Positions 1-62,623 are shown, counted from the first letter of the whole stretch. The stretch is DNA of 62,623 nucleotides, filler included, from Candidatus Aminicenantales bacterium (GCA_049515535.1; 8 parts of 8 records of this genome joined end to end with filler, not necessarily neighbours in it); one strand, 5' to 3'. Numbers and translations: made by a program. The notes: a model not told the origin generated them from the sequence alone.

Positions 1-390
<390 letters not shown>

Positions 391-433
391 CCCTTACCTC
401 CTAATCCTTGGTTTTATCCAGAGATGATCCATG

Positions 434-2533
434 TTAAATTCCGCTGCCCACGACGCGTCCCTCGATCCTGGCGATGATGGCCTCCATGACCTGAAGGGGC
501 GTCCTCTCATAGGCGAAAAACTCCATCGAAAATACGCCGCGGCCCTGGGTCAGAGTCCTCAGGATCGTGGCGTAACCGAACATTTCCGCCAGCGGCGCCG
601 CGGCCTTGATGACCCGCGATCCGCCGCGCATTTCCATGCCTTCGATCTTCGCCCGCCGGGCGTTCAAATCGCCGACGATGTCCCCCAGGTAGTCGTCGGG
701 GGAGACGACTTCGAGTTTCGTGATCGGTTCGAGAAGCACCGGAACGGCTTTCTGGGCCGCTTCCTTGAAGGCCATCGTCGAGGCGATCTTAAACGTCATC
801 GGCGTCGAATCGGTCTCGCTCGCCGAACCGCCGGCCAGCGTGACCTGGATATCGGTCATGGGGAACCCGGCTAAAATGCCGAAATCGAGCGATTCCCGCG
901 CGCCGTCCTCGATGGCGGGGATGAACTCCGCCGGAATGACCCCGGACTTGATCTTCTGGACGAATTTATAGCCGGCGCCCCGCGGAAGAGGCTCGATCGT
1001 CAACCGGCAATGGCCGTATTGGCCTTTGCCGCCCATCTGGCGGATATATTTGCCTTCGCCTTCGGCCGCCTTCAGGATGGTTTCCTTGTAAGCGACCTGG
1101 GGTTTTCCGAGATTGGCCCGGACACCGAATTCCCGGGACATCCGGTCCATGAGGATCTCGATGTGGAGCTCGCCCATCCCATAGATCAGGGTTTGCCCGG
1201 TCTGAGGATCCGCCATGACCTTGATAGTCGGATCTTCCTTGCCCAGCTTGGCCAGCGCGTTGGCGAGCTTCACGTGTTCCACCTTGGACTTGGGCTCGAT
1301 CGTCATCGAAACAACCGGCTCCGGGAATTTGATGGTTTCCAGGACGATCGGCCGGTTCTTCGCGCAAAGCGTATCCCCGGTCGAAAGGCTCTTCATAGTC
1401 CCCATGGCCATGATATCGCCCGCGAATATTTCCTTCACTTCTTTTCGTTTATTGGCGTGCATCTCGAGGAGCCGGGCCACGCGCTCCTCCTCGTCCTTGA
1501 TGGGATTGAAAAAGATCGAGCCGATCTTGGCCTTTCCCGAATAGACCCTGAAAAAGGCGAGGTTGCCGATGAACGGATCGCTCTGCAGCTTGAAGACGAG
1601 CGCCGCGAAGGGCTCGTCGTCGGCGGCCTTCCGCGTCTCGACCAGGCCGGTTCGGGGATGATGACCGACGACCGGGGGGATATCCGTCGGGGCGGGCAGG
1701 TAATCGACGATCGCGTCGAGGAGAGGGTGGACACCCTTGTTCCGGAACGAGGCTCCGTACAGGACGGGCACGATCTTCCCGGCGATCGTCGCTTTTCTGA
1801 TGGCGCTGTGGATATCTTCGGGGAGGACATCGGTCCCCTCGAGAAATTTTTCCATGATATGCTCGTCGGCGTCACTCAGCTGCTCGAGCATATTCTGCCT
1901 CATTTGGCGGACTTCGGCGCGGCGCTCCTCGGCAATCTCGTTGACGACGAAATCCGAGCCGATCAAGTCCGTGCCCCAGTCATATTCTTTCATATTCACC
2001 AAATCGATCACGCCTCGAAAATACTCCTCCCGGCCCAAAGGAATCTGTATGGCAAGGGGTTTGGCCGCGAGCCTCGTCCTCATTTGTTCGAGGGCCCGCT
2101 CCGGGTCGACGCCGATCCTGTCCATCTTGTTGATGTAACAGATCCTTGGGACCCGGTACTTATCCGCCTGCCGCCAGACAGTTTCGGATTGGGGCTCGAC
2201 TCCACCGACTCCGCAAAGGAGCACCACCGCTCCGTCCAGGACCCTCAGCGACCGTTCGACTTCGGCCGTGAAATCAACGTGTCCCGGCGTGTCGATGATG
2301 TTGATTCGATGGTTGTTCCAGTAACAGGTGGTGGCGGCTGATGTGATCGTTATACCACGTTCCTGCTCTTGAGCCATCCAATCCATGACGGCTGTACCCT
2401 CGTCGACCTCCCCCATTTTGTAGGTGATGCCGGTGTAATAGAGAATACGTTCCGTCGTGGTCGTCTTCCCCGCATCGATATGGGCCAGGATACCGATGTT
2501 TCTCACTCGTTCGATCGGATGCGTTCGCGTCAA
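434..2533 (-). CDS. fusA: Elongation factor G (str-operon copy, divergent domain IV)
   Basis: [30 protein letters not shown] motifs; 699 aa; rpsL-rpsG-fusA-tuf order; TTG start. Confidence 0.95.
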
Positions 2534-2599
2534 ACCGTCGCTCCATTGGAACTCGAATTGGCCTTTCTCCGATGCTTAGGGAGATAACCATTTATAAGA

Positions 2600-3070
2600 T
2601 CACCATCGATAATGAGCGAAAGCCCGGTTGGCTTCCGCCATTTTATGGGTATCTTCGCGTTTCTTAACCGCGCCGCCCTTGCTGCCGATAGCGTCGAGGA
2701 TTTCCGCGGAGAGCTTATCGACCATGCTCTTGCCGCCCCGTTCCTGCGCGTAGTGAATGATCCAGCGCACGCCCACGGAAACCGAGCGGGTGCTCTCGAC
2801 CTCGATGGGGACCTGGTACGTGGCTCCGCCGACGCGCCGCGATTTGGTCTCCAGCATGGGCCGCACGTTTTCGATGGCCTTTTCGAAGACCTTCAGAGGG
2901 TCTTCCTTGGCCTTCTGCTTGACCACTTCCATGGTCGCGTAGATCGTCCGTTCGGCGGTGCTCCGCTTTCCTTTCTTCATATAGGTGTTGATGAATTTTG
3001 TGATCAGCGTGCTGTTATACTTCTGGTCACCCGGAACTTTTCTCTTTTTGATGATCCCACGTCTCGGCAT
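2600..3070 (-). CDS. rpsG: 30S ribosomal protein S7
   Basis: MPRRG..., SRRVGGATYQVP, HKMAEANRAFAHYRW. Confidence 0.98.
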   Translation of the reverse strand: MPRRGIIKKRKVPGDQKYNSTLITKFINTYMKKGKRSTAERTIYATMEVVKQKAKEDPLKVFEKAIENVRPMLETKSRRVGGATYQVPIEVESTRSVSVGVRWIIHYAQERGGKSMVDKLSAEILDAIGSKGGAVKKREDTHKMAEANRAFAHYRW

Positions 3071-3081
3071 CGAACTCTCCC

Positions 3082-3477
3082 TTATCCTTTGGCGGCGACC
3101 CTTTTCTCTTTGGGCTTCTTGGTGCCGTACTTGGAGCGGCTTCGGTTGCGGTTCACCACGCCTTCGCTGTCCAGCGTCCCGCGGATGATGTGATAGCGGA
3201 CGCCCGGGAGATCCTTTACGCGACCTCCGCGGACGAGCACGATCGAGTGCTCCTGAAGGTTATGCCCAACTCCGGGGATGTACCCAGTGACTTCAATATT
3301 GTTGGTGAGGCGGACTCTCGCCACTTTTCGCAAAGCGGAGTTCGGCTTCTTGGGCGTGGTCGTGAAGACGCGAGTGCACACGCCGCGTTTCTGCGGGCAC
3401 CCGTCCAATGCCGGAGATTTGCTCTTGTATCTCTTGGAGATCCGGCCTTTCCTTATTAATTGGTTGACGGTTGGCAA
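3082..3477 (-). CDS. rpsL: 30S ribosomal protein S12
   Basis: [30 protein letters not shown] start. Confidence 0.98.
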
Positions 3478-3552
3478 GAAACCTACTCCTTATAAAAAAA
3501 TATATAATTGTACTCACTCCGAACAGACGGTTCTATCGGAACGAATGTCCGG

Positions 3553-3581
3553 ATCATAGCAAACTTCGTTGGCTATGTCAA
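3553..3581 (-). promoter_or_regulatory. sigma70-type promoter of str operon
   Basis: Minus strand TTGACA-N17-TATGAT with TGn extended -10, upstream of rpsL. Confidence 0.8.
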
Positions 3582-3608
3582 CAAATTTCAGGCAGTAAAT
3601 GCAAAAAT

Positions 3609-6600
3609 TCAGCTCCGGAGAGGGACCTGTTCGGTCTTCTTCACTTCCTCTGTTTCTTTTCCCTCTTTGAGCTCCACATCCCGATAGAATTTATAGCCTG
3701 TCCCGGCGGGGATCAGCCGGCCCATGATGATGTTTTCCTTCAGGCTCCTCAAGTGGTCGACTTTTCCGTAAATGCTGGCCTCGGTCAAAATCCGGGTCGT
3801 CTCCTGGAAGGACGCCGCCGAGATGAAGCTGTCCGTGCTCAAGGCGCTCTTGGTGATCCCCAGGAGGAGCGGCCGGGCCTTGGCCGGCTTTCCACCCTTC
3901 TTGGTCACTTTGAGATTCTCTTCCTGGAAGACGAACTTGTCGACCTGTTCGTCCACGAGAAACTCGGTATCTCCGACTTCCTCGACTTTAACCCAGCGCA
4001 GCATCTGGCGAATAATGGTCTCGATATGCTTGTCGTTGATCGAGACGCCCTGGAGCCTGTAAACTTCCTGGATCTCTCTCAGGAGATATTCGGCCAGTTC
4101 CTTTTCTCCCAGAACCTTGAGGATGTCATGAGGGTTCACCGGCCCGTCCATCAGGGGGGTGCCGGCGCGGACACGCTCGCCGTCGCCGACGCTTATATGG
4201 GCGCCTTTGGGAATCAGATACTCCTTGGGCTGGGTGCGATCGCTCTTGACGGTCAGCTTCCGGTAGCCGCGCACCAGGCCGCCGAACTCGACGACGCCGT
4301 CGATCTCCGAGATGACGGCGGGCGTCTTGGGCCGCCGGGCTTCGAAGAGCTCCTCGGCGCGCGGTAGACCGCCCGTGATGTCCTTGGTTCGGGCGACTTC
4401 GCGGGGGATCTTGGCCAGGATGTCGCCGGCGTACACGGTTTCGCCGTCTTTGACTTCAAGGTTGGCCCCGGAAGGCAGGAAGTACTTCTTGAGGAGAACG
4501 GGTCGGCCGTTCTTGTCCTTTTCGCGCGCATCCAGGATCTCGATGCGCGGCTGCATTTTTTCGTCTTTCGGTTCGATGATGACCGGGCTGACCAATCCGG
4601 TAATGTCGTCCTGGACCTCTTCCATTGTCACCTTCCGGACGACGTCGTGGAAATGGATCTTACCGCTGTCCTCGGTCAGGATGAACGTGTTGAAGGGGTC
4701 CCATTCGGCAAAGACCTGCCGGGCCTTGATCTCGCTGCCTTCCTTGAACAGGATCTTGGCCCCATAGGGGACTTGATAGTGCTCGACCTCGCGGCCCCGG
4801 TAATCCATGACGGCGATGTTGGCGTCTCGGTTGACGACAATTAAGGCTTTTTCCTTGTTCGTGACGATTTTAACGTTATTGAACCGGAGGGCGCCGTCGT
4901 TCTTGGCTTCGAGCTTGGACCGCTCGGCGCCCCGCATGGCGATGCCACCGATGTGGAACGTTCTCATCGTCAGCTGCGTTCCGGGTTCGCCGATGGATTG
5001 GGCCCCGACGATGCCGACGGCCTCGCCGAGTTCCACTTTGAAACCACTGGCCAAGTTACGGCCGTAGCAAAGCTGGCAGATGCCGCGCTTCGCTTCGCAG
5101 GTCAATACGGAGCGGATCTTGACTTTCTCGATGCCGATCTTCTGCAGATCCTGGGCCACGGCCTCCGTGATTTCCTCGTTCATATCGACGGTGACCTTGC
5201 CCGTGTCCGGGTGGATAATCCGCTCGAGGGAGATGCGGCCGACGACCCGGTCGACGAACGGCTCGATGATCTCGCCGTTCTCGACGATGGCCGAGACGTT
5301 GACGCCCTTGAGCGTGCCGCAATCGTGCTCTTCGATGATGACTTCTTGGGCCACATCCACGAGCTTGCGGGTAAGGTAGCCGGAATTAGCCGTCTTGAGG
5401 GCCGTGTCCGCCAATCCTTTCCGGGCGCCGTGCGTCGAGATGAAGTACTGCAGCACGTTCAGCCCCTCTCTCAGATTGGAAATGATGGGCGTCTCGATGA
5501 TCTCGCCCGACGGCTTGGACATCAGACCGCGCATTCCGGCCAACTGACGGATCTGCTGCTTGTTGCCCCGCGACCCGGAGTCGGCCATGACAAAGAGAGG
5601 ATTGAGGTTCAATCCCTCGAAGCTGATCCTCTTCATCTCGTCGATCATCGCGCTTGAGACCTTGTCGGTCACGTCGCCCCAGATCTCGATGACGCGGTTG
5701 AGCCGCTCGCCCGCCGAAATCGTGCCGTCGAGATAGAGCTTCTCGATGTCCCGGACTTCCTTCTGGGCTTTCCCGACGAGCTCGGCTTTTTCCTTGGGGA
5801 TGACGAAATCGTCGATGCCCAGGGAGAATCCTGCCTGAGTCGCCTGGGCGAAGCCTAATTCCTTGAGCTTGTCCAGCGTCTGCACCGTGAGGGGCAGGCC
5901 GGACTTGAGATAGATATAGAAGACGAGGTTTTCCATGCCTTTTTTCTTGAACGTTCCGTTGATGAACGGCACGCCCTTGGGCAGGGCGGCGTTGAAAATG
6001 ATCCGGCCGGGCGTCGTTTCGATGAGTTCCCGCTTGAGGTTCACGACCGGGCATTGGAGGATGGCCTGGTCGTCGTAAAAAGTCGAGAGGTTCATGAACG
6101 GGCCTTCGTAGCGCATCTTGATCAAGGACTGAAGATTGAGTTTCTTGTTCTCGAGCGCGAGAAGGACTTCATCGGCCGAGACAAAAACGCGGCCTTCACC
6201 TTTCAGGTTCTTCTTGGCCAGCGTGCAGTAATAGCAGCCCAAGACCATGTCCTGGCTGGGGACGGTCAGCGGCCGGCCGTGGGCCGGCGAAAGGATGTTG
6301 TTGGTCGAGAGCATCAGGGTCGAGGCCTCGATCTGGGCTTCGACGGACAGCGGGATGTGGACGGCCATTTGGTCGCCGTCAAAGTCGGCGTTGAACGCCG
6401 CGCAGACCAGCGGGTGAATCTGGATGGCTTTGCCTTCGACCAGGATCGGATCGAAGGCCTGGATGCCCAACCGGTGCAGCGTGGGAGCGCGGTTCAAAAG
6501 GATGGGGTGCTCGCGAACGACCTCCTCGAGAAAATCCCAGACCTCGGGCCGCTCCTGCTCGTGCCATTCGCGGGCCACTTTGACGCTCGGCACGAGGCCT

Positions 6601-7760
6601 TCCTTTTCGAGCTTGTGGAAGATGAACGGCTTGAAAAGCTCGAGCGCCATCTTCTTGGGCAGCCCGCATTGGTTGAGTTTGAGCTCGGGCCCGACGACAA
6701 TGACGGACCGGCCCGAATAATCCACGCGCTTGCCGAGAAGGTTTTGGCGGAACCGGCCCTGTTTCCCGCGCAGCGCCTCGCTCAGCGATTTGAGCGGCCG
6801 GCGGTTCGCGCCCAGGTGGACGCGGCCCCTCTTCCCATTATCAAAGAGGGCGTCCACGGCTTCCTGAAGCATCCTCTTCTCGTTGCGGATGATCAGCTCG
6901 GGAGCGCGGAGCTCGATGAGCTTTTTCAGGCGGTTGTTCCTGTTGATGACCCGGCGATAAAGATCGTTGAGGTCGGACGTCGCGAACCGCCCTCCGTCCA
7001 GGCGGACCAGGGGCCGCAGGTCGGGCGGAATGACGGGGACGACGTCCAGGACCATCCATTCGGGATGGTTGCCCGACTTCCGGAGGGCCTTGAAAACGCG
7101 GAGCCGCTTCGCATACCGGAGTTTTCTCTGTTGCGACGTCTCCTTCTTCATGGCCTTCCGCAGCCGATCGGCTTCTTTCTGGATGTTGATCCTCACCAGA
7201 AGGAACTTGATCGCTTCGGCGCCGATCGAGGCTTCGAACTTGTCGCCATACTTCTCGCAGGCTTCCTTGTACTCCTCCTCGTTGAGGAGCTGTTTTTCCT
7301 TGAGCGGCGTATCTCCGGAATTGATGACGATGTAGGACTCGAAATAGAGGACTTTCTCCAGGTCCTTGATCGATAGATCGAGGACCAACCCGATCCGGCT
7401 CGGAGGGCTTTTGAAGAACCAGATATGGGCGACTGGAGAGGCAAGTTGGATGTGGCCCATACGCTCCCGGCGGACCTTGGATTTCGTGACCTCGACGCCG
7501 CAGCGCTCGCAGATGATACCACGGTACTTCATCCTCTTATATTTGCCGCAAAGGCATTCGTAGTCGTTGATCGGCCCGAAAATCTTGGCACAGAACAGGC
7601 CGTCTTTCTCGGGTTTGAAGGTGCGGTAATTGATCGTCTCGGGCTTGGTCACTTCGCCCCAAGACCAACTCTTGATCTTTTCGGGAGAGGCGATGCTGAT
7701 GCGGACGCGGTCGAATTCCATCTTCGGCTTGCCGCCGAGGGTTTGCTTGAGTTCCATCAT
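3609..7760 (-). CDS. rpoC: RNA polymerase beta' subunit
   Basis: NADFDGD catalytic motif, N-terminal Zn finger CLCGK...CERC, 1383 aa. Confidence 0.99.
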
Positions 7761-10700
7761 GCTTCTCCTTTGAGGATTTGGGGAACGTTAATCCCCCACG
7801 GCAGCGCCTCGTCTTTCTCCGATTTCTCGAGTTCGACGTTTAAACACAGGCTCTGCAACTCGCGGATGAGGACGTTGACCGACTCGGGAAGTCCCGGCGA
7901 AAACTCGAGATCGCCCTTGACGATGGCCTCGTAGATTTTCGCCCGGCCATCGACGTCGTCGGATTTGACGGTCAGGAGCTCCTGGAGCGTGTAGGCGGCG
8001 CCATAGGCCTCAAGGGCCCAGACCTCCATTTCGCCGAACCTCTGTCCGCCGAACTGAGCCTTGCCGCCGAGCGGCTGTTGGGTGATCAGCGAATACGGCC
8101 CCGTGGACCGGGCATGGATCTTGTCATCGACCAGGTGGTACAGCTTCATCATATAAATGTTGCCGACGGTCACTTCCTGGTCCAGATATTCGCCGGTGAT
8201 GCCGTCGAAAAGCGGCGTCTTTCCGGATTCCGGCAGGCCCGCCCGCAGAAGGAGATCCTTCACTTCCCGTTCCGAGCAGCCGTCGAAAACCGGTGTGGCG
8301 ATCCACAGGCCGAGTTTCTCGGCCGCCCAACCCGCGTGCGTCTCGAGGATCTGGCCGACGTTCATACGGGAGGGAACGCCCAGAGGATTGAGGACGATCT
8401 CGACCGGAGTGCCGTCCGGGAGCCGCGGCATGTCCTCCTCGGGAACGATCTTGGCGATAATGCCCTTGTTGCCGTGCCGGCCCGAGACCTTGTCGCCGAC
8501 GGACATCTTCCGCTTCATGGCGATGAAGACCTTGATGGCCTGGATGACGCCCGGGGCGAGTTCGTCGCCTTTCTTCAGTCCATCCACCTTTTCCTTGAAG
8601 ATCGACCGCAGCGCTTCGATTTGGCGTTTGGCTTTCTTTTCGATGTCTTTGATGTTTTCGTCGCGTTCAGAATCGGCCTCGACCTTGAACTTTCCGAAGT
8701 CGTCAGGGTCGATTTCGTCCAGGATCTTCTCCGTCAACTTCTGGCCTTTGCTGAACGACCGGTTGGAGACCTTCTGGTCTTTATCGAGCACCGCCCCCTT
8801 GAGCAAGGCCTTGATCTTTCTCCAGCGTTCACCTTCGAGGATGGTAAGCTCGTCGTCCAGGTTCCGCTTCAGGTCGGCGATCTCGTCCTTCTCGATCAGC
8901 TTGGCCCGGTTTCCCTTTTCCGTGCCGCGACGGGAGAAGATCCGGACGTCGATGATCGTCCCTTCGACGCCGGGGGAGCAATAGAGCGAGGCGTCCTTGA
9001 CGTCCAGCGCTTTCTCGCCGAAGATGGCCTTCAGGAGTTTTTCCTCGGGAGACAGTTGGGTCTCGCCTTTGGGCGCGACCTTTCCGACCAGCACGTCGCC
9101 CGACTTGACCTGGGCGCCGATCCTGACAATGCCGTTCTCGTCCAGGTTCCGGAGAACCGCTTCGGGAACGTTGGGGATATCGCGAGTGATCTCCTCAGGG
9201 CCGAGTTTCGTGTCGCGGGCCTCGATCGTCTCCTCGACGATGTGGAGCGAGGTGAAGATATCCTGCTTGATGAGCTTCTCGCTGATGATGATGGCGTCTT
9301 CGAAGTTATATCCGCGCCAGGGCATGAACGCGCACAGCACGTTCCGGCCCAGGGACAACTCGCCGCTGTCCGTGCAGGAGCTGTCGGCCAGGATCTGGCC
9401 GGCCGCGACATGGTCGCCCCGCCGGACGATCGGCCTCTGGGTCAAGCACGTGTTCTGGTTGGTCCGCAGGAACTTCGTCAGGAGATAAAGGTCGGTCCCG
9501 ACTTCATAGGCCTTGGCGTTCTCCCGTTCGTCCGCGCGGATGAGAATGCGCTCGGCGTCGACGAATTCGATAACGCCCGCGCGTTTGCAGACGATGACGT
9601 CGCCCGAGCCCTTGGCCACGAGGTGCTCGATTCCCGTTCCGATCCGAGGGGCCTCGGGCCGCAGAAGCGGCACGGCCTGCCTCTGCATGTTGGAGCCCAT
9701 CAACGCGCGGTTGGCGTCGTCGTGCTCCAGGAACGGGATCAAGGCGGCGGACAGGGAGACGAGCTGCTTCGGCGAGACGTCGATGTAATTGATCTGGTCC
9801 TTGGCGAGGTTCTTGAAATTTCCGCTTTGGCGGGCGCTGATGATATCGTCGATGAAATTCCCTTTCTCATCGACGCGGGCGTTGGCCTGGGCGATGTTGT
9901 GTTTCTCCTCTTCCCAGGCCGTCAGATAGAAACAATAGGATTCGCACACCGGCATGTGCCGCGCGTTCTTCCGTTTGAGAGAGGCGCTTTCTTTCAGATA
10001 ATCGTCCTTTTCGACGACATCGCCGATCTTGTACTCGCTGTCGCCGGGATGAAGGACCTTGACATAATCAATGATCCGGCCGTCCTTCACTTTTCTGTAG
10101 GGCGTTTCGATGAAGCCGTAATCGTTGACGCGGGCGTAGCAACTGAGCGAGGAGATCAATCCGATGTTGGGGCCTTCCGGGGTCTCGACCGGACAGATGC
10201 GGCCGTAGTGGGACGTCTGGATGTCGCGGACCTCGAACCCCGCCCGCTCGCGGCTCAGGCCGCCGGGCCCGAGGGCGCTGAGGCGCCGCTTGTGCGTGAC
10301 CTCGGCCAGGCTATTGATCTGATCCATGAACTGGGAAAGCTGGGAGCTGCCGAAAAACTCCTTGAGCGCGGCGATGACGGGCTTGGAATTGATGAGGTCC
10401 TGGGGCATCGCCGAGGCTAAATCGGCCGTGATCGTCATCTTCTCCTTGATCGTCCGTTCCATGCGCGTCAGGCCGATGCGGAAAGCGTTTTCGACGAGTT
10501 CGCCGACCGAACGGACGCGCCGATTGCCGAGATGATCGATGTCGTCCACAGCCCCCTCGCCGCGGCGAAGGCGGAACAGATACTTCATCACTTCCACATA
10601 GTCCAGCGGCGCCAGCGTCTTGTCGTCGAGCGACGTGTTCAGCTCGAGCTTGATGTTCATTTTCAACCGGCCGATTCGGGAGAAATTGTATTTTTGCGGA

Positions 10701-12040
10701 TTGAAAAAGAGGTTGCGGAAGAGGTTATGGGCGCTATCCATCGTGTGCGGTTCGCCCGGCCGCAGCTTCCGATAGATCTCCGCGAGGGCTTGGTTGGTGT
10801 CCTTGCGCAGATCTTTTTTCAACGTGTTGACGACGATCATCCCCGCCTCATCCTCGGCGGGGAAGAAGACCTCGAAGGGCTCTCCCTTGCCGATGAGCAG
10901 ATCAAGGGCGGTGTCGCCGATCTCCTCGTTGCCTTTGACCTTGCCCTTGATGCCGAACAAGGCAAAGGCGTTCTGCAGGTCTTTCCGGTCGATAGCGACC
11001 CGGGACCGACCGAGGTCTTTTAACTTTTCATAGATTTCGAGGGTGATTTTCTTCTTGGCGTGGAAGAGAACGCTCTTCCCTTTCGAATCTTCGATGTCCT
11101 CGTTGAGCGTCTTGCCGATCAGGCCTTCGGAGAGGTCCCAGTAAAGTTTCCCGTTTTCCGCCGTGATCTTGAAGATCCGGTGGAAGAGGCGGAGGATATC
11201 CTCATCCGAGCTGAATCCCAGGGCGCGCAGGAAGACCGTGGCCAGGAATTTTTTCTTCCGGTCCAGCCTGACGAACAGGTTGTTTTTCGCGTCGTATTCG
11301 AATTCGACCCAGGCGCCGCGATAGGGGATGATCTTGGCGATGAAAAAGCCCTTGACCTCGCCCTGCCGGAAGAAGACGCCGGGGGAGCGCTGAAGCTGGC
11401 TGACGACGACCCGTTCGATGCCGTTGAAAATGAACGTGCCCTTTTCCGACATCAGGGGGATATCGCCGAAATAGACTTCCTGCTCCTTGATATGTTTGAG
11501 CCGCTTGGCTTTGGTCACGGCGTCCTTTTCCCAGGAAATCAACCGCACCTTGAGCCGCAGCGGCACGGAGTAGGTATATCCCTTCTGCAAGCACTCGTTC
11601 GTGGTGAACTTCATTTTCAGGCCGACCCGGTCTCCGCAGTGATCGCACTGCGGGACCTCGATCTTCCGGGACGCGCCGCAATAAGGGCAGACCTCCTTCG
11701 CCGTGAGCTCGACGTCGGCCGGGAGCAACGTTCCGCAACCGTTGCATTTCGCCCGGGAATTTTCCACTCCCTTCAGCCGACCGCACTTGCATTCCCAGTT
11801 CCCGATCGCATAATTGATGAAGTCGAGCTGCGTGGTTTCCTTGAAATCGGAGATGGGAAAAACATCCTTGAAGGCAGCCTGGAGGCCCGTGTCCTTCCGC
11901 TCTTCCGGCAGCAGGTTCATCTGGAGAAACTCCGCGTAGGCCGCCGTCTGAATGGCGAGAAGGTCGGGCATCGGAAAGACTTGCTTGATTTTAGAAAAAT
12001 CATGTCTTTCGCGGTAAATATTTTGGGATTCTTTATTCAT
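7757..12040 (-). CDS. rpoB: RNA polymerase beta subunit with N-terminal 8-Cys insertion
   Basis: [35 protein letters not shown]; 1427 aa. Confidence 0.99.
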
Positions 12041-12211
12041 GGACGCTCTCTAAAATAAAATGGGAACCCCGTTCCGGATGGACGGACTCCGGTACGCGGA
12101 CCCGAAAAACAGGCGCACGAAAAGGGCCCGCGCGCCGGATTTCCGAATCCGGCAGGTGTGCCCCGCATTTCAATGACGTTCGTCAGGGGACGTCCTTTCT
12201 CGACGATAACG

Positions 12212-12607
12212 TTACTGCAGCTCGACTTGGGCCCCGACTTCCTCGAATTTCTTTTTCATCGTTTCGGCGTCCGCCTTGGATAGCCCTTCTTTGACCGGCT
12301 TGGGCGCGCCGTCGACGAGGTCCTTGGCTTCTTTCAAGCCGAGACTCGTGATCTCCCGAACGATCTTAATGACATTGATCTTCTTTTCGCCGGCGCTCTT
12401 CAGAACCAGCGTGAATTCGGACTTCACCTCTTCGGCCTTGGCTTCGGCCTGAGGGGCCGCTCCGCCGGCCGCGGCCACGGGGAAGGCCGCCGCCGCGCTG
12501 ATGCCGTAGCGGGTCTCGAATTCCTTGATGTAGTCCGCAAGTTCCAAAACCGTCAGGTTGTCCAGGTGTTCGAAAAATTCTTCCTTGGTCAGTTTTGACA
12601 CGTTCAT
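12212..12607 (-). CDS. rplL: 50S ribosomal protein L7/L12
   Basis: [27 protein letters not shown]; start chosen after AGGAG RBS. Confidence 0.96.
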
Positions 12608-12627
12608 TGTCTCCTTTCCTATCGCGG

Positions 12628-13152
12628 TCAAACCGATTGTGGTTTTTTATCTTTTAATTGACTCAACAATAGGCCCGTGTTCATCAGCGGGGCCTGCAGA
12701 GTCCTTAAAAGTCTCGTCAGAGGATAAGCCATCATGAAGCCGATCTTGCCCAAAAGCGCGTCGCGGGAGGCGAGCTTGGTGATCTCGTCGAACCGTTCCG
12801 CAGGAAAATACTGGCCTTGCACGACTCCGCCCTTCATCACCAGGATCTTATTCTGGGTCGCAAAATCCTTGAGGGCTTTGGCCAGAATGATCGGGTCGGC
12901 CGCCGTGAAGGCCAAGGCGGTCGGCTTGCGGAAGGCCTCCTTGAGAACGTCCGGAAATTCCGTCTTGAGGGCCCGCAGGGCCAGACGGTTCTTGACGATC
13001 TTGAGCGCCGCACCCTGTTTGCGCAGGGTCTTCCGCAATGTGACCGACTGGGCCACGGTCATCTTGTTGTAATCGAACAGAAAGAAAGTGTCGTTCGATT
13101 TGAGGATATCGGCGAGCTCGCCGACGCGTTGTTCCTTGTGTTCCCGTTTCAT
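12628..13152 (-). CDS. rplJ: 50S ribosomal protein L10
   Basis: [11 protein letters not shown] motif; position between rplA and rplL. Confidence 0.93.
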
Positions 13153-13161
13153 CCGCTTCTC

Positions 13162-13854
13162 CTATTTCTCCAGGACGTCTTCGGCGATCTTGAAGGACGG
13201 CCCCATCGTCGTGCTGAGGAACATGCTCCGGACGAATTTGCCCTTGGCCGTCGACGGCCGGGCGTGGAGCACGGCCGCGAGGAAGGCCTGGACGTTTTCC
13301 ACGAGCTTCGCTTCGGGGAACGAGACCTTGCCCACCATGGAATGGATGATGCTGGTCTTGTCGATCCGGAATTCCACTTTGCCGGCCTTGGTCTCTTCGA
13401 TGGCCTTCTTGATGTCGAAGGTCACCGTGCCCGATTTCGGGTTGGGCATGAGGCCCTTCGTTCCAAGGATGCGGCCCAGCTTGCCCACGCTGCGCATGAT
13501 ATCCGGCGTGGCGATGACGATGTCGAAATCGATCCAGCCTCCGCTGATCTTCTCGATCAGCTCCTCGGCGCCGGCGTAATCCGCGCCCGCTTCTTCGGCC
13601 TCCTTCACTTTCTCGCCCGTGGCCAGCACGCAGATCTTCTTGGTTTTGCCGGTGCCGTGGGGCAAGACGACCGTCCCGCGGACCATCTGGTCCGACTGCT
13701 TGGGATTCACGCCCAAACGCATGGCGATGTCGACGGATTCGTCGAATTTCACGTAATGGCCCTTTTTGAGCAGGGCCACCGCGTTCTCGAGCGAATACTC
13801 GGGTTTGTCCTTCAGCTCTCTGGCCTTTAGATATTTTTTTCCTCGATTAGCCAC
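13162..13854 (-). CDS. rplA: 50S ribosomal protein L1
   Basis: [32 protein letters not shown]; probable GTG start at 13854. Confidence 0.96.
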
Positions 13855-14278
13855 TGATGATCTCCAATCCCATGTTTTTGGCGGTCCCTTCGATGATCTT
13901 CGCGGCCGCCTCAAGATCGTTCGCGTTGAGGTCCGGAAGCTTGAACTTGGCGATGTCCTCGATCTGCTTCCGCGTCACCTTTCCGACCTTGTCTTTATTC
14001 GGGGCCCCCGATCCCTTGGCGATGCCCGCCGCCTTTTTGAGAAGATAGGACGCCGGGGGCGTCTTGAGGACGAAATTGAACGATTTGTCCTTGAAGACCG
14101 TGATGATCACGGGGATGACCATGCCTTCTTCCAGTTTGCCCGTCTTTTCGTTGAACTCGCGGACGAACTGCATGATATTGACACCGTGCTGTCCCAGCGC
14201 CGGCCCCACCGGAGGAGCGGGACTTGCCTGTCCGGCCACGATCTGCAGCTTGATCCTTGCCACAACCTCTTTGGACAT
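13847..14278 (-). CDS. rplK: 50S ribosomal protein L11
   Basis: [27 protein letters not shown]. Confidence 0.98.
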
Positions 14279-14287
14279 GAATGCCTC

Positions 14288-14824
14288 CTAAATTTTCTCG
14301 ACCTGTAAGAATTCCAGCTCCACGGGCGTCGATCGGCCGAAGATCGTGACCAGCACCTTCAGCGTGCTGCGTTCATGGTTGACGTCTTCGACGATGCCGT
14401 TGAAGTTGAAGAACGGCCCGTCGATGATGCGGACGGCTTCCCCTTTCTCGAAGGAGTGCTTCGGCTTGGGTTTCTCCGACGTCGTCTCCATGTGTTCGAC
14501 GATCTGGCTGACTTCGTCCTTGCTCAGCGGCGAAGGCTTTTTCCCCGAGCCGACGAACCCCGTCACCTTCGGTGTCTCGCGGATGATGAGCCAATTCTCG
14601 TCCGTCATTTCCATTTCGATCAGGATGTAGCCCGGGTAGGACCTCTTGGTCGAAACGACCTTCTTCCCCATTTTGATCTCGATGACGTCCTCGGTGGGGA
14701 TGATGATCTGGCCGATCTGGTCCTGGATGTTCATCTCGAGCGCGCGCTGATGGATGGATTCCGCCACGAACTTTTCAAATCCCGAATACGTATGAACGAC
14801 AAACCAATTTTTCGCCATGATCAT
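14288..14824 (-). CDS. nusG: Transcription termination/antitermination factor NusG
   Basis: [34 protein letters not shown]. Confidence 0.98.
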
Positions 14825-14830
14825 CCTTGT

Positions 14831-15040
14831 CTAAAAGACCGCCCGGATTTGGAGGATGGCCCAGGAGAAGAGGATGTCCATGAAGTACAGGAAGAATCCG
14901 AAGAAGACGGTGGCGATGATGACGACGAGCGTCGTGCTGTAAACCTCGTTGCGCGAAGGCCAGGTCACCTTCTTGAGTTCCGCGCGCGCCTCCCTGAGGA
15001 ACGTCCAGAAACGCTTGTACCATCGTTCTTTTTCGCTCAT
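14831..15040 (-). CDS. secE: Preprotein translocase subunit SecE
   Basis: ELKKVTWPSRNE plus one TM helix; ATG at 15040. Confidence 0.93.
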   Translation of the reverse strand: MSEKERWYKRFWTFLREARAELKKVTWPSRNEVYSTTLVVIIATVFFGFFLYFMDILFSWAILQIRAVF

Positions 15041-15109
15041 GGTTTCCTTATCCTTCCGACCGAAATTGGCAATCTCTTCGGAGCGATCCTTTATGTTGTT
15101 TTCATCGGG

Positions 15110-15183
<74 letters not shown>

Positions 15184-15211
15184 GTCTCGTCAGATCCTTT
15201 CTCCAAATCCC

Positions 15212-15361
15212 TTACTTGACTTCCTTGTGAAGCGTGTGCTTCCGGCAGAACGGGCAGAACTTCTTGATTTCCAGCCGTTCGGTCTGTTTTTTCTTGTTCC
15301 GCGTGTTGGAGTAGTTTCTCCGCTTGCACGCCGAACAGCTTAACGTGATGATGTCTCTCAT
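15212..15361 (-). CDS. rpmG: 50S ribosomal protein L33 (Zn-binding C+ form)
   Basis: Manual translation MRDIITLSCSACKRRNYSNTRNKKKQTERLEIKKFCPFCRKHTLHKEVK*; too short for the ORF track. Confidence 0.95.
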   Translation of the reverse strand: MRDIITLSCSACKRRNYSNTRNKKKQTERLEIKKFCPFCRKHTLHKEVK

Positions 15362-15444
15362 TCGCGTCTCTTTCTATCGGGCCCGCCGGCAGCAGGTACG
15401 GAGCGAACAGCCGCTCGACCCGCCATCCGCGGACCCTCAATGGT

Positions 15445-15542
15445 CTACTCGATGATGTCCGTGACGGTGCCGGCGCCGACCGTTCGTCCGCCCTCCCGGA
15501 TCGCGAACCGCAGCCCCTTCTCCATCGCCACGTCCGTGATCA
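15445..15542 (-). CDS. tuf: Elongation factor Tu, 3' end of second copy
   Basis: ...[31 protein letters not shown]. Confidence 0.95.
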
Positions 15543-15642
15543 NNNNNNNNNNNNNNNNNNNNNNNNNNNNNNNNNNNNNNNNNNNNTTAATTAATTAANN
15601 NNNNNNNNNNNNNNNNNNNNNNNNNNNNNNNNNNNNNNNNNN
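15543..15642. other. Artificial contig linker (also at 29880-29979, 44175-44274, 52757-52856, 57805-57904, 59900-59999, 61458-61557)
   Basis: N44-TTAATTAATTAA-N44 with stops in all six frames, identical seven times. Confidence 0.99.
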
Positions 15643-15777
15643 GAGCCGCCCCCTTGGTCGCAGGGCGGGGTTTCATGCCCCGCCCGAGAAAGGGAGGCAG
15701 GGCGACCGGGTCTTCCCGGTGCCCGTTGGAAGGGGGAAACGCGAAGCGGGTTCCCCCTCCAAATTGACTATGGTCAT
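15643..15777. repeat. Structured palindromic repeat family A, copy 1 (right part)
   Basis: 15643-15734 identical to 29788-29879; nested hairpins. Confidence 0.85.
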
Positions 15778-15879
15778 CGACGGCGGCCGGGGCCCCGGGC
15801 TTTACCCGGGGGTCCACTTCCGCCGCGAAGGCTCGTCCCTTGACAAACTGAACATATTTGGGAGGAGGCATTGAGATCG

Positions 15880-16878
15880 ATGAAAAAAAGGATGCTGAGA
15901 AAATGGTCGGCCGCGGGACTGTTCGTGACAACTTTCTTCTTCGGCGCGGACGTTCTCCGGGGCAAAGATCAAACGGCACCTCCGGCCGTGACGTCAAGCC
16001 AGGCGCTCAAACTGAGCGGTTATGGGCAGTTTCTTTATACGGCTCAAGATCCGGGGATCGACGGCTTTTCGCTCCACCGAATGCGTTTATCGCTCGATGG
16101 CGAGGTCATGAAGAACATCCAATATAAACTGCAGGTAGATGCCGTCAAAAACCCTATCCTCCTCGATGCCCAGATTGAATTCGTTTTTCATGAGGCCGCC
16201 GCGCTGCGCGTCGGGCAGTTCAAGGTGCCGTTCAGTCAGGAAAACCTGGCCTCCGACGCCGACATCTATACGATCAACCGTTCTCAGCCCGTGCTCAAGC
16301 TGGCGCCGGGGCAGGACATCGGGAGTTCGGGGCGGGACGTCGGCGCCATGCTCTATGGAAAAACGTCTTTTCTCGAATATGCCGTCGGCGTTTTCAACGG
16401 CGCGGGAATCAATAAGGCCGATACGAACGAAGACAAAGACTGGGCCGGCCGGCTCATCGTTCATCCCGCCTCGTTCCTGACGCTGGCCGCCTCTTTTTAT
16501 AACGGGAGATACAGCCCGACGCAGACTGATCCGCCCGTGAAGAGGGATCGCGCCGGGCTCGATTTGGCCTTTCTTTACGGCGCTTTTTCGCTGAGGGGCG
16601 AATTCATCCAGGCATCCGACGGCGATATCCTGAAAAACGGCTGGTATCTGCAGGCCGGCTATTTTTTCCTGCCGAAGAAATTGCAGGGAGTCTTCAAGGT
16701 CGACGCTTACGATAAGGACACGAGCACAAGCCTGGACCGGACCAACCAATGGACCGTGGGGCTGAACTGGCTTCTGGCCGAAAAGATCAAGCTCCAGATC
16801 AATTATGAGCTTTATAAGGACGAATCCGGGAACACGATCAACAAGGCTTTTCTGGTCCAATTCCAAGCGGGATTTTAA
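15880..16878 (+). CDS. Phosphate-selective porin (OprO/OprP-like)
   Basis: Signal-peptide-like N-terminus, LRVGQFKVPFSQE, GRDVG, C-terminal Phe; directly upstream of pstS. Alternative TTG start at 15871. Confidence 0.8.
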   Translation: MKKRMLRKWSAAGLFVTTFFFGADVLRGKDQTAPPAVTSSQALKLSGYGQFLYTAQDPGIDGFSLHRMRLSLDGEVMKNIQYKLQVDAVKNPILLDAQIEFVFHEAAALRVGQFKVPFSQENLASDADIYTINRSQPVLKLAPGQDIGSSGRDVGAMLYGKTSFLEYAVGVFNGAGINKADTNEDKDWAGRLIVHPASFLTLAASFYNGRYSPTQTDPPVKRDRAGLDLAFLYGAFSLRGEFIQASDGDILKNGWYLQAGYFFLPKKLQGVFKVDAYDKDTSTSLDRTNQWTVGLNWLLAEKIKLQINYELYKDESGNTINKAFLVQFQAGF

Positions 16879-16891
16879 GAAGAGGAAACCT

Positions 16892-17842
16892 ATGATAAAA
16901 AAAATCGCGAGCGGAATGATCTCGGGGTTTTTTATCTTATCGCTTTTTTCTTTCGGTCGAGCGCCCCAAAAGCCTCTTGATGGGACGATCAGTATTTCCG
17001 GCGCCTGGGCTTTGTATCCCATGGTCCTCAAGTGGGCCGAGGAATTCAAGAAGCTCCGCCCGGGGATCAAGATCGACATCCAGGCCGGCGGCGCTGGCAA
17101 AGGCATGGCCGACGTTTTGGCCGGCATGGCCGATCTCGGCATGGTCTCCCGAGACGTCAATCCCGAGGAACTGAAGAGAGGCGCCTTTCCCATAGCCGTG
17201 ACGAGAGACGCCGTCGTGGCGACGGCGAGCGAGAAGAATCCCCTAGCGCCTGAAATCCGGGCGAAGGGAATCACCCGGCAGCAGTTCATCGAGATCTGGA
17301 TCACGGGGAAGATTACGTCTTGGGGTCAGGTCATCGGGAGACAAGACAAGCTCAACGTCCATATCTATACGCGGTCGGACGCCTGCGGGGCGGCCGACAC
17401 TTGGGCGGCTTTTCTCGGGAAAAAGCAGGAAGACCTGGGAGGGATCGGCGTCTACGGCGATCCCGGCCTGGCCGACGCGGTCGCCCGCGACCCGCTGGGA
17501 ATCGGCTACAACAACGTCAATTTCGCTTATGACGCCAAGACGCTGAAGCCGGTGGCGGGGATCGTGATCATCCCGATCGACATCGACGGCAACGGAAAGA
17601 TCGAGGGTCCCGAGAATTGCTATGCGACGCGGGACGACATCACGGGAGCCATCGCCAAGAATATTTATCCCTCGCCGCCGGCCCGTGATCTCTATCTTGT
17701 GGCCAAGGGAAAGCCGGCCAACACATTCGCGGTCGAGTTCATGCGCTGGATCCTGACCGAGGGACAGAAATTCGTCCCCGAGACGGGCTATATTCGTCTC
17801 AGCGCCGAGAAACTGAAAGAGGGATTGGAGAAAATCAAATAG
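16892..17842 (+). CDS. pstS: Phosphate ABC transporter substrate-binding protein
   Basis: ISISGAWALYP, AGGAGKG, DLGMVSR; precedes pstCAB. Confidence 0.88.
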   Translation: MIKKIASGMISGFFILSLFSFGRAPQKPLDGTISISGAWALYPMVLKWAEEFKKLRPGIKIDIQAGGAGKGMADVLAGMADLGMVSRDVNPEELKRGAFPIAVTRDAVVATASEKNPLAPEIRAKGITRQQFIEIWITGKITSWGQVIGRQDKLNVHIYTRSDACGAADTWAAFLGKKQEDLGGIGVYGDPGLADAVARDPLGIGYNNVNFAYDAKTLKPVAGIVIIPIDIDGNGKIEGPENCYATRDDITGAIAKNIYPSPPARDLYLVAKGKPANTFAVEFMRWILTEGQKFVPETGYIRLSAEKLKEGLEKIK

Positions 17843-17843
17843 C

Positions 17844-18734
17844 ATGATCGCCAGACGGTGGAAAGACGCGATCGCCCGGAGGGGGATGTTGCTCATGACG
17901 GGCCTCCCGGGGCTTCTCGTCGTTCTCATGCTTCTCGGGCTCCTGCGGAAATCACGGGCCATTCTCGCCCTGAAATCCTTTGCCGGCCTTCTCCTCGGTT
18001 CGGGCTGGCATCCGCTCAAGGGGGAATTCGGGTTTCTCCCGTTCATCATGGGGACGCTCTGGGTGACGCTCGTCGCGATGGTCCTCGCGGTGCCCGTTTC
18101 GCTTTTGACGGCCGTCTATCTTTCCGAATACGCCCCGAAATTCGTCCGCGAATTCACCAAGCCGGTCGTGGACCTGCTCGCGGGCATCCCTTCGGTCGTG
18201 TTCGGCGTCTGGGGCGTGCTCATGGTCGTCCCGTTCGTCGGGAAAGGGCTCGCGCCGCTGTTCGGCGTCTATTCGTCGGGCTACAGCGTGCTGGCCGGCG
18301 GGATCGTGCTGGCCATCATGATCTTCCCGACGATCATCCATGTCGCCCTCGAAGTCTTTTCTTCGGTCTCGCATGAGCTCCGCGAAACGTCGCTGTCGCT
18401 CGGCGCCACCCGCTGGGAGACCGTCAAGCACGTTGTCCTGAGAAAAGGGATCCAGGGGATCATCGCGGCAGTGGTCCTCGGGCTGTCGCGCGCGTTCGGA
18501 GAGACGATGGCGGTCCTCATGGTCGTCGGCAACGTCGTCCGGCTCCCGAAGTCCGTCTTCGATCCCGCGTATCCGCTGCCCGCCCTCATCGCCAACAATT
18601 ACGGCGAGATGATGTCCGTGCCGCTCTACGATTCCGCGCTGATGTTCGCCGCGCTCCTGCTGCTCGTCGTCGTCCTGGTGTTCAATATTGGGGCCCGGAT
18701 CGTCCTCGTCAGGATCGAACGAAAGGTCGAATGA
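17844..18734 (+). CDS. pstC: Phosphate ABC transporter permease
   Basis: LLAGIPSVVFG, LGATRWE, SRAFGETMAV. Confidence 0.93.
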   Translation: MIARRWKDAIARRGMLLMTGLPGLLVVLMLLGLLRKSRAILALKSFAGLLLGSGWHPLKGEFGFLPFIMGTLWVTLVAMVLAVPVSLLTAVYLSEYAPKFVREFTKPVVDLLAGIPSVVFGVWGVLMVVPFVGKGLAPLFGVYSSGYSVLAGGIVLAIMIFPTIIHVALEVFSSVSHELRETSLSLGATRWETVKHVVLRKGIQGIIAAVVLGLSRAFGETMAVLMVVGNVVRLPKSVFDPAYPLPALIANNYGEMMSVPLYDSALMFAALLLLVVVLVFNIGARIVLVRIERKVE

Positions 18735-19591
18735 TGGCCTATCGAAGACGGCATATCGAAGAGCGGATTTTCAAGTTCTTGATGATGGTCTCGACCGGCA
18801 TCGTCGCCGGGAGCCTCCTCGTCATCGTCGGAACGATCGTGGTTAAAAGCCTCCCGGCGCTGCGCCCGGCCATGCTCTTCCAGACGCCGAAAGGCGGCTA
18901 CTATCTCGGGAAAGAGGGGGGAATCCTCAACGCGATCGTCGGGTCACTCTATCTCGCGACGGGAGCGACGCTGCTGGCCGTCGTTTTGGGCCTCCCGATC
19001 GTGCTCTATCTCAATCTTTACCTGAAAAGGTCGTCGGCCTTCGCCGCGATCACGCGTTTTTCACTGGACGTGCTCTGGGGCGTCCCCTCGATCGTCTACG
19101 GCGCGTTCGGCTTCATCGTCATGATGGCTCTCGGGTTGCGGGCATCGCTGCTGGCCGGTATATTGACCGTGGGACTGCTCGAGCTCCCGATCATGACCCG
19201 GGCCATGGACGAAGTCATCCGGCTCGTCCCCCAGGCCTTGAAGGACGCGTCCTATTCGCTCGGGGCGACGAAGCTCGAGACCGCGCTGAAGATCGTCGTG
19301 AAACAAACGCTGCCCGGAATCCTCACGGCCGTCCTGATCGCTTTCGGGCGGGGGATCGGCGACGCGGCTTCGGTCCTCTTCACGGCCGGCTTCACGGACA
19401 GCGTCCCGACCTCCCTGTCCCAGCCCGCGGCCACGCTTCCGCTGGCGATTTTTTTCCAGCTCGGCACGCCGTTCCCCGAAGTCCGGCAGAGGGCCTACGC
19501 GTCGGCCGCGGTCTTGACGCTCATCATTCTCGCGATCAGTCTGTTCTCGCGCATCGTCTTTCGAAAACTGACAAAACATACGATAAAATAG
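18731..19591 (+). CDS. pstA: Phosphate ABC transporter permease
   Basis: GGILNAIVGS, GVPSIVYG, ASYSLGATK. Confidence 0.92.
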   Translation: MMAYRRRHIEERIFKFLMMVSTGIVAGSLLVIVGTIVVKSLPALRPAMLFQTPKGGYYLGKEGGILNAIVGSLYLATGATLLAVVLGLPIVLYLNLYLKRSSAFAAITRFSLDVLWGVPSIVYGAFGFIVMMALGLRASLLAGILTVGLLELPIMTRAMDEVIRLVPQALKDASYSLGATKLETALKIVVKQTLPGILTAVLIAFGRGIGDAASVLFTAGFTDSVPTSLSQPAATLPLAIFFQLGTPFPEVRQRAYASAAVLTLIILAISLFSRIVFRKLTKHTIK

Positions 19592-19600
19592 GCAGGAACC

Positions 19601-20362
19601 ATGGACAACCCATCGCATCTCCGTATCCGGAATTTGAGCGTGTCCTTCGGCGACCAGGCCGTGCTGAAAAACGTCTCGCTCGACGTTCCGGACAAGAAGA
19701 TCACCGTTATTATCGGGCCATCCGGCTGCGGAAAGACGACCCTCCTCAAAGCGCTGAACAGGCTCCTGGATTCCGTGGACGGCGTCGGAATCGAAGGCCA
19801 TATTTTCGTGGATGACGAGGACATTTACGATCCCCGGGTCGAGGTGACGCGCGTCCGGAAAAAAATGGGTCTGCTCTCCCAGAAACCGCAAGTCCTGCCG
19901 ATGTCCATCTTCGACAATGTCGCCTACGGCCCCCGGATCCACGGCACGCGCGACAAGAAAAAGCTCGGCTGGATCGTGGAACATTATCTGAAAGCGGCCG
20001 GGCTCTGGGACGAGGTGAAGACCCGGCTTCACGAACCGGCGTCGAGGCTGTCCGTCGGACAGCAGCAAAGGCTTTGCCTGGCCCGGGGCCTCGCCGTCGA
20101 ACCCGAGATCATCCTGGGCGACGAGCCCACCTCGGCCCTCGATCCCCTTTCGAGCCGGATCGTCGAACGCCGGCTCATCGAGCTGAAATCCGAGTACACC
20201 GTGATCGTCGTCACGCACATTTTGCGCCAGGCGCGCCGGATCGCGGACTATCTGGCTTTTCTCTATCTCGGTGAGATGGTCGAACACGGTCCGGCGGAAG
20301 AAATCTTCGCCGGTCCAAAAGACCCGCGCACCCGCGCCTATTTGACGGGGGAAATCAGCTAA
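19601..20362 (+). CDS. pstB: Phosphate ABC transporter ATPase
   Basis: GPSGCGKT, LSVGQQQRLC, DEPTSALDP, YTVIVVTH. Confidence 0.94.
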   Translation: MDNPSHLRIRNLSVSFGDQAVLKNVSLDVPDKKITVIIGPSGCGKTTLLKALNRLLDSVDGVGIEGHIFVDDEDIYDPRVEVTRVRKKMGLLSQKPQVLPMSIFDNVAYGPRIHGTRDKKKLGWIVEHYLKAAGLWDEVKTRLHEPASRLSVGQQQRLCLARGLAVEPEIILGDEPTSALDPLSSRIVERRLIELKSEYTVIVVTHILRQARRIADYLAFLYLGEMVEHGPAEEIFAGPKDPRTRAYLTGEIS

Positions 20363-20433
20363 ACCCCCGGCCTTTTTCTTTTCCCCCCATGCGGCGAGGC
20401 GTTCGCCCCGAGAGACCCAGCGTGATCTTCTTC

Positions 20434-23307
20434 TCAGGCCTCTTTGAGGAATTCGTAGAAGTTGATCTCGTTCGCGTCGAGCCCGTACTTGTAAACATAA
20501 GCGCCCGCGAGCCGCGAGGCGAACAAGGCTTTCAAGTAAGCTTCGGGCACGCGCTTGAGAATCTTGTCCACGCCCACCTTTTCGACGAGGGCCGGCGGGA
20601 CGCCTTTGGCGATGACCTTCCGGACGAGCGTTTTGTTGGCGAACAGTTCGGACGCGGCGACGGCGTCCTTGATCCGGTTGATCTTTTCGCTGATGACGTC
20701 CGTCAGGATCGCCCGCGGGATCCCCTTGGCCTTGTTTTCCTTCCAGATGATCTCGAATTCCTTGTCGGCGTTTTCCTTGACGAATTCGATGATCTCTTCG
20801 ATATACCGCCGGCGGAGCTCGCCGACGACGCCGTCCTTGACGCACATGAGCTCGTCGAATTCCTGGTCCGTCAGCGCCAGGCTGGCCAGGACTTCGAGCG
20901 ACGAAGACGTGACTCCGCCCTTGTTGGCCGAGGCGTCCTTGTAAAGGACGACGCCCTTTTCTTCGAGCCGGAGACGAGCCTGTTGGGTGATGAACAGGTT
21001 CGCGCCCTCGACGATGATCTTGAACCGCGGATCGCCGTTTTCGTTCACGTACGTCGTCCAGTTGTTGATGTTGATCGAAGAAGGGCGACCGCCGCAGGGG
21101 ACGAAAACATCGGCCTTAAACAGCGGATGGAGATGGAACGAGTTGCGGAACTCGAGGCCGTTTCCGACCTTCTCGCCGTGGGGCAGCGCGACGTCATGGT
21201 CTTTGATGTTGACCAGGAAGCCGCTCGTCGAAAGCTTGTCCTTCGGAAAGGACTCGATCATCTTGCGCGTTTTGGCCAGCTTGGCGAGCTCCTTACGGTT
21301 GAGGCCCTCGGGATCGTAGAGCACGCCCGAGCCGTCGACGATGGCCAGGATCTTGTCTTTGGAGATGAGGATCTCGTTCGACCCGAGGTCGCCGTCCGGG
21401 CCTCCGGTCATGACCTTGGTGATGGCCTCTTCCTTGAGCCCGAGCTTGGCCAGTGCGCCCACGACGTATTGGTGCGTGGAGTTCGTCGTCATGCCGTACA
21501 GGTCGTGCGGGATGCCGCCCATGGCGACCGGTTTGCCGGTCGAGAAGGATTTCCAGAACGGATAGCGCCGCTTCTTGGCGCGCAGAGCCGCCCATTCCAT
21601 GAGGTCCGCGGTCCACTCGTCAGGGCCGAGAAAGAGGATGACCGGCTTCCCGTAGCCGTCAAGGACCGCGTCGCTGGGGAGGATCACGTCGAGCAGGCCG
21701 TCCACGTATTTCTTGAAGCAGGCGGCGCCTTTGTCCATATATCCCCAATTGAGGAGGATCGTGCCTTTGGAGCCGCCGTCGGGCAGGTCCTTATTTTTGC
21801 GCTGCTGGGTCCAGGCGAGGTTATAGTTCTCGTCGAAAATGAAGTCGGAGTTGGAGAGATACGTCTGGAGGTTCGGCGACTTGACGATGCGGATGCCGCC
21901 CCGGGCGATGTCGCGGAACCGGATGTGGAACCCCCGGAAATCCGAGCCGACGACGTGGATGATGCCGAAGGGCGTCTCCGGATAGTCGACTTTGTTCAGG
22001 AACTTCGGATCGTATATGTAGGCCAGCGATGTCTTCTCCCTGAGATAGAAGTTCGTCCGCTGCGTCGTTTCGATGAAAAGGCAGACCGCCAGAAAAATGT
22101 TCCGGTCGATGTCGGTGGGGATATTCCGCAGGATGTCCCGCTTGAGTTCGGCCATCTCGGCCTCGACGTGATGGCCCTTCTTGGCTGGGTTCAGCTTTTT
22201 ATCGAACAGGGAAAAAGCTTTCTTAAGGAAGGGATAATTGTCAACCAGGGCCTCCCAGACGCGGGATTCCTGATAGGTGTCTTTGACCAACTTGGTTTTC
22301 ATGTTGCGCAGGATGCCGAGGAGCTCGGGCGAGTCCTTCAAGGCCGTCGACATCTTGAGATATTCCTCGTTATAACCGCTCAGGAACTGATGGGCGAAGC
22401 TCCAGGCGGAAACGCCGAACACCGTTTCCTGCGCCGTCATAAGGCCTTCGCGGAAAAGCTTCGAGAGGCGGCTTTCCGGGATGGCGTAGACCAGGCTGAT
22501 GTCCTCGACGAGCTCTCCGACGATCCGCTCATCGGCGATATTGTCCAGGTAGACCGATATGACGGTCTTGCCGTTGGCGAGCCGTTCGATGTATTTGCGG
22601 TTGGAGACGAGGCCATGGGAGTTGAGCACGTCCGAGATGTTCGAAAAAAAGAGGCGGCTGGAGTCGGCGTTGACCACGATTATGAGCCGCAGCTCTTTGG
22701 TCTTGTGGTCGTGCGAAATGTCGATCAGCGGGCTTTCCCAATCCGTGTGATCTTTGACGAGCTTCTGGAAGTGCTGGAGCGTCTCCTCCGGGACCTGGGC
22801 CAGAAACATCTTGTCCGCGATTTTGTGAATGTCGGTTTCGCCGGGCATGACGGGCTCGGCCGCGAACCTGGGCTTGTAAACCAGATACATCCGCAGATAT
22901 TCGAGCCCGGCGGCCTTGCGGGACGTCCGGTAGCACTGGAGCCTGTCATTTGGGTATTTTTCCTCGATCCGCCGTTCGATCTCGAGGGCCCGGAAATGGT
23001 TGTCGTCCACGAGATAAATGGCCTCGTTCTCGAGCTCCGTCTCGAAATCGATCTTGACGATCTTTTCTTGCTTGACGGTCGCCAGGATCTCGGCGGCCAT
23101 AAGGGCCTCGATGTGCTTGGCGATCGTTTCCACGGGGGTCGTTTTAAAATAGAAGGCGTTCATCACCATACCGGCGCAGAACCAGCTCAGCTCCTCGCGA
23201 ACCGCCGTCTGGGTGTAACGTCCGTGGCCGAGAATGAGTTCCTCGATCTTACGGATCTGGGCTTCGTTCAAGACCGACTTGCAGGATATTTCTTGAAGAG
23301 TTTTCAT
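20434..23307 (-). CDS. Large NAD-specific glutamate dehydrogenase (fungal/protist Gdh2-like, 957 aa)
   Basis: GFHIRFRDIARGGIRIV, TQQRKNKDLPDGGSKG, GPDE, GGIPHD.YGMTT, TGGPDGDLGSNEI, IVEGANLF, KDASANKGGV. Confidence 0.9.
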   Translation of the reverse strand: MKTLQEISCKSVLNEAQIRKIEELILGHGRYTQTAVREELSWFCAGMVMNAFYFKTTPVETIAKHIEALMAAEILATVKQEKIVKIDFETELENEAIYLVDDNHFRALEIERRIEEKYPNDRLQCYRTSRKAAGLEYLRMYLVYKPRFAAEPVMPGETDIHKIADKMFLAQVPEETLQHFQKLVKDHTDWESPLIDISHDHKTKELRLIIVVNADSSRLFFSNISDVLNSHGLVSNRKYIERLANGKTVISVYLDNIADERIVGELVEDISLVYAIPESRLSKLFREGLMTAQETVFGVSAWSFAHQFLSGYNEEYLKMSTALKDSPELLGILRNMKTKLVKDTYQESRVWEALVDNYPFLKKAFSLFDKKLNPAKKGHHVEAEMAELKRDILRNIPTDIDRNIFLAVCLFIETTQRTNFYLREKTSLAYIYDPKFLNKVDYPETPFGIIHVVGSDFRGFHIRFRDIARGGIRIVKSPNLQTYLSNSDFIFDENYNLAWTQQRKNKDLPDGGSKGTILLNWGYMDKGAACFKKYVDGLLDVILPSDAVLDGYGKPVILFLGPDEWTADLMEWAALRAKKRRYPFWKSFSTGKPVAMGGIPHDLYGMTTNSTHQYVVGALAKLGLKEEAITKVMTGGPDGDLGSNEILISKDKILAIVDGSGVLYDPEGLNRKELAKLAKTRKMIESFPKDKLSTSGFLVNIKDHDVALPHGEKVGNGLEFRNSFHLHPLFKADVFVPCGGRPSSININNWTTYVNENGDPRFKIIVEGANLFITQQARLRLEEKGVVLYKDASANKGGVTSSSLEVLASLALTDQEFDELMCVKDGVVGELRRRYIEEIIEFVKENADKEFEIIWKENKAKGIPRAILTDVISEKINRIKDAVAASELFANKTLVRKVIAKGVPPALVEKVGVDKILKRVPEAYLKALFASRLAGAYVYKYGLDANEINFYEFLKEA

Positions 23308-23434
23308 TCGCGGCTCCTTCGGATATCTTGGGAAAAGAAACGATGGGTCATTATATCAGATATCAGAAAAAAGCGCTTCCGAGAACGGGCCGTCATGCTC
23401 CGCGTCCTTCTTTTGATGGGGGGCGAGGGGAGGC

Positions 23435-23806
23435 CTAGGACGAGATCGGGCTTTCGGGCTCGTCGATATTGAGCTCGATCCTTTCGAGGATAAGATCCGC
23501 GCCCTGGAGAATTTCGAGGTCCTTGGATCCGCAAGCCGCGCAGATGATGTCGAAGTCCTCCTTGCGAACTTCGGCTCCGCAGGCGCGGCAGCGCGTTTTC
23601 AGAGGGACCTCTTCGATTTCGAGCCTGGCATTTTCGGCGATCGTTCCTTTTTTATAGGCGTCGAACGCCGATTCGAGGAGGTCGGGGACCACACCCGACA
23701 GCTTGCCCACGATCAGCCTGACCAACGTGATTTCGCGGGCCTTGTGCGTCCGGGCTTTCTCTTGGAGCGTATCGAAAAGCCCGGCGATGATCGAAAGCTC
23801 ATGCAT
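23435..23806 (-). CDS. hypA: Hydrogenase nickel metallochaperone HypA
   Basis: MHELSI, CRAC...CAAC. Confidence 0.93.
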   Translation of the reverse strand: MHELSIIAGLFDTLQEKARTHKAREITLVRLIVGKLSGVVPDLLESAFDAYKKGTIAENARLEIEEVPLKTRCRACGAEVRKEDFDIICAACGSKDLEILQGADLILERIELNIDEPESPISS

Positions 23807-24470
23807 GGCGGTCCTTGAGTTCCTGCCGGGCTGAGCGGAAATATCCGATCAAGTCGTCCACGCCCAGCCCCGTGACGGCCGACGTGACGAAAATCTTGAG
23901 CCGCGGGTTGAGCCCGAGGGCTTCCTTTTTGACCTTTTCGATATCGAACGGCAGATAGGGGAGGAGATCGACCTTTGTCAGGACCAGGCAGTCCGACGTG
24001 GTGAAGGCCTTGGGGTATTTTTTCGGCTTGTCGTCCCCCTCGGGCGTCGAGAGCAGGACGCAGCGAAGGTGCTCGCCCAGTTCGTAGCTCGCGGGGCAGA
24101 CGAGGTTGCCCACGTTCTCGATGAACAGGAAATCGATGCCGGCGTCCACGCTGGGCAGGACCTTCCCGATCATTTTCGCCTCGAGATGGCAGGCTCCGCC
24201 CGTCGTGATCTGCCAGGCCGGCACGCCGATGGCCCGGATGCGCTCGGCGTCCCGTTCGGTCTCGATGTCTCCTTCGATGACCGCGATTTTCGCGGTCGCT
24301 TGAAGCCGTTCGGCGATGCGTTCGAGGAGGGACGTCTTCCCGGCGCCCGGCGAGCTCATGAAATTCACGGCGAGAATGCCGCGTTCCCCGAGCTCGCCGC
24401 GGATCGTGGCGGCGATCTTTTTGTTCGTGCCGAGGAGATCCTGAAGGACGATCAGTTCCTTTTTTTTCAT
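23799..24470 (-). CDS. hypB: Hydrogenase nickel incorporation GTPase HypB
   Basis: SSPGAGKT, ACHLEA, ENVGNLVCPA, EGDDKP; no His-rich N-terminus. Confidence 0.95.
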   Translation of the reverse strand: MKKKELIVLQDLLGTNKKIAATIRGELGERGILAVNFMSSPGAGKTSLLERIAERLQATAKIAVIEGDIETERDAERIRAIGVPAWQITTGGACHLEAKMIGKVLPSVDAGIDFLFIENVGNLVCPASYELGEHLRCVLLSTPEGDDKPKKYPKAFTTSDCLVLTKVDLLPYLPFDIEKVKKEALGLNPRLKIFVTSAVTGLGVDDLIGYFRSARQELKDRHA

Positions 24471-24570
24471 GCTCAGTCCTTATTGCGTCGCGCCTGAGGG
24501 CGGGAACCAGCGCCGGCCCCGGCGCCGCCCGTTTCCTCTCTTCCGGAACGATAGGAAGATCATTTTTTTA

Positions 24571-25050
24571 TTATCGAAGGCCTTCCACCAGCTCATGGAA
24601 GCGTTCTATGGCCAACTCCAGATTACTTTCAGCCTGTTCCGATAAGGATTCCCCGATGTCCCAGTCGTAACCGCGGATGGCGAGGGCGTAGGCCCTGGGA
24701 GCGCGGCCGAACAATTCGTGACAGAGGGCCAGCACGGCGGCCGGAGACATCCGGTGGGTCGTGAAGGCGATGGCGTCGGACGGGAATATTTCGGTCACGG
24801 TCGCCGGTTCTTCCCCCGTCGTCGTCGCGTCCGCGAAAACGACAAAGTCATGGTCTTTGATCGTGAGCGCGTCCTCGACATTGAGCTGGTAGCGAAACTC
24901 CAGATCGCAGGCGCCGGCGGGCGCCGAATTCTTGAATTCCGCGTCCGTTGACGCCTGTCCCCGCAGCCGTTCGACGAACTTGGGCCCGAGGCCGTCGTCG
25001 CCGCGGCCGGGATTACCGATGCCGAAAACCAGAATTTTCTTTTGATCCAT
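24571..25050 (-). CDS. hoxW: Hydrogenase maturation protease (HoxW-like)
   Basis: GIGNPGRGDDGLG, VVFADA, TTH. Confidence 0.88.
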   Translation of the reverse strand: MDQKKILVFGIGNPGRGDDGLGPKFVERLRGQASTDAEFKNSAPAGACDLEFRYQLNVEDALTIKDHDFVVFADATTTGEEPATVTEIFPSDAIAFTTHRMSPAAVLALCHELFGRAPRAYALAIRGYDWDIGESLSEQAESNLELAIERFHELVEGLR

Positions 25051-25116
25051 GAAGCATAAAAATTCCCGCGCCGTCTCCTCTCCGAAATAGAGAGGCGGGC
25101 AGGGATTGTCATTCCG

Positions 25117-26565
25117 TCATCGTTCTCCCTGGTCGATCAGAACGCCTTGCGCGTCGTAGAGCGCGACTTGGAGCGGCATCCGGCCCAGGGCGTGCGTCGC
25201 GCAGCTCAGGCATGGGTCATAAGCCCGGATCGCGATCTCGACGCGGTTGAGCATCCCTTCGGTGATTTCCTTTTTCTTGTCGAGCACGTTCATCGCCACC
25301 CAGTGGACGGCCCGGTTCATGGGCTCGTTGTTGTTCGTCGTGGAAACGATGAGGTTGGCCATCGTGATCTGGTCGTCGGCGTTGATCCGGTAGTGATGGA
25401 AAAGCGTTCCGCGCGGGGCTTCGAGGAGTCCCACGCCTTCATGGACTTTCCGTCCTTTCTTCACGAGATCCGTCCCTTGGAGGTCGGGGTCGAGCAGAAG
25501 GTCTTTGATGATTTCGGCCGAATGGAGCAGCTCGATGAGCCGCGCCCAGTGCGAATGGAGCGTCATGGGATTGGGCTTTCCCTTCGTGTAGGCCCGGAAG
25601 ATCTCGAATTCCTTTTGAGCGCGGGGGCTGGGGATGAAGTCGCAGGTGCTGAGGCGGGCGAGCGGCCCGACGCGGTACCAGCCGTTCTCCTTGCCCAGCG
25701 ATCGGAGATAGGGGAACTTCATGTAGCTCCATGTTCGCACGTCCTCGCCGATATGATCAAGATAATCGCGGTAATCGACGTCGTTCAAGACTTTTTTTCC
25801 TTTGGCGTCGACCGCGCGCAGGACTCCGTGGTAGAAATCGAGCGCGCCGTCTTTGCGGACGAGGCTGAGGTGGTTCGACGGGAACGGCGCGAAACCGTCC
25901 ACCAGGTCCTTGTTTTTCCGGTGGAAGTCCTTGAAAAAATCGACGGCGGCCTGTCCCCAGGCGATCATCTTGTCGGCGTTCAGCGGATCGGGCGCTTTGA
26001 GGAACGCGTCGCGCTCCTCGGCGCTCAGATTCTTGTTGATGCCGCCGGGGACGGCGCCGGTGCCGTGGATCTTCTTCCCGGCGGTGGCCAGGATGAGTTC
26101 CTGTCCGAACTTTCGCATCAGCACGCCCTGGACGGCCAGGTCCTTATGCTTGAGGACGACGCCGATGACGTTGCGGATCGCCGGGTCGGCGTCCGCGCCG
26201 AAAAGGAGGTCGGGCGATGCCAGATGGAAAAAATGGAGGGCGTGCGACTGGAAGATCTGGCCGTAGTGCATGAGACGCCGCATTTTTTCCGCGGTCGGCG
26301 TCAGGCCCTCGGGTCCCACGCCGGCGATGATGTCCATGGCCTTGGCCGCGGCCAGGTGATGGCTCACCGGGCAGATGCCGCACAACCGCTGGACGAGGAC
26401 GGGCGCTTCCCAGTAAGGGCGGCCCTGGACGAATCGTTCGAAGCCGCGAAACTCGACGATGTGGAACCGCGATTGCGTGACGTTCCCTGCGTCGTCCAGG
26501 TGGATCGTGACCTTGCCGTGGCCTTCGATCCTCGTGACCGGTTCGATGATGATCTTTCTTCCCAT
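25117..26565 (-). CDS. hoxH: Group 3d NAD-coupled [NiFe] hydrogenase large subunit
   Basis: EPVTRIEGH, RLCGICPVSH (L1), EAPRG, DPCLSCATH (L2) with C-terminal extension. Confidence 0.95.
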   Translation of the reverse strand: MGRKIIIEPVTRIEGHGKVTIHLDDAGNVTQSRFHIVEFRGFERFVQGRPYWEAPVLVQRLCGICPVSHHLAAAKAMDIIAGVGPEGLTPTAEKMRRLMHYGQIFQSHALHFFHLASPDLLFGADADPAIRNVIGVVLKHKDLAVQGVLMRKFGQELILATAGKKIHGTGAVPGGINKNLSAEERDAFLKAPDPLNADKMIAWGQAAVDFFKDFHRKNKDLVDGFAPFPSNHLSLVRKDGALDFYHGVLRAVDAKGKKVLNDVDYRDYLDHIGEDVRTWSYMKFPYLRSLGKENGWYRVGPLARLSTCDFIPSPRAQKEFEIFRAYTKGKPNPMTLHSHWARLIELLHSAEIIKDLLLDPDLQGTDLVKKGRKVHEGVGLLEAPRGTLFHHYRINADDQITMANLIVSTTNNNEPMNRAVHWVAMNVLDKKKEITEGMLNRVEIAIRAYDPCLSCATHALGRMPLQVALYDAQGVLIDQGER

Positions 26566-26576
26566 GGCGGTTTTCC

Positions 26577-27122
26577 TTAATCGAATTTGATCAGGTCGTA
26601 GCCGAGTTCAAGGGGCTTACCCTCGATGAGGGCGGTGAGCGCCTTCCATATGAGATCGGCGGACGGCGGGCACCCCGGCAGGAAATAATCGATTTTGACG
26701 ATCTCGTGAAGAGGATAGACCCTGTCCAGGATGATCGGCAAATCCTCGTCGCCCGGGATCTTCCGGTCCGCGGGATCGACCGTCAGGCTGTTGAGATAAG
26801 CCTCCTCCAGGCAGTCCTTGATGGGGATGCCGTTGCGCAGGGCGGGAAGGCCGCCCATGATGGCGCATTCGCCGAGCGAAACCAGGACCTTGCAGTTCTT
26901 CCGGAAGGCGCGCAGGTTCTCGACGTTCTCGCTGTTGCAGCAGCCGCCTTCGATCAGGCCGATGTCGCACGGCTTGGCGAACGTCTTGATGTCGTCGATC
27001 GGGGACTTGTGGAATTCCACGAGGTCGATCAGGGGAAGGATCCTCTCGTCGATGTCCAGGAAGGACATATGGCAGCCGAAGCAGCCGGCCAACGAGGCCG
27101 TGGCGATGACGGGTTTGCTCAT
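26577..27122 (-). CDS. hoxY: NAD-reducing hydrogenase small subunit
   Basis: LAGCFGCHMS, GECA, PGCPP. Confidence 0.93.
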   Translation of the reverse strand: MSKPVIATASLAGCFGCHMSFLDIDERILPLIDLVEFHKSPIDDIKTFAKPCDIGLIEGGCCNSENVENLRAFRKNCKVLVSLGECAIMGGLPALRNGIPIKDCLEEAYLNSLTVDPADRKIPGDEDLPIILDRVYPLHEIVKIDYFLPGCPPSADLIWKALTALIEGKPLELGYDLIKFD

Positions 27123-27133
27123 GGTGTCGCTCC

Positions 27134-27838
27134 TCAACTCGTTTTGTTTTCCAGATCGCTGCCGATCGGCTTTTTGTCGAATTTCCGCCGGCCGATGGGC
27201 ACGGCGAACCCGACTTCTTTTTTCAGAAGGGCGCCGACCGGGCAGATGTCCATGGCTTTTTTCGCCTCTTTGTCGGTGAGCGTCGCGGCCAGCTCATGGT
27301 CGATGCCGATCTTCTTTTTTCCGGATCGTTCCACGGAGCCGAAGACGTTCTTGCCGTCCTTGGTTTTGATCGCCTGGACGCAGCGCAAGCACTGGATGCA
27401 GCGGTTGTGCTCGAACAGGAGCCTGGGTCCGGCGGGCCCGATCTCGCGCACGGAGAACTGGAAAGGGAAACGGGGAACGAGCATCCGATAACGATAGCCG
27501 AGCGCTTGGAGCTCGCAGTTGCCGCTCTTTTCGCAGGTCGGGCACATATGGTTGCCCTCCACGAAGAGCATTTCGATCAGGGCCTTCCGCATGTCCTCGA
27601 GGTCCGCGACATCGTTCTCGACCGCCATGCCCTCGGTCACGGGCTGGGTGCAGGCGGCCATGAAGCGTCCGCCGACCCGCACCGTGCAGACACGGCAGCT
27701 TCCGACGGGCTTGAGGCCTTCGGTGCGGCACAGGGCGGGGATGTAAATGCCGTTGGCCAGGGCGGCCTCCATGATCGTTTGGCCGGACTGGCCGATGCAT
27801 CCCTTGCCGTCGATGGTGAACTTGATCGGGTTACTCAT
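27134..27838 (-). CDS. hoxU: Diaphorase Fe-S subunit
   Basis: IPALC...GSCRVC...AAC, HMCPTCEKSGNCELQ, CIQCLRC, CPVGAL. Confidence 0.93.
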   Translation of the reverse strand: MSNPIKFTIDGKGCIGQSGQTIMEAALANGIYIPALCRTEGLKPVGSCRVCTVRVGGRFMAACTQPVTEGMAVENDVADLEDMRKALIEMLFVEGNHMCPTCEKSGNCELQALGYRYRMLVPRFPFQFSVREIGPAGPRLLFEHNRCIQCLRCVQAIKTKDGKNVFGSVERSGKKKIGIDHELAATLTDKEAKKAMDICPVGALLKKEVGFAVPIGRRKFDKKPIGSDLENKTS

Positions 27839-29642
27839 GGTCTCGCTCCTCGAATTTCTGGCCAGTCAGGCTCGACGCGGCCTGAACGGCCGCTGTCAGA
27901 TCGAACTCGGAAATGAAGTCCGCGTCCCTGCGGATTTTGGTTTCATAGATATGGCGGAAGTTCTGGATCGTCGTCAGGATGGGATTGGCCGAAGTCTGGC
28001 CGAAACCGCAGCGGCTCATGGCCTTTACGATCTTCCCCCACGATTCGATGTCCGCCAGGTCCTGGTTCGTCCCATGGCCCCGCGTGATTTTCCCCAATTT
28101 CGCCTTGAGGAAGATATTGCCGGCCCGGCAGGGGACGCACCAGCCGCACGATTCTTCGATGAAGAAATCCATGAAATTATGGACGATCTCGAAAAGATCG
28201 CGCTGAGGCCCGATAACGATGATGGATCCGCCGGTGGCGAGGTCCTCGAAGCCGATCTTGCGGTCGAATTGGCTGCGGGGAATGCATCCGCCGGAGGGAC
28301 CGCCGATTTGGACGGCCTGGGCGTCTCGTCCTCCGACCATGGTCAGAAGGTTTTCGACGGGCAGGCCGAATTCGATCTCGTAGACGCCCGGCTTTTTGCA
28401 GTCCCCGGAAACGCTCAGGAGTTTCGTGCCGGCCGATTTCGGCGTTCCCATGGTCTTGAACCAGCCGGCGCCCCGCTCGATGATGCGGGCGGCCGCGCAG
28501 AGCGTTTCGACGTTGTTCACGGCCGTGGGAAAACCGCGGTATCCGATCTGGACGGGGAACGGGGGCCGGTCCCGCGGCTCCCCGCGTTTCGCTTCGGCCG
28601 ATTCGAGAAGTGCCGATTCTTCGCCGCAGATGTAAGCGCCGGCGCCCATCTTGACGGCGATATCGAAGGCGAAGCCTTTTTTGCCCGCGATATTCCTGCC
28701 CAGGATTTTTTTCCGGCAGAGCGCGGCCAGGACGCTCTCAAGATGGGCTTTCAAATAGGCGTATTCGGCGCGGAGATAAAGAATGCCCTCCCGGGCGCCT
28801 ATCGCGTAGCCTGCGACGGCCATGCCTTCGAAGAGGAGATGCGGGAGCTCGGTAAGGATCACCCGGTCCTTGAATGTGCCGGGCTCGCCTTCGTCGGCGT
28901 TGCAGACGATGTAGCGGCGTTCGCCTTTTTCCCGGGCGCAGAATTCCCATTTGAGGCCGGTCGGGAATCCGGCGCCGCCGCGGCCGAGCAGGTTGGATCT
29001 CTTGATCTCGGCGATGACGTCTTCGGGCGTCCATGTCACGGCCCGTCGGATGGCCGTCCCCGAGGTGAACGGAGCGAACAGCACGGGGCCTTTTTTCCGG
29101 ATATTGTTGACGACCATCGCCCGGACGAGCTTGGACTGGTTGGCGCCGTCGCCGGTTTTCTTGACCAGTTTGCGCATATCCCGGCCGGCCTTCATGGCGG
29201 CGACGATCTCCTTGACCTTCGTTTTCGTCAATTGGGTGAAGACGACCCCGTTGATGATGGCCGACGGCTCTTGATCGTTCATTCCGATACAGGACGTTTT
29301 GTGCAGGCCGATGAGTCCATCGGCGGTGGTTTCGCCGAAGGCGCAGCCGGCTTCTTTCTCGAAGGCCGCCGCGATCTCCGCCCGGCCTTTCATCGCGGAC
29401 ACGATATTGTCGTTGAGATAAACGGCGTAAGATCCGACGGGCGCGGTGGAGAAGAAATGATAGAACGTTACCACGCCTTCGACATCGACCTTGGAGATAT
29501 CGAGAGCCGTCGCGATCTCGGCGGTGGAGGCGGCGGACACGCAGCCAAGCTCTGCCTGGACGTCCCGCACGATCTCGAGGAGGCGGGTCACGTCCTTCTT
29601 GTGCCTGGCGAGGATCGCTTCTATGATTCCTTTTTTGGGCAT
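27831..29642 (-). CDS. hoxF: Diaphorase FMN/NADH subunit (NuoE-NuoF fused type)
   Basis: GRGGAGFPTG.KW, NADEGEPG, GAYICGEE, CGWCVPCR; 603 aa. Confidence 0.93.
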   Translation of the reverse strand: MPKKGIIEAILARHKKDVTRLLEIVRDVQAELGCVSAASTAEIATALDISKVDVEGVVTFYHFFSTAPVGSYAVYLNDNIVSAMKGRAEIAAAFEKEAGCAFGETTADGLIGLHKTSCIGMNDQEPSAIINGVVFTQLTKTKVKEIVAAMKAGRDMRKLVKKTGDGANQSKLVRAMVVNNIRKKGPVLFAPFTSGTAIRRAVTWTPEDVIAEIKRSNLLGRGGAGFPTGLKWEFCAREKGERRYIVCNADEGEPGTFKDRVILTELPHLLFEGMAVAGYAIGAREGILYLRAEYAYLKAHLESVLAALCRKKILGRNIAGKKGFAFDIAVKMGAGAYICGEESALLESAEAKRGEPRDRPPFPVQIGYRGFPTAVNNVETLCAAARIIERGAGWFKTMGTPKSAGTKLLSVSGDCKKPGVYEIEFGLPVENLLTMVGGRDAQAVQIGGPSGGCIPRSQFDRKIGFEDLATGGSIIVIGPQRDLFEIVHNFMDFFIEESCGWCVPCRAGNIFLKAKLGKITRGHGTNQDLADIESWGKIVKAMSRCGFGQTSANPILTTIQNFRHIYETKIRRDADFISEFDLTAAVQAASSLTGQKFEERDHE

Positions 29643-29739
29643 CTATGAACCTCGTCCGATGAAACGTTGAAGAGAAAAATAAAAGAACTCAATTTTATAT
29701 CATAAGATCGGCCAAGAAACAAATGACGAGCGGTTGATA

Positions 29740-29879
29740 TGTCCCATAGCTTGCCACGGGGAACCGCTCGTAGAGGGATCCAAGGGGGAGCCGCCCCCTT
29801 GGTCGCAGGGCGGGGTTTCATGCCCCGCCCGAGAAAGGGAGGCAGGGCGACCGGGTCTTCCCGGTGCCCGTTGGAAGGG
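29740..29879. repeat. Structured palindromic repeat family A, copy 2 (left part)
   Basis: 29788-29879 identical to 15643-15734; CCAAGGGGG/CCCCCTTGG, GGGCGGGG/CCCCGCCC and ACCGGG/CCCGGT stems. Confidence 0.85.
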
Positions 29880-29979
29880 NNNNNNNNNNNNNNNNNNNNN
29901 NNNNNNNNNNNNNNNNNNNNNNNTTAATTAATTAANNNNNNNNNNNNNNNNNNNNNNNNNNNNNNNNNNNNNNNNNNNN

Positions 29980-30442
29980 TGATCCTCAGGGGATCCGAAA
30001 AAACCCTCACGGCGAGCGCGACGGGGGCGAAAACGATCAGAAAGAGAAGCCCGAGAAGAATCTGGCTTTGAAATGTCCCGATTTTCGAGGAGAACTCCCG
30101 AAAAGCTTTTCCTCTCTTGAATTCAGAATGTTTCTTTTCGTGGATGGGCTCGACAGCGGACTGGCGTTCGGCGTCGGAATATCCTTTGATCGCGGTGACG
30201 GCCAGTCCCAAGAGCAGGCCCGCGACCACCCAGGCGGTGAACTGGATCCATTTGCTGAACGGGACATGGCTCCGGGAATAGAGGATCCCAATCCACATCA
30301 GGATCACTAAGAGAATGTCCGGAGCGATGGGTTTTCTCACTCCGGCTTTCCCCGATTTTAGGACGACTCCGAGCGAATAGCCGACGAGCGAGAGCAGAAG
30401 CACGGCGAGCGTGGCTAGGAAATGCAAAGGATCTTCCTCCAT
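29980..30442 (-). CDS. Membrane protein with SxtJ-like C-terminal part (truncated)
   Basis: Several TM helices; FQSQILLGLLFLIVFAPVAL...DPLR resembles SxtJ-family proteins of polysaccharide loci. Confidence 0.55.
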
Positions 30443-30642
30443 TAAAAAAAATCTATCCTAGCACGCAACTCCGCTTTTATCAAGCTCCCGAATCGCGCCA
30501 TTGAAAATCTTACTGAAAGGGCCTATGTCTTGCCATTTAATAATCTTACTATCACTGGACGCCGTCGAGGGATTCTTTTTACTCCGGCCTTTTTCGGTTA
30601 GGAGGTTGGAGCTTGGATTTACGGACGCGGAACATCGGTCCA

Positions 30643-31830
30643 TCAAATCTGGGTGGGGCTGATCGTAGTCAAGACATCCAAGATCAGTGTTCTGGCTGTT
30701 CCTTTCCCGTAAGGCATCTCCGAGCTTGTCGCTGTCCCGGCCGGTTTCTTCCTGACGGCTTCAAGGATGCAGCGCCGGTTCGTCCCGGCGATGATATTTC
30801 GTCCCAGCCTCGTGGTTTCGACCCATTCCGTTTCGTTCCGCAGGGTGATGCACGGAACGCTAAAGAAATACGCTTCTTTTTGAATGCCCCCCGAATCCGT
30901 CAGGATTTTCGCGGCGCTTTTTTCCAAGATCAGAATATCGAAGTAGCTCGGAGGCGGATCGATTAAAATCATCGAGCGGGCCACCTTCGAAAAAAGGCGG
31001 CATTTTTTGAGGGCTTTCCGGGTCCGCGGATGCAGACAAAAAACGAGTGGTTTTTCTTTGGCGTGAATCTCGGCGAACGTTGTCATCAGAGACTGAAGAA
31101 TCTCGGGCTGATCCGTGTTTTCTGCCCGGTGAAGAGTTGCCAAATAGTAAGTTTTTGGCTTCAATCCCATTTTCTCCAGGATCCGGGATTTCTTCTCCGC
31201 GATGGTCCCAGCCAAGAGCAAGGCATCGACCATGATATCGCCGACATTCACGACGAGAGGAAAAGAGGCTGATTCTGTGGAGCGCCGCAGGGACAACCGG
31301 CTGATCAAGTTGCCAGAGTTCGAGACGTTGGTGAAACCTTCTTTCCGCAGATTCCGGACGGCGGTTTTCGTCGGGCAGAAGAGAAGGTCCGCACAGTGAT
31401 CCGTCAGAACGCGGTTGATCTCCTCCGGCATATCCCGCCGATAGCTTCTCAAACCGGCTTCGACATGGGCCAAAGGCCGTCCGAGTTTGACCGCGGCGAT
31501 CGCTCCGGCCAAGGTGGAATTCGTATCCCCATAAACGAGCGTCCAGGCCGGCTGTTCCCGAAGGAGAACGCCTTCGATCCGTATCAGCATCTCGCCCGTT
31601 TGACGCCCGTGCGCGGCGGAGCCGACATTGAGGTTGTACCGGGGTTCGGGGATGCCGAGCTCATCGAAAAACACTTTGTTCATTCGATAGTCGTAATGCT
31701 GGCCCGTATGGATGATGACATGCTCGATTTTTTCCGCGCCGGAAGCCCGATTATGCTCTCCAATGCCCTGAACGAGAGGAGCGAGCTTGACAAACTGGGG
31801 CCGGGCCCCGACGATGCTGGCGATTTTCAT
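30643..31830 (-). CDS. wecB: UDP-N-acetylglucosamine 2-epimerase (non-hydrolysing; WecB/WbpI-like)
   Basis: IVGARPQFVK, HTGQHYD, YGDTNST, HVEAGLRS, TDSGGIQKEA. Confidence 0.9.
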   Translation of the reverse strand: MKIASIVGARPQFVKLAPLVQGIGEHNRASGAEKIEHVIIHTGQHYDYRMNKVFFDELGIPEPRYNLNVGSAAHGRQTGEMLIRIEGVLLREQPAWTLVYGDTNSTLAGAIAAVKLGRPLAHVEAGLRSYRRDMPEEINRVLTDHCADLLFCPTKTAVRNLRKEGFTNVSNSGNLISRLSLRRSTESASFPLVVNVGDIMVDALLLAGTIAEKKSRILEKMGLKPKTYYLATLHRAENTDQPEILQSLMTTFAEIHAKEKPLVFCLHPRTRKALKKCRLFSKVARSMILIDPPPSYFDILILEKSAAKILTDSGGIQKEAYFFSVPCITLRNETEWVETTRLGRNIIAGTNRRCILEAVRKKPAGTATSSEMPYGKGTARTLILDVLTTISPTQI

Positions 31831-31845
31831 CCGGGCCTCTTGATG

Positions 31846-32979
31846 TTACCGATAAAACTCGCTGATTTGATGGATGACGTAATCTTTCTGGTCCGGCGAG
31901 AGCTCAGGATAAATGGGAATGGAGAGAACCTCCCCGGCGGCTTCTTCCACGACGGGGAAATCCCCCTTTTTCCAGCCGAGGTCCTGGAAGCATTCCTGAA
32001 GGTGGAGGGGGAGGGGATAATAAACCTCCGTCCCGATCGAGCGATTTTTCAGATGCGTCTGAAGCTTGTCCCGGTCTTTGACCCGAATGGTGTATTGATT
32101 GTAGATGTGATAATTCCGGTCGGCCCCGTCCCGGTAAACGGGGACCGGAGTCTGGACAAGCCCTTTCCGGATGAGCCCGGATTCTTTGAATTTTTGATCA
32201 TAATAATCGGCGTTTTCCCGCCGTTTCCTGGACCAGCCGTTCAGGTATTTCAATTTCACGTTCAAAACGGCCGCCTGAAGGGCGTCCAGCCGGAAGTTGC
32301 CGCCCACAATTTTATGATAATACTTCGGTTTCGATCCGTGGACTCGAAGCATCTTGACCCGGTCATAGAGGCCGGCGTCGTTCATCACGACCATGCCGCC
32401 GTCCCCGAACCCTCCCAAGTTTTTCGAAGGGAAGAAAGAAAAAATACCGAGATGCCCTATGGAACCGGCCGGCCGGCCCTTGTATCCGGCTCCGATGGAT
32501 TGGGCCGCGTCCTCGATCACGGAAAGATGGTGTTTTCCGGCGATCTCCATGATCGGGTCCATGTCCGCGCACTGGCCGAAGAGATGAATGGGAATGATCG
32601 CGCGCGTTTTTTTAGTGATCGCCCGCTCGATCTTAGCCGGATCGATGTTGAAGGTAACCGGATCGATATCGACAAAGATGGGACGAGCGTTGAGCCGGGA
32701 AACGACACCGGCCGTGGAAAAAAACGTGAACGGCGTCGTGATGACTTCGTCACCGGGATGGAGATCGAGGGCCATAAGGGACACCAGCAGGGCGTCCGTC
32801 CCCGAAGAGACGCCGACGGCGTGCTTGGTTTGAGAATACAGCGCAACGTTCTCCTCGAGTTCGTTCACCTGCGGGCCGAGAATGAAAACCTGGGATTCCA
32901 TGACATCGTCCACGGCCTTTTTGACTTCGTCCTTGATGGTCGCGTATTGCGCTTTGAGATCGAGCAAAGGGATATTCAC
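31846..32979 (-). CDS. DegT/DnrJ/EryC1/StrS sugar aminotransferase
   Basis: SSGTDAL, IEDAAQ, SFFPSKNLGGFGDGG; probable GTG start. Confidence 0.92.
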   Translation of the reverse strand: MNIPLLDLKAQYATIKDEVKKAVDDVMESQVFILGPQVNELEENVALYSQTKHAVGVSSGTDALLVSLMALDLHPGDEVITTPFTFFSTAGVVSRLNARPIFVDIDPVTFNIDPAKIERAITKKTRAIIPIHLFGQCADMDPIMEIAGKHHLSVIEDAAQSIGAGYKGRPAGSIGHLGIFSFFPSKNLGGFGDGGMVVMNDAGLYDRVKMLRVHGSKPKYYHKIVGGNFRLDALQAAVLNVKLKYLNGWSRKRRENADYYDQKFKESGLIRKGLVQTPVPVYRDGADRNYHIYNQYTIRVKDRDKLQTHLKNRSIGTEVYYPLPLHLQECFQDLGWKKGDFPVVEEAAGEVLSIPIYPELSPDQKDYVIHQISEFYR

Positions 32980-33043
32980 TCTCAAAAACTCCTTTTTATA
33001 ATGTTCTGATATCTATCTAACCAAAGGATGGGATTAATCCGTA

Positions 33044-33072
33044 ATTATACTCATTCTCGGGGCCGATGTCAA
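33044..33072 (-). promoter_or_regulatory. Consensus sigma70 promoter for degT-wecB
   Basis: Minus strand perfect TTGACA-N17-TATAAT. Confidence 0.88.
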
Positions 33073-33094
33073 TTTTCTGAACGAGTTCACTGAA

Positions 33095-33123
33095 TTGCAA
33101 AAACACAATCAATACTGTAAGAT
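33095..33123 (+). promoter_or_regulatory. sigma70-type promoter for T2SS operon
   Basis: TTGCAA-N17-TAAGAT. Confidence 0.7.
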
Positions 33124-33183
33124 ATCCCAGCCTGAAGTGAATAGACCAGAGGGCTTAAACGACAAGCGAAAGTGGGTTTTTTT

Positions 33184-33202
33184 AAGCCATCGGCGGTAGC
33201 TT
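33184..33202 (+). promoter_or_regulatory. ops/JUMPStart-like element in T2SS leader
   Basis: AAGCCAtcGGCGGTAGC versus enterobacterial JUMPStart 3' half AAGCCAggGGCGGTAGC; about 15 nt before the first ORF. Confidence 0.6.
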
Positions 33203-33215
33203 ATCTGAAGAGCCG

Positions 33216-33647
33216 ATGTCCATGTTTTTCAAGGAATCCCTTTCCGTGAAAAAAGGCTTTACCCTTATTGAAGTCCTGATCGTCATGGTCTTGATGGGCC
33301 TGAGCATCTCGATCGTCATCCCCAATATCGCCCGCGGCTATGACAAGATCAAATTCCGGGGCGAGGCTAAAAAATTTTACGAGCTGGTCCAAAAAATCAA
33401 ATTCCATGCTTTTTACTATCAGCAAAACGTGACCCTGTCCTCCCCGGACCGCCGCCTGGCGGTCCAGGGGATGGCCCTCGCCGCGGATGAAATTCCGGAC
33501 CTCCCTGTCGACATCAAAGGCGAAATTCTATTTTCCTCGAACGGCATCTCCTCGGGAGGCGAAATCTACCTTTATTATAAGGAGACACCTAAGGTTGTCA
33601 TCCGCATCGAGAGCTTTTCCGGCCGCACGAGCCGGGAATTCCTATGA
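33216..33647 (+). CDS. gspH: T2SS minor pseudopilin (GspH-like)
   Basis: KKG|FTLIEVL prepilin site; FSSNGISSGG motif. Confidence 0.75.
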   Translation: MSMFFKESLSVKKGFTLIEVLIVMVLMGLSISIVIPNIARGYDKIKFRGEAKKFYELVQKIKFHAFYYQQNVTLSSPDRRLAVQGMALAADEIPDLPVDIKGEILFSSNGISSGGEIYLYYKETPKVVIRIESFSGRTSREFL

Positions 33648-34054
33648 AGAAAGGCTTTACCCTCCTCGAAGTCCTGGTCGCCATCGTCATTATCAGTTCT
33701 ACGATCATCGCCGTCTTTCAGATCTTTTCCCTCGGTTTCGAGACCCTGTCCAAGTTGCACATGTATGAGAATATGTACCTGGCTCTGACCAATCTCCTGG
33801 AAGATATCAACGGGATCAACGATTTTGAGACCAACAAAGAAAAAAGGGGGACCGCCGGGGGATTCACCTATGAATGGCACGCCTCTCCGGCTTCCCCGGC
33901 CCAACGGATAACGATGGTTGGAGGCGAATACGGACCTTATGATATAATTCTTTACAAGATCCTGCTGAGGGTCTATTTTAGCTCGAAAAGTGGTTCGAAC
34001 AATGACCGGGAATTCACGTTTTACAAGACCGGCTGGCATCTTCCCCAGAAATAA
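33644..34054 (+). CDS. gspI: T2SS minor pseudopilin (GspI-like)
   Basis: MKKG|FTLLEVLVA; position in operon. Confidence 0.7.
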   Translation: MKKGFTLLEVLVAIVIISSTIIAVFQIFSLGFETLSKLHMYENMYLALTNLLEDINGINDFETNKEKRGTAGGFTYEWHASPASPAQRITMVGGEYGPYDIILYKILLRVYFSSKSGSNNDREFTFYKTGWHLPQK

Positions 34055-34676
34055 CGGGTTCACGCTAGTCGAGCTCCTGATTGCCGTCGTGATTTTTACC
34101 ATGGTGAGCGGGCTCGTTTTTCTGGCTTTCTCCCAGTCGTTATCACTCTGGGACCGGGCCGACAAGGAAATCGACAAGCTCGACCAGCTGGTCTTCGTCA
34201 ATACCTGGGTCAAGGACGTCTTTCATTCCGCCGAAAATTTTATGCTCGATTATCAGAACAAACGAGCGCCGATCTTTATCGGCGACCCGAAGAAGGTTCT
34301 CTTCATCACCTCGAACCCTCTCCTCAGCCGGAATAAAATCACGTCCTTTGTCAGGATCGAGTTCCGCGGGACTGCCCTGATTTACGCTGAAGAGAGCCTC
34401 TTCGCGCCGGATCTGGTCACCCTCGGTCCCGCCGGTCTTACGTTTGAGAAGGAATACCCTCTCCTGACCGATATCGAAGAAGGCGTGTTTTCCTATTTCG
34501 TCCCAGTCAACGGCCTCTGGACCTGGGCCGGCCAGTCGGACTCCGAGAAATCCCTTGCCTTGCCCAAAGGCGTTCAATTGATATTTTCCTATAAAGGGAA
34601 AAGAGTTGAGATCACGGCGGCGATGTTCGCCAACGCCATGGAGAGAGACCCATCGTTCAGAAGGGATATTCTATGA
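34002..34676 (+). CDS. gspJ: T2SS minor pseudopilin (GspJ-like); start uncertain
   Basis: NNG|FTLVELLIA; position in operon. Confidence 0.7.
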   Translation: MTGNSRFTRPAGIFPRNNGFTLVELLIAVVIFTMVSGLVFLAFSQSLSLWDRADKEIDKLDQLVFVNTWVKDVFHSAENFMLDYQNKRAPIFIGDPKKVLFITSNPLLSRNKITSFVRIEFRGTALIYAEESLFAPDLVTLGPAGLTFEKEYPLLTDIEEGVFSYFVPVNGLWTWAGQSDSEKSLALPKGVQLIFSYKGKRVEITAAMFANAMERDPSFRRDIL

Positions 34677-35662
34677 CCAAACCTTGGGAACGCGGCAGCG
34701 CTCTTCCCCTCGTCCTCTGGATCCTGGTCGTTCTGTTGATCGTCTCCCTCTCCTTTTCGTATATCCTTCAGAGCCGCATCCGGCGAATGGAATCTCTCTT
34801 CAAGCGGTTCCAGGCCAATCTCGAAGCCTACAGCGGTCTCCAATACGGCCTCCGACTCTTTTTAACCGGAACGAGAAGAGGGACGGAGCTTCTGACGGCG
34901 GACCGCCAATTCTTCCCGGACGGGAACAGATATTGGATGGATGGAACGCCCACGGCCGTCCCGCTATTCGAAGAGCATCCCCAAATCTCGTTCCAGGATT
35001 ATTCCGGATTGATCAACCTCCGCCGCTATAACCCGGTGCTCCTCGACGGGCTTCTCAAGCATTTCGGCGCCCCGGAGCTGACCCGACGGATTTTCATCGA
35101 CAGTCTCCTGGACTGGATCGATCCTGATGACCTTGTTCATCTGAACGGGGCGGAGGCCGACTATTATCGACCTTTCGGATATCGGCCGAGAAACGCGCCG
35201 CTCCTGACCGTTGATGAGATCTTGATGATTCGGGGAATGGATGAAAGTCTTTTTGCCAAAATCCGACCGTTTTTAGTCCTAGGAAACACCCAAGGCTGTA
35301 ATTACATGGTCGCGCCGCTTGAAGTCCTCCTGTCCTTTCCCGGCATGACCCCGGAAGCCGCCGAACGAATCATCCAGCTACGAAAAACCGGAGTCATTAT
35401 CGGAATGGACTCTTTATCGGCCATGACGTCCACGAATTATTCCCGCTATGAGGATCTTTTCACCATCACGTCCGCTCCCTCAGTCATCCTTGAGGCGTCT
35501 TCCAAGCTGGGCACGGACAACCGGTTTATCCTGGTCAGCCATGTCAAAAAAAGATCGGGAGCAACCGCCTCCTTGGAGGATTTCGGCCAGGGAGTGACCT
35601 CTCGGGACGGCGGACCCTGGATTCCATTCGATATCACTTTCTGGAGAGAAATCGTCCGATGA
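34673..35662 (+). CDS. gspK: T2SS minor pseudopilin GspK
   Basis: ERG|SALPLVLW (no E5), INL, DSLLDWIDPDD...NGAE...Y...PRN. Confidence 0.88.
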   Translation: MTKPWERGSALPLVLWILVVLLIVSLSFSYILQSRIRRMESLFKRFQANLEAYSGLQYGLRLFLTGTRRGTELLTADRQFFPDGNRYWMDGTPTAVPLFEEHPQISFQDYSGLINLRRYNPVLLDGLLKHFGAPELTRRIFIDSLLDWIDPDDLVHLNGAEADYYRPFGYRPRNAPLLTVDEILMIRGMDESLFAKIRPFLVLGNTQGCNYMVAPLEVLLSFPGMTPEAAERIIQLRKTGVIIGMDSLSAMTSTNYSRYEDLFTITSAPSVILEASSKLGTDNRFILVSHVKKRSGATASLEDFGQGVTSRDGGPWIPFDITFWREIVR

Positions 35663-36900
35663 ATGTCCCCCGTCTCCCTCTTCAAAAAAAGGAAATCCTT
35701 GTCGTTTTCCGGTGCCGAACGGGGACGTATTTCTATGCTCTGAACCGGAAGGAACGCAAGTTTCGGGAGATCCGCGCCTTGGAGTCCATCCGGCCCAAAG
35801 ATTTTCGGCGATGCATTCTCATTCTAGGCCGGTCCTTCTATATTTTTAAGGTGGTCGAATTCCCCAAGCTTAAGAAAACCCTCATGGATAAAGCCTTAAA
35901 GATCAATATGGCCGAGTGGAGTCCGTTTCCGGCCTCGAAATATTTCGTGTTCTCGCACGCCCTGGGCGAGAAGGTCGTGCATTTAATCGCCATCTGCTCG
36001 CAGCCGGATTATGACGACATCGTCAGGATCTTAAGGGCGAAAAACCTGAAGATTGACACCGTTGTTCCCGAAACTTTCTGCTATGAACAATTTTTCAAGG
36101 GAAAATCCAAAACCGCCGCGGCCATCCGGACGGAAGACGGCGTCGAGCTCGTCTATGTCGACGGCAGCCTCAAAGAAAGCACGTTCATTCCCGGGCCGAA
36201 GTGGATAGCCGACTCCTTGACCTACTTCATCAAACGGCTCGGCCCCGCCGGATCGGAATTGAAGGAAATCCTGTTTGTGGGACGAACGCCGAAGGCCGGG
36301 TTTTTTATGCCGGAGGGGACGGCGGTGACCCCCATCCCGGCGGACAGCGATATCGAAATCGTCCTGAAGGGCTCGGATTTTCTCTTGTCGCCGTGGGTGA
36401 AGAGTTTCGAAAAAAGAAAAATCACCCTCTTTACGCCGGACGACGTGAAGGCCCTGAAACCGGGTCTTCTGGTCGTTCTGGCCGGCCTCCTTATCTTTTT
36501 CGCGTCCCTGCTCTTCGCGAACATTAAAAAAGCGAGCGTCCTGAAAAAAGACCTGGCCGCCATCAAGGACCAAAGCCAAGGCCTGGAGGACAAGATGTCC
36601 CGGATCGATTCGCTTCGGAAGAACGTCGCTTTTCTTCACGACTATATCGATCGCTCTCCGTCGCAATTGGCCGTGCTGTCGGAGCTTCAAAGCTGCTATC
36701 CGGAAGGGACCTTCCTTCAGAGGTATACGTTCAACAAGGACAAGATCGAATTCACCGGGATCGGTTCCAGAAGCTCGGATATCCTCGCCCGGCTGAACGC
36801 CTCAAAATACTTTGCGGACGTCAAATTCAAGTCGGCCATCGAAAAAGACCCGGGGACGGGAAAAGAAAAATTTACGATCGAGCTCCGTTTGAAAAAATGA
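35659..36900 (+). CDS. T2SS platform protein (GspL/PilN-like)
   Basis: Cytoplasmic domain, single TM, coiled coil, PilN-like C-terminus (LNASKYFADVKF...EKFTIEL). Confidence 0.7.
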   Translation: MNVPRLPLQKKEILVVFRCRTGTYFYALNRKERKFREIRALESIRPKDFRRCILILGRSFYIFKVVEFPKLKKTLMDKALKINMAEWSPFPASKYFVFSHALGEKVVHLIAICSQPDYDDIVRILRAKNLKIDTVVPETFCYEQFFKGKSKTAAAIRTEDGVELVYVDGSLKESTFIPGPKWIADSLTYFIKRLGPAGSELKEILFVGRTPKAGFFMPEGTAVTPIPADSDIEIVLKGSDFLLSPWVKSFEKRKITLFTPDDVKALKPGLLVVLAGLLIFFASLLFANIKKASVLKKDLAAIKDQSQGLEDKMSRIDSLRKNVAFLHDYIDRSPSQLAVLSELQSCYPEGTFLQRYTFNKDKIEFTGIGSRSSDILARLNASKYFADVKFKSAIEKDPGTGKEKFTIELRLKK

Positions 36901-37496
36901 AAAATATCAACGTCTTGATCAGGACGGCGGTCCAAAGGCTCCGGACCGAATACCGCAAAAGTCTCGTCGTTTCGCTCGGCCTGTTTCTGATTCTCTTCAT
37001 TTTCGGATTTTTACTGATCAGCCGATTTCTCAACGCCCGCCTCCAAAGCATGGACGCCGAGGTCCGGCTGCTCTCCAGCCGGCTGAACTACCGGCAGGCT
37101 CTGATTCAACATAAGGATCAGGTCGAAAAAGACCTGACGAGCCTGGACCAGAATTGGAACTTCATGAAAACGAAGGTCTTCACCGAGGCGTCCGACGATC
37201 TGGCCTTTTCTCAAATCCAGCGGATCCTGGACGGACTCGCGACGATGCGGGGCATTTCCATCAAGAGCTATAAGCTCGAAGCGGCCCAGCAGGTCGGCGC
37301 TTACTCCGTTTTACCCGTCAGCCTCGAATTTTCGACCCGCTACGAGGAGGTCGTGACGATCCTGAATTTGATCGAACACTTTTCCTTCTATTTAAAGGTC
37401 ACCGATCTGGACGTCCGGAGTCTCGGCGCAGACGAAAATCTGGCTGTCCGGATGATCGTCGAGGGTTATCGGTATCATGAAAAAACTACTCCCTAA
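36897..37496 (+). CDS. T2SS GspM/PilO-like protein
   Basis: N-terminal TM, coiled coil, LPVSLEF...YEEV...LIE ferredoxin-like domain. Confidence 0.7.
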   Translation: MKNINVLIRTAVQRLRTEYRKSLVVSLGLFLILFIFGFLLISRFLNARLQSMDAEVRLLSSRLNYRQALIQHKDQVEKDLTSLDQNWNFMKTKVFTEASDDLAFSQIQRILDGLATMRGISIKSYKLEAAQQVGAYSVLPVSLEFSTRYEEVVTILNLIEHFSFYLKVTDLDVRSLGADENLAVRMIVEGYRYHEKTTP

Positions 37497-38058
37497 GCCG
37501 GCGAGCCCTCTTCTCGTTCTCGCCCTGATCATCTTCGGCTTTTTCTTTATCAAATCCATGATCACCATCTTCTCCCCCTACCGCTTTGTCTACCAGGAGA
37601 ACCCCGCCGCGCTCTCGGGAGCCGGGGCCCGGCAGGAATCCTTATCTTTTCCGGATGTGGGGCCGGCGTTCGATAAGCTGAGGGCGCGCAACTTTTTTCT
37701 CAGCGCGACAGTCACGCCCAAACCGACTCCCGGCGCCGCTGCCGAAGCGGCGGGCCCGCCGCCCCTTAGCCCCAACGAAGTCCGGGACGAAGGGACGGGA
37801 GTGACGTTCAAATATTTGGGAACGATCGCCCTCGGCGAAGCGCCTCTCGCTTTTTTTGCCAGGGTCGGACCGGTCCCCAAAGGCGAAGCCCGCTTTCTTT
37901 TTCGTCCGAAAGGGAAGACTCTGAGCAAAAATCTCCGAGTCGAAGATGTCGGCGCCAAATCGGTTAAAATCAATCAAGGCGGGAAAAAAACCGAACTGAA
38001 CGTCTTTTATATCGATATTAAGCGGCTCGGGACCGAGAAAAAAGCGCCTCAAAAATGA
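37477..38058 (+). CDS. T2SS GspC-like protein
   Basis: TM, RNFF, Pro-rich linker, YLGTI beta domain; directly before the secretin. Confidence 0.55.
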   Translation: MKKLLPKPASPLLVLALIIFGFFFIKSMITIFSPYRFVYQENPAALSGAGARQESLSFPDVGPAFDKLRARNFFLSATVTPKPTPGAAAEAAGPPPLSPNEVRDEGTGVTFKYLGTIALGEAPLAFFARVGPVPKGEARFLFRPKGKTLSKNLRVEDVGAKSVKINQGGKKTELNVFYIDIKRLGTEKKAPQK

Positions 38059-38077
38059 GGCCTAAGAGAGAAAAAAT

Positions 38078-40237
38078 ATGAGCACAGCAAAATGTCTTAT
38101 TGGCATCGTTCTTATCGTGTTTCTCGCGGCTTCCTGCGCCACAACCGCGGCTCATGTCGGGGTCGAACCGGCAAGCGGTATCACCCAGCCACAAGACTTG
38201 AGCCAGCCCCCGGAGCTCGGCGGAACGGCTAAGTCCGAGGAGCGTCCGGCTCAACAGGCGGAGATAAAAGAGACCAAGGCCGGGAAACAAGAAAACGCCG
38301 GCCAAAAAGCCGCGGAGGCGGCCAAAAAAGATCAAGTCTCCCAGGCCCAGGATAAGACCCCTTCCGCCCCGGCCGAAGACCACGGGGTTATCCTGAACCT
38401 CGAGGATGTGACCCTAGTCGAATTTTCCGAAGTCGTCTTCATCGAGCTGCTGAAAAAAAATTATATGATCGCACCCTCGCTCAAGGACCAGGCGGTCAAA
38501 ATTTCCGTCCGAATGACCAAATCCGTCCCGACCGACAAGCTCATCCCCCTCGTTAAGGAAATTCTCAAACAATACAACGTTTATCTCATTATGAAAGAGG
38601 GCGTTTACACCCTGGTTTCCGCGACCGATCTCGCCGCTCTCGATCCGGAGTTACGGGTGGGAAGGGTCCCTCCCGCGATCCGGGATGAGACGGGAATGAT
38701 TCTCCAAATCATTCCGCTCGACCACATCGGCCCGTCTCAAATCGACTACATCATCAGGCGCTATCTCAGCAGAGCGGGAACCTTTCTCCCGGAGCCGATT
38801 ACGAACAGCCTGATCATCATCGATTTTCCGGACCGGATCGCTAAAGTCCTGCAAATCCTGGACATCTTGGACAGAGAAATCTTCGAGAATATGATCCTGA
38901 AGGTCATCAAGCCCAGGTTTTGGGATCCGGCCGGCCTCGTCAAAGAGGTCACGGAACTGATGAGAATCGAATCCATCCCATTGCTCAAACCGAGGGAGCA
39001 GGTCCGCGGAGTCTTCTTCGTTCCGATCGAGCGGCTCGGCGAAATATATATTTTCGCCACGAGCCAGGAATGGCTGGATCGGGTCCTGTTTTTCGTCGAA
39101 AGCTTGGACAAAGCGGAGGCGTTGGGCGGCGACGAACGGATGTTTCTCTATTTCCCGACGAACACGTCGGCCGCGGAATTAGGCAAAATCATCAGCCAGA
39201 TGTTCGGAGAGTCGGAGACGCCGGCCGTTACCGCGGAAAGTCAAACCAGCAGAGCCCCGACAGCGCCCGCGCCGAAGCCGCAAGCGGGGATCGTCAAAAA
39301 ACTCGTGGTCGATGAACCGCGGAACGCCTTGATCTTCATCGTCAGCCCATCGGAGTGGACGACCATCCGGGATTTGCTCGAGCGGCTGGATATCCCGGCA
39401 AAACAGGTTCTGATCGAAGCGATTATCGGCGAGCTGACCCTCGACGACCAGTTCCGATCGGGGTTCGAATGGTTCATGAAGAACAACGGGATCAAGGCCG
39501 GCAATAAAACGTTCACCGGCCAGGGTGGGACCGAAGGAGGATTGGGATTGGGCAGCGTCGGGTTGCTCTACTCTCTGGTCGCCGACGACAATCTTTTCCG
39601 CGCCGCCATCAACGCTTTTATTTCCCAAAACAAGATCAAGATCATTTCCGCGCCGAGGATCCTGGGCGTCGACAATAAAGAATCCGTCATCCGGGTTGGA
39701 ACCGAAGTGCCCGTCGTCACCAGTGAAGCCATCACCGGGCAGATCCAGACCGAAGGCACGACGGGCATGCTCCGGTCCATCCAGTATCGGAACACCGGGG
39801 TCATTCTGACGGTGAAGCCGACGATCCATTCCGGCGGCAACGTCTCTTTGGATCTGCAGCAGGAAGTGAGCGAAGCCCAGACGAATACGATTTCCGCGGG
39901 GATTCAGTCGCCGTTGATCCTCAACCGGAATATCAAGACCAGCCTTGTCGCAAAGGACGGACAGACGATCTTCATCGGCGGACTGATCAGCAAAAATGTC
40001 AGCAGCACCAGAACGGGGATTCCGATTCTGTCCCAGATTCCCCTGATCGGCGAGCTCTTCAAGTCGAGATCTCAGGGCGACCGGCGGACGGAGCTCATCG
40101 TCCTCATCACGGTTCATATCCTTTCCGACGCGTCCGACCTGGATTACATGACGGAAGAATTTCGCGACTCGGTCCTTAACGATATCAAAAAGATCTCCAT
40201 TAAGCGCATCAAGGATAATCCGAATGAAAAAAAATAA
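38078..40237 (+). CDS. gspD: T2SS secretin (lipoprotein signal LAASC)
   Basis: LDIPAKQVLIEAII, VGTEVPV, QYRNTGVILTVKP, GIPILSQIPLIG.LF, RTELIVLIT. Confidence 0.93.
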   Translation: MSTAKCLIGIVLIVFLAASCATTAAHVGVEPASGITQPQDLSQPPELGGTAKSEERPAQQAEIKETKAGKQENAGQKAAEAAKKDQVSQAQDKTPSAPAEDHGVILNLEDVTLVEFSEVVFIELLKKNYMIAPSLKDQAVKISVRMTKSVPTDKLIPLVKEILKQYNVYLIMKEGVYTLVSATDLAALDPELRVGRVPPAIRDETGMILQIIPLDHIGPSQIDYIIRRYLSRAGTFLPEPITNSLIIIDFPDRIAKVLQILDILDREIFENMILKVIKPRFWDPAGLVKEVTELMRIESIPLLKPREQVRGVFFVPIERLGEIYIFATSQEWLDRVLFFVESLDKAEALGGDERMFLYFPTNTSAAELGKIISQMFGESETPAVTAESQTSRAPTAPAPKPQAGIVKKLVVDEPRNALIFIVSPSEWTTIRDLLERLDIPAKQVLIEAIIGELTLDDQFRSGFEWFMKNNGIKAGNKTFTGQGGTEGGLGLGSVGLLYSLVADDNLFRAAINAFISQNKIKIISAPRILGVDNKESVIRVGTEVPVVTSEAITGQIQTEGTTGMLRSIQYRNTGVILTVKPTIHSGGNVSLDLQQEVSEAQTNTISAGIQSPLILNRNIKTSLVAKDGQTIFIGGLISKNVSSTRTGIPILSQIPLIGELFKSRSQGDRRTELIVLITVHILSDASDLDYMTEEFRDSVLNDIKKISIKRIKDNPNEKK

Positions 40238-40655
40238 TCGAGCTTTGGCCAAAGGATTCACGCTGATCGAAATCTTGATCGTCGTCGTCATCATCGGCCT
40301 CTTGGCTTCTCTCGTCGGCCCGTCGCTCTTTAAAAAGGTGGGGACTTCCAGGCAGAAGACGGCCATGGCCCAGATCTCGATGCTGGAAACGGCGCTCAAG
40401 ACATTCCGGCTGGACGTCGGCCGCTATCCGACGACGGAGGAAGGAATGAAGGCCCTGGTCACCAAACCTGAAGGCCTGAGGGCGTGGGACGGCCCGTATC
40501 TGGAAAAAGACCTCCCCTTTGACCCATGGGGAAATCTTTACCTTTACAAATGCCCGGGTGAAAAATCGGAATATGAGATCGTGTCCTTCGGAGCCGACGG
40601 CAAAGCCGGGGGGGAGGGGGAGAACAGGGATATTTTCAGCTGGGAAGTCAGGTGA
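40224..40655 (+). CDS. gspG: T2SS major pseudopilin
   Basis: KG|FTLIEIL, FRLDVGRYPTT, WDGPYL, DPWGN.Y, SFGADG. Confidence 0.95.
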   Translation: MKKNNRALAKGFTLIEILIVVVIIGLLASLVGPSLFKKVGTSRQKTAMAQISMLETALKTFRLDVGRYPTTEEGMKALVTKPEGLRAWDGPYLEKDLPFDPWGNLYLYKCPGEKSEYEIVSFGADGKAGGEGENRDIFSWEVR

Positions 40656-40673
40656 GAGAGGGATTAGGCGGGA

Positions 40674-42353
40674 ATGCAGAAAAAATTGCTGGGCGAGATA
40701 TTATCCGATAAATTCGGCGTCGGCGCCCAGGACATTGAAAAAGCGCTCAAATTCCAGAAGGAGTACGGGGGGCGCATCGGGAATATCCTTATCAATTCGG
40801 GCGTGATCTCCGAAGTCCAGCTTTTAGAGGCGCTTTCCTTCCAGCTTTCCATCCCTTTGCTCAAGGATTATCTTAACGAGAAAAAGGACATCGTCGATTA
40901 TCCCGAGATCGGCAATATCCTGCCGTCCTGGTTTATGCAGCACCATATCGTCCCTCTGAATGAAGACAACCGGGCCTATTCCTTCGCCGTCGTGGACCCG
41001 ATGGAATCGTTCACCTTGGAGACCCTGCAGAACGTCCTCAATGGCCGGGAGATCCATTTTATCTTATGCAGCGAAAAGGAATTTCGCGAGATCTCCGGCG
41101 ATTTTAAAAGAAAATTCTCCCTCAGCGAGACGGTCATCTCCTATGAGATGGACGAGATCGAGAAGCTCAAGGACCTGGCGTCCGAAGCCCCGATCATCAA
41201 GTTCGTGAACACGACCATCTCCAAGGCCATCGACAGCCGGGCCTCGGACATTCATCTCGAGATCTTTGAGGACAACTGCCGGGTCCGGTTCCGGATCGAC
41301 GGCGTCTTGAACGACATGGAATTCCTTCCTCTCAAAATGCACCCCGCCATCACGACGCGGATCAAAATCCTCGCTGGGCTGGATATCGCCGAAAAACGGC
41401 TTCCCCAGGACGGCCGGATCGACCTCAAGGTCGCCTCGAAAGACCTGGACATCCGCGTCGCGACCTTCCCCACGATCTTCGGCGAAAACGTGGTGATGCG
41501 GCTCCTCGAGAAAACGTCGATCGAGTTCGACCTGGCCACGCTGGGTTTTGAAGAGGACAATCTCCGGCGGTTCCAGGGGCTGATCAAGAATCAATTCGGG
41601 CTGATCCTCATCACGGGACCGACGGGAAGCGGGAAAACGACGACCCTCTATTCGACGATCAACAAGCTGAATTCCAAAGAGAAAAAGATCATCACCATTG
41701 AAGATCCCGTGGAGTATCAAATCCGGGGCGTCAACCAGATCCAGGTCAAGCCGGCGATTGGCCTGACGTTCGCCAACGCCTTGCGGTCCATTCTAAGGCA
41801 GGACCCCGACATCATCCTGGTCGGAGAAATCCGCGACAGGGAAACAGCGGAGATCGCCATCCACGCCGCGCTGACCGGTCATCTCGTGCTGGCCACGCTC
41901 CACACGAACGACGCCCCTTCGGCGATCACCCGGTTGCTCGACATGGGCGTCGAGGACTTCCTGATCAACTCGGCCCTCATGGGAGTGCTCGCCCAAAGAC
42001 TCTTGAGGACGATTTGCCCGAAATGCCGGATGGACGGGAACAAAATCGATCCCCATGTCCGCCGGGAGTTCAAACTGGACGATGTCGCCCGGAAATACGG
42101 AATCACGATGGAGCACTTTCAAAAAGGCGCAGGGTGTGAGTATTGCGTGGGGACGGGCTTCCGCGGAAGAGTCGCGATCTTCGAATTGTTGGATTATGAT
42201 GATTATCTGAAGCAGGTCCTCCTCCAATACCACAATTATCAGAAGCTCAAGGAAGAGGCGGAAAAATTGGGGATGAGAACCCTCCGCGAGGACGCCCTCC
42301 TTAAGATGCTGAAGGGGACGACGACGATGGATGAGGTTCTGAGAGTCACGTGA
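40674..42353 (+). CDS. gspE: T2SS ATPase
   Basis: ASDIHLE, PQDGRI, GPTGSGKT, LRQDPD, TGHLV.ATLH, CPKC...CEYC. Confidence 0.95.
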   Translation: MQKKLLGEILSDKFGVGAQDIEKALKFQKEYGGRIGNILINSGVISEVQLLEALSFQLSIPLLKDYLNEKKDIVDYPEIGNILPSWFMQHHIVPLNEDNRAYSFAVVDPMESFTLETLQNVLNGREIHFILCSEKEFREISGDFKRKFSLSETVISYEMDEIEKLKDLASEAPIIKFVNTTISKAIDSRASDIHLEIFEDNCRVRFRIDGVLNDMEFLPLKMHPAITTRIKILAGLDIAEKRLPQDGRIDLKVASKDLDIRVATFPTIFGENVVMRLLEKTSIEFDLATLGFEEDNLRRFQGLIKNQFGLILITGPTGSGKTTTLYSTINKLNSKEKKIITIEDPVEYQIRGVNQIQVKPAIGLTFANALRSILRQDPDIILVGEIRDRETAEIAIHAALTGHLVLATLHTNDAPSAITRLLDMGVEDFLINSALMGVLAQRLLRTICPKCRMDGNKIDPHVRREFKLDDVARKYGITMEHFQKGAGCEYCVGTGFRGRVAIFELLDYDDYLKQVLLQYHNYQKLKEEAEKLGMRTLREDALLKMLKGTTTMDEVLRVT

Positions 42354-43564
42354 TGACCTACGCCTACAAGGCCCTGAATCCGGGGCAGGAAATCGTGAAG
42401 GGAGAGATCCAGGCTTTGACTCAGGGGGAAGCCCTGAAAAAGATCCATTCTCTCAATCTCTTGCCGCTGGCCATCAAGGCGCGGGCCAAGGACAAAACGC
42501 TCAAAAAGCTCGCCCTTTTCAAATCCAGGAAAGTGAAGAAAGAAGAGCTGATGGTCGCCACCCGGGAGTTGTCCATCATGCTGAAGGCCGGGATCCCGAT
42601 CCTTCGAGCCCTGCGAATTCTGGTCGAATCGAACAAAGAGAAAAAGCTCGGAGACGTTCTGGCCCAGGTTTACGAGCATACGAAAAACGGCGAGAGCCTG
42701 GGGTCCGCGCTGGAACGCGAAAAGCCCCATTTTGCCGACACGATCATCAACATGGTCAGGACCGGCGAAAAAAGCGGCCGGCTCGCCGAGGCCCTCTATA
42801 ACGTCAGCAAGGATCTCGAGCACGCCCTGCTCATTTCCTCCGAAGTCAAGAACGCGCTGGCCTATCCCGTTTTTCTGTTGGCCATGAGCGGGGTCTCCCT
42901 CGTTTTCATCTTCGTCGTCGTCATCCCGAAGTTCACCGTCATTCTGGAAAAAATCAATGTCGAGCTTCCCGCTTATAGCCGCCTGGTCCTCAACACGGGG
43001 ACATTCGTCCGGGACCATTTCGTCGTCATTCTGATCCTTTTCCTCCTCGCCCTGTATGGCCTATCGCTTTTAAGAAAAAAGAAAAACGTCCGGTATGTGA
43101 TCAATCGATTCCTAGCTGGAGCGCCCCTCATCAAAACCCTTCTCGTCCAAATCGAGCTCAGCCGGTTTTCGCACGCTCTGGCCGTTCTTCTCGGCAGCGG
43201 CGTGGAGATCATCCCCTCTCTCCGGATGTCGATCGAGGCCATCGGCAACGTCTTCCTGAAAACAAAATTTTCCGAAGTCACCGGCCGGCTCAAACGGGGC
43301 GAGAGCCTCCACATGGCCCTCCGGGACATGGGCCTTTTTCCGAGGATCGCGGTCAGCATGATCGAAGTCGGCGAGGAGACGGGAAAATTGTCCGAAATCC
43401 TAGATGAGATCTCTATTCTGTATATGGATAAATTCCGGAACTCGATGAAGAGGGCCATTTCGCTCTTGGAGCCGGTGATCATCTGCTTTGTCGGCATCGT
43501 CATCGGTTTCATCGTCATTTCTCTCGTCTCGGCGATCATGAGCCTGAATGAAATAAGGTTTTGA
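42350..43564 (+). CDS. gspF: T2SS inner-membrane platform protein
   Basis: GEKSGRL, ALAYP, VGEETGKL, LLEP. Confidence 0.93.
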   Translation: MMTYAYKALNPGQEIVKGEIQALTQGEALKKIHSLNLLPLAIKARAKDKTLKKLALFKSRKVKKEELMVATRELSIMLKAGIPILRALRILVESNKEKKLGDVLAQVYEHTKNGESLGSALEREKPHFADTIINMVRTGEKSGRLAEALYNVSKDLEHALLISSEVKNALAYPVFLLAMSGVSLVFIFVVVIPKFTVILEKINVELPAYSRLVLNTGTFVRDHFVVILILFLLALYGLSLLRKKKNVRYVINRFLAGAPLIKTLLVQIELSRFSHALAVLLGSGVEIIPSLRMSIEAIGNVFLKTKFSEVTGRLKRGESLHMALRDMGLFPRIAVSMIEVGEETGKLSEILDEISILYMDKFRNSMKRAISLLEPVIICFVGIVIGFIVISLVSAIMSLNEIRF

Positions 43565-43766
43565 TCCGACCTTCGCCATTGCCAATGATAAATCATCAGT
43601 TGAGCGGTCGGCCCAAAGATAATAGCGGAATTCAGGTTTGAGATAAAGAATGGACAGCATCCATTTTTTTGGAGAGAATTCAAATAATTGGAATCAAGAG
43701 AGCGCAAAAAAGAGCAGCGACCACCCCAATTCTCTGATTATAAATGAAATAGAAAATTGAAATAGA

Positions 43767-43782
43767 TGGCATAAAAATTGCT
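43767..43782 (+). promoter_or_regulatory. sigma54 (-24/-12) promoter
   Basis: TGGCAT-AAAAA-TTGCT, GG-N10-GC spacing exact. Confidence 0.7.
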
Positions 43783-43868
43783 ATATATTATCCCAGGAAG
43801 AGAGTATAATTGGCTTCAATGGCCCAACAAATTAGGGAATTACAGAGTTGAAAAATATAAAAAAATAC

Positions 43869-43897
43869 TTGACAATGCGGCGAAAACTTTATATTTT
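43869..43897 (+). promoter_or_regulatory. sigma70-type promoter with A-rich UP element
   Basis: A-tract then TTGACA-N17-TATTTT. Confidence 0.55.
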
Positions 43898-44067
43898 AGG
43901 CTCAGCGGAATGTTATCGAGGCGTTGAGAGAGGTTGACTCATAAATGAAAGGACACCCTTCGATGCCAATATTTAAGGTCGTTTTTACAGAGAAGGAGGT
44001 GAGAAATCGGGTGCAAGGAAAATTAAGGGTTTTTGGGTTTCATCTTTTAAAATCTAAAGGAGGCAGA

Positions 44068-44174
44068 ATGAAAAAGCTTTTTACTGTGTTAGTAGGTCTT
44101 TTCCTTATTACCGCGTTGGCGTCTGCACACCTCACGGTCGGAACCGCGAAGACGGGAACGCAGGAGTATTTCGG
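44068..44174 (+). CDS. Secreted protein, N-terminus only
   Basis: AAGGAGG RBS; MKKLFTVLVGLFLITALASA| Sec signal peptide; truncated by contig end. Confidence 0.8.
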
Positions 44175-44274
44175 NNNNNNNNNNNNNNNNNNNNNNNNNN
44201 NNNNNNNNNNNNNNNNNNTTAATTAATTAANNNNNNNNNNNNNNNNNNNNNNNNNNNNNNNNNNNNNNNNNNNN

Positions 44275-44398
44275 GCTCCTCCTTCGTCAGAGCGATGTTC
44301 ATTTTTTTGGGCCGGCCTGTTTTCATGGGCACCTCCATTATGCCCATGATACAGCAGATCGACTATATATGCAACTTATTTATGAGACAATACACTAG
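44275..44398 (-). mobile_element. Left end of an IS630-family element with transposase start (ATG 44326)
   Basis: Minus strand CTAGTGTATTGTCTCATAAAT end, TTGCAT-N17-TATCAT promoter, GGAGG RBS, MKTGRPKKMNIALTKEE typical of IS630 transposase N-termini; at contig edge. Confidence 0.65.
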
Positions 44399-44619
44399 GT
44401 AATGAGATGACTGTCCCCGAAATTACACAGAGGATTTCGCAGCCATCCAAAACGATGATCCGGTCGTAGAGCCTGCTCCGCGTCCCTGCTGATCGGCAAG
44501 GAATGATCAAAGGATGAAGTCAAGGAATCAAAGTCTTCCAGCAGATCCAACCCTCCTGGTTCGCCCGCTTAGCTCAATTCCCTGAAACAGTCGGTATTCT
44601 CCCTTCCCCGAAAGGAGCG

Positions 44620-45738
44620 TCAGAATACGACTCCGGCGGCGAAGCTGATAGTCAGGCCTCCCAGGCCGGCCTCGTCTTCGAGCGGCTTGATTTTGATCGA
44701 GGTATACTTCACACGCGCATCGATTCCGAGGAAACGCCAGCGGGCCGTGACCCCCCCGCAGACCGCGAAGCCGAAACCCCATTTATCGACCTTCCCGATG
44801 ACGTTCTCCTCCGTGTATTTGCACACGGCCCCGCCAGCTCCGACGTAGGGCAAGACGTACCCGGACAGGGCATGAAAGACGACCATCGCGTCGATGGGAT
44901 AGAGCGTCATCGTCGTCTCTTCTTGAGTCACGGTCAACGCGCCCGTTTTTTTGAAAGCGCCGCCCTCCAAAGATACGAAAAATCCGTTCACAACATGAAC
45001 CCGGAATTCCCCGCCAAAAACGGATCCGCTGCCGTAGATCGATTTGAAGTTCTCATCGCTTGGCGAGAACGACCCATAGCGGCCGAAGATCATCATCGAG
45101 GGCCAACGGCCTTGGACCTCGGTCGCGGGGGCTTGAGGCGGAACAGTTTGTGCTGGAAGAGGAGTGACCGTCTGTACTGGAGGAGGGGTGACCGTCGGGA
45201 TCGCCGGTTTTGCTCCTCCGGGGCCGACGACATCGACAACGCTGTTGTGGATGTATCCGGATATCACCGTCCCCTTGTCATCGGTGACCGTGATTTCAAA
45301 CCAATCCCCGATTTTCTGGCGAAATTCAAGCTGCATGCCGAGATTCACCTGCTTGACGATGGCGCCGTTCATGTCCGGCTCAGCCCGGACATTCGCCACT
45401 TGGACCTTGACCCTCAACATGGGCGTTTCCTGAGATGGGGCGCCCGCCGCCGCTTTGGATCCGCCGGTGCCGACGACATCGACAGCGCTGCTGTTGATGT
45501 ATCCAGATATCGCCGCCCCCTTGTCATCGGTGACCATAATTTCAAACCAATCCCCGATTTTCTGGCGCGATTCAAGCAGCGCGCCGAGACTCACCTGCTT
45601 GACCACAGCTCCGTTCATGTCCGGCTCAGCCCGGACATTCGCCACTTGGACCTTGACCCTCAACGTTTTCATTTCCTGAGCGTGCAGCCCGACGGCTGCG
45701 ATGATGAACACAGCAAGGAAGATACTTATTTTTCTCAT
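44620..45738 (-). CDS. Tandem SH3b domains + Pro/Thr linker + outer-membrane beta-barrel
   Basis: Signal peptide; two ~65-aa repeats (ANVRAEPD...GDWFEI) 246 bp apart; alternating beta-strands and terminal Phe. Confidence 0.75.
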   Translation of the reverse strand: MRKISIFLAVFIIAAVGLHAQEMKTLRVKVQVANVRAEPDMNGAVVKQVSLGALLESRQKIGDWFEIMVTDDKGAAISGYINSSAVDVVGTGGSKAAAGAPSQETPMLRVKVQVANVRAEPDMNGAIVKQVNLGMQLEFRQKIGDWFEITVTDDKGTVISGYIHNSVVDVVGPGGAKPAIPTVTPPPVQTVTPLPAQTVPPQAPATEVQGRWPSMMIFGRYGSFSPSDENFKSIYGSGSVFGGEFRVHVVNGFFVSLEGGAFKKTGALTVTQEETTMTLYPIDAMVVFHALSGYVLPYVGAGGAVCKYTEENVIGKVDKWGFGFAVCGGVTARWRFLGIDARVKYTSIKIKPLEDEAGLGGLTISFAAGVVF

Positions 45739-45752
45739 GGGCTGTTCCTTTC

Positions 45753-47705
45753 CTATTTCACGACCGTACTTCTGGCGCTTTCCACGCCGCCTTCATTGAC
45801 CGACGCGACGCCGAACGTCTGCGCCCCCTTGGGGAGCCTTCGGATCCAGCAGGCCAGCGTGTTTGCGGGGAGGTCGCCGATGTAGACCCAACTGTCTCCC
45901 ACCACTTGATAAACGCGGTACGCCACGATGTTCAGCCCGGCGTTGGCCGTGTTGGCGTTCCAGCTCAGGGTGACGATGTACTCGGTCTGGGTCACGGAAC
46001 GATTCGTCAAGCGGACGGCCGTCAGGTTGGACGGGGGGCTGACCAGCTTGAAGTTTGCCGTCACGTTCTTGTTGCCGTCCACGTGTATGGTTATGGGATT
46101 CGCCGTGCCGCTGGCGTCCCCAGCCCAGCCCAAAAAGACACAGGATTGATCTGGCAAAGCGCGGATCGGGACATCGGTTCCGGAGGGGTAAGTATACGTC
46201 CCCGGGACAGGATCGGTTGTCCCGCCAGAACTCGCCTGAATAGTCAGCGTATTACCTGTGGTTCCGGTAAAGGCCTTGATGCAACAGTTAAGGCTGTAGG
46301 TGTTGCTCGAGTAGGTGTATAAATCCATCCAAGCTGACCCATCAGTGCTATAAAAGCTCTGGCCGGCCGCATTCGTTGCCCCAGATGAGTAGTTCTGAAA
46401 TTTGGCTTCTACTGCAATCGGATTCTTATAACTGTTATTGACGAATTTGATAACCACGGAGAATCTATTGCCGGCTGCGAGGCTGACGGGAGCCGAAAGA
46501 TCGGTGGTGAGATAGGCAGGATAAGAGAACGAAGCAGTTCCAGAGGCGGCTAAGGTCCCGCTCGTTGGATTTGTCGCAGTCGGGTTTTTATAGATATAGT
46601 AATTGACGTTGCAAGCATCTGTCGTGTAGTAGCTTATAGCCTTGAGCGGGTCGTTTGTTGTGGCCGTGAAGATATTCGCACCCCAAAGGGTGGCCGAACT
46701 TCCGCCCCAATCAGTACAGTGGCCAAACTGGTCATACTGATAAATATTTTTATAATTATCGGCGGGCTGCACAGAGGAGTATACGGCAAGATCGTTGATC
46801 GTTTTGTCCTCGTAGGACATCCAGAAATAGCCGGCATTATGATACGACGTCCCCCAACTGTTCCTACAGAGCCACGCGCCGTTATTAGTAGGCGTCGTTG
46901 AGAATTTCGTCTTAGCGAAATTATCGTCCCATCCTATGATGTCGATTTCATGGTCGGTGTCGTGTGCCGCGGGATAGTAATAGGCATAATTCGCGGCATT
47001 ATAGTAGGCATCAGAAGAATTATCATTGTATGCTATTCTGCCGTCAGCAAAGAAGGCAAACGAGACAGCCCCGTATGAGGAAGATGTGAGAAACGCTTTG
47101 ATCGTGTCTTTGTCGTTCGGCAGCCAAACGACCCTCTGGACATGTTTCTGGACGGCCGCGCTTCCCGCCCCGGGCCAAGACCCAGTAGACGAATAGGGAT
47201 AGGGGTAATCGGTTTCGTTATAGGGGCCGTCCCACCGGGCAAAATAGGCCGCGGCCATGTTGCTACCTCCTCCCTGGCATTCCGCGTTGTCAAAGCCATG
47301 ATATTTATTGAGATGCTGTTCCGCGAAGTTCCTGCTTTCCGTCGGCAGTAGGGAAGATTCGATCGAGCCCATGTTTGAGAACGCCCAGCAGGCGCCGCAT
47401 TGTCCCTGGTCCCTGATCGGATTCACTTTGTTGTAAGTCCTCAGGTCATACGAAGCCGGAAAGCTTCCCGCCGCCGAAGGGGGCGCTATCGCCTTGAAGA
47501 GAGAATGATCGACAGGGCCGGGAACATAGCCGAACTTCGGATTCATATAGAACGTTCCCGCCCGCGTTTCTTCGTTCATCTTGAGGAAAGCGGGGTTTAA
47601 CGGCGCCATTCTAAACTCGGAATCATTCTGAGCGTGAAGGAAAAGAAAGCCCAGGCTTCCTGCCAGAAGAAGGCAAAAACACAACATCCCGATTTTAATT
47701 TTCAT
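45753..47705 (-). CDS. Secreted papain-family (C1A) cysteine peptidase with lectin-like, repeat and FN3-like C-terminal domains
   Basis: YDLR, DQGQCGACWAF (catalytic Cys), DHEIDIIGW (His), RNSWG (Asn), NIYQYD. Confidence 0.9.
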   Translation of the reverse strand: MKIKIGMLCFCLLLAGSLGFLFLHAQNDSEFRMAPLNPAFLKMNEETRAGTFYMNPKFGYVPGPVDHSLFKAIAPPSAAGSFPASYDLRTYNKVNPIRDQGQCGACWAFSNMGSIESSLLPTESRNFAEQHLNKYHGFDNAECQGGGSNMAAAYFARWDGPYNETDYPYPYSSTGSWPGAGSAAVQKHVQRVVWLPNDKDTIKAFLTSSSYGAVSFAFFADGRIAYNDNSSDAYYNAANYAYYYPAAHDTDHEIDIIGWDDNFAKTKFSTTPTNNGAWLCRNSWGTSYHNAGYFWMSYEDKTINDLAVYSSVQPADNYKNIYQYDQFGHCTDWGGSSATLWGANIFTATTNDPLKAISYYTTDACNVNYYIYKNPTATNPTSGTLAASGTASFSYPAYLTTDLSAPVSLAAGNRFSVVIKFVNNSYKNPIAVEAKFQNYSSGATNAAGQSFYSTDGSAWMDLYTYSSNTYSLNCCIKAFTGTTGNTLTIQASSGGTTDPVPGTYTYPSGTDVPIRALPDQSCVFLGWAGDASGTANPITIHVDGNKNVTANFKLVSPPSNLTAVRLTNRSVTQTEYIVTLSWNANTANAGLNIVAYRVYQVVGDSWVYIGDLPANTLACWIRRLPKGAQTFGVASVNEGGVESARSTVVK

Positions 47706-47783
47706 ATTCCCCTCCTTAAAATTCGGACTAACAAGATATTAATAATAATAAAGAATAAATGTCAACGCAAAATACCATGGCCA

Positions 47784-48233
47784 TCAACCTCTCACAATGA
47801 GTATGGGAATGCTCGTATCATTGTGGATAACACCATAGGAAACACTGCCAAGGACCGTGGCTGATAAGGCGCTCCTTCCATGGGAGCCTATGACAATAAG
47901 GTTGGCCTTTGACCTCTTAGCCTCTTTCACAATCTCCTCTACAGGATGCCCCACTTTTATAGAAATCGTCGATGCGACGCCGCTTTTATCGCACAGTTTC
48001 TTTATTTCTCCGGTATATCCTTCGGCGGCCTCTCTCAGATAATCCTCAATAGGCTCTATTGTGTGCCTGGCTGTCTCCGATGCGGGAACTGTCTGGGCTA
48101 TGAGTGAGCGCTGATCAATAACGCTCAGGGCGATAATTGAGGCTTTCAATTGTTTGGCGAGGTCAACCGCATACTCGGCTGCTTTTTGAGCTGTTTTTGA
48201 CCCATCTGATGGCACAAGAATTTTTGAAATCAT
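47784..48233 (-). CDS. Universal stress protein
   Basis: KILVPSDGS, GHP, LIVIGSHGRS...LGSVS; TTGACA-N17-TATACT promoter at 48310-48338 (-). Confidence 0.93.
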   Translation of the reverse strand: MISKILVPSDGSKTAQKAAEYAVDLAKQLKASIIALSVIDQRSLIAQTVPASETARHTIEPIEDYLREAAEGYTGEIKKLCDKSGVASTISIKVGHPVEEIVKEAKRSKANLIVIGSHGRSALSATVLGSVSYGVIHNDTSIPILIVRG

Positions 48234-48482
48234 ATATTCACCTTTAATCATCAAAAAAGGGGGTAAAGCCGTATGCGCTGATTGATAAGAGCTTCCTTTT
48301 CACGGTTCGAGTATATGAAGAGGGATTTCATGTGTCAAGAGAATGTTGACCGTATCCAAAACCTCTGGATCTGGCGGCCGATACCTCAAAGAACTGTGCG
48401 GCCGGCGGACGTCCCCGCTTCACTTCTAATCCAGCAGCCTCTTTATATTTTATTCTGGCCATTCGAAACCTATCCTGGCTTC

Positions 48483-49165
48483 TCAATCAATCGGCCAGGA
48501 GGGGATGAGCGCGTCGATCTTGGCCATCAGGCGGATCGTCTCGTTGAGCGCGATGACGATCTTCTGGTAGTGCTGAATGTCGTCGTAGGAAAGCTTCCGG
48601 CCTTTACGATCCTTGAGCCATTTCTCACAGACCTGGTAGCCGCCGATGTGAAATTCCCAGACCGCTTTGGGCACGCCGCTGAAATATTGGGTTTTATTTA
48701 TCCAGACTCGCTTGTCCTTGTCCGCGTATTGGACTTTTTCGACAACATTGTCGCCTTTTATGGGGAACCCGGTGATGAAATCATTAACTTTGGGCGATTC
48801 GAGGAGATGGAGCGCGACTAGCTCTTCGCCTTTGGCGGCGAGCGCTCGGAAGAGTTTGAGGCTGCTTGTCAGCGGCAGACGCGGAAAATCTATCTTCAGG
48901 AACTCGGCATAGCGCGTCCGATACGTCGGCGAATGAAACACCGCATACGCATAATTAAAAATATCTTCGGGGGGTGATCCCTTTGGGCAAGCCATGTGCC
49001 TCTTCCTGCGGCAGCTTGAGCTTCTCTGCCACTGCCTTTAAAAATACGTGATTGAAGTTGGGGTGACGATCAGTTTTGCTACGAAGTTCACCTTGGTCAG
49101 CAACTCCAGCAGGATATATATAGAGAGGAAAAAGACAAGATTGAGTTGTAGCTTCAGCACACTCA
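48483..49165 (-). pseudogene. Type ISP restriction-modification enzyme, frameshifted C-terminal remnant
   Basis: FPLYIYP...PNF...HGLPKGITP / extra C in C6 run (48969-48974) / EDIFNYAYAVFHSPTYRTRYAEFLKIDFPRLP...WEFHIGGYQVCEKWLKDRKGR; no N-terminal domains. Confidence 0.8.
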
Positions 49166-49507
49166 ATTCATGGTTGTATTTTTTCCCACATGATGGAGAT
49201 TTCAGATTCTATACCCCTAAGAGAATTGATAAAACACTTACAGAAATTGGTTTGAAGAATACTCGATACCGCAGAATAGGCATCAGAGCCTATATAATAA
49301 CAGGGGAGAAAAAATATTAAAGGCTGATATCAAATATCCATGGTAAACATACGTAGAGCTTGTAAAAAAAACATTTCTGCTTTTGCCGCCGTGGACCGGA
49401 TCATCGATCACCTGAAGCTGCCGTTTGTGGCAGAGAAGCCACCGCCGGACGGCCTCCTTCGCGGCCATCTTTACGCTTCGATTTCGATATGCTAAGATCT
49501 TTTCACC

Positions 49508-49792
49508 ATGAACGCGCGGGCGCATATCTTTCTCTCGGGCCGGGTCCAAGGCGTGAATTTTCGCGGCTATACGCATCGTTGGGCTAAGGAACTCAGCCTC
49601 GGCGGCTGGGTCCGGAATCTCTATGACGGCCGCGTGGAAGTCGTTGCCGAAGGAGAGAAGACGAACGTCGAAGCCATGATCGACCGGATGAAGGGCGGCC
49701 CGCCCAGAGCCCGCATCGAAAGCATGGACGTGCGCTGGGAGGAGTTCAGCGCGGAATTTCAAGAATTCAGCATCGCCTGGACGGATTTTTAA
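49508..49792 (+). CDS. acyP: Acylphosphatase
   Basis: SGRVQGVNFR, GWVRN.YDGRVE, GPPRA. Confidence 0.93.
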   Translation: MNARAHIFLSGRVQGVNFRGYTHRWAKELSLGGWVRNLYDGRVEVVAEGEKTNVEAMIDRMKGGPPRARIESMDVRWEEFSAEFQEFSIAWTDF

Positions 49793-49800
49793 AGCGGGAT

Positions 49801-49997
49801 CTAGTATCCCGTCTCTAAATTTCCTTATCAAATATCTCTTTGAGACGGGATACTTCCAGGGGGGAGTCAAGCTCCCCCCTCGGCGCTTCGCTGACCCCCT
49901 GAGGGGGAACCAATCCATTCCCCCTCAAACTCCCCCGGATGTTGTGCGTCTCCCTTGTCTGCTATTTAACCAAGGAACTTACGAGACGCACAACTAG
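49801..49997. mobile_element. MITE-like element family B, complete copy (197 bp)
   Basis: CTAG-bounded, imperfect terminal inverted repeats CTAGT-N5-GTCTC; inverted near-identical copy at 52630-52756. Confidence 0.75.
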
Positions 49998-50266
49998 CGG
50001 GAATTCCCGGCCTTTTCCAGAAACTTCGCCCGGCAGTCTTTCGAGCAGAAAAAATATTCCTTCCCTTTGATGACCTCGCGGATGGCTTCGTCCTTGGAGA
50101 TATAGGTTTCGCAGATTTCGTCTTTGACCATCGTCCCCGCAAGACTCGGTTTCGCTTTCGGGGAGATCTTTCTCCGGCCGAGATTCCGGAAGAATTTATA
50201 GATCACGAAGGCGACGTAGGCCAGGACCAGCCATCTCAGCAAGTTATATATTTCTTCGAAAATCAT
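49994..50266 (-). CDS. YHS/TRASH-domain membrane protein
   Basis: N-terminal TM; MVKDEICETYI...YFFCSKDC. Confidence 0.8.
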   Translation of the reverse strand: MIFEEIYNLLRWLVLAYVAFVIYKFFRNLGRRKISPKAKPSLAGTMVKDEICETYISKDEAIREVIKGKEYFFCSKDCRAKFLEKAGNSR

Positions 50267-50370
50267 GGAATCAAAACTCTAGACGATTTAAGAAGCGATG
50301 TCAATTTGCGGCCCGCCCCCCGGTTTCGCGGGGGCCTCTCGATGCGGTCGCCGTGGGGGGAACCGCGGCG

Positions 50371-51975
50371 CTAGAATTGAGTATGGTATTTAGACCAGAG
50401 ATCCTGGTAGAGCTTCTGGTAATCGCTCACCGCCTGACCGGCCGTTTTCAAGCTATAATCCGTAAGATATTGCCTGGCCTTGGCCGGGTCCTGTTGGAAA
50501 AGGGCCAGCGCTTCGTCCTCGATCCTCTTTTGGTCGGCGAAGGACCTATCCTCGATCGCCTTCCAGACTTTTTCTATGTCTTTGCTCATGTCCTGCCAGC
50601 GGAAATTGGCCAGCTTGCTGACCATCCGGAAGGACCACCAGGCGCAGTCGCTTTTATACCCCCACCGGCCGTCCACCATATAGGAGTCCGGCATTCTCGA
50701 GATGCCGCAGTAAAACGGCGTGTGCGGAGTGGTGGCCGGGTTGTCGTATCCAAGCCAGACGACGCCGCCGACGGGATCGGGCAGCCAGCCGCGGGACTGG
50801 GTGATTTGGAGATAGGTGGCCGCGGGCGAGCAGATCGTCCGCTCGGACTTCATCTTGAGCAGGTTCTTCAGTTCGTTGTTCAGGAACGGGCCGGCGATCG
50901 GGCTCTTGGTCATTTCGCCCCTGCGGTTGACCGAGATCAGTCCGGCGGTCATGTCGTAAGAAGTGTCGGCGTACGTGTCGCGGAAAATGGCCAGGAGATC
51001 CTGGACCGTGACTTTCTTCTCGGGCTTCACCGAGAACGGGTAATTCTCCGACTCTCCGTTCAGCCGGAGCGACGGGGCGAGCAGGCTCAGGACGCGCCAT
51101 TCGCGCCGGCGGCAGCCCAGGCTCGTCCGCGAGGTCGGCGCATAGGCGTAGCAGAATTCGAAAGGCTCGCCCGACTTCGGGTTCCAAAACCCTTTTTCGG
51201 CGGCGAGCGTCAGGACGTTGGCCGAGGCCAGGAAAAAATCCTTGTTCTTGAGGTCGAGCTTCCGGATGCGGCTGGCGTTGGCCGAGACGCCGACCTCATC
51301 GTCCGGCACCCGCTGGGCGGCCCAAACCGCGCCCTTGTTGCCCTTGCCCGGCCCGTAGATCTCGAAGAGCCAGACCTCTTTCGTGTCGGCGAAGGTGAAA
51401 CTCTCGCCGAAATCGTTGTAGCCGTATTTTCTGGTCAGTTCGTCGGCGATCTTGACGGCCTCGCGGGCCGTTTTGGCCCTTTCGAGGAGCAGCCGGTAGA
51501 GCTCGGGCGCGTCGATGATGCCGTCGCTCTTGAGCTCCATGCGTCCGCCGATCGTCGTCTCGCCGATCGCGAGCTGATGTTCGTTCATGATGGGGTAGGC
51601 GGCGTTCATATAGGCGAACGTCTGGGCCGGTTGTTCGATTTCGCCGGTCTCGATCCGATCCGTGTCCTCCGGACCCTTGGTCCGTTTGGGATCGTGATAG
51701 ACCTTCTCCAATTCGCCGGGTTTATGCGCGGCGCGGGGGACCATGGTGATCCATGTGCGGTCGGTGCCGCTGTCGCAGGAATGCGAGGTCATGGTCGATC
51801 CATCGAGCGAAGCGAGCCGGCCGACGTAGACGCTCGTGCAGCTGTCGAAAACGAGCTCCTCGGCGGGCTTGGGTCCGGCCGCGCCCGGGATTCCGGAGAC
51901 CATGAGCGTCGCGGCGGAAGCGACGACGATGAAAGCGGTCAAAAAGGAAATGATCTTGGCGAAGGGTCTTGTCAT
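50371..51975 (-). CDS. C69-family dipeptidase (Ntn hydrolase)
   Basis: Signal peptide, SCTS nucleophile, MNEHQLAIGETT, LERAKTAREAV, WAAQRVPDD, YPFSVKP. Confidence 0.9.
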   Translation of the reverse strand: MTRPFAKIISFLTAFIVVASAATLMVSGIPGAAGPKPAEELVFDSCTSVYVGRLASLDGSTMTSHSCDSGTDRTWITMVPRAAHKPGELEKVYHDPKRTKGPEDTDRIETGEIEQPAQTFAYMNAAYPIMNEHQLAIGETTIGGRMELKSDGIIDAPELYRLLLERAKTAREAVKIADELTRKYGYNDFGESFTFADTKEVWLFEIYGPGKGNKGAVWAAQRVPDDEVGVSANASRIRKLDLKNKDFFLASANVLTLAAEKGFWNPKSGEPFEFCYAYAPTSRTSLGCRRREWRVLSLLAPSLRLNGESENYPFSVKPEKKVTVQDLLAIFRDTYADTSYDMTAGLISVNRRGEMTKSPIAGPFLNNELKNLLKMKSERTICSPAATYLQITQSRGWLPDPVGGVVWLGYDNPATTPHTPFYCGISRMPDSYMVDGRWGYKSDCAWWSFRMVSKLANFRWQDMSKDIEKVWKAIEDRSFADQKRIEDEALALFQQDPAKARQYLTDYSLKTAGQAVSDYQKLYQDLWSKYHTQF

Positions 51976-52093
51976 GCGATCCTCTCTCGATTGGATTTTC
52001 CGGCGATCCTCTCTGCGGCGGTCGGGGCCCCCGCCTTGCTCGCGGATCCGTTTCCGCCGCGAAGACTCGTCCCTTGACGGCAGGAGCTGGTTT

Positions 52094-52597
52094 TCATGTC
52101 CCGTGGATGCTGATCATCTTCATTTGGCGGGCAAAAATCTTGGCTTCTTCCAGGTCGGTTTCATTCGGATGTGTGTTCGCCGACGCGGCCATTTCGATCC
52201 ACTCCTGGTGCTCGGGAGATTTGCCGATGACCTCCAGAGCCGATAACGAAAGCTTGCCCCGGCAGGCAAACGTCCCCAGCACTTTAGCCCTCGAGGCTAA
52301 AACGACCGCGTATTCGAGGGCTTCTCTCGACAGCTTATGTCCCGGCAAGGAGCCATGCGTGCAGAAGAGGGCGATTTTTTTGCCCGCGGGGATGCGCTTC
52401 AGGAACGTCTCGACCTTATAAGGGACGCTGTGAGATTGAACCGGAAACCCGATGAAGGCCAGGGAATATTCGGCGACGACAAGGTCCTCGTCCATGGGCT
52501 TGAGCTCCTTCTCGCCGTCAAGCGCTTCGAAGATCGTCTCGGCGACTTTTTTCGTGTTTCCGGTGCGGCTGAAATATGTCACCAGCGTTTTTTGCAT
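52094..52597 (-). CDS. Flavodoxin-family protein
   Basis: YFSRTGNTKKVAE, ALFCTHG, HPNETDL. Confidence 0.85.
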   Translation of the reverse strand: MQKTLVTYFSRTGNTKKVAETIFEALDGEKELKPMDEDLVVAEYSLAFIGFPVQSHSVPYKVETFLKRIPAGKKIALFCTHGSLPGHKLSREALEYAVVLASRAKVLGTFACRGKLSLSALEVIGKSPEHQEWIEMAASANTHPNETDLEEAKIFARQMKMISIHGT

Positions 52598-52629
52598 GGC
52601 CCTATTCTTCCATAGTTCGGGAAATATTT

Positions 52630-52756
52630 CTAGTTGTGCGTCTCGTAAATTTCTTGGTTAAATGGCAGGCGAGAGGGACGCACAACATCCGGGGGAGTTT
52701 GAGGGGGAATGGATTGGTTCCCCCTCAGGGGGTCAGCGAAGCGCCGAGGGGGGAGC
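52630..52756. mobile_element. MITE-like element family B, partial copy at contig end
   Basis: Reverse complement of about 49871-49997, with a few substitutions mostly in the terminal hairpin loop. Confidence 0.8.
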
Positions 52757-52856
52757 NNNNNNNNNNNNNNNNNNNNNNNNNNNNNNNNNNNNNNNNNNNN
52801 TTAATTAATTAANNNNNNNNNNNNNNNNNNNNNNNNNNNNNNNNNNNNNNNNNNNN

Positions 52857-53595
52857 CTTCTTCACGCTCGGGCTCCTCGTCTCGGCCCGGACGAACAAGA
52901 GCTCGACCAGCTTCCTGATTCTGCTCTTTATCTGGGTGACGTTCGTCACGATCATCCCCAAGGTCTCGGTCATGGCGGCCGGCCGATTGTACCCCATTCC
53001 ATCGGTCCATGAGATCACGGCTAAGAAAGACGCCTTCCTCCAGCAGATCCAGGGGATGAGCCAGAAACAAGCCATGGATTGGATCAAGGCCAATTCTCCG
53101 AAAACGCCGCAGGAGCAATCGGCTTTCCTGGAGAAATTGAAAAAGTATCTGGAAGATTTTCAGCAGGAACTGACCGCGAAAATCGACGCGAACAATGCCG
53201 CCCTCGAGCGCGATTACCAGACCCGGAAAAAATCACAGGAAATGCTGGCCATCAACCTCTCCCGGATTTCGCCCGCCTCGGCCTTGACGTTCTCCACGAT
53301 GAGCCTGGCCCGGACGGGCCTCGACGAGCATGAGAGTTTCCTGACATCCATTCGCGCCTACAAGCCGATTTTCACCAAATGGGCTAATTCCAAGATGATA
53401 AAGAGCATCGACTTTACCGGAACAGGCCAGACCGTAAAAGTCGTCCTGGACGATATGCCCATGCACAAGTTCGATTCCGAGTCGCTCAGCAAGTCCTTTT
53501 CCCGGACGCTGCCCGACTTCGGCTTGATGCTCTTTCTCATTATCATCTTCTTCGCCGGGGCCTATGTCTCCTTCCTCAAATACGACGTCCGATGA
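52857..53595 (+). CDS. ABC-2 type permease, 3' part (ends YDVR)
   Basis: LGLLVSART...LLFIWV..IIP, LSRISP, FLKYDVR*. Confidence 0.85.
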
Positions 53596-54866
53596 AAGGC
53601 CCCGCCATGGTCTGGACCATCGCCCGTAAAGAGATCGTCTCGAACCTCCTCAGCTATAAATTTTTCATCGTCATCCTGCTCACGACCGTTCTGCTTTTCA
53701 CCAGCTTTTTCGTCATGGTCAAGGACTTCAAGGGCCGCCTGGCCGATTATGACATCATCCGCCCGAAGCCAGGCGATGCGATCGCCGTCCTCCCGCCCAA
53801 CCCCCTTTCGATCTTCGCCAAAGGCCTGGATGAAGCCATGACCCGGTCGTTCGAGATCAGTAGGACCGGGATCGGGGTCCGCGCCGGCCAGAAGACGGAC
53901 AACGTCATCTTCTCGTTTTTCCCGGCGCCGGATTTCGTCTATATCGTCAAGATCGTCCTATCGCTCGTGGCCCTCCTCTTCGGCTTCGACCAGGTCAGCC
54001 GCGAACGGGAGACCGGCGTCCTCCGGCTGATGCTGTCGAATTCCCTTCCGAGGGCGAAGGTCCTGGGCGGGAAGTGGCTCGGCAACTTTCTCAGCCTGGC
54101 GGTTCCGTTCCTCCTTGTGACGCTCCTCGGCTTCGCTTTGATGAACATGGATCCGGGGGTCCGCTTTTCGGCGGCGAGCGCGGGCCGGTTCTTGCTCCTC
54201 GTCCTGACGTCCCTTTTCTATATCACCCTCTTTTTGAGTCTCGGGATATTCCTATCCGCGCTCACGCGCAGATCGGCCGCGACGCTCGTCGTTCTGCTGC
54301 TGATCTGGGCCGTTGCCGTTTTCGTTCTGCCCAACCTGGGAACCCTCGTCGCGCGGCAACTCGTCGACGTGCCCTCGGTCAAGGCGGTGAGCGAAAAACG
54401 GGTACAGATCTGGAGCAGGGAAATGGTTCTCCTGATCATGGAGCGCCGGGCGAAGAGCGATCAGGACGTGGGACCGATCATCAAAGCGCATTTCGACAAG
54501 TTCAACGCCGAACTGGACGCGCTCGAGGAAGATTATCGGAATCGGTTCGAGCGTCTGGTCCGTCTGTCCAAGAACATCAACCGCGTCTCGCCGGCCGCGA
54601 GCTTCGTTTACGCCGCGACGGAGCTGGCCGGGACGGGAGTCGGAGAGGAAAGCCGCCTCAAGCAGGAAGTCATCCGGTACAAGGACTCCATCTATAAGGA
54701 TTTTCCATCGGGCAAAAAAGACCACGCCGCTTTCGTCTATCGGCCCCGGTCCATCGGCCGGGTCCTCGCCGAGGGAGGGCTGATCGATCTGGCCGAACTC
54801 GCCGTTTTCAACATCCTCTTCTTCGTCCTCGGGTTCGTCGCGTTCATCCGATACGATGTGAGGTAA
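53592..54866 (+). CDS. ABC-2 type permease
   Basis: IARKEI, DQVSRERETGVLRLMLSN..PR...LGGK, RYDVR*. Confidence 0.88.
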   Translation: MKGPAMVWTIARKEIVSNLLSYKFFIVILLTTVLLFTSFFVMVKDFKGRLADYDIIRPKPGDAIAVLPPNPLSIFAKGLDEAMTRSFEISRTGIGVRAGQKTDNVIFSFFPAPDFVYIVKIVLSLVALLFGFDQVSRERETGVLRLMLSNSLPRAKVLGGKWLGNFLSLAVPFLLVTLLGFALMNMDPGVRFSAASAGRFLLLVLTSLFYITLFLSLGIFLSALTRRSAATLVVLLLIWAVAVFVLPNLGTLVARQLVDVPSVKAVSEKRVQIWSREMVLLIMERRAKSDQDVGPIIKAHFDKFNAELDALEEDYRNRFERLVRLSKNINRVSPAASFVYAATELAGTGVGEESRLKQEVIRYKDSIYKDFPSGKKDHAAFVYRPRSIGRVLAEGGLIDLAELAVFNILFFVLGFVAFIRYDVR

Positions 54867-54877
54867 AGGAACGCATC

Positions 54878-56305
54878 ATGCTGGGAACGCTCATCAAAAA
54901 AGAAGTCCAAAGCGGTCTCTTCTCCTTCCGCTTCCTCATGATCTTCGCCCTCCTCATCATCGTCGTGCCCGTCACGATCTTCATCCTGACGAACGACTAT
55001 GTGAAGAAGGTGGACGAATATTCCTTCCGCCAGGCCGGTCTCGAGGATTATTTGAGACAGTACGCCCACTTCAACCGGCTGAGGGGCGTCATCGACCCGG
55101 CCCAGCCGCCGCTCCCAGCATATGCCCTGGTCAGGGGCGTCTCCTCCGACGTCAATAGCGAGGCGTTCGACGACGATCCCCTTCCGGTCATGTTCCCCCT
55201 GCTGGATCTGGTTTTCATCGTAGCCATCCTTCTCAGTCTGGCCGCTCTCATCTTTTCCTACGACGCCGTCTGCGGAGAAAAAGAGGACGGCACGCTGAGG
55301 CTCATGCTGGCCAACGGCCTGCCCCGGGCCAAGATCCTCTTAGGCAAGATCGCCGGCAGCACGCTGACGCTCCTCGTCCCGTTCCTGCTGTCGCTCGTCC
55401 TGGGTCTGCTGGTCATCATGCTGAATCCGCGCGTCGCTTGGGCGGGGACGAATTGGGCTTCGCTGGTTTTTATACTATTGGGCGCGGTCGTCTATATCCT
55501 CTTTTTCCAAGCCCTCGGCGTCCTGATATCGGCCCGGCACCATTCGTCCTCCGCCTCCATCATGACCTCGCTTTGCGTCTGGGTGCTGCTCCTCCTCGTC
55601 GGCCCCAACCTGAGCCCGTACCTGGCTTCGCTCATCTCTCCCGTGCCTTCTCGCATCAAGATCTCCCGGGAAGTCTCCCGCTTATTGGACACGGACCGGG
55701 ACGATCTCGGGCAAAGGATGCAAACCGAACGCCTGAGGGAACTCGTCAAAAAATATCCCGTCCTGGCCGAAAGACTCTCCGAAGCCGAAACCAAAGCCCG
55801 GACGGCGAAAGATCCCGCGTACCGTGAGGCGGTCCAGGCGAAGACGCGTGAAGTTCAGGCGGCCTGGGACGAAGCGAACCGGATCCAGAAGGGAAAAGCG
55901 GACGTCCTGGAGCAGGATATCGAGCGCAAGGTGGAGGCCCAGACGAGACTATCGGGACTTTTTTCGATGGCCTCGCCTCTCTCGGACTTCACCTACATGG
56001 CCACCGACCTGACCTCCACGGGCAGGATGAATATACGGCAGTTCAAAAAATTAAGCGACGTCTGGGAAAGCGCTTATGGAGAATATTCGCGGGGCCGGAT
56101 CGCCGCGCTCCAGAAAAAGGACCCCGCCGTCGACTGGTGGAATACGCCGGTGGACGTAAGCGATATGCCCCGTTTTCAATATCAAGAAGAGGTCTTGGCC
56201 GCAAGAATCAAGGGAACGCTGTGGCCATTCGCCGTCCTGATGTTCATGAACTTGATCGTCTTCGGGGCCGCCTATCTCGCGTTCGTCCGCTACGACGTCC
56301 GCTGA
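54878..56305 (+). CDS. ABC-2 type permease
   Basis: LIKKE, DAVCGEKEDGTLRLMLAN.LPR...LGK, RYDVR*. Confidence 0.88.
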   Translation: MLGTLIKKEVQSGLFSFRFLMIFALLIIVVPVTIFILTNDYVKKVDEYSFRQAGLEDYLRQYAHFNRLRGVIDPAQPPLPAYALVRGVSSDVNSEAFDDDPLPVMFPLLDLVFIVAILLSLAALIFSYDAVCGEKEDGTLRLMLANGLPRAKILLGKIAGSTLTLLVPFLLSLVLGLLVIMLNPRVAWAGTNWASLVFILLGAVVYILFFQALGVLISARHHSSSASIMTSLCVWVLLLLVGPNLSPYLASLISPVPSRIKISREVSRLLDTDRDDLGQRMQTERLRELVKKYPVLAERLSEAETKARTAKDPAYREAVQAKTREVQAAWDEANRIQKGKADVLEQDIERKVEAQTRLSGLFSMASPLSDFTYMATDLTSTGRMNIRQFKKLSDVWESAYGEYSRGRIAALQKKDPAVDWWNTPVDVSDMPRFQYQEEVLAARIKGTLWPFAVLMFMNLIVFGAAYLAFVRYDVR

Positions 56306-56341
56306 AAAGCCGCGGATCTCCGAGGGCGAACCGCCCTCCCG

Positions 56342-57055
56342 TCAGTCCCGCTCTTCCATGTATTGGATGTAGAGCTCCGTCAGGTCCTCGCCTTCGAGGT
56401 CTTTCCGTGTTTTCATCATCACCAGCCGGCCCTTTTTCATGAACCCGACCCGGTCGGCGATCAATTTGGCCCGGAAAATATCGTGGGTGGACATGAAGAT
56501 GGATTTTCCCTGATCGCGCATCTGGATGAGAAGGGTGAGGAACTCCTGGCCGGATTTCGGGTCGAGGCCGGAGGTCGGCTCGTCCAGGAGGATATTGGGC
56601 GCGTCCTTGATGACGGCGATGGCCAGGCCCAGCTTCTGCCGCATGCCTTTCGAATAATTCTTCGTCCTCATGTCGAAAGCCTCTTTCTGGAGGCCGACAC
56701 TCGTCATGGCCTTGGCATAATCGGCCTTGGTCAGTCCGCGCTTTCCGGCCAGCTTCGTGAAATAGTCCATATTCTGAAAAGCCGTGAAGTTCCCGTAGAG
56801 CGTGACGTTTTCCGAGACAAAAGAAATATAGTCCTTGGAGCGGAGGGGCTCTCGTGTGACGTCGATGCCTTCGATCAGGGCCGTGCCCTCGGTCGGGGGA
56901 ATGAAGTTGAGAAGCAGGTTGATGGTCGTCGTCTTCCCCGCCCCGTTGGCGCCGAACATGCAGAAGATCTCTCCCGGCTCGACCTTGAAGGTCAGGTGGT
57001 CTACGGCCAGCTGGCCGTCCTCGTATCTTTTCGTGAGATTGATCGTTTCTAACAT
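56342..57055 (-). CDS. ABC transporter ATP-binding protein
   Basis: GANGAGKT, YSKGMRQK, LDEPTSGLDP, STH. Confidence 0.94.
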   Translation of the reverse strand: MLETINLTKRYEDGQLAVDHLTFKVEPGEIFCMFGANGAGKTTTINLLLNFIPPTEGTALIEGIDVTREPLRSKDYISFVSENVTLYGNFTAFQNMDYFTKLAGKRGLTKADYAKAMTSVGLQKEAFDMRTKNYSKGMRQKLGLAIAVIKDAPNILLDEPTSGLDPKSGQEFLTLLIQMRDQGKSIFMSTHDIFRAKLIADRVGFMKKGRLVMMKTRKDLEGEDLTELYIQYMEERD

Positions 57056-57065
57056 GGGTTACCTC

Positions 57066-57804
57066 TCAGCGGACGTCATATTTCAGGAAGGAGACATAGG
57101 ACCCGGCGAAGAAGATGATGATGAGAAAGAGCATCAAGCCGAAATCGGGCAGCGTCCGGGAGAAGGACTTGCCGAGCGACTCGGAATCGAACTTGTGCAT
57201 GGGCATATCGTCGAGAACGACTTTCACGGTCTGGCCTGTCCCGGAAAAGTCGATGCTCTTCATCATCTTGGAATTCGCCCATTTGGTGAAGATCGGCTTG
57301 TAGGCGCGGATGGAAGCCAGAAAACTCTCATGCTCGTCGAGGCCCGTCCGGGCCAGGCTCATCGTAGAGAACGTCAAGGCCGAGGCGGGCGAAATACGGG
57401 AGAGGTTGATGGCCAGTATTTCCTGCGATTTTTTTCGGGACTGGTAATCGCGCTCGAGGGAGGCGTTGTTCGCGTCGATTTTCGAAGTCACTTCCTGCTG
57501 AAAATCTTCCAGAAACTTTTTCAATTTCTCCGTGAAAGCCGACCGCTCCTGCGGCGTTTTCGGAGAATTGGCCTTGATCCAGTCCATGGCTTGCTTCTGG
57601 CTCGTGCCCTGGATCTGCTGGAGGAAGGCGTCTTTCTGGGCCGTGATCTCATGGACCGAGGGAATGGGGTACAATCGGCTGGCCGCCATGACCGAGACCT
57701 TGGGAATGATCGTGACGAACGTCACCCAGATAAAGAGCAGAATCAGGAAGCTGGTCGAGCTCTTGTTCGTCCGGGCCGAGACGAGGAGCCCGAGCGTGAA
57801 GAAA
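57066..57804 (-). CDS. ABC-2 type permease, 3' part; near-identical paralog of 52857-53595
   Basis: Co-linear 219-aa C-terminal segment with few substitutions. Confidence 0.87.
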
Positions 57805-57934
57805 NNNNNNNNNNNNNNNNNNNNNNNNNNNNNNNNNNNNNNNNNNNNTTAATTAATTAANNNNNNNNNNNNNNNNNNNNNNNNNNNNNNNNNNNNNNNN
57901 NNNNTTGTCAAGAAAAATCACACAGAAAGGGAAC

Positions 57935-59284
57935 ATGAAAAAGTTAGTTCTTGTGTTTATCGCAATGTCGTCATTATGCTTAGGACAAACCGATTCTGCG
58001 AAGACGTCTTCTTCGGCCGACACTGCCGCCGCGCCGTTTGCGTTCGGCGATTTCACATGGCTGAACGGCAACACCAGGCAGAACACTTCCATCCTCGATT
58101 CTAAATATTTTACGGGCGAATTCCGCGCCGACGTCTCGTACATTGCAGACTTTAATCAACCAGTGGATCACACGCTCTCCGGAACTTCGGAAAGCGGCCG
58201 GACGAGTGAGATACAGGTTCAGCAGCTCGGCATCGGAGGAGACTTTCACGTTGGACACGCACTGGGGCGGATCATGACGCAATTCGGCATGTATTCTACC
58301 ATGACTCCCAGAAACGACGCCAGTCCGGCCCGAGGCCAATGGGACCTTGCAAACGCATACCGTTACATTTCCGAAGCCTACGGCGGGTACCACTGGGATG
58401 TGATGAACGGCATTAATTTTGAGGCTGGCATTTTCATGTCGTACGTCGGATTGTTCGGCTATTACAATTTCGATAACTGGGCCTATCAACCGTCGTACGT
58501 TTCTTCCAACACGCCATGGTTTTTCAACGGCATTCGCGTGCAGATCTTTACGAGCGATAAACTCAAGATCGAGCCGTGGATCATCAACGGCTGGCAATCG
58601 TACGGGATGTTTAACCACACGCCGGGCGTCGGGTTTCAAATCCTGTGGCGCCCCAAAGAATCCGTTTCCATCCTCTCCAACGGCTATTATGGCCACGATT
58701 GGCTCGGACTTCCTAATCGGATGAGGATTCACAGCGATAACAGCGTGGAGATCAAGTATTACGACGATCCGCTGAAGGGTCTGGACAAGGCGGCGTTTTC
58801 CATTACGGCAGATGTTGGATGGGAAAGCGGCGACGGAGTAAACGGCCTCACCGGCGCTTCGGGATCTCCGGCGCAATATTTCGCGGGAGCCATGATCTAC
58901 AACCGCCTGTGGTTTAATCATGACGTGTTCGCCGTGACGCTCGGCGGCGGGGGAATTACCAATCCTGGTCGGTATCTCGTGCTCATGCCGCCCATCAACG
59001 GCGCAACGGCCTTTTCGGGAACGCCGTATTTCACCGAAAACCCGGGCGATCAATTTAAGGCCTGGGATTGCTCGATTACATTCGATTACATGCCGGATCA
59101 ATGGACCACGTTCCGCATCGAATACAACCATCGCGAGGCGAACGTTCCGTATTTTGCGGGTAGCGGGGGCGTCACCCCGCCGGGCGGCAACACCGGCGCT
59201 CCCGGCTCGGGCATCAACGGCTGGGCGCCCGATCTTCGCAAGACCGAAAGCCGCATGTACCTCGCCCTGCTTGTGAAATTTTGA
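57935..59284 (+). CDS. Outer-membrane beta-barrel porin-like protein (probably DUF1597/BBP2 family)
   Basis: Signal peptide, PFAFGDFTWLNG, GIFMSYVGL, NTPWFFNG, terminal Phe. Confidence 0.72.
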   Translation: MKKLVLVFIAMSSLCLGQTDSAKTSSSADTAAAPFAFGDFTWLNGNTRQNTSILDSKYFTGEFRADVSYIADFNQPVDHTLSGTSESGRTSEIQVQQLGIGGDFHVGHALGRIMTQFGMYSTMTPRNDASPARGQWDLANAYRYISEAYGGYHWDVMNGINFEAGIFMSYVGLFGYYNFDNWAYQPSYVSSNTPWFFNGIRVQIFTSDKLKIEPWIINGWQSYGMFNHTPGVGFQILWRPKESVSILSNGYYGHDWLGLPNRMRIHSDNSVEIKYYDDPLKGLDKAAFSITADVGWESGDGVNGLTGASGSPAQYFAGAMIYNRLWFNHDVFAVTLGGGGITNPGRYLVLMPPINGATAFSGTPYFTENPGDQFKAWDCSITFDYMPDQWTTFRIEYNHREANVPYFAGSGGVTPPGGNTGAPGSGINGWAPDLRKTESRMYLALLVKF

Positions 59285-59999
59285 CCCAAGAGTACCATGT
59301 TCTTCATGTCGTTGAAGGCGCCGACTGTGAAATCCGAAACGCGCTTGATCTGAGCGCTCTTGCATCGCTTCCAAAAGAGATGAAGATTTTTGTGTTCTCC
59401 CCGGCGATGTCATCACGACATGCTCGCGCGCCGAATTGCCCGATAACGGCGCGCGGCCAAGCCTTGGATGACACGCCTGCCCTTGGGAATCTTAGGGGTC
59501 TGGCAGGTCGTCATAGATCTCATGAAGGGTTAAACGCCTATTGCGGTCGCGCTCCTCGTCAAGTCTTGAACTTTTCTGACCACTGCTGAGCTGATGAAGA
59601 ATCACATATTCGTCATACGACACTTCACCCGTTCGAGCCGGAGTGCCCTCAACACTGATTACGGGATACATTTCTTATCTTTCATGAACAGTCTCTCTAT
59701 CAGAATTTCACTCGGTCCGTTTGCCATCGGAGGAAACGGCCCAATCTACGATCTACCGCTCATCGAAATCAAAAGGTCCGGTGAGGTGTACATCACATTT
59801 CCTGAGGGTGCCAACCTTTCTGTCGGGGAAGTATATCTCATCGTACGACCGATCGGATTGTCGGGCGATGGATATTTCTTCCTTGGGCGACCGCGAAGAN
59901 NNNNNNNNNNNNNNNNNNNNNNNNNNNNNNNNNNNNNNNNNNNTTAATTAATTAANNNNNNNNNNNNNNNNNNNNNNNNNNNNNNNNNNNNNNNNNNNN

Positions 60000-60105
60000 G
60001 CACGTTCCCCCAAACGGTCGCCAAAAGCAATCCCGTCAAGAACAGGGCGATGATTCCAACCTGGAATATCTTATTCCTTAAACCCTGCTTTCTGTCGTCT
60101 ACCAT
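60000..60105 (-). CDS. Membrane/secreted protein, N-terminus only
   Basis: MVDDRKQGLRNKIFQVGIIALFLTGLLLATVWG..., divergent from trpB2, truncated. Confidence 0.45.
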
Positions 60106-60137
60106 AATTCCCGGGCTTATGTAAGGGGAAATTTCCC

Positions 60138-60166
60138 TTGACACGCGGGCTTCCGCAATTTATGAT
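60138..60166 (+). promoter_or_regulatory. sigma70 promoter of trpL-trpB2
   Basis: TTGACA-N17-TATGAT; predicted +1 at about 60174. Confidence 0.85.
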
Positions 60167-60173
60167 CTGGCCC

Positions 60174-60257
60174 ATGTTCGAAGACGCGCTCGTTTTTATC
60201 CATACTGCCCGCAAGTGCGCGTTTGTCCTTCTTCCCTGGATCTGGTGGGCGGCCTAG
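60174..60257 (+). CDS. trpL: Trp-rich leader peptide (27 aa), probably leaderless
   Basis: MFEDALVFIHTARKCAFVLLPWIWWAA*; 3 Trp in 4 codons; ATG 7 nt after the -10 box; upstream of trpB2. Confidence 0.8.
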   Translation: MFEDALVFIHTARKCAFVLLPWIWWAA

Positions 60258-60416
60258 CCCGCCCTATAGGTCTGCCCCCGTCTATTCCCCTTGATAAGGA
60301 GACGTGTGTCCGGAGTGACATGACTTCGGGCGCCCGTCCCGATTGTGAGAGAAACGACAATCCCCGGACACGCTCACGCCGTGCCGAAGGGAGCAGGAGA
60401 ATAAGGAGAAACGCTC

Positions 60417-61457
60417 ATGCGATACGCATCTCGAAACCCCGAATATCTTCCGCAAGCATATTACAATATCAAGGCCGACTTGCCGGAGCCGCCCAAGCCG
60501 CCGCTCCACCCAGGCACACATGAACCGCTTAAACCCGAGGACCTGGAAATGATCTTTCCCAAGGGCCTCATCCGCCAGGAAATCTCTTCAGACCGCGAGG
60601 TGCCAATCCCCCCCGATGTCCTCGAGGCGTACTCTGCCTTCCGGCCGACGCCGCTCGTCTATGCCTCGGCCCTCAGGAAGCATCTTGGAACGCCGGCCCA
60701 CATATTCTATAAGTACGAGGGTGTCGGCCCCGTCGGCAGCCACAAGACCAACACGGCGCTCATGCAGGCTTATCTGGCCGCCCAAGAGGGCATCACGGCG
60801 CTGGCTACGGAAACAGGCGCCGGCCAGTGGGGCTCCGCTCTCGCCTATGCCGGCTCCCGGCTCGGCATAGAGACGCGGATTTTCATGGTCAGGTCGAGCT
60901 TCCGTCAGAAACCCGGCCGCCGAATTCTTATGGAACTTTTCGGGGGCACCGTTCTCGAAAGTCCCAGCGACACGACCGATGCCGGCCGTTCTTTCTACGC
61001 CAAAGACAATAATCACCCCGGCAGTCTCGGGATCGCCATCTCCGAGGCCGTCGAGTTCGTAGTCAAGAACCCGCGGGCCAAGTATGCGCTGGGGTCAGTC
61101 CTCGACAGCGTTCTCATGCACCAGACCGTGATCGGCCTCGAGGCTGAAAAACAGATGGCCGAGTTCGGAATGGTGCCGGACATGGTCATCGGCTGCGTCG
61201 GCGGCGGCTCGAATTTCGCCGGCCTGGCCTTTCCGTTTGTCCGGAGGAACCTCCAGGAGGGAAGGAAGGCACGCTTCATCGCCGTCGAGCCGGATGCCTG
61301 CCCTTCGTTAACGAAAGGCGAGCTTCGCTACGATTTCGGCGACAGCGTCGGCATGACTCCCCTTCTTTACATGTACACTCTGGGGAAGGAGTTCGTGCCG
61401 CCTCCGCTCCACGCGGGAGGTCTCCGCTATCACGGCATGGCGCCGCTTGTGAGTCAC
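60417..61457 (+). CDS. trpB2: TrpB2-type tryptophan synthase beta subunit (truncated)
   Basis: [69 protein letters not shown]. Confidence 0.93.
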
Positions 61458-61557
61458 NNNNNNNNNNNNNNNNNNNNNNNNNNNNNNNNNNNNNNNNNNN
61501 NTTAATTAATTAANNNNNNNNNNNNNNNNNNNNNNNNNNNNNNNNNNNNNNNNNNNN

Positions 61558-62623
61558 TATTGACACCTGCATAATAAATGTCCTATACTCTGATCCGGAG
61601 GGAATCGATGAGACCATCCGGAAGCGCAGAGTACCTGGAAGGGCGACGCCTGCGGGCCATGGAGTACTTGGATCAAGGACTCCAGCCCGGGGAGATCGCG
61701 CGCAAGGTTGGGGTTGACCGTCGCAGCGTCCGGCGCTGGAAAGCGAGTATCCAGAAAGACGGGCCGGGAGCCATTCGGGCCAAGCCGCTGCCGGGTCGAC
61801 CGCGACGACTCAACCCAGGGGCAAAAAAGAGATTGGAAGCGATCCTGCTGCGGGGCGCCCGCGAGACGGGATTCTCGACGGACCTGTGGACCTGTCCCCG
61901 AGTCGTTCAGGTGATCCAAAAGGTCTTCGGGGTTCGCTATCATGTCGACCATATCGGACGGATCTTGCACTCTCTGGGCTGGAGCCCCCAGAAGCCGCAG
62001 CGCCGGGCCGTCGAGCGGGACGAAGCCTTGATCCAACGTTGGGTCCAGGCCGACTGGCCCCGGGTAAAAAAAACGCCGCACGGATAGGCGCCGCTCTCGT
62101 CTTTCTCGACGAAAGCGGCTTCCTGATGATGCCTCTGGTGCGGCGGATCTGGGCCCCCCGCGGTCAGACACCCCTCATCCGGCACCGGACCAACTCCTAT
62201 CGTAAAGTTTCCGCCATCGCGGCCCTGGTTGTCTCTCCCGACCGAGACCGTGTCCAGTTGTTCTTCCGCCTTCATCCCCAGGCCAATATCAACGCCGGCT
62301 CGGTCCTCTCGTTCCTCCAGCAGCTCCGCCGGCATTTGCAATGTCCTATCGTCCTGTTATGGGATCGGTTCATGCCTCATCGGGCTCGCCTCGTTCATGA
62401 TTATATCTCCGGGAAAGAAGACTGGAGATCGGAGTTCCTGCCAGCCTATGCTCCGGAGTTGAACCCTGTGGAGAACGTCTGGTGTTATCTGAAGACCAAT
62501 CCGATGGCTAACGAGGCGCTCTTCGAACTGGATAACCTGGCGTCATGGCCGGGTCCTCCAAAGGCGCGAACCATTGCTTCGCTCCCTCCTCAGCCACACT
62601 CCTCTTTTTTTGCGCTTGAAATA
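61558..62623 (+). mobile_element. IS630-family insertion sequence (orfA 61608-62087; DDE domain in -1 frame from about 62071)
   Basis: HTH/winged-helix orfA (LWTCPRV...GWSPQKP); A8 slippery run 62066-62073; -1 frame VFLDESGF...LWD...FLPAYAPELNPVE; contig begins and ends with TA. Confidence 0.9.

Follow-up and report, generated by a model that had tools for sequence, protein, structure and literature searches.

The described system closest to the leader analyzed here is Ms5788A of M. smegmatis, a leaderless polycysteine short ORF; disruptive and compensatory mutants showed that stalling of a ribosome there prevents a duplex from covering the downstream Shine-Dalgarno (SD) sequence (10.1101/834739). 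Pairing of leader codons with the SD sequence was predicted for the LEU element located before actinobacterial leuA (PMC1262725). In B. subtilis, the leader peptide rtpLP with its Trp codons takes part in the control of anti-TRAP translation (PMC10327191), and short upstream open reading frames (uORFs) gate the Rho-dependent attenuators tnaC, speFL, cruR, and mgtL (PMC12360218). At the thiM riboswitch, Rho polarity follows a block of translation, and the Rho target is located in the coding region (PMC5499598). A literature search, with subscription papers and supplements outside its scope, found no description of the leader reported here.

This leader is located in a window of 62,623 nucleotides, the whole stretch of DNA that was analyzed, which is a string of small contigs with N linkers between them. 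A promoter of the sigma-70 type (60138..60166, plus strand) consists of TTGACA at 60138-60143, a 17-nt spacer, and TATGAT at 60161-60166, matching the consensus at 11 of 12 positions. Seven nucleotides separate the −10 hexamer from the ATG at 60174, which opens a leaderless, trpL-like uORF of 27 codons (60174..60257, plus strand) ending with TAG at 60255-60257; its product is MFEDALVFIHTARKCAFVLLPWIWWAA, 27 aa in length. Trp22, Trp24, and Trp25, encoded at 60237, 60243, and 60246 on the plus strand, form a W-I-W-W cluster (60237..60248), the presumed sensor. To judge from the promoter spacing, transcription may start with the uORF AUG or very close to it, and together with the missing SD sequence, this spacing is consistent with a short ORF at the very 5′ end of the transcript. 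The original prediction had named this promoter, the ATG at the expected +1 position without an SD sequence, the uORF with its Trp cluster close to the 3′ end, and the lack of a U-tract terminator, and all of these features were found as described; the plus strand of the window leader contained no terminator-like site. When Rfam models were compared with the leader at E ≤ 10, the only match was a chance hit with an E value of 6.4 on the other strand and to an unrelated family, and neither the Rfam Trp leader model nor the T-box riboswitch model matched.

The gene downstream of the leader, trpB2 (60417..61457, plus strand), encodes a TrpB-like pyridoxal phosphate (PLP) enzyme and is cut by the end of the contig. 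Its product was identified as TrpB2 by model NF009057 (538 bits at a cut-off of 366); TIGR01415 gave 495 versus 519 on the truncated 347 aa, and the TrpB1 model gave 98 versus 392. A near-identical copy (L002) has a trpB2 frame of 432 codons. The contig (C30 of the window's own genome G000; 1458 bases, window 60000-61457) contains the leader and the first 347 TrpB2 codons and nothing else. The TrpB2 proteins nearest to the window's copy, with 83-84% identity, come from the family of another genome, G043, and G000 possesses its own trpB2 with 71% identity to the window copy, on the long contig C6 and with the same kind of leader. Contig C30 was therefore probably misbinned in G000, which leaves the reality of the leader unaffected. 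A contig of G043, which is placed in another family, starts with the same first base as C30 and differs from it at 1 of 1458 positions.

Other parts of the window deserve a brief comment. Near-identical C-terminal segments of an ABC-transporter permease are located on opposite strands of two small contigs (52936-53595 and 57066-57725), a further hint that some of the small contigs may be misbinned or come from mixed strains. An IS630-family transposase (61608-62623), preceded by the promoter match TTGACA-18-TATACT, is split into two frames at an A-run near 62067-62075, likely a programmed frameshift. The first contig of the window carries nusG (14291-14806) and, on the minus strand, the gene for the only tRNA-Trp found in G000 (15107-15184).

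Is this leader an isolated curiosity? A strict promoter-uORF scan of G000 yielded 87 candidates, with tandem Trp codons only in the window's leader; it overlooked the copy on C6, whose leader was recovered by the hairpin pattern. (Near position 330889 of contig C2, minus strand, a promoter-linked leaderless uORF of 30 codons with four Met codons precedes a C-rich tract, possibly a Met-sensing analogue.) Beyond this genome, the leader was present at 30 of 30 distinct close trpB2 loci selected by their protein and at 7 of 7 further close copies retrieved later. The pattern search gave matches in 118 of the 251 genomes of the class, chance matches included. Of approximately 155 matches listed, 80 were taken by eye, of which 68 were usable before trpB2, 3 were located before trpE, and 9 were dropped (7 in an unrelated coding context, L078, and L106). 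The strict pattern, applied to 185,579 species, produced 72 matches, 67 of them with a TrpB2 match in the locus. On the basis of these sequences, the leader is a real, conserved, class-wide Trp leader family in Aminicenantia.

The set used for statistics comprised 117 loci in 55 clusters, which are not fully independent of each other. Since 87 of the 117 loci were chosen by a pattern that includes the Trp pair and the hairpin, only the first 30 loci are informative with respect to the conservation of these two features. Excluded were L002 as a duplicate of L001 and, from 22 later loci, four without a called downstream start plus L158 and L179; L167 and similar loci with other taxon labels were retained because they cluster with Aminicenantia loci. 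The common layout begins with the TTGAC promoter and a start codon at the expected +1 position, followed by pyrimidine-rich codons, the Trp pair, a GCGG-N6-CCGCC element, a stop codon 4-9 codons past the first Trp, and a tract that is first C-rich and then U-rich. The uORF was preceded by TTGAC in 109 of 117 loci, in 103 of these 109 at 34-40 nt before the assigned start, and an SD-like motif preceded the start in only 2 of 109. The uORFs had 21-46 codons with 115 ATG and 2 GTG starts. Among the 30 protein-selected loci, 29 contained tandem Trp codons, and the pair was in frame with the assigned start in 28 (three starts reassigned); in 23 of 52 clusters, an extra Trp was located two codons upstream. 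The tandem Trp codons are kept, whereas the remainder of the uORF peptide drifts. At L005, the Trp pair is out of frame by a one-base shift, and L014 and L227 have one Trp codon changed to Cys, with the anti-SD helix intact in L014.

The family also has defined borders. The leader precedes three trpE genes, so that it is not special to a stand-alone TrpB2 as had been supposed, and in one genome (G188) it is located before both trpE and trpB2 (L036 and L037), forming a small Trp regulon. It was absent from all 15 loci of a TrpB2 paralogue with 46-49% identity and present at two TrpB2 genes with 52-55% (L107 and L229). It was lacking at all 18 trpB2 loci inspected in other classes of the phylum; three of these (L212, L217, and L221) had Trp-rich leaders with a hairpin-U terminator, as judged by eye. 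With Trp-Trp-Trp leaders and/or hairpin-U terminators, these three and L220, for which only the terminator is visible since the contig ends, resemble classical attenuators. Upstream of trpE at L186 (G031:C40), a leaderless uORF ends with four Tyr and two Trp codons and is followed by a terminator hairpin plus U tract, a classical attenuator within Aminicenantia that may sense Tyr besides Trp. At L088 and L229, the stretch between the Trp uORF and the main gene (trpE and a 52% TrpB2 gene, respectively) contains another short, SD-led frame that extends in a different frame across the beginning of the main gene, possibly an extra translational layer.

The codons preceding the Trp cluster constitute the putative “anti-SD” arm (60216..60238, core 60219-60230, plus strand), assigned by pair probabilities, the enrichment of anti-SD words, and an excess of pairing with the locus's own ribosome-binding site (RBS). 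Its partner, the 3′ arm, is the trpB2 ribosome-binding region (60394..60421, plus strand) with the SD sequence AAGGAG at 60403-60408 and the AUG at 60417; the 16S tail in G000 ends in CCUCCU and matches this SD sequence. Positions 60219-60230 are complementary to 60403-60414 at 11 of 12 positions with a single G-G mismatch, as the original prediction had stated, and the 11 pairs had ensemble probabilities of 0.86-1.00. Chance would provide 0.0006 copies of an 11/12 match to this 12-mer, itself picked after the fact, in the 84-nt uORF. The proposed extension to about 20 bp was confirmed as a helix of 60216-60238 with 60394-60417, whereas the coverage of the AUG was complete instead of partial because 60210-60213 also pairs with 60418-60421. 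The leader fold had a free energy of −101.8 kcal/mol (z = −3.71), and none of 200 shuffles was equally stable. Between the arms, a variable spacer (60288..60391, plus strand), the sequence of which is not conserved, joins them by local hairpins closed by 60288-60292 and 60387-60391 in the ensemble fold; from stop to start, 55-195 nt were counted in 101 loci. An inner stem thought to bring the arms together (60306-60313 with 60364-60371) is complementary on paper but had a probability of 0.00, and forcing it cost 8.3 kcal/mol.

How strongly a ribosome on the uORF would influence this helix was calculated with folding at equilibrium and 37°C. When a 29-nt ribosome footprint was masked, opening of the window's RBS cost 14.4 kcal/mol in the free leader, 15.6 kcal/mol with the ribosome at the stop, and 7.3, 5.9, and 11.5 kcal/mol with the ribosome at Trp22, Trp24, and Trp25, respectively. 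A ribosome on Trp22 halved the predicted cost, which was the outcome anticipated for masking the Trp region. In silico, the RBS was open only for a ribosome at codons 13 to 24, approximately, and closed again at the stop. The value for Trp22 was stable over four footprint sizes (6.0-7.7 kcal/mol), and those for Trp24 and Trp25 depended on the footprint (5.8-12.3 and 7.0-13.1 kcal/mol). With a second, queued ribosome, the RBS would also open at the stop (6.7 kcal/mol). Shuffling of the anti-SD arm lowered the mean cost in the free leader to 8.1 kcal/mol. At all eight loci that were profiled, picked for strong pairing, the open window included the Trp codons and closed by the stop.

Comparison of the clusters supports a function of the pre-Trp tract as anti-SD. 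At fourfold-degenerate third positions, the six codons before the Trp pair had pyrimidines in 180 of 195 cases compared to 203 of 343 further upstream in the uORF. With the Trp codons held fixed too, CUCCUU was present before the Trp pair in 13 of 55 clusters (4-5 expected) and CCUCC in 22 of 55 (8-9 expected). Behind the hairpin, a tract just as rich in pyrimidines has few such words (UCCU in 4 of 55 clusters versus 16-18 expected), as would be expected if this tract must not block the RBS; depleted in anti-SD words and without an own-RBS excess, it was ruled out as an anti-SD. An unadjusted test of own-RBS pairing was in part a GC effect (pre-Trp segment versus coding-region control, p = 0.005-0.015) and was replaced by a composition-adjusted test. 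In the latter, the pre-Trp segment paired better with its own RBS, with an excess of −1.1 to −1.3 kcal/mol (p = 0.0002; GC-stratified, p = 0.002-0.005) and four null control pairings. Perfect helices of at least 8 bp with the own RBS occurred in 12 of 55 clusters versus 3.6 expected. Lineage-specific matches of 8-13 bp to differing SD contexts were found at L012, L030, L033, L039, L040, L074, L076, L104, and L153, and in genus g13, the SD variant GGAC is matched by GUCC in the leader.

This signal is not evenly distributed. A ribosome at the first Trp codon opened the RBS by more than 1.4 kcal/mol compared to one at the stop in 26 of 55 clusters, 20 were unchanged, and 9 showed the reverse (Wilcoxon p = 0.004). 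The proposal that a stalled ribosome frees the trpB2 RBS thus gained comparative and in silico support while being predicted for 26 of 55 clusters only. A cluster of 11 loci, L090-L100, possesses no usable anti-SD (−3.9 to −11.9 kcal/mol). When segments were swapped between path-disjoint relatives, with four loci left out, the own combination was better in 20 versus 22, 17 versus 18, and 18 versus 9 cases at rising distance cut-offs, and the last result alone was marginal (sign p = 0.06; Wilcoxon p = 0.03). Accordingly, the own-RBS signal is carried by a tail of 12-15 lineages. Relatives kept the uORF, the Trp codons, and the leaderless start class-wide, as had been expected of them, but the sister swaps were null to marginal.

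Behind the Trp cluster, a GGGCGG-6nt-CCGCCC hairpin (60247..60264, plus strand) overlaps the last Trp codon and, in the window, the stop. It had likewise been predicted, and its arms (60247-60252 and 60259-60264) were present in the window ensemble with probabilities of 0.56-0.73. All 30 protein-selected loci had the same GCGG-N6-CCGCC core, even though covariation would be possible at most of its pairs; L206 has a G-U variant that preserves the stem. Covariation at the loop-closing position was weak in the 30 unbiased loci (13 versus 11.4 expected, p = 0.32) and reached 28 versus 21.9 expected in the 55 clusters (p = 0.04). Candidate roles are that of a pause hairpin, such as the 1:2 hairpin of classical trp leaders, or a shield of the G-rich Trp codons. 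The hairpin is followed by a G-poor tract, first C-rich and then U-rich (60271..60292, plus strand), a candidate Rho and/or pause site at the 99th percentile of C-G skew compared to 673 other 5′ regions of G000. Hardly any G occurs in the 30 nt that follow the hairpin, and in the family, the tract is unstructured with a C/G ratio of 4.7-6.5. Hairpin and C/U tract are the best-conserved features and are not needed by the anti-SD model.

Taken together, the leader is very probably some kind of ribosome-read Trp sensor. We favor, with moderate confidence, a translational attenuator that senses Trp and is possibly tightened by Rho, with the anti-SD switch as the working mechanism at this locus. 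The transcript would begin with the uORF AUG or in its immediate vicinity, and ribosomes would load without an SD sequence. With charged tRNA-Trp being plentiful, they would translate through the Trp cluster and dissociate at the stop; the pre-Trp codons, then mostly free, should pair with the trpB2 SD sequence, spacer, and AUG as computed, which would block trpB2 initiation. When Trp is short, a ribosome would wait on Trp22, Trp24, or Trp25 with others queued behind it, covering the anti-SD arm and leaving the RBS open, as the footprint calculation suggests, so that TrpB2 could be made and salvage indole to Trp. Translation of trpB2 would thus probably occur only when ribosomes stall for lack of Trp. 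The G-poor tract might be a second tier, a Rho-loading or pause site that would end transcription if trpB2 remains untranslated. By analogy to thiM, Rho as a second tier acting on untranslated trpB2 fits this scheme.

A more elaborate version of this attenuator is conceivable, albeit doubtful. One stalled ribosome would have two outputs, unmasking the RBS and thereby allowing the ribosome that initiates on trpB2 to separate the polymerase from a fixed Rho site, and the hairpin, instead of being a plain stem, would be recognized by its sequence, either by a protein or by the ribosome. The whole would be a classical attenuator made translational by loss of its terminator.

The physiological setting was considered as well. 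Tight binding of indole and the use of phosphoserine have been described for TrpB2 enzymes (earlier work cited in PMC11917138). TrpA was found in 8 of 61 genomes and neither in G000 (94% complete) nor in G043 (96%); TrpE was not found in G000, the only genome searched for it. No conserved neighbor gene of trpB2 was evident in the 32 loci listed. Tryptophanase-family genes, in an assignment that does not resolve them from tyrosine phenol-lyase, were present in four of four genomes searched. Two such genes are located in G000 (on C17 and C5), and in genus g13, one is convergent to trpB2 at a distance of about 1 kb in L232 (G048:C115) and G029:C3:115106-118578. The proposed wiring of trpB2 to Trp shortage where TrpA and TrpE were not found would favor indole-to-Trp salvage as the job of TrpB2, and induction of trpB2 upon Trp shortage would suit such a salvage.

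Among the alternatives, Rho-dependent transcription attenuation as the primary switch survives best, although we consider it unlikely. The pyrimidine tracts flanking the hairpin would then be a split Rho site, the upstream half of which is hidden by a Trp-stalled ribosome, leaving too little free RNA; once the ribosome leaves, Rho would terminate near the U-run, and SD pairing would be a secondary gain in some lineages. What keeps this explanation alive is the conserved C/U tract, which the original prediction had missed and which looks like a Rho site. The tract is more widespread than the anti-SD switch, being above the 95th percentile of C-G skew of the 673 other 5′ regions in 48 of 55 clusters, with G000 alone as the background and a measured window that includes the CCGCC used for selection. 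The U-run is located at a constant distance from the hairpin (medians of 22-25.5 nt) whatever the length of the spacer, Rho was found in 60 of 61 genomes and in both G000 and G043, and uORF-gated Rho sites are known, one of them inside the uORF (cruR; PMC12360218). Lineages without an anti-SD such as L090-L100 would also be accounted for; they may rely on the Rho tier, which is why this alternative retains some weight. Its geometry is awkward, however, because a Trp-stalled ribosome covers the upstream tract and would expose the more C-rich downstream one, to which the melted hairpin would add further length, at the very time when expression of the gene is needed. Moreover, the upstream tract is enriched beyond composition in SD-complementary words and not in C runs (CCCC, 7 versus 9-14 expected), and the matching to the own RBS is not predicted by a Rho switch. 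The NusG-pausing motif TTNTTT was present in 15 of 55 clusters. Presumably, given our placement of the residues, the NusG of G000 keeps Thr, not Asn, of the pair named in PMC12288461.

Termination without Rho is improbable. The Trp-codon arm and the C-rich tract might form a noncanonical intrinsic terminator with an interrupted stem, or a ribosome might trigger release of the polymerase at the U-run, for instance, when a ribosome at the stop collides with a polymerase paused there. Indeed, the downstream tract was more complementary to the Trp-codon arm than shuffles (−7.9 versus −6.8 kcal/mol; CCACC in 10 versus 5 of 55 clusters) and enriched in UUUU (28 of 55 versus 16-17 expected). In local folds, however, a stem closed within 1 nt of the U-run in only 9 of 55 clusters, 3 of 55 beating tract shuffles, and the terminator was rejected since 46 of 55 clusters lacked a stem at the U-run. 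The collision was rejected because the U-run tracks the hairpin and not the stop (12-31 nt). The window's copy, moreover, has a weak stretch instead of a real U-run, and even within the class, a classical attenuator with a terminator has a different appearance (L186).

That the uORF acts by ribosome delivery, via reinitiation or local unfolding at the stop, or by mRNA stability, with little true Trp sensing, is very improbable. In its favor, 9 of 55 clusters had an RBS that was easier to open with a ribosome at the stop, and reinitiation was proposed for leader genes (PMC4833913). The stop-to-start distance of 55-195 nt, however, is far from the 10-13 nt peak given there, and only in front of Trp-synthesis genes were the tandem Trp codons maintained, with drift in the remaining peptide.

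Compared with the known systems, the favored translational attenuator is not without precedent, a point missed by the original prediction: the arrangement has been tested for Cys in mycobacteria (10.1101/834739) and predicted for Leu (PMC1262725). Going by its description, Ms5788A shares with the window leader a leaderless short ORF of similar length (90 nt) with an amino-acid codon cluster at its 3′ end, a spacer of about 100 nt, a long duplex over the downstream SD sequence that is freed by a stalled ribosome, and no intrinsic terminator, with polarity as a second effect. Its host belongs to an unrelated phylum, it senses Cys instead of Trp, and its Cys codons pair with the SD region themselves, whereas in the window leader, this pairing involves the codons preceding the Trp pair and the Trp codons enter a separate hairpin; a hairpin plus C/U tract is not mentioned in the accessible description. 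The LEU element is likewise a leader peptide without terminator and with a predicted pairing to the downstream SD sequence, but its Leu codons pair directly with it, a pseudoknot is involved, and it is a prediction only.

In the anti-TRAP case, the ribosome at the rtpLP leader stop blocks the SD sequence. Like the window leader, rtpLP is a Trp-codon leader peptide that uses ribosome stalling to influence translation initiation of the next gene; it differs by being SD-led, behind a T-box, close to the downstream SD sequence, and without a long-range RNA helix. The Rho-dependent tnaC, speFL, cruR, and mgtL share a short uORF beside a pyrimidine-rich, G-poor tract and the lack of an intrinsic terminator. 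In contrast to the window family with its nonconserved peptide and biosynthetic genes, tnaC senses free Trp via the nascent peptide at the stop and is on at high Trp. Classical trp leaders (E. coli trpL and those of Streptomyces and Corynebacterium; PMC1262725) have in common with the family a short leader with tandem Trp codons, the position before trpE and trpB2, and a GC hairpin starting at the Trp codons. They contain an antiterminator/terminator pair and a hairpin-U element, whereas in the window family, neither a terminator hairpin directly followed by a U tract nor a competing antiterminator was present. Since such classical attenuators precede the same genes in neighboring lineages, trpE in the same class (L186) and trpB2 in other classes (L212, L217, and L221), the conversion from transcriptional to translational control and the share of Rho in it can be directly asked. 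The family adds an RNA family missing from Rfam, comprising more than 100 natural variants, some with a strong anti-SD and others lacking one, and the self-contained Trp sensor of 250 nt should be easy to test and is possibly reusable. By this comparison, the principle of an anti-SD attenuator is known for Cys from Ms5788A; the leader differs from it by Trp as the presumed sensed amino acid, the use of pre-sensor codons as the putative anti-SD, and the hairpin with its C/U tract, and it would extend amino-acid-sensing translational attenuation from Cys in mycobacteria to Trp in an unrelated, uncultured class.
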